Assembly (NCBI GenBank): GCA_026413945.1
Contig: JAOAJX010000005.1
Span: forward strand, 65,247-94,832
Source: Candidatus Iainarchaeum sp.
GTDB taxonomy: Archaea > Iainarchaeota > Iainarchaeia > Iainarchaeales > DTGL01
Direction of reading: 5' to 3'
Length of the DNA: 29,586 nucleotides
Every line of letters begins with the position of its first letter. Position 1 is the first letter of the stretch. Positions 1 to 29,586 of this stretch are shown here, one piece after another. Position numbers and translations under genes: made by a program. A model generated the notes under the pieces. It ran no database searches and had not been told where the DNA came from. It worked only from the letters and a program-made list of their open reading frames with translations.

Positions 1-72
1 AACCAAATTGAAAATTATAAATAAAAATAAGATCAAAAATAATTGTCTTCGAGCCAAATTTGAAAAGAACAA
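1..72 (-). CDS. Possible 5' end of a secreted or membrane protein running off the left edge
   Basis: Own translation from TTG at 72: (M)FFSNLARRQLFLILFLFIIFNLV..., a basic-then-hydrophobic signal-peptide pattern. Purine-rich GTGAGGGA lies just upstream. Only 24 codons are visible. Confidence 0.35.
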   Translation of the reverse strand, partial: MFFSNLARRQLFLILFLFIIFNLV

Positions 73-159
73 CTTTATCCCTCACAAAGCTAATAGTAAC
101 TAATACTGAAAGGTTAAAAAACATTATGCTAATATTGGTTAGAATAGCAAGTGATCAGA

Positions 160-666
160 ATGAGAAAAAAATACAAACTTATTTTTTTAGGAATAACATC
201 CTTTTTACTATTTCTGGTTTTAATCCTTTTTTATTTTGGTGTTATAAAAATAGGTCAGCCAGCTAAATGTGAAGGTTTATGTAAATGGGCTTCAGAGGCA
301 AAAGTTTTAGAGGAAACAATTATTGTCGAAAACAACAAGTTATCTGTGAAAGAAATCGTCATAAAAAAAGAAACCGGATCGATAATTTTCATAGATAATA
401 GAGACTCTAAAACCCATTACATTACTCAACAATACTTAAAGGGTAAAGAATATACTACTGCTAGAGACTTTATTGTAAACCCACAAAAAAGAGTTTCCCT
501 AATTGGTCTTTTTAATCCACCTAAGGATCTAAATGCTGAACCAGGTTATATAAAAGTATTACCGGATAAAAATGCCATTATTTCTACTCCCGTTTCACAG
601 GAATATAGGATCATTTGCAATAGTTGTGAAATTGGCTTTAAGACTGTGAGATTAGTTTTAGAGTAG
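160..666 (+). CDS. Membrane-anchored protein with a degenerate cupredoxin-like domain
   Basis: MRKKYK followed by a long hydrophobic anchor. Then IIVENNKLSVKEIVIKK..IIFIDNRDSKTH and C-terminal YRIICNSC..VRLVLE, which resemble the cupredoxin pattern (N-x-D-x3-H ... Y-x3-C). The start could instead be GTG151. Confidence 0.5.
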   Translation: MRKKYKLIFLGITSFLLFLVLILFYFGVIKIGQPAKCEGLCKWASEAKVLEETIIVENNKLSVKEIVIKKETGSIIFIDNRDSKTHYITQQYLKGKEYTTARDFIVNPQKRVSLIGLFNPPKDLNAEPGYIKVLPDKNAIISTPVSQEYRIICNSCEIGFKTVRLVLE

Positions 667-674
667 TTTTAGAG
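653..674 (+). repeat. 11-bp tandem duplication TAGTTTTAGAG x2 spanning the stop codon of the 160..666 gene
   Basis: Read directly: tagttttagag (653-663) tagttttagag (664-674). Confidence 0.8.
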
Positions 675-679
675 TAATT

Positions 680-823
680 TTACACATCCAAAATACATTG
701 TGCCATGTAATTGCCTTTCTTTCCAATGATTCTAAGTCCAGAATAAGTAGCACCCTTTACTTCTGTCTTAAGGCGATGCTTTTTAACATCAATAGCTTCA
801 CCACGAGCAAAGAGGTGAATCAT
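680..823 (-). pseudogene. Archease C-terminal fragment (47 aa); truncated gene or mini-ORF
   Basis: Own translation: MIHLFARGEAIDVKKHRLKTEVKGATYSGLRIIGKKGNYMAQCILDV*. Matches the archease C-terminus (GE.D..KH...EVK[AG][VA]TY ... terminal D[VI]). There is an in-frame TAG 10 codons upstream and only 33 bp to the uS10 stop. Confidence 0.8.
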
Positions 824-856
824 AAAATTTAAGAAACAGAAAACTAACAACTAAAT

Positions 857-1165
857 TTATCCCATTAATTCTATTTCCATATGCACTTTATCAGGAATTT
901 CAATGTGCATAATCCTGCGCAATGTGCGCTCATCTGATTGAATATCAATAAGCCTTTTATGAATCCGCATCTGCCATCTTTCGTAAGTTTTTGATCCACC
1001 GGCTGACATTCCTCGGCGCGTGGCAATCTCAATCTGCTTGGTTGGCAATGGCACAGGTCCAGAGTATTTTGCCCCAGTGCGTTTAGCAATATCTACAATA
1101 TTGCTGCTCACTTCTTCCAAGACCTTGTAATCAGGGCTTGAAAGCCTTATGCGTGCTTTTTGCAT
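857..1165 (-). CDS. rps10: 30S ribosomal protein uS10
   Basis: MQKARIRLSS, SGPVPLPTK and WQMRIHKRLIDI motifs; position after EF-1alpha. ATG1165 preferred over GTG1174. Confidence 0.97.
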   Translation of the reverse strand: MQKARIRLSSPDYKVLEEVSSNIVDIAKRTGAKYSGPVPLPTKQIEIATRRGMSAGGSKTYERWQMRIHKRLIDIQSDERTLRRIMHIEIPDKVHMEIELMG

Positions 1166-1227
1166 CTTTATCACAGATATTTAACAAAAATAATAAAAAT
1201 AAAGGGGCAGTAAGCCTTCTTATTTTT

Positions 1228-2499
1228 TTAAGCCGCCTTTGGTGTTACTTTCATTATTATTCCTGCAGCAACAGTCTGGCCCATGTCCCTTATAGCAAAC
1301 CTGCCAAGCTGAGGGAACTTGCTATATTCCTCAACAACCACTGGCTTTAATGGCTTAACTTTTACTACTGCTGCATCACCTGTTTTTATGAACTTAGGGT
1401 TTTCCTCCAATACTTGCCCTGTTTTAGGATCAAGCTTCTTTTGTATTTCTGTTATTCTGCATGACAATTGAGCAGTGTGTATATGGAAGACAGGAGTGTA
1501 GTTTACTGGTATTGCTGTAGGGTGATTTAGAACTACAATTTGTGCTATAAATTCATCTGCAACTGTTGGTGGGTTTGTAGTGTGCCCAACAACGTCGCCT
1601 TTCTTAATGTCCTCTTTTCCTAGTCCCCTTATATTAAATCCAATATTATCACCAGGAACTGCTTGTGGAAGTGCTTGATGGTGCATTTCTATAGATTTAA
1701 CATCACCAACTTTGCCACCAGGCATAACTATTACTTTATCGTTCGGTTTAAGTATGCCTGTTTCAACCTTACCAACAGGGACTGTGCCTATTCCTTTTAT
1801 AGTATATACATCTTGCACCGGAATCCTAAGGGGTTTGTCAGTGGGTAATGGCGGGGCTTCCAGAGAGTCAAGTACATCCATTAGTTGTGGGCCGCTCCAC
1901 CAGTCAAGGGATCCCTTGCCTTTTACTATATTATCTCCTTTCCATGCAGATATTGGCACAAATTTTAGCTGTTCAGGTTTATAGCCAATTGTTGTTAGCA
2001 GCTTTTGCATCTCTTTCTGTAATTGTTCATATTTGCCCTTGTCATAATTGACTTCATCCATCTTGTTTATTGCAACAACCATTTGCTTTATGCCCATAAC
2101 TTGTGACAGAAAAGCATGTTCCTTTGTCTGCGGTTGTATTCCTTCTTTTGCGGATACAACAAGCACCGCAGCATCTGCCTGGCTTGTTCCAGTTATCATG
2201 TTTTTTATAAAGTCTTTGTGGCCAGGTGCATCAATTATTGTAAAAGAGTTCTTTTTACCATCAAACTTTTTATATGCAAGATCAATGGTTACGCCGCGCT
2301 TTCTTTCTTCTTTAAGGCGATCCATCACAAAGGCAAAAACAAATGATGCCTTTCCAAGCTCTTTTGCTTCTGCCTCAATTTTTCTCAGATCTTGTTCGCT
2401 AACTGCTCCGGAGTCATACAATAGACGACCAACTGTTGTAGATTTGCCGTGGTCTACATGCCCTATAAATATCAGGTTAATGTGCTTTTTCTCAGCCAT
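1228..2499 (-). CDS. tuf: Translation elongation factor aEF-1alpha
   Basis: [27 protein letters not shown] and [10 protein letters not shown] motifs. The GGAGGT RBS abuts ATG2505, so ATG2499 is the better-spaced start. Confidence 0.99.
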
Positions 2500-2618
2500 A
2501 TTCATACCTCCAGAAGAACATAAAATTATTTAATTTTGCAATAAACTATATAGTTACACCATTAAATTTAAATATTATAACCTTAACTTTGCCAATTCTT
2601 TTTAGCTAAAATTCAATA

Positions 2619-4808
2619 TTAACTGAGGAAGTATTCTGCTGGCTTTGGCTCTGGCTCAAGACCTTTTCTAGTGCGTAGCTCTTTTATTATATCTTTCTGC
2701 ATGTTTTCAGGCAAGGCCTTATAATCATAAAACTCAGCAGTCCATATCGCTTTACCCTGTGTAACAGACCTTATTGCTGAACTGAATCCGATGAGCTCTT
2801 TTACGGGCGCTATTGCTATTATTATTGTTAGTTCGCCCTCTGTTCGCATTTCTTCAATGCTTGTTCTTCTCTGCTGTAGTTCCTTCAATACTGCGCCCAT
2901 ATACTCTTGAGGAATGTTTATGAAAAGCCTTTGCCTTGGCTCAAGAAGCAATGGTTTTGAACTTAACATGCAGGCATATATTGTTCTCGTTATTGCTGGC
3001 AACACTTGTGCTGGGCCTCTGTGTATTGCGTCTTCGTGAAGCCTGGCATCAATAAGCCTCACAATTATACCTAAGCATTTCTCTTTTGCCAATGGACCTT
3101 CCTTTATAGCATCTGAAAAACCTTGGCACACAAGTTCTTGTATTTCTTGTATTGCTTCTATTCCACGGGTATTATCTATTAAAAGGCAGTTGTTATGCAC
3201 CCACCAAACCTTTTTTGCATCATCTGAGCTTAATCCTATGCTTTCAAGTTTAGCAATTTTGTCTGCATCTTTTTTCCTTATTTTGCCTTCAAGCTTGGCT
3301 TCAATCAGCTTTTCGAGCATTTCTTCACTCATTGGTTCTACCATCATTGCAAAATCATTGTGCTTATTTGGGCTTCTTCCTGTGAGCTCGCGGCTTTTAG
3401 CCCTTATGGTTTCCCTATACACCACAATAGGGTTGCTCATCTCAACAGGTATACCATTATCAACTTCAATCCTATACTTTGTAACTTCCAAATGCAGCTC
3501 ACCCATGCCGCTTATAAGATGCTCCCCAGTTTCTTGGTTTATTTCAACTACAACGTTAGGATCTTCTTTGGTTATTTTTTTCAAGACTTCAATAAGTTTT
3601 GGCAAGTCTGTTGTTTTTTTGACCTCCACGCTTACAGTTATAACAGGCTCAAATGAACTTTTGAAAGATTCAAATGGCTGTATTTCAGCACTGCTTACAG
3701 TTTCTCCAACTCTAACATCTTTCATTCCGACTATAGCACCAATGTTGCCAGCCGGCACACAATCAATATTCACTCTTTCAGGTCCCATAAAAAGGCAAAC
3801 CTGCTGTACACTCGAATCCCTTTTTCCATCTATTTTTACCTTAAGGCCAGGTGTAAGCTTTCCTGAGAATATTCTTCCCGTGGCAATTTCACCAGCGTGT
3901 GGATCAATTGTCACATCAGTAATCATCATAGCCAAAGGCCCATTTTCGTCACAATTCAGCATTGCCTTTCCGCTTTCACTTTCAAGGTCGCCGCTCCATA
4001 TCGTTGGTATCCTATACTTCTGTGCATCTAATGGGCTTGGCAAATGCCTTATCACCATTTCCATGACTGTTCTGTAAAGAGGGCTCTTTTTTGAAAGAAC
4101 ATCTTGTGTACCTTCTTTGCAATGCATGAAAACATCCTTAAAACCAATGCCAGTCTTTCTCATGGTTGGTACTGAAACAGCCCACTTTTGCAGTGCAGAA
4201 CCAAAAGAAACACTGCCATCCTCAACTTTTACTTGCCATTTTTCCTTAAACTGCTCTGCAGCAAACTTTTTTATGAGGGTATTTACCTTAGCAATAACCT
4301 TAACAAGCCGCTCTTGCATCTCTTTTTCATCAACTTTCAGCTCGTTTATCAAGCGGTCAACCTTATTTATGAAAAGTACAGGCCTGCAGTTTTCACGTAA
4401 TGCTTGCCTAAGCACTGTTTCAGTCTGCGGCATTACACCTTCTACAGCATCTACTACTACAATAACACCGTCAACTGCGCGCATCGCCCTTATAACTTCT
4501 CCACCAAAATCAACATGGCCTGGCGTGTCTATTAGATTTACCAAATACCCCTCGTCTTCATATTTGTATACTAAAGAAATATTTGCAGCATTTATTGTTA
4601 TTCCACGTTGCTGCTCAAGCTCATAAAAGTCCATAACAAGCTGTTGTCCAGCAAGCTCTTCGCTCATAAGACCAACCGCGGCAATCAATGAATCACTCAT
4701 AGTTGTTTTTCCATGATCAATGTGTGCTATAATGCCCATATTCCTTATGTTTTTCTTGTTCAGCATCATCTGCTGTGCAAGTTTTACCATTTCTTCACGT
4801 CTTCCCAT
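2619..4808 (-). CDS. fusA: Translation elongation factor aEF-2
   Basis: AHIDHGKTT, RGITI, DTPGH, NKVD, GMGELHL and the diphthamide loop HEDAIHRG. Start MGRREEM at 4808 follows a GGTGG RBS. Confidence 0.99.
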   Translation of the reverse strand: MGRREEMVKLAQQMMLNKKNIRNMGIIAHIDHGKTTMSDSLIAAVGLMSEELAGQQLVMDFYELEQQRGITINAANISLVYKYEDEGYLVNLIDTPGHVDFGGEVIRAMRAVDGVIVVVDAVEGVMPQTETVLRQALRENCRPVLFINKVDRLINELKVDEKEMQERLVKVIAKVNTLIKKFAAEQFKEKWQVKVEDGSVSFGSALQKWAVSVPTMRKTGIGFKDVFMHCKEGTQDVLSKKSPLYRTVMEMVIRHLPSPLDAQKYRIPTIWSGDLESESGKAMLNCDENGPLAMMITDVTIDPHAGEIATGRIFSGKLTPGLKVKIDGKRDSSVQQVCLFMGPERVNIDCVPAGNIGAIVGMKDVRVGETVSSAEIQPFESFKSSFEPVITVSVEVKKTTDLPKLIEVLKKITKEDPNVVVEINQETGEHLISGMGELHLEVTKYRIEVDNGIPVEMSNPIVVYRETIRAKSRELTGRSPNKHNDFAMMVEPMSEEMLEKLIEAKLEGKIRKKDADKIAKLESIGLSSDDAKKVWWVHNNCLLIDNTRGIEAIQEIQELVCQGFSDAIKEGPLAKEKCLGIIVRLIDARLHEDAIHRGPAQVLPAITRTIYACMLSSKPLLLEPRQRLFINIPQEYMGAVLKELQQRRTSIEEMRTEGELTIIIAIAPVKELIGFSSAIRSVTQGKAIWTAEFYDYKALPENMQKDIIKELRTRKGLEPEPKPAEYFLS

Positions 4809-4830
4809 AAAAAGCCACCGCCAATTACCA

Positions 4831-5433
4831 CTATCTACTACTTGCAGCAATCCTTTCAATCTCGTTTCTGCGTTTTATTGCATAACTCTTAACATCCCCT
4901 TGTCCAGCAAGCACTATCTCCTCCGCAAGAGCTTCCGCAGCGCTTTTCTTTGATCTGTATGAGTTTGCAAAACCAGCTATTGCAATATTTTTTAAGGCCT
5001 CATCAAGGCGCCTCATTGGCGCGACATCAACGCTTTGCGAATATATTAAGCCACCTTTTCTAAACCTCGTGACATCTTCCCTGGGGGCCGCATTTTCCAC
5101 AGCTCTTATTAGCATTTCAACAGGATTGCTAGATGTTTTCTTTTCAACTATCTCCAATGCCTCTTCTACGATCTTCATTGCCTTAAGTTTTTTTCCTGTG
5201 GCGCCACGACCTCTTATGAATTTGCCACTTAATTTTCTCTTACCTTGACCACTTCTCATTATTTTATCAATAAGCCTTTCAACTATGAAAATCCTTGCTT
5301 TTCCAAATTTTTTTCTCGAGCCAAGACCAAACGAGTGTGGAATTATCTTAGCTTCTTTGGTTATATAATCAGCTAAGCCAATATCTTTGATAACTATATT
5401 GTCAGACTCCCATCGGTCAAAAACTTTTACCAT
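4831..5433 (-). CDS. rps7: 30S ribosomal protein uS7
   Basis: NPVEMLIRAVENAAPRED, SVDVAPMRRLD and ERIAASSR motifs; str-operon position. Confidence 0.97.
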   Translation of the reverse strand: MVKVFDRWESDNIVIKDIGLADYITKEAKIIPHSFGLGSRKKFGKARIFIVERLIDKIMRSGQGKRKLSGKFIRGRGATGKKLKAMKIVEEALEIVEKKTSSNPVEMLIRAVENAAPREDVTRFRKGGLIYSQSVDVAPMRRLDEALKNIAIAGFANSYRSKKSAAEALAEEIVLAGQGDVKSYAIKRRNEIERIAASSR

Positions 5434-5437
5434 GCAA

Positions 5438-5869
5438 TTACCTCTTTATTTTCTCCTTTCGACCTGTCCTTAGCATCTCAAGACTTTGGTTGTTTACTGC
5501 AATAACTTTGTATTTAACACCCCAAAGATCCCCTTTTGCGCCATGTTTTCTACCTCCGAGACCCTCAATCAAAACCTCATCGTGTTCATCAATATATTTT
5601 ATTGCACCGTCTCTAGGTGCAAAAGCAGTAACCTGTCTGCCATTTTTTATCAGCTGAACGCGTACGCACTTTCTTATTGCAGAATTTGGTTGTCTAGCTT
5701 CTACACCACGTTTCTCAAGCACTATTGCACGGCCTTGTGGTGCACCTTCCAGTGGATCGATTAACTTACCAAATTTCCTAAGCATCCTTTTCTTGTATTT
5801 CGCCTGCTTCCATCTCCAGCTTTTTCTACTCCTTTCAAGTTTTTTCGCCGCAAACTCGCCAGTAGCCAT
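5438..5869 (-). CDS. rps12: 30S ribosomal protein uS12
   Basis: [26 protein letters not shown] and IDEHDEV motifs. Confidence 0.98.
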
Positions 5870-5877
5870 AATTTCAC

Positions 5878-6276
5878 CTAAAACCTGATTTCTTCAATAT
5901 TATAATCTCTTTCTGCAAAGGCTTTTATTCTTTTAAATCTTGCCATCTTCTCCATAAATTTTCTTCTTTCATCACTTGAAAGTCTCGCAAATAGGCTTTT
6001 GCCATTCTTCTCTATTGAACTAAAATTTATCCCTGGAAAAGCATTTATTATGAAGTCCTCAACTCTTTCATACATCGCAAATACCTCAACTTTCTTTCCA
6101 AAATGCTTAGAAAGGATTTTCACCTTAGAACCGTTTGAACCAATTGCTTTACCCACATCTTCTGGCTTGACAAGAAATGCAACTGTTTTATCATCAACTA
6201 TGCAATCCTTAACTGCAACACCGGTAAATGAATCAAACTTATTTATGTAAAAAATTTCTTGCTGTGTTAACTTCAT
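5878..6276 (-). CDS. nusA: Archaeal NusA (KH-domain) transcription factor
   Basis: TGVAVKDCI and the KH motif VGKAIGSNG; conserved position between eL30 and uS12. Confidence 0.93.
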
Positions 6277-6346
6277 TAATCAACACACACCCATGCAAAG
6301 TAGCAAATTGCAATCAGTAAATCAATGAAAAACTTATTTTTGTGAC

Positions 6347-6667
6347 CTATTTTTTCTTGCCCTTTTCACCTCTTTTGCCAATCTCTATAATTTTACTTTT
6401 ACCTTCATCTAGGATTAATATTGTTGACACAGTATGTGGTTTACCACATATTGCACCGAGCTCTGCAGGACTGCCTTCAAAATACATAAATGGAATTCCA
6501 GCAATATCAGCAATGTGCTTTAGCTTTTCAATTTTTTTCTTTTCAAATTGCTTACTTACTACTAATAATCTTCCAATACCTTTTAAAACATTTTTTTCAC
6601 ACTCACGATAGCCGATAAGTACTTTGCCAGAATCTACAGCTCGCCTTATTTCAACTCCAGTTTCCAT
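6347..6667 (-). CDS. rpl30e: 50S ribosomal protein eL30
   Basis: IRRAVDSGKVLIG, ELGAICGKP and DEGKS motifs; directly downstream of rpo1. Confidence 0.95.
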   Translation of the reverse strand: METGVEIRRAVDSGKVLIGYRECEKNVLKGIGRLLVVSKQFEKKKIEKLKHIADIAGIPFMYFEGSPAELGAICGKPHTVSTILILDEGKSKIIEIGKRGEKGKKK

Positions 6668-6677
6668 GCAAAATCAC

Positions 6678-9600
6678 CTATTCTTTCATTACCAGTTCTA
6701 CTTTTCCAGAGCCAACCTTTACAGGTAAGCCAACAATTATGTTTTCTACTATCCCTCTAAGTGGTTCATTTTCGCCATAGAGCGTTGCATCAAACAGGTG
6801 CTTGACAGTTTCTTCAAAAGCAGCTTTTGCAAATGGCGAGCTTTTGAAGCGCATTACTCCTGTACGAACCGTGCCTTTTATTTCACCAGTAAAAGTTAAT
6901 AGATCAGCTAAAAGCAATAGGTGCCTAATGTCCACCTTTATATTGTTTTCTTTTAATACTCTGTGCAACTCATTTGCAATTGCGGTTCTGCTTGCTTCAA
7001 TTCCTAAAACTTTTGCTATTTCTACAATGTCGTTAGTAATTGTTCTGTATGGATCAACCTCAGGCCTTTTCATTACTGCTTTGAGGTTGGTTCCAAGTGT
7101 TTTAACGATGAATTCACCTTTTTCTTCAATGACTATTGTCTTTTCAATACCCGGTACGCCTTGAAGGCGTTTTCTCATGATTTTAAGTACTTCGCCCCTT
7201 ATTTTCAAATATGACAATCGCAAACCTTCAAACGATATAATAAGCTTGTCACCACGTTTTGAAACTTTCCCTTTTTTTATGTTCCCTTTTATTTTTTCAA
7301 TTAGGGCTTCTTTGTCAAGGTTCCTTTCCTTAACCCATTCGTCAACAATCTCTATTTCGGCAGTTTCTTTTTCAAGATCCTCTTTAACCTTTGCTATGTC
7401 TTGTACTTTGACTTCAATTATATCTCTTGCAAACTCCTCAACCTTCTTTCTATTTTCCCTTATTGATTCGTTAAGGTGTATTGTCATGCTCGAGTATTTC
7501 GTCTTGCTGCGACCATCGACAATTTCTTCAATTCTTTGTATTCCTGAGCCTACACTAACTTCAGCGGCACCAGCATAGTGTTTAGTTCTAAGCGTTAGCT
7601 GAGTGCCAGGCTCCCCCATTGATTGCGCTGCAATAATACCGACTGCCTCACAAGGCTCTACCAAGGCTTTTTCATAAATAACCTTTGCCTTTTCAATGAG
7701 TTCTTTTGAAGCTTCCTCGTTGAGTTTATTTTCAACTATGGCTTCTAATATCTCATTCCATGCTTTTTCAGGCAAATTGCCCATAAGTTGGGAAAACTTT
7801 TCATTAAGCTCCCCTAACGAAAGCTCAGCTCTTGTAGTTTTCTCTGCCTTGTTTTCTTTGAGAATTTCATTCACAATCTCTTTTATGTCAATAACTTTGC
7901 CAAGGCGGGTATTTTTTGGGAAAACGCCATCATCACCATATAAAAACTGAATTATTTGGCTTGAGCTTGTTCTTACTGTATTGTCATACTCAACAATTAG
8001 GTCTTTTAATGAATTTGCGAGGCGCCTATAAAGATAACCCGAAACCTTCGTGCTCACACCAGTATCAACTTCACCCTGCCTTCCACCTATTGAGTGGAAA
8101 AAGTATTCTTCAGCATCCATTCCTTTAAGGAAATTTTGTGTTATAAAGCCCCTCGCTTTTATTCCTTGATCACCTTCATTCTCAAGAGATAACACCCTGC
8201 CGCGGTAACCTCGCTTAGGCCTTCCCTCCCTAACTGACGCCTGACCCCAAAAGCCACTCATATTCATAAGATTTATGCTACCGCCTCTAGAGCCAGATAT
8301 TATCATCACTATGGAGTTATATTTTGTTTTTTCAAGCATATCTTCTACTTTTTCTTTTAGTATCAGAGATTCTATTTTTTGTTTTGCCTCAGCAGTAGTT
8401 CTCATCATATAAAGCTCAAAGCTTTCCTCAAAGTTTCTACCTGGTATAAGCTGCAAAGTCTTGTCTTTATACTTCTTGACAATCTGCTCTCCCTTATGCA
8501 TACATTCTTTTATTGCAGCATCCATGGTAGATTTTATATTGTTACTTACTTCATACTCTTCGAGCCCAACGCTCATACCCTTAACGGTTATAATATCAGC
8601 ATATATTCTGCTAAACCTGTCGTAGAATGAGCGCAATACTTCTGGTGGGTATCTTCTAGCTAGTGCATCAGCAAGAACACCCCTAACTTCACCCAAAGAG
8701 TTTTGGTCAATAACTCCTTTCTCTAGAATACCATTTCTTATTGTAACACAAAAAGGGCAATCTAAGCCCTTACATTTGTAGTTAGGTGATGTTTTGCTAA
8801 GGATCTCACACATCCTTGACTTATAGTGCAGATTTAGATCTTTTGGCAAAAGCTGGCTAAATATTAATTTCCCAGAATATTTGTCACCACGATCAGGCTT
8901 AGGTATTTCACTAACACCAATCTCATAAAAGTATTGGTAAGCTTTCTCTATATCAAATTCCGTTTTATCGAGAGTAAGTATAAACGCGCCGCTTATTCCA
9001 TCTTCTTCGAGTACTATTATAGGACCACCATGCCTAGGGCTTATTACATGCTTCTCAGCCAGCATTAATTCCCTAGCCTCTGCTTGCCCTTCAGGTGTTT
9101 GTGGCACATGTAAGTTCATTTCGTCTCCGTCAAAATCAGCATTATATGGTTTGCATATGATTGGGTTCATCCTAAGTGTCTTGCCAGGCATGATTTTTGC
9201 GAAATGCGCCATCATCGATATTCTGTGCAGTGATGGCTGTCTATTAAAAAGAACAATATCACCATTCTGTAGAACTCTTTCTACCATGTAACCTACATCA
9301 ATTTCTTTGCTTATCTCCTGTTTGTTCTCCTCTAGAACCCTTTTTCTGAGACCATCCGGTCTTATTACTGAAAAAACCAAACCTCCTTTTATCAGCTCCT
9401 TGATTGTTGATATGTTCCATGGAGTCACCCATTCTTGCACTGTTAATTCTTTTGCAATTTGCTCCGATACTCCAACTTCATTTACTGAAATATAAGGGTC
9501 TGGTGTTATCGTAGACCTTGCAGCGAAGTTTACTCTCTTCCCAGTTAGATTATACCTAAATCTTCCTTTTTTACCTTTTAGCCTATCACTTAGGGCTTGA

Positions 9601-10472
9601 AGAGGCCTACCAGATCTGTGTTTTGTGGGTGATACTCCTGCTGTTTGGTTGTCGAAGTAAGTTGTTATATGATACTGCAATAAGTCCCAAAGGTCTTCGA
9701 TTATAAGTTGTGGTGCACCAGCTTCAATATTTTCTCGTAAGCGATCATTTATTCTTATTATCTCAGCAAGCTTATGTGTTAGATCATCCTCTGATTTTAG
9801 GCCGCTTTCAAGTGTTATAGATGGCCTTATGTTAATTGGTGGTACCGCAAGCACAGTAATAACAAACCATTCCGGCCTGATATTTTCTGAGTTTAACCCA
9901 AATTGCTTTAAGTCTTCACCCCTGATTTTTTCAAGCCATTCTCTTATCTCTGTTGGATATATTCTTTTTGGGGGATTTAAATCAAAAAAGAAGTTTGTTG
10001 GCCTATCTACTAATATTTTGACCCTATTTGTATTGCAATGTGGACACTTTGAAACCTTTTTTGTCTTTGCCTTTATCTTCTTATATCTCTCCTCCCAGCT
10101 CTTATCATATTCCTTTTCGAGATTTGCAAGAATCTCATCAGTAAGTAAGATTCGCCCACAATTGTTACAAGTAACCTCAAGTATTTCTTCTATCTTTTTC
10201 GCGAATTTTACGTGAATTACCGGTCTAACAAGCTCAAGTGATCCAAAGTGACCCGGACAGTGTTTCATTGTCTGGCCACAAGTCTTACAGCGCAGACCTG
10301 GGTTTATTACACCCAAATGAGGATCCATAAGCCCTTCTTCCATCGGATAGCCATCTTTGTCATAAGTTTCAGCAGTTTTTATTTCAATAGCACTCAACTT
10401 TCTTATTATTTCTGGGCTTAAGATCCTAAAATCAATTGAACCAATTTTTTTATATAGCAACAAAACCACCAT
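6678..10472 (-). CDS. rpo1: DNA-directed RNA polymerase largest subunit Rpo1, fused A'+A''
   Basis: Zn clamp CKTC..CPGHFG, LTGKRVNFAAR, NRQPSLH and catalytic NADFDGD (A' part), continuing in frame into AAQSMGEPGTQ, AAFEET and ENIIVG (A'' part). 1264 aa with no stop. The exact start could be a nearby TTG. Confidence 0.97.
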   Translation of the reverse strand: MVVLLLYKKIGSIDFRILSPEIIRKLSAIEIKTAETYDKDGYPMEEGLMDPHLGVINPGLRCKTCGQTMKHCPGHFGSLELVRPVIHVKFAKKIEEILEVTCNNCGRILLTDEILANLEKEYDKSWEERYKKIKAKTKKVSKCPHCNTNRVKILVDRPTNFFFDLNPPKRIYPTEIREWLEKIRGEDLKQFGLNSENIRPEWFVITVLAVPPINIRPSITLESGLKSEDDLTHKLAEIIRINDRLRENIEAGAPQLIIEDLWDLLQYHITTYFDNQTAGVSPTKHRSGRPLQALSDRLKGKKGRFRYNLTGKRVNFAARSTITPDPYISVNEVGVSEQIAKELTVQEWVTPWNISTIKELIKGGLVFSVIRPDGLRKRVLEENKQEISKEIDVGYMVERVLQNGDIVLFNRQPSLHRISMMAHFAKIMPGKTLRMNPIICKPYNADFDGDEMNLHVPQTPEGQAEARELMLAEKHVISPRHGGPIIVLEEDGISGAFILTLDKTEFDIEKAYQYFYEIGVSEIPKPDRGDKYSGKLIFSQLLPKDLNLHYKSRMCEILSKTSPNYKCKGLDCPFCVTIRNGILEKGVIDQNSLGEVRGVLADALARRYPPEVLRSFYDRFSRIYADIITVKGMSVGLEEYEVSNNIKSTMDAAIKECMHKGEQIVKKYKDKTLQLIPGRNFEESFELYMMRTTAEAKQKIESLILKEKVEDMLEKTKYNSIVMIISGSRGGSINLMNMSGFWGQASVREGRPKRGYRGRVLSLENEGDQGIKARGFITQNFLKGMDAEEYFFHSIGGRQGEVDTGVSTKVSGYLYRRLANSLKDLIVEYDNTVRTSSSQIIQFLYGDDGVFPKNTRLGKVIDIKEIVNEILKENKAEKTTRAELSLGELNEKFSQLMGNLPEKAWNEILEAIVENKLNEEASKELIEKAKVIYEKALVEPCEAVGIIAAQSMGEPGTQLTLRTKHYAGAAEVSVGSGIQRIEEIVDGRSKTKYSSMTIHLNESIRENRKKVEEFARDIIEVKVQDIAKVKEDLEKETAEIEIVDEWVKERNLDKEALIEKIKGNIKKGKVSKRGDKLIISFEGLRLSYLKIRGEVLKIMRKRLQGVPGIEKTIVIEEKGEFIVKTLGTNLKAVMKRPEVDPYRTITNDIVEIAKVLGIEASRTAIANELHRVLKENNIKVDIRHLLLLADLLTFTGEIKGTVRTGVMRFKSSPFAKAAFEETVKHLFDATLYGENEPLRGIVENIIVGLPVKVGSGKVELVMKE

Positions 10473-10476
10473 TAAA

Positions 10477-12294
10477 CTATGCTTTATTTACAAGGTTTAG
10501 CTTAGGATATATGCCAAGTGATTTAAGCTCATCTAACATCAGCTTGAAGGCATAGCTCATTTCAACAGAATATACCTTTGAGTTTTTACAAATTGGACAA
10601 TACTTTTTATTTCTTATGCGGTCATTTACAGCTATAATTCCGCATTTTTCACATACGTATTCAATCGACTTATCAGAATCCTCTACAATTTTTTCCTGCA
10701 ACAACATGCTTGCACCATGCCCTATTAATGTTTCACCTTCCATTTCACCAAACCTCAAGCCACCTTCTTTTTCTTTACCTTCAGTTGGTTGCCTTGTAAG
10801 TATTTGTACAGGTCCTCTTGATCTAGCTTGCATTTTATGGGCAACTAAATGGTAAAGTCGCCTATATGTTATCACACCCGTGAATATTCTACCTTCTATC
10901 CTCTCTCCACTTATACCGTCATAAAATGTTTCCATTCCGCTAGGACTTAAACCATTTTCTATAAGTATTTTTTCAATTTCATCCTGCTCAATGTCATTAA
11001 ACGCCGTGCCATCTATAATTTCTGCCTTTAGACATGCTGCTTTTCCAGCAAGCATCTCAAGTAAATGTCCTATCGTCATTCTACTAGGTATTGAGTGTGG
11101 GTTTAATATAAGGTCTGGTCTTATGCCATCTGTGTTGAATGGCATGTCTTCCTCCGGAATTATTGCTCCGACTACTCCTTTTTGTCCATGTCTTGAGGCA
11201 AACTTGTCGCCAACCTCTGGTATTCTCTCAGAACGTGTTTTTACCTTCGCAACTATGTCACCTTGAGGTCCTTCTGTAAGAAAAACACTATCAACATAGC
11301 CACCCATGTTTTTTCTGGTGCTAACCGACGATTCCCTACGACGTTCTTTCACAACACCAAACTCTGCAATCTCCTCTAAGAATCTTGGTGGTGATGTTTT
11401 ACCAATAACCACGTGCTTTTCATCAACGTAAGACTCGACTTCAGCCAAACCATCTTCACCAAGTGAATTGTAAGCTTCAGATCCTTGATAACCCACAATA
11501 TCTTCTGTTGGTATCTCAAATTTATCTCTTTGACCACCAGGGTATCTTGTCTGAGTTGACTCATATACTCTAAAGTAAGAACTTCTACCAAGACATCTAT
11601 CAATAGCCCCTTTGTTTATCACCACTGCATCTAACATATTGAATCCGTAGTATGGCATTATAGCTACTACAAAGTTCTGTGCTTGTGGCCTTTCACTTAC
11701 CTTTAAAAAGTCCATTATTTTGGTTTTTACAATCTCCCTCTGTGGATAATGAAGCAAGAAACCCTCTGTATCTGTTCTAAGCTTTAAATTTGCTTGTCCA
11801 AAGCCAACTGCTTGCTTGAACATTTTTGCACCATGCAACACCTTTCCACTAAGATTGTGGCTAAGGAAAGGTATCATCCCGGTTATTATACTAAGAGTTC
11901 CTACAGGATTAATCTCAAGATGTGTGTGCTGAGGCGTTAGATCTTCAGCTTTCTCAGCAACTAATGCATTTTCTTCTTCTTCAGCGTCTAAGTATTCTAT
12001 TACCCCCTCCCTTACAAGATCCTCCCAATTCATTAATCCTTTCTTTATCTTTTCAATGTGTTCTTCCGTTAGTTTTGGTTTTCCGTTTTCTACAACAATA
12101 AGTGGTCTTTGCACACGACCTGCGTCAGTGTTTATTAATATCTCATCAGTATGCTTATTATACGAGAAATTTATACCTGAAGTTAATAAACCTTGGCGCC
12201 TCGAATTAAGTAGCTCTTTCATAAGTTTTTCAGGTGATGGGTGAAAACCTATAAATTTACCATTAACATATACCTTTGTCTTTGCTTCTGTCAT
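10477..12294 (-). CDS. rpo2C: DNA-directed RNA polymerase subunit Rpo2C (B')
   Basis: TKVYVNG, IEYLDAEEEE, GDKFASRHGQKG, PSRMT, TRQPTEG, GGLRFGEME and a C-terminal CxxC..CxxC. Confidence 0.97.
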   Translation of the reverse strand: MTEAKTKVYVNGKFIGFHPSPEKLMKELLNSRRQGLLTSGINFSYNKHTDEILINTDAGRVQRPLIVVENGKPKLTEEHIEKIKKGLMNWEDLVREGVIEYLDAEEEENALVAEKAEDLTPQHTHLEINPVGTLSIITGMIPFLSHNLSGKVLHGAKMFKQAVGFGQANLKLRTDTEGFLLHYPQREIVKTKIMDFLKVSERPQAQNFVVAIMPYYGFNMLDAVVINKGAIDRCLGRSSYFRVYESTQTRYPGGQRDKFEIPTEDIVGYQGSEAYNSLGEDGLAEVESYVDEKHVVIGKTSPPRFLEEIAEFGVVKERRRESSVSTRKNMGGYVDSVFLTEGPQGDIVAKVKTRSERIPEVGDKFASRHGQKGVVGAIIPEEDMPFNTDGIRPDLILNPHSIPSRMTIGHLLEMLAGKAACLKAEIIDGTAFNDIEQDEIEKILIENGLSPSGMETFYDGISGERIEGRIFTGVITYRRLYHLVAHKMQARSRGPVQILTRQPTEGKEKEGGLRFGEMEGETLIGHGASMLLQEKIVEDSDKSIEYVCEKCGIIAVNDRIRNKKYCPICKNSKVYSVEMSYAFKLMLDELKSLGIYPKLNLVNKA

Positions 12295-12309
12295 ATATCT
12301 CAACCCTAA

Positions 12310-13776
12310 CTAAAGCTTAACGCCCCTATCTTTAAGAAATTTTTCTAAACTATCAGTTGGTTCGTCTGTAGTAACTCTTGCTAAAAGAGCCAAGTTTTTC
12401 ACAAGCCCACATTGTGGCCCATCAGGAGTTTCTATTGGGCAGAAGCGACCCCAATGTGTACCATGCACATCTCTTGCCTCATAAAGCTCTCTGTTTTTAT
12501 TTAATGGGCTTTTAACTTTTCTTATATCAGTGAGAGGACTAATATAATTTACACGATCCATGAATTTACTTACACCAGTTGTTCTACCAATCCAGTTTCC
12601 CGTAGCCATTGCAAATCTTATCCTTTCAGTTATAGCATCCGGTCTTACAATAGTGTTTATGTTAAGCTTTCTCCTTCTCGTAACAGTCCTGTCAATTTGG
12701 AACTTTAAATCCTTAACAAAATATTTAAAAGCATACCTAAAAAGGTGCTCCATAAGCTTTCCAGAGAGTTCTAAACGCTTGTTTGCATAATGGTCTTTAT
12801 CATCCTCTACCCTCAGATTATATGCACTTTCGATTGCCTTTGAAGCCATCATGCCGAGATAAAAAGCCTTGGCAAGCCTGTCAGATTTACTCTGTCCTAT
12901 GTGAGGCAATAAGAAGCCGTCTATCACTTCTTGGGCTCTTCTAAGGCGATAATCAATAATCTGACCGGGAGCAACGCTTTTCCCGATTTTATCTAGGGCT
13001 TCTTTCTCATCCATCTTCTCTGTGTTTTCCCAATTTAATATTACATCATTTACAACTTCTAACTCTCCATAAGTAAAGACGGATTTTATTTCGTTTAGGG
13101 TATCAAGCCCCAACGCTTTAAGCAGTGTAAAAAGCTTTAGCTTTTTTGGGGAACTTGGAAACGAGACATAGAGCATGCCATTAAGTTTTCTTGTAATCCT
13201 AACCCTTCCTTTAAATGCCCCACTTGTACTTATTACTTCTACTGTTACATCTCCTGAAGCGTTTTTTTCAGAAACCATCACACGATCAGAACATAAAACT
13301 TCTTGTGTCATTAAGGCCTTTTCAGAGCCGTTTATTATGAAATATCCGCCAAAGTCAAAAGGATCTTCACCGGCTTCTATAAGTTCCTCCTCACTTTTTC
13401 CATAAAGCCAGCACTTTTTTGATTTTAACAGTATTGGCAAATCACCAACGTAAACCGTCCTTACATCTTGCTCTATGTCACGCCTGTATAATTTCATTTC
13501 TACATATATTGGGCCAGCATAAGTCATATTCCTTAAGCGTGCTTCCATCGGCAAGAACTCACCGCGAGGAGAGCCATCTGCTTCAATAATTCTTGGCTTT
13601 AGAACTTGGATGCCACCAAGCTCTACCTTGACTTCCTCAATCTTTGGAACTATTAGCTGGTTTTCCCTCACTATTTCGTCAAGCTTTTCTTCGACAAATT
13701 GATTGAAGCTTTGAATCTCAAGATCTGCTATGCTTTTATCTCTAAAATAAGCCCCTATGAGTGCCCAAGTATCCAT
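12310..13776 (-). CDS. rpo2N: DNA-directed RNA polymerase subunit Rpo2N (B'')
   Basis: PMEARLRNMTY, GGYFIINGSE, DDKDHYANKRL and CPIETPDGPQCGLVKNLAL motifs. GGTGA RBS precedes ATG13776. Confidence 0.97.
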   Translation of the reverse strand: MDTWALIGAYFRDKSIADLEIQSFNQFVEEKLDEIVRENQLIVPKIEEVKVELGGIQVLKPRIIEADGSPRGEFLPMEARLRNMTYAGPIYVEMKLYRRDIEQDVRTVYVGDLPILLKSKKCWLYGKSEEELIEAGEDPFDFGGYFIINGSEKALMTQEVLCSDRVMVSEKNASGDVTVEVISTSGAFKGRVRITRKLNGMLYVSFPSSPKKLKLFTLLKALGLDTLNEIKSVFTYGELEVVNDVILNWENTEKMDEKEALDKIGKSVAPGQIIDYRLRRAQEVIDGFLLPHIGQSKSDRLAKAFYLGMMASKAIESAYNLRVEDDKDHYANKRLELSGKLMEHLFRYAFKYFVKDLKFQIDRTVTRRRKLNINTIVRPDAITERIRFAMATGNWIGRTTGVSKFMDRVNYISPLTDIRKVKSPLNKNRELYEARDVHGTHWGRFCPIETPDGPQCGLVKNLALLARVTTDEPTDSLEKFLKDRGVKL

Positions 13777-13795
13777 ATGCTCACCAGGCAATAAA

Positions 13796-14020
13796 TCATC
13801 TTACTACTCTGTAATATATGCTTTTACCTGCTATGGGTGATTCGCGCTCTATTTCAATTATATCTCCAATCTTGGCTTTTAGCTTTTTTACCATCGGATC
13901 AGAATAGAGGATTGTTGCAAGGTCATCTTTAGTTGTATGAAACTTTTTTAGTATTTCATTTTCCTTTTCAGGTGGCAAAATCGTATGTTTTGGAACTAGA
14001 AAATGCCTTTTTTCTTCCAC
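13796..14020 (-). CDS. rpo5: DNA-directed RNA polymerase subunit Rpo5 (H)
   Basis: HFLVPKHTIL, DP, GDIIEIERESPIAG and YYRVV motifs; first gene of the RNAP operon. Confidence 0.97.
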   Translation of the reverse strand: MEEKRHFLVPKHTILPPEKENEILKKFHTTKDDLATILYSDPMVKKLKAKIGDIIEIERESPIAGKSIYYRVVR

Positions 14021-14197
14021 AATCTCGCCCTACTAATAATAATTGAAGCTTTTAAAAGTCGGCCAATCCCATAGCTAACAAAGCATTTTTTGCTTTACTA
14101 TTTATAATTAGAAAACATTTTAAATATTATGCTCCAAACCAACCTTAAGCTATTTTGCTTTTATGCAAGCAATTATCCGGCTTCTTCCATATTTTAT

Positions 14198-14395
14198 CTA
14201 TTTTTTCTCTTTGCTTTCTCTTCGTTCCTTTTCCCAAACTTCCTTGAATTCGGCCAAATCATTGTCATCAAGCCCAAGAGACCTAAGCTTTTCTTCGTGA
14301 TCCTCAAAGCTCATGTTGCTGTAACTCTTTCTCCAAAGCTTCATCTCCTCGGTGTCAGGAAGAGGCCTACCTTCTCTTAACCTTCCTATAGGCAT
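14198..14395 (-). CDS. Small charged hypothetical protein (65 aa)
   Basis: MPIGRLREGRPLP...WEKERRESKEKK has protein-like composition, is co-oriented, and starts 45 bp after the cdc48 stop. Confidence 0.7.
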   Translation of the reverse strand: MPIGRLREGRPLPDTEEMKLWRKSYSNMSFEDHEEKLRSLGLDDNDLAEFKEVWEKERRESKEKK

Positions 14396-14440
14396 GCAAA
14401 ATAAAAAATGCAAAAGTTTATTAAAAATTATGCCTTTTTA

Positions 14441-16621
14441 TTATGTTGCTCCTTTTTGCAAGCCACTCTCATTCGAAGATCCTTTCATTTCAGCAATTTT
14501 GGCAATGGCATCTCTAAAGTGTTCTTCACTTATTGTAATTTGCTGAGTGTTTTTTCTCATAGCTTGCCGAATAGCATTCATACCAGCTTCGCGACATATC
14601 GCAGCAATATCTGCGCCCGAAAAGCCATTTGTATCTGCAGCTAATTCAATAACATTTACATCTTTTGCTAGGGGCATGTTTCTAGTATGGACTTTAAGTA
14701 TCTCAAGTCTCTCCTTCTCATCTGGCATAGGTATCTCGATGTGAACATCTATTCTACCAGGCCTTAACAATGCCTTATCAATCAATTCTGGCCTGTTTGT
14801 TGCTGCAATGACAACAACTTTTTCCAACTCTTCTATTCCATCTAATTCAGTAAGAAGTTGGTTTATAACACGCTCAGTAGCATCAGTTAAACTTGCACCA
14901 CGCACTTGGCTTATCGCATCGAATTCGTCAAAGAATATGATTGAAGGAGCAACTTGTCTTGCCTTTCTAAATATTTTCCTAACGTTACGCTCACTCTCAC
15001 CCACCCATTTGCTTATAATTTCAGGGCCTTTCACTGCAATGAAGTTTGCTTCGCTCTCATTTGCAACAGCCTTTGCCAGAAGAGTTTTTCCCGTGCCCGG
15101 AGGACCGTAAAGCAATATTCCTTTTGCTGGCTTTATGCCTGCTTTCTTAAATAACTCTGGCTTTTTTAAAGGCCATTCAATTATTTCCTTGAGCCTGCTT
15201 TTTACATTTTCAAGACCTCCTATGTCACTCCACTTTACGTTTGGTTTCTGAATCATAACTTCACGCATTGCACTTGGCTCTATCTTTTTGTATGCTTCCA
15301 AAAAGTCTTTCATCCTAACCTCCAACTTTTCAAGGATTTCGGTTGGTATTTTCTCCTCGTACTTTTTGAATTCAGGAATATATTTCCTAAGGGCTTTCAT
15401 CGCAGCTTCTTTACTAAGTACTTCTAAGTCTGCGCCAGTGTAACCAATAGTTATCTCAGAAAGCTTATCCAAATCAACATCCTTTGCCAAAGGCATGCCC
15501 CTTGTATGTATCTGCAATATCTCTTTTCTTGCCTTTTGATCAGGTACACTAATTGCTATTTCACGATCAAAACGCCCAGGCCTACGCAATGCTTCATCAA
15601 GCGCTTCAGGCCTATTGGTTGCCGCAATCACTACCACATTGCCTCTTGACTTTAAACCATCCATCAATGTAAGCAATTGTGCTACAACTCGCCTTTCAAC
15701 CTCGCCTGTAACTTCTTCTCTCTTGGGTGCAATTGCATCAATTTCATCTATGAATATTATGCTCGGGGCATTCTTTTCCGCCTCTTCGAATATGTCTCTC
15801 AAGCGTTTTTCACTTTCACCATACCATTTGCTCATAACCTCAGGACCATTAATTGCATAGAAGTTTGCTTCGCTCTCATTTGCAACAGCCTTTGCCAAAA
15901 GAGTTTTCCCACACCCAGGTGGGCCTGTTAGTAGTACGCCTTTCGGTGCGCTTATACCAATTCGCTCAAAAACCTCAGGATGCCTCATTGGTAATTCAAC
16001 CATTTCTCTTATCATCGAAATCTCTTCTTTAAGGCCACCAACATTTTCGTACGTTATTGATGGTATTTTCATAGCTTCTGCCTTTACACGTTTCTCAGAG
16101 ATTACTATTTTAGTTTCAGGAACTATTTTTGCAAAACACTTTGGTTGCAAATTAGTTACTATGTAATGCAAAGTTGTACCCATAACATCAATTGCAACCA
16201 TAGAATTCTTCATTATCGCTTTTTCCATAAGCTTATCATGAAAATAGTGTGTTGGGTCTCCTGAAAATCTTACTTCTTCTAAAGGTGCAAGTGTAACACT
16301 TTTTGCCTCCTCGAGCTCAACTTTTTTCACAACTACTTTGTCCCCGACAGAAACCTTCGCATTGCTTCTAAGAACATTATCTAGCCGTATAATATCTTTT
16401 TCTTCATCTTCGTTATGGGCCCTCCAAACAATTGCAAGCGCTTCTTCAGCTCCTTTAATGAGTACAGCATCACCTGCAACAATACCAAGAGACTTCATAG
16501 CGTTTGTGCTCATTCTCACAACTCCTCGACCAGCATCCATTTTGTATGCTTCACCAACTGTAAGCTCAATCTCTTCTTTAATTTCTTTTTCTCCTTTTGA
16601 ACATCTTTTCTTACTACCCAT
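14441..16621 (-). CDS. cdc48: CDC48/VAT family AAA+ ATPase
   Basis: N domain (DAGRGVVR) plus two AAA modules: [23 protein letters not shown] and [23 protein letters not shown]. Confidence 0.97.
15041..15078. repeat. 38-bp perfect direct repeat within cdc48 (second copy at 15860-15897)
   Basis: gaagtttgcttcgctctcatttgcaacagcctttgcca occurs in both the D1 and D2 coding regions. Confidence 0.9.
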
Positions 16622-16625
16622 AAAC

Positions 16626-17006
16626 TCACCTTACCTCTATCCTTTGCCCAGAGCCATTGCTCTTTTCAAATATTATTTCTAATATTCCGTTCTTGAAGGT
16701 TTTGCTTGTAGGCTTCTCTTTTACTGCTGAAGGTAATCTTATTGTTGTGTAATAATCACTTTGATTTTCAGTGCCCTCTTGTTTGACTTTTATAAATAGG
16801 CGATTAGCTGAAACCCGTAGATCAATATCTTTTTCTTTTTTTCCTGGCAGTTCCACAGTTACAAATACTTTATTTTCACTTTCCCAAATATCATGTACTA
16901 ATTGAGAATGTCCAGTCTCTTGAATTCCTTCTCTATTGTTGGCTCTCTTTCCGAAAAACCAGCTTTCTAAATCATCAAAGTCACTAAAAAAATCATCATC
17001 GAACAT
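16626..17006 (-). CDS. Small heat shock protein (Hsp20/alpha-crystallin)
   Basis: [26 protein letters not shown] and the C-terminal IxV motif IEV. Confidence 0.92.
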
Positions 17007-17055
17007 AAAACCACCTCACAAAGTTTCCAAAAAAATTAAGATGGAAAGAAGCTTA

Positions 17056-17484
17056 TCATTTTATTTCAATCAGCTTCTTTCCAATGGCTTTCTCCTTGCT
17101 TTTTGGGACTTTAATCTCCAAAACGCCATTCTCGTATTTTGCATCAGCCTTTTCCAGTTCTGCGTTTTCTGGCAACGCTACAAACCTGTAGAAACCAGAG
17201 TAGTTGCGCTCCATCCTGTAAAAGTTTCTTGTCTTTTCCTCGTGTTTTTCCCTCTTTTTTGCTGTAATTTCTAAACCGTTGTCAACTATGTTTATGTTTA
17301 TATCTTGCTTTTGAACTCCTGGCATATCTATACTAAGATGATATGCATCATCCGATTCCCACAGGTCTGCTGCCGGATGCCTCATCCTGCTTTCCACTGG
17401 TAATTCATCGTCGAATTCATAAAAGCTCGAAAGCATACGTCTCATCTCTTCAAATGGATCAAGAAAGCCAAACCTTCTCCTCAT
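17056..17484 (-). CDS. Small heat shock protein (Hsp20/alpha-crystallin)
   Basis: DPFEEMRR, DMPGV, MERNYSGFYR, AKYENGVLEI and the C-terminal IEI motif. Strong GGAGGTGA RBS. Confidence 0.96.
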   Translation of the reverse strand: MRRRFGFLDPFEEMRRMLSSFYEFDDELPVESRMRHPAADLWESDDAYHLSIDMPGVQKQDININIVDNGLEITAKKREKHEEKTRNFYRMERNYSGFYRFVALPENAELEKADAKYENGVLEIKVPKSKEKAIGKKLIEIK

Positions 17485-17511
17485 CCAATCACCTCCCTAT
17501 TTTGTCTAAGT

Positions 17512-17542
17512 TTTATTGAACATATTCAATATTTATTGAACA
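17512..17542. promoter_or_regulatory. Candidate operator TATTGAA-cata-TTCAATA-tt-TATTGAA between hsp20 and the divergent HTH gene
   Basis: Two overlapping 7-bp inverted repeats, plus an 11-bp direct repeat tttattgaaca at 20-bp spacing (17512 and 17532). Confidence 0.7.
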
Positions 17543-17545
17543 AAT

Positions 17546-17561
17546 TATTTAAAAAGCTTTC
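17546..17561 (-). promoter_or_regulatory. BRE/TATA promoter candidate for the hsp20-hsp20-cdc48 operon
   Basis: Minus strand reads GAAAGCTTTTTAAATA, directly upstream of the palindromic array. Confidence 0.55.
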
Positions 17562-17577
17562 TCAACCTATTCTACTT

Positions 17578-17964
17578 ATGGCTCGAGCCTCTTTTGTCAT
17601 TCGCTTAAGGAAAGTAGAGCGCCTCTCTAACCCAAATTTTGATAACGCTATTGAATACCTATGCAAATCTCTGTGTTTAGAAGCTTATGAAACAGATACT
17701 GCAAAGCAAATCCTGCTGGAGCTACTTAAATCAAGAGAAGGTCTAAGCTCAACAGAGCTTTCTATGCGTATAAACAAATCTAGGGGGGCTATTATAAACC
17801 AACTCAATCGCCTAATAAATGCTGGCCTTATTGTGAGAGAAAGAAGACGCTATCAATTGCGAGCAAGTACATTATCAAATACTATTGCAGAGATGCAAGA
17901 AGATGTTGAACGCATAATGAAAAATATGTTAGAAATTGCTCGTATGTTAGATGAACTCACATAA
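17578..17964 (+). CDS. Winged helix-turn-helix transcriptional regulator (TrmB/ArsR-like)
   Basis: GLSSTELSMRINKSRGAIINQLNRLINAGLIVRERRRYQL is a wHTH pattern, followed by an amphipathic dimerisation-type helix. ATG17578 preferred over TTG17536. Confidence 0.88.
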   Translation: MARASFVIRLRKVERLSNPNFDNAIEYLCKSLCLEAYETDTAKQILLELLKSREGLSSTELSMRINKSRGAIINQLNRLINAGLIVRERRRYQLRASTLSNTIAEMQEDVERIMKNMLEIARMLDELT

Positions 17965-17968
17965 GATG

Positions 17969-18373
17969 CTAATTTTTTTCTTCAACTTCTACAAACTGAA
18001 GCCTAATCTTTAACCCGTCATTTGCAGTGGCTTTGGTTAAGGTTGCGCTTATGGGCTTACCAGCTATTTTTACAACAACATGCAAATTTCCGTAAAGAAC
18101 ATCGTTGTTCTTTCCGCGCAACTCGTACTTTCCATGAGTTTTCAGGACACTAACTTCAGAAAGTTCATCGAAAACATAGCGAGAACCACTCATGTAATTT
18201 ATAGAGGCCTTTGATAGCGTACCTTCAATAGCTTTTACATTGGCCTCTTTTATTTTTTGCTGTTTCATTCCTTGCTTTATACATTCAAAAACATCTTCGC
18301 CTTTGGAAAGCTCAAGTACGAGCTCTTTTTTTGTTCCTTTGCCTGTAAATAGTTGTGAACTTGGCATTGCCAT
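17969..18373 (-). CDS. PPC domain / DUF296 protein
   Basis: LVLELSKGEDV, AIEGTLSKA and LHVVV resemble the DUF296 pattern; GAGGTGA RBS. Confidence 0.75.
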   Translation of the reverse strand: MAMPSSQLFTGKGTKKELVLELSKGEDVFECIKQGMKQQKIKEANVKAIEGTLSKASINYMSGSRYVFDELSEVSVLKTHGKYELRGKNNDVLYGNLHVVVKIAGKPISATLTKATANDGLKIRLQFVEVEEKN

Positions 18374-18440
18374 ATACTCACCTCAAACAATTGCTTATTA
18401 GCAAGAACTATTTAAAAAAAGAACTTTTTAAAAAAACAAG

Positions 18441-19565
18441 CTAACCCCCTTTTTCAAGTACAAGTATGCTTTCCCTGGTTTTTCCAACAAGCTCTATGCG
18501 ATTGCGCATACATGGAACTTTTCTTGCAAAAATCCTGTCAAGCTTTGTGAAGCCGGAATCTTCGGCAATGGTTTCAATAACTTCGTCTGACTCAACAATT
18601 AAATCTGGCAAACAACCCCCAGCAACAACAAGAAAGGCTAAGCCGCCTTTTTGCAATGATTGATACATTTTTTCAATAGCTTTCTTCATATCAGAAAAAT
18701 AGGCCAACGCTTCATTTGGCAGGTCTTTGTGCATCTCCGACAAACTAAAATTTTCGGCCTGATTTTTTGAAACATCTGATCCAATGTAAGTATGCAAACA
18801 AGGGGTGGGTTGATCAAGAAAAAGACCAAGTTCTAGCTTATAGACTTTAGCGTATTCCTCTTTCCCGAGATAAGGCGGCGATGTAATTATTGATTGCACT
18901 TTTTTCTTCAATTGGTAAAAACGTGCATCAGCTTCTTTAATAATGGGCTCAGGCCCAATTGCCTGATGGCTTTCTAAATCTCTTATCATGCTTTCTGCCT
19001 TCCTACGGAAAATTTTTTTTAATGGAAAAAAACTTCTTTTTATCCTTCGTAAGCTCCTACCTTGCTTTTTGACCAAAGCAACTTTTGAGGCAGAATCAAT
19101 AAGTGCAAGCATCAGAAAATCGCGTGCTCTTTCATCTTTCAATTCTTTTATGTTTTGTTTAATATTGCAAATATCACCTATATTTTCCTTGTGAAAGTAC
19201 CTCCTGAAAATTTTTTGGGCTTTAGCATAGCGCTCCTTTTTGACACAAAAATCAAGAAAAAACCTTAATTTTTTAGTATCATAGTTTCTAGTTTTTGCTT
19301 TGCTAACAAGGACTGCTAATGGTGAAATATCTATTCCATAAGATTTAATATTTCTTTGTTTTGCTGTAAGCAAAGTAGTGCCACAGCCACAAAAAGGATC
19401 ATAGATTGGGCCTCTTAACATGAACTCTTGAATAAACCAGTCAACAAGCTCCTTTGAGAAGCCTTCCTTATAATAGAACCAATTGTGTATTGGGTGCTCA
19501 AAATTTTTCTTGAAAGTAACCCAGTCAGCAATTTCTTTTGGTGCACGCAAAGACATCCTTCTCAT
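18441..19565 (-). CDS. Orphan amino (probably N4-cytosine) DNA methyltransferase
   Basis: HNWFYYKEGFS, SAM-binding motif I DPFCGCGTT, and C-terminal motif IV IITSPPY. No nuclease gene is adjacent. Confidence 0.88.
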   Translation of the reverse strand: MRRMSLRAPKEIADWVTFKKNFEHPIHNWFYYKEGFSKELVDWFIQEFMLRGPIYDPFCGCGTTLLTAKQRNIKSYGIDISPLAVLVSKAKTRNYDTKKLRFFLDFCVKKERYAKAQKIFRRYFHKENIGDICNIKQNIKELKDERARDFLMLALIDSASKVALVKKQGRSLRRIKRSFFPLKKIFRRKAESMIRDLESHQAIGPEPIIKEADARFYQLKKKVQSIITSPPYLGKEEYAKVYKLELGLFLDQPTPCLHTYIGSDVSKNQAENFSLSEMHKDLPNEALAYFSDMKKAIEKMYQSLQKGGLAFLVVAGGCLPDLIVESDEVIETIAEDSGFTKLDRIFARKVPCMRNRIELVGKTRESILVLEKGG

Positions 19566-19661
19566 AAAAATACCTTGTAAGATCAATGTTAAAATTTTTC
19601 CTCATAGAGACACAATAATAATTTTTTATTTGTTGTGATGCTAAATTATTTTGGTGATTAA

Positions 19662-20567
19662 TTGAAAGCAAAAATCTTAGCACTAACTTTGTTTTTAGTA
19701 ATTCTTTTAGCTAAATTGTCAACTGGTGCAGATGAGCCACAAGAGGTGGAAGTTGGAATATATATCTTGAATATTGGCAAGTTTGAAGTAAGTACTGGCT
19801 CATACACAGTTGACTTCTATCTCTCGATGAAATGTAGAGACGCATGTGATCCTAGCAATTTTGAGTTTATGAATGGTCGTGCAACTTCTATAGATAAACT
19901 CATCGATGAACCAAATGAAAAGTTTTATCGTATTCAAGCATCTCTTGCAGAAAATATAGACCTTAAAAAATATCCTTTTGATGAACACTTTTTGACAATA
20001 CAATTAGAAGATAAGAGAAACAAATCTGATAAATTGGTTTATGTGCCAGACAAAAAATCAGCCGGGGTTGATCCATCTGTAGTTATAGTTGGATGGGATT
20101 TGCTTGGCTATGAGCAAGAAGTAGCTGAACATTTTTATGAACCATATGAAGAGACTTACTCAAGGTTTATATTCAAAATTCACATAAGGAGAATACTGCT
20201 TGCCGCAATAATCAAGACGTTCCTCCCAGTAATATTCATTGTAATAGCAGGTCTGCTTGCGCTGCTTATACACGAGCAAGACAAACTATGGACAAGGATT
20301 GGCATAAACACCTCTTCCCTCATTGCTTCTGTAATGTTTCATCTTAATGTCACCTCTAGCATACCGCCAGTTGGCTACCTGACATTTGCTGACAAATTCA
20401 TGATATCAACTTATTCAATATTACTGCTGAGCTTGTTTAGTACAGTGATGATGATGCGTCATGCAAAACGCAAAGACGACGTAACGTATAATAGAATCTA
20501 TCTCGTTGCTTTGTATTGCATTCCAGTATTGGCAGTGTTTCTATATGGCCTTGTAATACTCATATAA
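19662..20567 (+). CDS. Pentameric ligand-gated ion channel (Pro-loop/Cys-loop superfamily, GLIC/ELIC-like)
   Basis: Signal peptide; beta1-2 VEVGIYILNIGKFEVSTGSYTVDFYL; Pro-loop DLKKYPFD; GW; pre-M1 IRR; M1 proline (FLP); M2 RIGINTSSLIA; M2-M3 loop IPPVGYLTFADKF; M4. TTG start with GGTGA RBS. Confidence 0.93.
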   Translation: MKAKILALTLFLVILLAKLSTGADEPQEVEVGIYILNIGKFEVSTGSYTVDFYLSMKCRDACDPSNFEFMNGRATSIDKLIDEPNEKFYRIQASLAENIDLKKYPFDEHFLTIQLEDKRNKSDKLVYVPDKKSAGVDPSVVIVGWDLLGYEQEVAEHFYEPYEETYSRFIFKIHIRRILLAAIIKTFLPVIFIVIAGLLALLIHEQDKLWTRIGINTSSLIASVMFHLNVTSSIPPVGYLTFADKFMISTYSILLLSLFSTVMMMRHAKRKDDVTYNRIYLVALYCIPVLAVFLYGLVILI

Positions 20568-20593
20568 AAAAGAGAGGGTATAGCAAATTGAAC

Positions 20594-21400
20594 TTACTCT
20601 AAAAGCTTTTTCGCAATGTCAACAAACTTGACATTTATTTGCTTAAGAAGCTCCGAAGGCACAGTGTATACTACTGTTTTACTTTTCTCAGTGCTTAAAG
20701 AGTGTATAACTTGCAAAGTCCTTAGGTGCATTCCACCTTTCACACTTGCAAGCTCCATCGCAGCCTTTTTGAGATTCTGTGCTGCTTCAAGCTCACCCTG
20801 AGCTCTTAATATAATGGCCCTTTTTTCCCTTTCAGCTTCCGCTTCTTTTGAAATAACCCTTACGAGGCTTTCAGGTAAAATTATTTCTTTAAGGTCAACA
20901 GATTCAACTTTTATGCCCCAAGGGTCTGTAACTCTGTCAAGTATTTCTCCTATTCTTTTTGCTATTTTATCTCTCTGTGTCAAAAGCTCATCAAGATTTA
21001 CCTCACCTATTGCTTCACGCATCGTTGTCTGTGCAAGCTGACTTACAGCATAATGATACTGCTTTATCTCAAGTATGGCAAGTATGGGGTTGCTTACTCT
21101 GTAATATACCACAGCATTTATTACCGCAGACACATTGTCTTTTGTCATTGTATCTTGCCTAGGCACATCTATTACGCGAGTTCTTATATCAACCCTTTCC
21201 CAAGATTGTATTATTGGAAAAACTATGTTAAGGCCAGGTTCCATTATTCCACTATACTTACCAAAAGTAAATCTAACTCCTCTTTCGTATTGATGTACAA
21301 TTTTTATTGATACCAAAATGATTATTACCATAATTGGAACGCCAAAAAACAACAGACTGCCAAAAATTAAAACCCAAAATGGAGTTTGAAGAAGAAGCAT
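20594..21400 (-). CDS. SPFH/band 7 (stomatin/slipin) membrane protein, copy 2
   Basis: QYERGVRFTFG, PGL, TKDNVS, LAQTTMR, DPWGIKV and AEAEREKRA motifs. Confidence 0.95.
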   Translation of the reverse strand: MLLLQTPFWVLIFGSLLFFGVPIMVIIILVSIKIVHQYERGVRFTFGKYSGIMEPGLNIVFPIIQSWERVDIRTRVIDVPRQDTMTKDNVSAVINAVVYYRVSNPILAILEIKQYHYAVSQLAQTTMREAIGEVNLDELLTQRDKIAKRIGEILDRVTDPWGIKVESVDLKEIILPESLVRVISKEAEAEREKRAIILRAQGELEAAQNLKKAAMELASVKGGMHLRTLQVIHSLSTEKSKTVVYTVPSELLKQINVKFVDIAKKLLE

Positions 21401-22245
21401 CAGTGACTCACCTTCTTTTCCTTGCTCTTGTGCTCAGGATAGCCTTCTATTGCCCTTAAGTTGTCGAGAGGCACAAAGAATATTACCTCGTTTGATGGAT
21501 CTGATGAAATGCTTCCAAGTTCCTGTAGTGTTCTCAGATTAAGTCCGCCCTCAACTTCATTAAGCGTTTGTGCTGCTTTTGCTATAATCTCCGAAGCTGC
21601 GGCTTCACCACTCGCTTTTATTATTGCCGCCCTTTTGAGCCTTTCAGCCTCTGCAGCCTTTGCCATAATATTTTTCATTGATTCTGGTAGCTCAATATGT
21701 TTTAACTCTACAGAAAGCACTTCAATGCCCCAAGGATCAGATGCCTTATCCACTAGCATTTGAATCTTTTTTGAAACTTCATCCCTGTTGCTTAAAACTT
21801 CATCTAAGGTCATCTCGCCTATAACATCACGCATTGTTGTCTGTGCAAGCTGGCTTACTGCATAGTGGTAGTTTTCAACCACTAATACTGCCTTTTCAGC
21901 CTGCTCTTTCCTTATTCTATAGTACAATACTGCATCAACACTTATAGAAACATTATCTTTGGTTATGGGCGTCTGTTCTGGCACATCAACGACATCAACG
22001 CGTAAATCAACTATTGTTGTCCACTGAATCAAGGGCAATATTACATTAAGACCAGGTTGCAAAATGCCGGAATATTTTCCAAGTGTAAAAAGAATGCCAC
22101 GCTGATACTCATACACAATCCTCACTGACATCAAAAGCAATAATAAGAGAACGAAACCCATAAAGAAGAAGAGCTCTGGTGCAATAAACAAACTTAGGAA
22201 AGTCAAAAAAGCATAAAGTAAAAGCACCCAACCCCATAAACGCAT
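21400..22245 (-). CDS. SPFH/band 7 (stomatin/slipin) membrane protein, copy 1
   Basis: EYQRGILFTLG, PGL, ITKDNVS, LAQTTMR, DPWGIEV and AEAER motifs. Its stop overlaps the next start (TGATG). Confidence 0.95.
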   Translation of the reverse strand: MRLWGWVLLLYAFLTFLSLFIAPELFFFMGFVLLLLLLMSVRIVYEYQRGILFTLGKYSGILQPGLNVILPLIQWTTIVDLRVDVVDVPEQTPITKDNVSISVDAVLYYRIRKEQAEKAVLVVENYHYAVSQLAQTTMRDVIGEMTLDEVLSNRDEVSKKIQMLVDKASDPWGIEVLSVELKHIELPESMKNIMAKAAEAERLKRAAIIKASGEAAASEIIAKAAQTLNEVEGGLNLRTLQELGSISSDPSNEVIFFVPLDNLRAIEGYPEHKSKEKKVSH

Positions 22246-22314
22246 GTTAAATAAAAATGTATAAAATTATTTAAAACTACTGCTTAATCAAAAATGTAAT
22301 TAAAATAAGTTAAA

Positions 22315-22428
22315 TCCCGCCTCCCGGATTTGCACCGGGGATCTTCCGGTAACAGCCCCTGCCTTAACAAGGCAAGCTGTTGCTACCAAGCCTACAGCCG
22401 GACGCATTAGCTACTATGCAAAGGCGGG
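22315..22428 (-). tRNA. tRNA-Tyr(GTA) with a 41-nt intron at position 37/38 (intron 22351-22391)
   Basis: Acceptor CCCGCCT/AGGCGGG-A with the archaeal Tyr C1:G72 and A73; D stem GCAT/ATGC; anticodon stem TCCGG/CCGGA with loop CT-GTA-G|intron|A; T stem CCCGG/CCGGG. CCA is not encoded. Confidence 0.92.
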
Positions 22429-22453
22429 ATAAAATAATTATTGAACAAGCAAG

Positions 22454-22885
22454 CTATTTAACCTTTTTGCTGAGCTTCCTAGCAAGCTTCAAAGAAGGCA
22501 ACTCCGCTTCATAGTAATCAATTTTCAGGCCAGCTTTTTGCAAAAAGTATCTTACTGCAAAAATGCTTGCTAACTCTTCAAGTACTTTTAGTGAATTGTT
22601 ATCATACGCAGCTCTGTTCTTTATCGAATCTTTTATCGCCTTTTTAAGAGCTTGATTTTCAAGAAGCTTTGTAGCTTCGCACGCACATGAATCAACAGCA
22701 TTTTTTATGATGCTGAAATCTATATCTTTGGAAAGAAAATCCTCTGATTTTTTATTTACACTCATATTTAATGAAATTAAAAACTCGGCAACCTCGCGAG
22801 GTTGCATATCTTTCTCAATTTTCAGTTTTTTAACACAAGACCAATTATCGAGATTTGCTATTAATTGTACACCTTCAGCCCCCAT
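22454..22885 (-). CDS. DUF2666-like archaeal protein
   Basis: N-terminus VQLIANLDNWSCVKKLKIE..PREVAEFLISL matches my recollection of the DUF2666 consensus; GAGGTG RBS. Confidence 0.65.
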   Translation of the reverse strand: MGAEGVQLIANLDNWSCVKKLKIEKDMQPREVAEFLISLNMSVNKKSEDFLSKDIDFSIIKNAVDSCACEATKLLENQALKKAIKDSIKNRAAYDNNSLKVLEELASIFAVRYFLQKAGLKIDYYEAELPSLKLARKLSKKVK

Positions 22886-22894
22886 AAAAACACC

Positions 22895-23455
22895 TCACTC
22901 CTTTAGCAAAAGTTTTTCGATTACTTCTTCAGTATTAACTTCAGTATTTATACACCCAGCTCTCGAAAGCAGCACAGCCTGTGGTGCAACTCCAATATCT
23001 TTAAGGACATCAAACGCAATCATAGCCTCTTTATAACAGCACACACCAAGAACTGCCTTTGGCTTATATCTGTTAACTAGCTCAAGCACAATGCTTCCAC
23101 CCGGACAAACAAAAATGCCCTTGTAGCCAAGCTCTTTAGCTATCGCTTTTATTGAACCAATTTTGCATTCATTGCAGCACACACATTGCAGACCTTCCGA
23201 ATCATAAATTGCTTTGCATCTTGTGGCATTTCTCATGCAATGCGGCAAGAACAGAAGGCGTTCGTTGTAAGGCACTTTTTTATATGCTATTTCATTCATC
23301 TTATTTCTAAATTCAATGTGTGTATACTCAACCCACCTTTCACTCAGCCCGAGCTTTTTTGCTATTTTTTCAGTTGCTTTCGCAATGTTTAGGTGCGTTC
23401 CAGTATCAAAAGCTTTTGATACGGCTTCTTTTATTTTTTCAACTGTATTTTCCAC
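22895..23455 (-). CDS. DUF116 family Cys-rich protein
   Basis: RLLFLPHCMR..C, C..C..C, PGGS and AVLGVCC..E..GCINT motifs. True start is probably GTG23455 after GGAAGG, because the ORF-track extension runs through tRNA-Thr. Confidence 0.88.
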   Translation of the reverse strand: MENTVEKIKEAVSKAFDTGTHLNIAKATEKIAKKLGLSERWVEYTHIEFRNKMNEIAYKKVPYNERLLFLPHCMRNATRCKAIYDSEGLQCVCCNECKIGSIKAIAKELGYKGIFVCPGGSIVLELVNRYKPKAVLGVCCYKEAMIAFDVLKDIGVAPQAVLLSRAGCINTEVNTEEVIEKLLLKE

Positions 23456-23469
23456 AGAAAAACCTTCCA

Positions 23470-23541
23470 AGCCTCGGGTGGGATTCGAACCCACGATCTG
23501 CTGATTACAAGTCAGCTGCATTGCCGCTATGCTACCGAGGC
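23470..23541 (-). tRNA. tRNA-Thr(TGT)
   Basis: GCCTCGG/CCGAGGC-T acceptor, GCAT/ATGC D stem, GCTGA-CTTGTAA-TCAGC anticodon arm, GTGGG-TTCGAAT-CCCAC T arm. TTTATAA box lies about 26 nt upstream. Confidence 0.97.
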
Positions 23542-23584
23542 AGCATAATAGTAATATTTTGAAGGTGTTATAAATTTTTTGCCT

Positions 23585-24325
23585 TTAAGGGTTTGCAATA
23601 TTAATAATTTTAACAGCCTCTATGTATGCCTTTTCCCGATTTTCGGCATTTAATGAGCGTAAAAACCTTGAAGCTAAGTCTTTGACATATAAAGAAAAGA
23701 TTTCGTTTACCTTGGTATTAACTTCTTCTGTTTTAAGGCCGTATTCATCACGAAAACTATCAAGAAAGGCTTTGCTAATCTCAAACCTTTTAGGTTTCTT
23801 CAGCAGAGCTTCAGCAAATTCAAGGGCTTTATTCTGCGTGTTTAAATCAGGCATTTCAGGTATTTGCTCTTCAGCAACGAGATTTACTATAAGAATATAG
23901 TGCATCACTAAACTGTAAGAGATTTCATTCCTGTAAAGCTCTTTTGCTTCCTCAGCAGAGTTAGTTGCAGCAAGATTTTCATAATTCCTTTTTTCAGCTT
24001 CGCCAATCCACAGAACATCATCCATGAATGATAAGTAAAAATTGAAGGTTAAAACCTCTTCGGGATCCTCAAAATTTACGTCCGACTCTCGTGGTGCCGA
24101 CTCTTTTGATTCATTTATTACTTTTTGCATATCAGCATGAATTTTTGCCCCAAAATTTTTGTAATAGCTGATATCTTCTGCTTTAGTGCTCTTTTTTTCA
24201 AAAAAACCCTGTGCAAACAAGAGAATAACAAATATAGCTAAAAAAACAAAAGAAGCAATCACAAAAAAAATGATGAAGTTCTTTTGTTTTCCACAGTCTG
24301 CTTTTTTTGCTCTATTTATTGGCAT
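23585..24325 (-). CDS. Membrane-anchored hypothetical protein
   Basis: Basic N-terminus, one long hydrophobic segment, then an acidic helical region; no family recognised. Confidence 0.75.
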   Translation of the reverse strand: MPINRAKKADCGKQKNFIIFFVIASFVFLAIFVILLFAQGFFEKKSTKAEDISYYKNFGAKIHADMQKVINESKESAPRESDVNFEDPEEVLTFNFYLSFMDDVLWIGEAEKRNYENLAATNSAEEAKELYRNEISYSLVMHYILIVNLVAEEQIPEMPDLNTQNKALEFAEALLKKPKRFEISKAFLDSFRDEYGLKTEEVNTKVNEIFSLYVKDLASRFLRSLNAENREKAYIEAVKIINIANP

Positions 24326-24374
24326 AAAATACACTAACAAATATTAAAATGCAAAAGTAAAATAAAAGGGGCTT

Positions 24375-24773
24375 TTACTTCCCCTTTCCGGTTTTAATGC
24401 CTTCAGGTGTACTCGCGATCTTGTAAACCTCAGTCAATGCAGCTATAAGCGCTGCAGGAGCGACAAAGGCTGCAATATGGTTTGTTATATTCACAATTAC
24501 TTTTCCCAAGTTTGGCAATAGCAAGTCCAAGCTATTACTTATCTTCTCCTTATCTGAAGTAGCGCTGTTTATAGAAAGCAAAGCGATGGCGGCAATTAGA
24601 AATGCGGTTATCTCTTTGTCACTCACATTCATAAACCCGACTATAAGACCTAGTATTACAAGCACTACAATAATCCAGCCCGGCTCAGCCATGCCGAGGC
24701 CGCTCATAGTTCCACCTAATAAGGCAATAAGTACCCCTGCTATAAAAGCGAAACCACCAATTTTTTGGTCCAT
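24375..24773 (-). CDS. Small polytopic membrane protein (about 4 TM)
   Basis: Four hydrophobic segments (AFIAGVLIALLGG, LVILGLIVGFMN, FLIAAIAL, FVAPAALIAAL); GGGGTGTGA upstream. Confidence 0.85.
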   Translation of the reverse strand: MDQKIGGFAFIAGVLIALLGGTMSGLGMAEPGWIIVVLVILGLIVGFMNVSDKEITAFLIAAIALLSINSATSDKEKISNSLDLLLPNLGKVIVNITNHIAAFVAPAALIAALTEVYKIASTPEGIKTGKGK

Positions 24774-24863
24774 TATTCACACCCCCATATGCTGTTCTAT
24801 AAGTTATGTTTAATTTAATAATGACTAACTACTTTATAAATATTCTGTTTTAAAATTTCTTTC

Positions 24864-25349
24864 GTGAAAATACAGCTTTCAAAGCTTGAAAGAGTTGGAA
24901 AAGCGTTTGTTCATCCATTGGCTTTCATAGAGGGTGATGTTTCGCTTGGGAGAAACTCAAGCATCTGGCCTTTCGCTGTCTTGCGCGCAGATGAAGGAAG
25001 CATATCAATAGGTAAAAACACGAGCATACAAGATAATTGCGTACTGCATGGAAAGGTAAAGATCGGTGAAAATGTAACAGTTGGACATGCTGCTGTAATC
25101 CATAATGCCACCATTGGCTCAAATGTTCTTATAGGGATGAACAGCACAATACTTGATAATGCAAAAATCGGCTCTTGGTCAATAATAGCGGCAGGCTCTT
25201 TGGTTAAGGCAAATTCACTGCTAAAAGGTGGTTTTCTATACGCCGGCGTTCCGGCTGAGATGAAAAGAGCTATTACAACTGAAGATAGGGAACTAATTGT
25301 TAAATCATATCAGGAGTACCTAAAAAAGATAAGTGAAAGAACTAAATGA
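24864..25349 (+). CDS. Gamma carbonic anhydrase family (YrdA-like) left-handed beta-helix protein
   Basis: Hexapeptide repeats, LRAD, IQDNCVLH and TVGHAAVIH (three His metal ligands), IGMNS, GVPA. Confidence 0.93.
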   Translation: MKIQLSKLERVGKAFVHPLAFIEGDVSLGRNSSIWPFAVLRADEGSISIGKNTSIQDNCVLHGKVKIGENVTVGHAAVIHNATIGSNVLIGMNSTILDNAKIGSWSIIAAGSLVKANSLLKGGFLYAGVPAEMKRAITTEDRELIVKSYQEYLKKISERTK

Positions 25350-25356
25350 CAATACC

Positions 25357-26061
25357 TTATAAACTTTTGGCTCTCTTTAGGAGATCAATGCAAAGAGTTG
25401 AAGCTTCTTCTATGCTTTTATGCCAAACAAAAATACCATCTTTATGCCCAAGCGTAACAATCGTGCCAATCTCAGGGTAACCGATGCGTTTTATTGCTTT
25501 CTTTATTTCAATAGCAAGATCAACGCTTCCATAAGTTGCCCTTTCACTTATGTGATCCAAACTTAGCTTATCAGCTTTTTCAAAAATTTCTTTATTGTGT
25601 ATATGCACTACTGCACCTATGCGCGGATTTGTAGAATAAATTGCCCCATGCGTTAGAGACTCACTGCTAGGCGCTATGGAACCAAGAGCTTTAACAAAAT
25701 TTTTGTTTATATTAAATGACTCAATAAAGCAGTATTTATCAGGAGCAAGCTTTTTTATACTGCCTGTCTGCGAACCTGTTATAAAGAATCCTCTTTTGCC
25801 TCGAAAATTAGCCCGCATACTAATATTTCCATAAGCGATGCCTTTCATAAGTCCTTTGTTATAAACCCCAATAAGCCCAATATCAAAAAGCTTGTCACGC
25901 CAGAACACAAGGTTTGAAATCCTCCCCAAAGGCATTTTTGCTGCATTGAGGGAGTAAGAGAATTTAACTACTCCTTCTGTAAAATCTTTTTTTAATTGCT
26001 TTTCCTCTTTCTCATCTTGAGCAAGTTGGCACCTAAAATTTCTATTTGTTTTTTCAAGCAT
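25357..26061 (-). CDS. Class II aldolase/adducin family protein
   Basis: GNISMR, FFITGS, PSSESLTH, AVVHIH and GH motifs (Zn-binding His set); substrate unknown. Confidence 0.88.
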   Translation of the reverse strand: MLEKTNRNFRCQLAQDEKEEKQLKKDFTEGVVKFSYSLNAAKMPLGRISNLVFWRDKLFDIGLIGVYNKGLMKGIAYGNISMRANFRGKRGFFITGSQTGSIKKLAPDKYCFIESFNINKNFVKALGSIAPSSESLTHGAIYSTNPRIGAVVHIHNKEIFEKADKLSLDHISERATYGSVDLAIEIKKAIKRIGYPEIGTIVTLGHKDGIFVWHKSIEEASTLCIDLLKRAKSL

Positions 26062-26069
26062 AAGAACCT

Positions 26070-26456
26070 TTAAATCAATTTCTGCGCTTCACTGATGCTT
26101 CTCAGCAATTCTGCATGTTTTTTTGTGTTTTTTTTGATTTGGCTTTTAGTGAATGAAATCTCCCTTGCCCAAAGCTCCACTTCTTTGCTAATCCTTAAAA
26201 TTTCTTTTTCTGGCCCGCCTTTTGATTTTTTAAGAGCCTCCTTGGCGGAAATAAGTTCTTTTTCTAGATCAGCAAGTCTTTTATGCATTTCCCGCAATTT
26301 TTTGCCCAAAGACGCAGCTTCGGCTTCTGCACGAGCGATTCTTGCCTTCACGATTTCTTTTGACATTTTAAGCCTGCGCTTGGCACCCTCAACCCTCTCG
26401 GCTTTCCTCTTCGTTCCCCTTATTGCGCTCCTCAACCTTGCCCCGGCAAACGGCAT
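26070..26456 (-). CDS. Basic coiled-coil hypothetical protein
   Basis: K/R/E/A-rich heptad pattern, GGAGGT RBS, co-oriented with its neighbours. Confidence 0.8.
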   Translation of the reverse strand: MPFAGARLRSAIRGTKRKAERVEGAKRRLKMSKEIVKARIARAEAEAASLGKKLREMHKRLADLEKELISAKEALKKSKGGPEKEILRISKEVELWAREISFTKSQIKKNTKKHAELLRSISEAQKLI

Positions 26457-26534
26457 CTTAATACCTCCATGGCCAATAGCCTTATTTATGTGATGCGTTT
26501 CGTTATTAATAATTTTTTCGTATATCTCAAAAGC

Positions 26535-27893
26535 TTAAAATTTGTAAAATTCCTTTTCCTTAAAGCCGAAGAGCTTGGCAATAATAACGAAGGGGAATTG
26601 TTGCACTAATGTATTATATTTCAGCACTGTCTTGTTGTAAAATCCCCTAAAGTATGCTATATTTTCCTCTATTGCAACAATTCTGCCTTGGAGGTCCAAG
26701 AATACTTCACTTGCCTTTAGATCGGGGTAATTTTCTACCGAAATAATAAGATCTTTTAGCAACCCTTCTTTTTCCATATACTCCAACAAGTTCTCTTTTA
26801 TAAGCCTTTCACCAAGTTGAATTCTTAATTTCGTCACTAAATCTTGCACATCTCTTTCATATTTTGCGTATCTGCCAACTGCTTTAGCCAATTCAGGCAA
26901 AAGGTCATTTCTTTTCTTGAGCTCAATCATTATTTGGCTGCTGGCGTTTTCACATCTTTTTTCGAGTGTTACAAAGCGGTTGTAGCTTGTATATACTACT
27001 CTCGCCAAAATGATTGCCAAAGCAACTCCAAAGTAAATCATGGGCAGGCCAAAAAAATGGTTTGCAAGCCAGAAAATAAGAATTGAGCCCAGGAGAAGCA
27101 GCAGGTTTGACTGATAGAAAAAATTATCCCCCTTTGCAAATTCTTCGAGGTATTTTTCCTTGTCTTTTATGCTCACTATTAGTGGCATTTCAGCGCTTTC
27201 TGCAATGAATTTTTTCCCATTTTCTTCATAAACCCACCCATTTACAAAAACCATATCACCTTCTTTAAGCACATATTCTGAAGCGCGGCATAATTCGCTA
27301 ACTTTAAGAAAAAGGAACTGTGTCGGTCTATTAAAATTCTGCATTTTAGCCGTCTCATGTACATCTAACTCACTGTTATCATAATCAACAAATCTTAAAT
27401 CTTTGTTTTGCTTGGCTAGTTTTATATGGCTACCTAATACCGAATCAACATTTCTCAAGTCTACACTTATACTTCCTGACTTATCTATCACTTCAAAATG
27501 CACATAATTCATTTTGTTGACATCAACACGCCAATAGCTATGTTTGCCTGATTGGACATATTTTTCTTCAATGTAATGGTAAAACACACATGGCGTTTTT
27601 GTAAATGGGCTATTGAGAAGAGGCTCTTTTGCAACTATTTTGCCGTAAACCTGTGCTGGTGTGCCAGGCGTACAGAATTTTGCAGGAATAATCGGCTGCC
27701 TTTGTATTTTGTAGAGAATGGAATCATAGCGTTCCCATTTCCTTGTAAAGATGAATGTTGCAATAACAAGTGAACCCCCCACTATAAAAGCGGAGACTGG
27801 CCACATCTCGATTTTATTCAATGTAAGTAATATTACAAAAATAATAATTACTGAAAGAACTGTTATGACGTGCAATATATTGATTCTTTCCAT
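26535..27893 (-). CDS. GIDE-like domain fused to LemA domain; membrane protein
   Basis: C-terminal LemA motifs (YNRFV, LKKRNDLLPEL, ENYPDLKAS, YN..V..YN..QQFP..IIA..FGF). Central GIDE-like segment (VYG..PLLNSP..PCVFY..FEVIDKSGSISVD..EYVLKEGDMVFVNG) flanked by TM pairs. Start is probably ATG27893 after GAAGGTG; ATG27959 is the alternative. Confidence 0.85.
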   Translation of the reverse strand: MERINILHVITVLSVIIIFVILLTLNKIEMWPVSAFIVGGSLVIATFIFTRKWERYDSILYKIQRQPIIPAKFCTPGTPAQVYGKIVAKEPLLNSPFTKTPCVFYHYIEEKYVQSGKHSYWRVDVNKMNYVHFEVIDKSGSISVDLRNVDSVLGSHIKLAKQNKDLRFVDYDNSELDVHETAKMQNFNRPTQFLFLKVSELCRASEYVLKEGDMVFVNGWVYEENGKKFIAESAEMPLIVSIKDKEKYLEEFAKGDNFFYQSNLLLLLGSILIFWLANHFFGLPMIYFGVALAIILARVVYTSYNRFVTLEKRCENASSQIMIELKKRNDLLPELAKAVGRYAKYERDVQDLVTKLRIQLGERLIKENLLEYMEKEGLLKDLIISVENYPDLKASEVFLDLQGRIVAIEENIAYFRGFYNKTVLKYNTLVQQFPFVIIAKLFGFKEKEFYKF

Positions 27894-27973
27894 TGCAGCA
27901 CCTTCACTTGCTCTTCCTTTTGCCTTTGTTTTGGTTGCCTTGAGACAACCATTTTGCATTAAATGACCAAAAG

Positions 27974-28879
27974 CTACCTCCTTTTTGCTTGAAAGGCATT
28001 TTGTATTAAGCTCTTATCAAAGGCATAATGCAACTTTCCTGTTTTTGCATAAATATACAAAGCAGCCCTGAAGATTCCATCAAGACTCACTTGCAATATT
28101 ATGAGCACTAGCAAATAAATTAATGCTACAATTAGGTCTACAATAGGAAAAACATAATTTACAAATAAAAAAGCCCGAATAACAATTATTGCGCCAACTA
28201 AGCCCAAAAGGAAAAATACAAGGCCAATTGTTGCTTGTCCAATTATGTTTTCACCCCATGTTTTCTTGAAAAGCTTGCCAGAGCGTTTAATTGCTTCGAT
28301 TGGTCCAACTCCCTCAAAAATCATTATTGGAACCACAAAAAAAGTCAACAGGCTCCAACCCATACCCACCAAAGAGACTACTACTTGCCAGAATATGTCG
28401 CTTTTACCATTTCTACCCTCCAAAGCTTTAAGAACTATTCCTACTGTAGCAGAAATTACAGCCCAAAAAACTATTTTGTCAATATTTTTAACTGCGCTTA
28501 TAAGGCCGTCTCGTACTTTTGGGTCTCCACCATTCAGCCTTATATATGCACAAGTAATCAACCCAACATTAAAAAATATTACTATAAAATAAGCCAAAAA
28601 GTAAAAAGCGAAAAGCAACAAAATAATAAAAGGGATATGTTGATAGATTGTGCTTCTTTCGGTGACAACCATAACCATGCTCCCAGGCCCAACATTGTAA
28701 GTGCGGATATGGCTTTGAGGTTGTTCTAGTAAAGGTAACAAAGGAATGAGAAAAGAAAATAGCAATAAAACTATAAATATCCCGCTGAATATCGGAAAAA
28801 GCATTATTTCCTTATCCTTTTTCAAGACCTCAAAGCTTGCTTTAACTAAGCCCCAACTCCTAGACAATTTATCGAACAT
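27974..28879 (-). CDS. DUF6159-like polytopic membrane protein
   Basis: RSWGLVKASFEVLKKDKEIMLFP, WAVISATVG, AIKRS..LFKKTWGE and IFRAALY..A..G motifs; GGTGA RBS. Confidence 0.8.
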   Translation of the reverse strand: MFDKLSRSWGLVKASFEVLKKDKEIMLFPIFSGIFIVLLLFSFLIPLLPLLEQPQSHIRTYNVGPGSMVMVVTERSTIYQHIPFIILLLFAFYFLAYFIVIFFNVGLITCAYIRLNGGDPKVRDGLISAVKNIDKIVFWAVISATVGIVLKALEGRNGKSDIFWQVVVSLVGMGWSLLTFFVVPIMIFEGVGPIEAIKRSGKLFKKTWGENIIGQATIGLVFFLLGLVGAIIVIRAFLFVNYVFPIVDLIVALIYLLVLIILQVSLDGIFRAALYIYAKTGKLHYAFDKSLIQNAFQAKRR

Positions 28880-28911
28880 TTTTTCACCTTTTTTACAATA
28901 GCTAAAATTTA

Positions 28912-28984
28912 TGCCCCGGCCGGGATTTGAACCCGGGTTGCCAGCTTGAGAGGCTGGAGTGCTTAACCCCTACACCACCGGGGC
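28912..28984 (-). tRNA. tRNA-Glu(CTC)
   Basis: GCCCCGG/CCGGGGC-A acceptor, GTGT/GCAC D stem, CCAGC-CTCTCAA-GCTGG anticodon arm, CCGGG-TTCAAAT-CCCGG T arm. Confidence 0.97.
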
Positions 28985-29128
28985 TTTTTATAGAGCCAAT
29001 ATTACTTATTTCTCGCATTATAGATTTAAAAATGCTGTTGCAATATTCTATTGAAAACCGATGAAGAGACCGCTGAGCACTGACCTGTTGGAATGAAGTC
29101 AAAATTGAGTTCTGAGGTTTTCATATTT

Positions 29129-29470
29129 TTACGCTTTGCCCTTAAATTTAATCTTTGGCTTTTCCAGCGCCTCTTCTTTTAAGGCCTTTCCCTCAAATAA
29201 CTCTGATGCACCTGTTGCAATGCAGAAAATGCCAATTATAGTTTTTGCAATACCGTAGAGCACCCCCAGCATAAATAACACACTTAAAATTTGGACAAAT
29301 CCTGGGTTTGTGCCTTGATCAAAGAACTCTTTCTCCTGTTCCATGGTTGATGCTATCTTTCCAAACTCTGATGAAAGGGAAAAACAAAAATAGCTTATTA
29401 GAACGCCCTCAATACCAAAAACTATGCCGATCAAAATAAAAGAAATGTTTTTTTTATCCATAGATGCCAC
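29129..29470 (-). CDS. Small membrane protein (2 TM)
   Basis: Two hydrophobic segments and a basic tail; start is GTG29470 or ATG29461. Confidence 0.75.
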   Translation of the reverse strand: MASMDKKNISFILIGIVFGIEGVLISYFCFSLSSEFGKIASTMEQEKEFFDQGTNPGFVQILSVLFMLGVLYGIAKTIIGIFCIATGASELFEGKALKEEALEKPKIKFKGKA

Positions 29471-29477
29471 ATTGCTT

Positions 29478-29585
29478 CTACTCTGGTGGTACCGGTATCA
29501 AGTCTTCGGCTGGCATAGTTGGAGGCAACTCAGGAGGCAGTTCAGGAATAGTAACTGAAAATAAAGGTTTGCTAGTTTCAAGTGA
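29478..29585 (-). CDS. 3' end of a gene entering from the right edge, with a proline-rich C-terminus
   Basis: Own translation: ...SLETSKPLFSVTIPELPPELPPTMPAEDLIPVPPE*, stopping 7 bp before the next CDS. Confidence 0.6.
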   Translation of the reverse strand, partial: SLETSKPLFSVTIPELPPELPPTMPAEDLIPVPPE

Positions 29586-29586
29586 A

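Follow-up and report, generated by a model that had tools for sequence, protein, structure and literature searches.

A compact pentameric ligand-gated ion channel homolog from a small-genome archaeon and its relatives

The channel gene, its locus and its fold

The window, the whole 29,586-nucleotide stretch of Candidatus Iainarchaeum sp. [quoted passage not shown] Residues 1-22 (19662..19727, + strand) form a predicted signal peptide, marked by a hydrophobic helix at 2-19 in the AlphaFold2 (AF2) secondary structure and probably cleaved near STG/AD; the hydrophobic N-termini of relatives vary, and precede a conserved EP..V.VG at the start of β1. The host assembly, 948,649 bp at 92% completeness, is that of a small-genome DPANN archaeon, in keeping with the reduced genome proposed in an earlier note on this DNA, and the closest relatives, at 86-90% identity, carry the label Candidatus Iainarchaeum. 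Comparison with two congeners gives a dN/dS of 0.045, which at the sequence level indicates strong purifying selection on the channel gene, and the GC content around the gene (0.33-0.38) is inside the window's range.

Two congeneric MAGs keep the gene at this level of identity together with its neighbours (MTase, SPFH pair, DUF2666 and DUF116). The divergent neighbour, a type II-like DNA methyltransferase, is common only to these closest congeners (the window and 2 loci). Clustering of the ORFs of 80 related loci and the window reveals no recurring neighbour; the channel itself is found in 79 of the 80 loci, while the next-commonest ORF clusters occur in at most 5. Since the channel alone recurs, it appears to lack an operon partner, and we find no conserved neighbour gene in this set that points to a ligand. 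A role in a defence system was considered and rejected, the channel having no PADLOC match. A promoter and terminator scan built for bacteria, not archaea, returned nothing over shuffle expectation at the locus; no RNA runs containing the stretch are listed, and the sole listed run is of DNA and may be the source of the stretch.

We find that the protein is a genuine pLGIC subunit, as the earlier note had claimed, and thus an unusually short member of the group that includes the nicotinic and GABA receptors. GLIC (Gloeobacter violaceus, proton-gated; PDB 3eam, 4hfi) is the closest solved structure by both sequence and fold, although identity is only 19-20%. The single sequence finds GLIC in phmmer at E ≈ 4e-12, and a family profile aligns with it end-to-end (profile 29-307 to GLIC 12-314) at E = 6e-39. 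The AF2 single-chain model (pLDDT 96.7, pTM 0.85) contains nine strands and four helices, a β-sandwich followed by four transmembrane helices; its best Foldseek matches are GLIC chains (E = 2.9e-22, TM 0.82/0.80), and the PDB matches at E ≤ 0.001 number at least 500, those listed all being pLGIC chains (GLIC, GlyR, GABA-A). The E-values from phmmer, the family profile and Foldseek rule out a chance likeness to pLGICs. The profile search with ligand-binding domain (LBD) and transmembrane (TM) models suggested in the earlier note is borne out in its E-values but not at curated thresholds: PF02931 (LBD) narrowly misses its cut-off (25.4 vs 26 bits) and PF02932 (TM) falls below its own (9.6 vs 28.1), while the NCBIfam models TIGR00860 (E = 9.2e-18, 64.2 vs 280.2) and NF033918 (E = 2.5e-13, 50.1 vs 500) give significant E-values and miss their cut-offs widely. 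PF02931 is above cut-off in none of five relatives' genomes.

All seven superfamily-defining residues of Table 1 in Jaiteh 2016 are kept (Y104, P105, D107, W145, R177, P189 and P235), each in 73-85 of 85 family rows. The criteria in that table include, for the β6-β7 loop tip, an [F/Y]PxD motif whose Pro is absolutely conserved; the corresponding Pro-loop signature, Y104-P105-F106-D107 (19971..19982, + strand), aligns with GLIC Y119-P120-F121-D122, with P105 in 85/85 rows and D107 in 81/85. The further markers given there are a pre-M1 Arg that forms a salt bridge to the Pro-loop Asp, a β9 core Trp, an M1 kink Pro and an M2-M3 Pro. R177, W145, P189 and P235 align with GLIC R192, W160, P204 and P247, and occur in 73 (with 12 Lys in addition), 81, 83 and 85 of the 85 rows, respectively.

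A shortened extracellular domain and its predicted subunit interface

The extracellular β-sandwich (ECD; aa 23-177, 19728..20192, + strand), defined from AF2 strands and the profile alignment, comprises ~155 residues when counted after the predicted signal helix H2-19 and up to the pre-M1 Arg177, with strands at 27-38, 47-58, 67-69, 72-83, 86-96, 108-117, 125-129, 145-159 and 164-177. This is the GLIC domain minus 26 residues in the profile alignment, 20 of them after β2 (GLIC R51-A70), where the earlier note had described a collapse, and 6 in the β4-β5 hairpin (GLIC I92-D97). The missing parts are the peripheral, partly unresolved β2-β3 segment that carries WxP, and the tip of the β4-β5 hairpin; accordingly, landmark spacings in the compact family are 18 and 33, compared to 34-45 and 39 in five canonical pLGICs. 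The 20-residue deletion removes the WxP motif, and the Trp loss noted earlier is thus confirmed, with GLIC W72-I-P74-E75 opposite D63-P64-S65-N66. The loop-D Trp is also absent, GLIC W47 aligning with C58, while the conserved Asn after the WxP position is retained (N71). The loop-A motif WxPD/E is described as "extremely conserved" in a published pLGIC paper, and its absence implies that loop A is remodelled. The protein is likewise without a fused sensor domain, as had been stated, because the GLIC alignment spans the entire mature protein.

[quoted passage not shown] The five canonical bacterial pLGICs used for comparison (L103-L107), from the phylum that includes a Limisphaerales-labelled genome, share the Pro-loop Pro, the Trp, the pre-M1 Arg and the M2-M3 Pro (5/5 each) and the M1 Pro (4/5), and match the compact family in P105-W145 and W145-R177 spacing exactly or to within 7 residues, with R177-P235 within 1. 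They keep W-x-P (5/5) and the loop-D Trp and pass the Pfam LBD cut-off, whereas the compact family does none of these, and a very long branch parts the two groups (SH-aLRT 100, subject to long-branch effects). The channel core is also common to DeCLIC and the multidomain prokaryotic pLGICs, but DeCLIC-type channels are described as adding N-terminal periplasmic domains, and the compact family goes the opposite way. The Pro-loop receptors of Euryarchaeota and Thaumarchaeota described in the text of Jaiteh 2016 and Tasneem 2005 resemble the compact channel in being Cys-less, patchily distributed and in possession of the Table 1 residues; the core in Jaiteh 2016 is given as ~320 aligned positions, and that of the compact clade is shorter and below the Pfam threshold. 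The survey text of Jaiteh 2016 names no DPANN phylum among four names sought, and its S1 dataset of 561 sequences may include a compact member.

A three-copy model gives an ipSAE of 0.45 (runs 0.54, 0.30 and 0.45) compared to 0.00 for the best control, a value that likeness to solved pLGIC pentamers may explain; in calibration on solved structures, 20 of 30 homo-pair proteins and 1 of 23 single-chain proteins attained the ipSAE mark. At least 75% of contacts are common to the three runs, with partner pLDDT of at least 77. One modelled face comprises residues 45-47, 68, 70-73, 96, 98-99, 118-119 and 157-162 with M2 and the M2-M3 loop, and the other residues 34-40, 51, 53, 76-80, 90, 92, 132-137 and 141-144 with M1 and M2. 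These predicted contacts correspond to the canonical principal (loops A, B and C) and complementary (loops D, E and F) faces, together with M2-M2 packing.

The pocket residues of GLIC identified in a published paper, R77, R105, R133, N152, E177 and E181, correspond to E68, R90, K118, D137, Y162 and Y166, such that R90 is the sole GLIC pocket residue kept and the other five differ. Each of the six equivalents is at least 90% conserved among 92 distinct family sequences, which suggests a specific small ligand, and all but one of them fall within the modelled interface, where E68 and R90 make contact across subunits. Gating would follow from the binding of a particular small molecule or ion at the canonical site between subunits; with acidic, basic and aromatic side chains together, this pocket would be suited to a zwitterionic or charged ligand, e.g., an amino acid or amine. 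Conservation of the interface could, however, reflect assembly and not ligand binding.

Excerpts of PMC8326787 place the proton sensors of GLIC at E35 (β1-β2 loop) and E243 (M2 19'). The corresponding residues here are G46, a Gly in 97% of the family, and T231, and because both glutamates are replaced, the channel is probably not gated by GLIC's proton mechanism. Protons or metal ions could still gate or strongly modulate it through two histidines, one in loop C (H157) and one at M2 15' (H227), which are 100% and 98% conserved in the 92 distinct sequences and both fall in the modelled interface, with H227 facing the neighbouring subunit. That GLIC is proton-gated, and that the one DNA run containing the stretch is a hot-spring metagenome, would fit such sensors, but the replacement of the GLIC glutamates does not, and the isolate names of the MAGs suggest habitats (groundwater, lakes, deep subsurface) too varied for a single shared pH or metal regime to be obvious. 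We regard proton or metal gating as rather unlikely, if worth keeping in view, and prefer a small ligand in the inter-subunit pocket.

Pore, coupling residues and the cysteine pair

The transmembrane domain (20196..20561, + strand; AF2 helices and GLIC alignment) consists of M1 (179-202), M2 (206-231), M3 (242-269) and M4 (273-300), with an M3-M4 link of only 3 residues. The pore-lining M2 (20277..20354, + strand) was placed in register from the GLIC alignment and makes M2-M2 contacts in the three-copy model: D207 (-5'), K208 (-4'), a Leu, W210 (-2'), T211 (-1') and R212 (0'), followed by S218 (6'), I221 (9'), M225 (13') and H227 (15'). With R212 as 0', M2 is identical to GLIC at S218 (6'), L220 (8'), I221 (9'), A222 (10') and F226 (14'), and lacks a -1' or -2' Glu, having W210-T211-R212 instead, both as the earlier note described. 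Conservation is high at R212 (98%), D207 (97%), K208 (97%), S218 (95%), M225 (95%) and H227 (98%) in the 92 distinct sequences, 9' is Leu, Ile or Val in 76 of 85 rows, and the commonest filter string, D-P-D-K-I-T-T-R, accounts for 30 of the 92. The charge-selectivity motifs of metazoan channels, cationic GE[K/R] and the Pro-preceded anionic A[R/K], are both absent from this protein. A cation filter of the classical type is disfavoured by the lack of a -1'/-2' Glu next to the conserved 0' Arg; the survey text of Jaiteh 2016 states that the -2'/-1'/0' site does not predict selectivity among prokaryotes, and the W/T-T-R motif, as a sequence feature, cannot reveal ion selectivity.

Every residue associated with ECD-TMD coupling is present, i.e., the Pro-loop YPFD, the pre-M1 Arg, the M2-M3 Pro and the M1 Pro. 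This bears on whether the pLGIC fold now serves as a constitutively open leak pore, a non-conducting receptor or a structural membrane protein, a reading that draws on the remodelled loop A with its lost WxP and on the statement in the text of Jaiteh 2016 that prokaryotic pLGICs have no known function in vivo. Retention of the full coupling set, and a pore that is polar at 6' (S218) and largely hydrophobic at 9' and 13' (M225) in the manner of a typical gated pore, make such reuse improbable.

The only cysteines of the protein are C58, C62 and C286, with none from 63 to 285, and the eukaryote-type Cys-loop pair flanking the β6-β7 loop is absent. C58-R-D-A-C62 (19833..19847, + strand) is the CxxxC pair that the earlier note recorded as gained; it lies at the end of β2, at the ECD apex. 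Co-occurrence over 101 family rows is all-or-none (90 CxxxC, 1 CxxxxC, 10 without either and 0 with a single Cys), and all 9 bacterial-labelled rows lack both cysteines. The suggestion that the channel is redox-sensitive, with reversible oxidation of C58-x3-C62 governing gating, finds the pair in the extracellular domain and kept in 90 of the 101 rows, but is weakened on three counts. In pLGIC topology the end of β2 is the tip of the domain most distant from the membrane, well away from where the ECD couples to the TMD; the 9 bacterial-labelled members retain in full the other conserved residues of the pocket and of coupling, and the pair is thus dispensable for the function of the family; and a structural disulfide yields just such strict all-or-none co-occurrence. 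We therefore consider redox gating decidedly improbable, and suggest from the pattern of co-occurrence that the archaeal pair is probably a structural disulfide stapling the shortened apical loop.

The compact family and its significance

The channel is not a singular minimal protein, as the earlier description could be read: a related-locus search seeded with a 26-row alignment confirmed relatives in 214 stretches of species-representative genomes, mostly of DPANN archaea, and at E ≤ 1e-30 the sequences that share its compact architecture fall into at least 184 clusters of 50% identity. Archaeal members span Iainarchaeota, Micrarchaeota, Aenigmatarchaeota, Woesearchaeota, Pacearchaeota and Nanoarchaeota, and bacterial ones occur in Bipolaricaulota, Chloroflexota, Planctomycetota and Verrucomicrobiota. 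A search in the phylum of one MAG labelled "Alphaproteobacteria" yielded only further compact members, in genomes of ~1 Mb, and this label appears to be wrong. Prevalence is low, at 8 of 215 genomes of the host's own phylum, 3 of 7 of its genus and 21 of 401 in a second set, so that the earlier statement that pLGICs are uncommon in archaea holds for prevalence but not for breadth, with this one branch spanning all the archaeal groups named above. Among 120 matches listed, every source-given name is "hypothetical protein". Only 6 of the best 150 cluster representatives exceed 380 aa, and among these 6 and two shorter representatives, P0230 (AAA_35) alone carries an extra domain over the Pfam cut-off.

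In the gene tree, Iainarchaeota rows join Micrarchaeota (SH-aLRT 98), and Woesearchaeota, Pacearchaeota and Nanoarchaeota form one clade (SH-aLRT 100), so that the tree largely follows taxonomy; rooted on the five canonical sequences, the bacterial pairs are basal, at a point where long branches meet and from which neither donor nor direction can be inferred. That the gene was gained recently by horizontal transfer, or entered the assembly as a binning contaminant, as the patchy spread and the bacterial members might suggest, is extremely improbable, given that two congeneric MAGs carry it amid matching neighbours, with a GC content inside the window's range and a tree that largely tracks taxonomy.

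We consider it reasonably probable that the gene encodes a functional homopentameric pLGIC subunit of a distinct, compact and unnamed clade, with a small-ligand pocket, gating other than that of GLIC and a structural disulfide. The clade is a variant within pLGICs and not a new kind of system. A bolder proposal, speculative but possible, is that the clade represents the smallest pLGIC architecture in nature and has passed mostly by vertical descent in DPANN archaea, sensing, e.g., an amino acid or amine leaked by a host or neighbour and opening a pore that is not classically cation-selective; host-dependent DPANN cells would then sense a specific zwitterionic or charged metabolite through a remodelled, WxP-less orthosteric pocket. 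If true, a prokaryotic pLGIC gains a physiological role, and the family a minimal model of ligand-to-pore coupling, with some members from hot springs.

Structural work on prokaryotic pLGICs leans on a few bacterial models (GLIC, ELIC, sTeLIC and DeCLIC). The compact branch, large and strongly conserved, escapes threshold-based annotation, and it occurs across the DPANN lineages, in which genes for sensing or transport are very few. Its members indicate that the channel core tolerates loss of the β2-β3 segment, WxP and the loop-D Trp while the ECD-TMD coupling residues stay, and the family can serve studies of gating as a minimal construct found in nature, with an unusually conserved candidate ligand pocket that could be de-orphanised.

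The channel gene and its product

[quoted passage not shown] Run alone against the PDB, its sequence hits the Gloeobacter violaceus channel GLIC (E about 4e-12), with residues 87-262 aligned and a weak further match near the N-terminus, and a profile of 85 family members matches GLIC end to end at 6e-39 (profile 29-307 versus GLIC 12-314). In the profile check proposed in the earlier note, the Pfam LBD model scores the query at 25.4 bits, 0.6 bit short of its threshold of 26, and the Pfam membrane model is insignificant (E 1.4); NCBIfam LIC (9.2e-18) and LGIC_1 (2.5e-13) match with significant E-values, both far under their own cut-offs. The beta-sandwich plus four-helix fold anticipated there is predicted: an AlphaFold2 model from an 85-row alignment (pLDDT 96.7, pTM 0.85) comprises nine strands together with the four helices M1 (179-202), M2 (206-231), M3 (242-269) and M4 (273-300). 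Foldseek places GLIC chains at the top of its PDB matches to this model (E 2.9e-22, TM 0.82/0.80, 19-20% identity), followed by glycine and GABA-A receptors, and neurotransmitter-gated-channel clusters rank first in an ESM Atlas feature search (score 0.96). All seven of the superfamily's most conserved residues, as given in Table 1 of Jaiteh et al. 2016, are present on alignment to GLIC: Y104, P105, D107, W145, R177, P189 and P235, which pair with GLIC 119, 120, 122, 160, 192, 204 and 247, respectively.

The gene (window 19662-20567, + strand; 301 codons) opens with TTG, has GGTGA 4 nt 5' of this start, and is monocistronic by layout. A DNA-methyltransferase gene (18441-19586, - strand) is divergent from it, and two tandem SPFH/Band-7 (stomatin-like) paralogues (20594-21400 and 21400-22245, both - strand), the stop of one overlapping the start of the other at 21400, are convergent with it, an arrangement common to the closest congeners only. 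The gene's neighbours are also found in two congeners, the window's genome holds one channel copy, and dN/dS against two congeners is 0.045, at a dS of ~1.8 that is close to saturation. Elsewhere in the window, tandem Hsp20 genes (16626-17006 and 17056-17484, both - strand) adjoin a divergent MarR/ArsR-type winged-helix regulator (17536-17964, + strand) and may form with it a small heat-shock unit in a possible hot-spring organism. A tRNA-Asn(GTT) (22315-22402, - strand) is called at 88 nt, above standard tRNA length, and may contain an archaeal intron. The longest ORF of a DUF116 gene (22895-23521, - strand) overruns into tRNA-Thr (23470-23541, - strand); its initial residues are translated tRNA sequence, and the true start is probably a Met further downstream.

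A shortened extracellular domain and the pore

The ECD comprises residues 23-177, the approximately 155 residues claimed for it, and holds both the collapsed segment KCRDACDPSNFEFMN following beta2 and the CxxxC pair (C58-x3-C62) described in the earlier note. Relative to GLIC, the family profile lacks 20 residues directly after beta2 (GLIC R51-A70) and six in the beta4-beta5 turn (GLIC I92-D97). Comparison of landmark intervals between 92 distinct compact-family sequences (101 rows) and five canonical bacterial pLGICs shows that the family is shortened at those two sites only: the compact median is 18 versus 34-45 from F52 to N71, 33 versus 39 from N71 to P105, 39 versus 39-46 from P105 to W145 and 31 versus 31-33 from W145 to R177, with 56-57 versus 56 from R177 to P235. 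In a GLIC cryo-EM paper the 'generally resolved' part of the ECD consists of residues 15-48 and 66-192, so that most of the larger deleted segment belongs, in GLIC, to a peripheral loop of poor order. The WxPD/E motif, termed 'extremely conserved' in a paper on GLIC, is absent, as GLIC W72-I-P-E75 aligns to D63-P-S-N66, in agreement with the reported loss of its Trp; the conserved Asn after this position is retained as N71, and GLIC loop-D Trp47 is replaced by C58.

The cysteine pair reads as a structural disulfide that would staple the ECD's shortened apical loop, because it is all-or-none and dispensable in a subclade: 90 of the 101 rows have CxxxC, one has CxxxxC, ten have neither cysteine and none has a single Cys. 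Nine of these ten are bacterial-labelled (Bipolaricaulota, one Thermotogaceae-labelled row, Limisphaerales, Planctomycetota and Chloroflexota), and the tenth is gapped in that segment. Gating through a redox switch at this pair, which the earlier note had entertained, is unlikely, given this pattern and the retention of the rest of the conserved set by the bacterial-labelled members.

W210-T211-R212 precedes M2, and with R212 as 0' the alignment confirms the M2 identities with GLIC noted earlier at 6', 8', 9', 10' and 14'. R212 (0') is 98% conserved and D207 (-5') and K208 (-4') each 97%, while -2'/-1' is variable, most commonly T-T, with W-T in an Iainarchaeota/Micrarchaeota group whose loop is longer by one residue. 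S218 at 6', I/L at 9', M225 at 13' and H227 at 15' round out a typical gated-pore pattern. According to Jaiteh et al., the -2'/-1'/0' site is not predictive of selectivity in prokaryotes; the classical Glu cation filter is absent by alignment, and we conclude nothing further on selectivity.

Modelled assembly and a candidate ligand site

Residues 24-301, modelled as three copies, give a median score of 0.45 (runs 0.54, 0.30, 0.45) versus 0.00 for the best control, with at least 75% contact agreement between runs and partner pLDDT of at least 77. The model passes the mark used; among solved proteins, 20 of 30 homo-pairs and 1 of 23 single chains reach it. This pass may mirror likeness to solved pentameric pLGICs, and shows likeness, not binding, but the contacts are informative even so. 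One modelled face (45-47, 68, 70-73, 96, 98-99, 118-119, 157-162) corresponds to loops A, B and C, and the other (34-40, 51, 53, 76-80, 90, 92, 132-137, 141-144) to beta1 and loops D, E and F, with M2-M2 and M2-M1 contacts beneath.

The orthotopic/inter-subunit pocket of GLIC is given in the GLIC paper as R77, R105, R133, N152, E177 and E181, which align to E68, R90, K118, D137, Y162 and Y166 of the query. Each equivalent is at least 90% conserved in the 92 distinct family sequences, five of the six lie within the modelled interface, E68 and R90 make a cross-subunit contact, and loop C residues H157 and Y159 are 100% conserved. Binding loops are usually variable, and such conservation suggests one ligand common to the family. 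Acidic, basic and aromatic side chains occur together at these positions, which would be in keeping with a small molecule that is charged or zwitterionic. The GLIC proton-sensor glutamates E35 and E243, described in PMC8326787, are not retained, and are G46 and T231 in the query.

Distribution and history of the compact family

The query is a family member, not a singleton. A word-indexed search finds 702 proteins at E<=1e-3 out of 3,631 candidates, the best 120 of which are 256-329 aa long and 50-100% identical to the query, with 'hypothetical protein' as their only source-given name. Searched exhaustively, the 50%-identity representatives yield 3,177 matching clusters at E<=1e-3, of which 1,115 reach <=1e-10 and 184 <=1e-30. 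Among contigs from one genome per species, 240 stretches match three family motifs and 214 are confirmed, the best 80 of these being mainly from Iain-, Micr-, Aenigmat-, Woese-, Pace- and Nanoarchaeota, with Bipolaricaulota, Chloroflexota, Planctomycetota, Limisphaerales and one Bathyarchaeota row. The family falls just below Pfam gathering scores, with PF02931 above cut-off in none of five relatives' genomes, which accounts for the uniform labels.

As a rule the compact channel stands alone: only 6 of the 150 best cluster representatives exceed 380 aa, and one of eight proteins scanned (those six and two shorter) has an extra domain over the Pfam cut-off, an N-terminal AAA_35. This 704-aa protein, P0230, carries the ATPase-like domain at 12-343 (E 1.3e-33) and a compact channel module at 417-661, and could be a genuine fusion or two merged gene calls.

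The channel is present in 3 of 7 genomes of the window's genus (its own included), in 8 of 215 of its phylum (4 of 58 of high quality), and in 21 of 401 sampled genomes of a second phylum (20 of 400 without G614, an unpublished genome), identified as the Woese/Pace/Nanoarchaeota group from six loci sequence-identical, and a seventh nearly identical, to loci so labelled. In a quick maximum-likelihood tree (106 rows; SH-aLRT as the only support measure), the 101 compact rows part from the five canonical ones at 100, and because of long branches on both sides we give the root no weight. The window and two Iainarchaeum rows cluster (98) and adjoin Micrarchaeota (98, 11 rows); the 75 Woese/Pace/Nanoarchaeota rows fall together in a single clade (100), and a Bipolaricaulota clade (100) lies within a weakly supported group with Aenigmatarchaeota, uncultured-archaeon and Bathyarchaeota rows (83-87). 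For the most part the gene tree therefore mirrors DPANN taxonomy, and a history of long residence and frequent loss fits it better than recent transfer.

Some MAG labels are at odds with channel-gene placement: L074 ('Alphaproteobacteria bacterium'), L038, L065, L071 and L079 ('uncultured Methanosarcinales archaeon') and L017 ('uncultured Thermotogaceae bacterium'). L074 and L079 have exact copies among the loci of a phylum with roughly 0.6-1.8 Mb genomes, some labelled Woese-, Pace- or Nanoarchaeia, and L017 is placed inside Bipolaricaulota; these bins are probably mislabelled or chimeric and do not point to real transfers.

A literature search that covered few subscription journals found no paper linking pLGICs or ligand-gated ion channels with DPANN, and none of the papers it returned on archaeal pLGICs and the extracellular domain concerns a compact archaeal form, judged by their listings. 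The archaeal pLGICs in the text of Jaiteh et al. 2016 are from Euryarchaeota and Thaumarchaeota, and none of four DPANN phylum names sought is present there; on comparison with this main text, the compact clade is provisionally undescribed. The clade spans DPANN lineages at low prevalence and is overlooked by annotation. A dedicated HMM would bring annotation to hundreds of proteins, and the main value of the query is as a minimal natural construct and a target for de-orphanisation.
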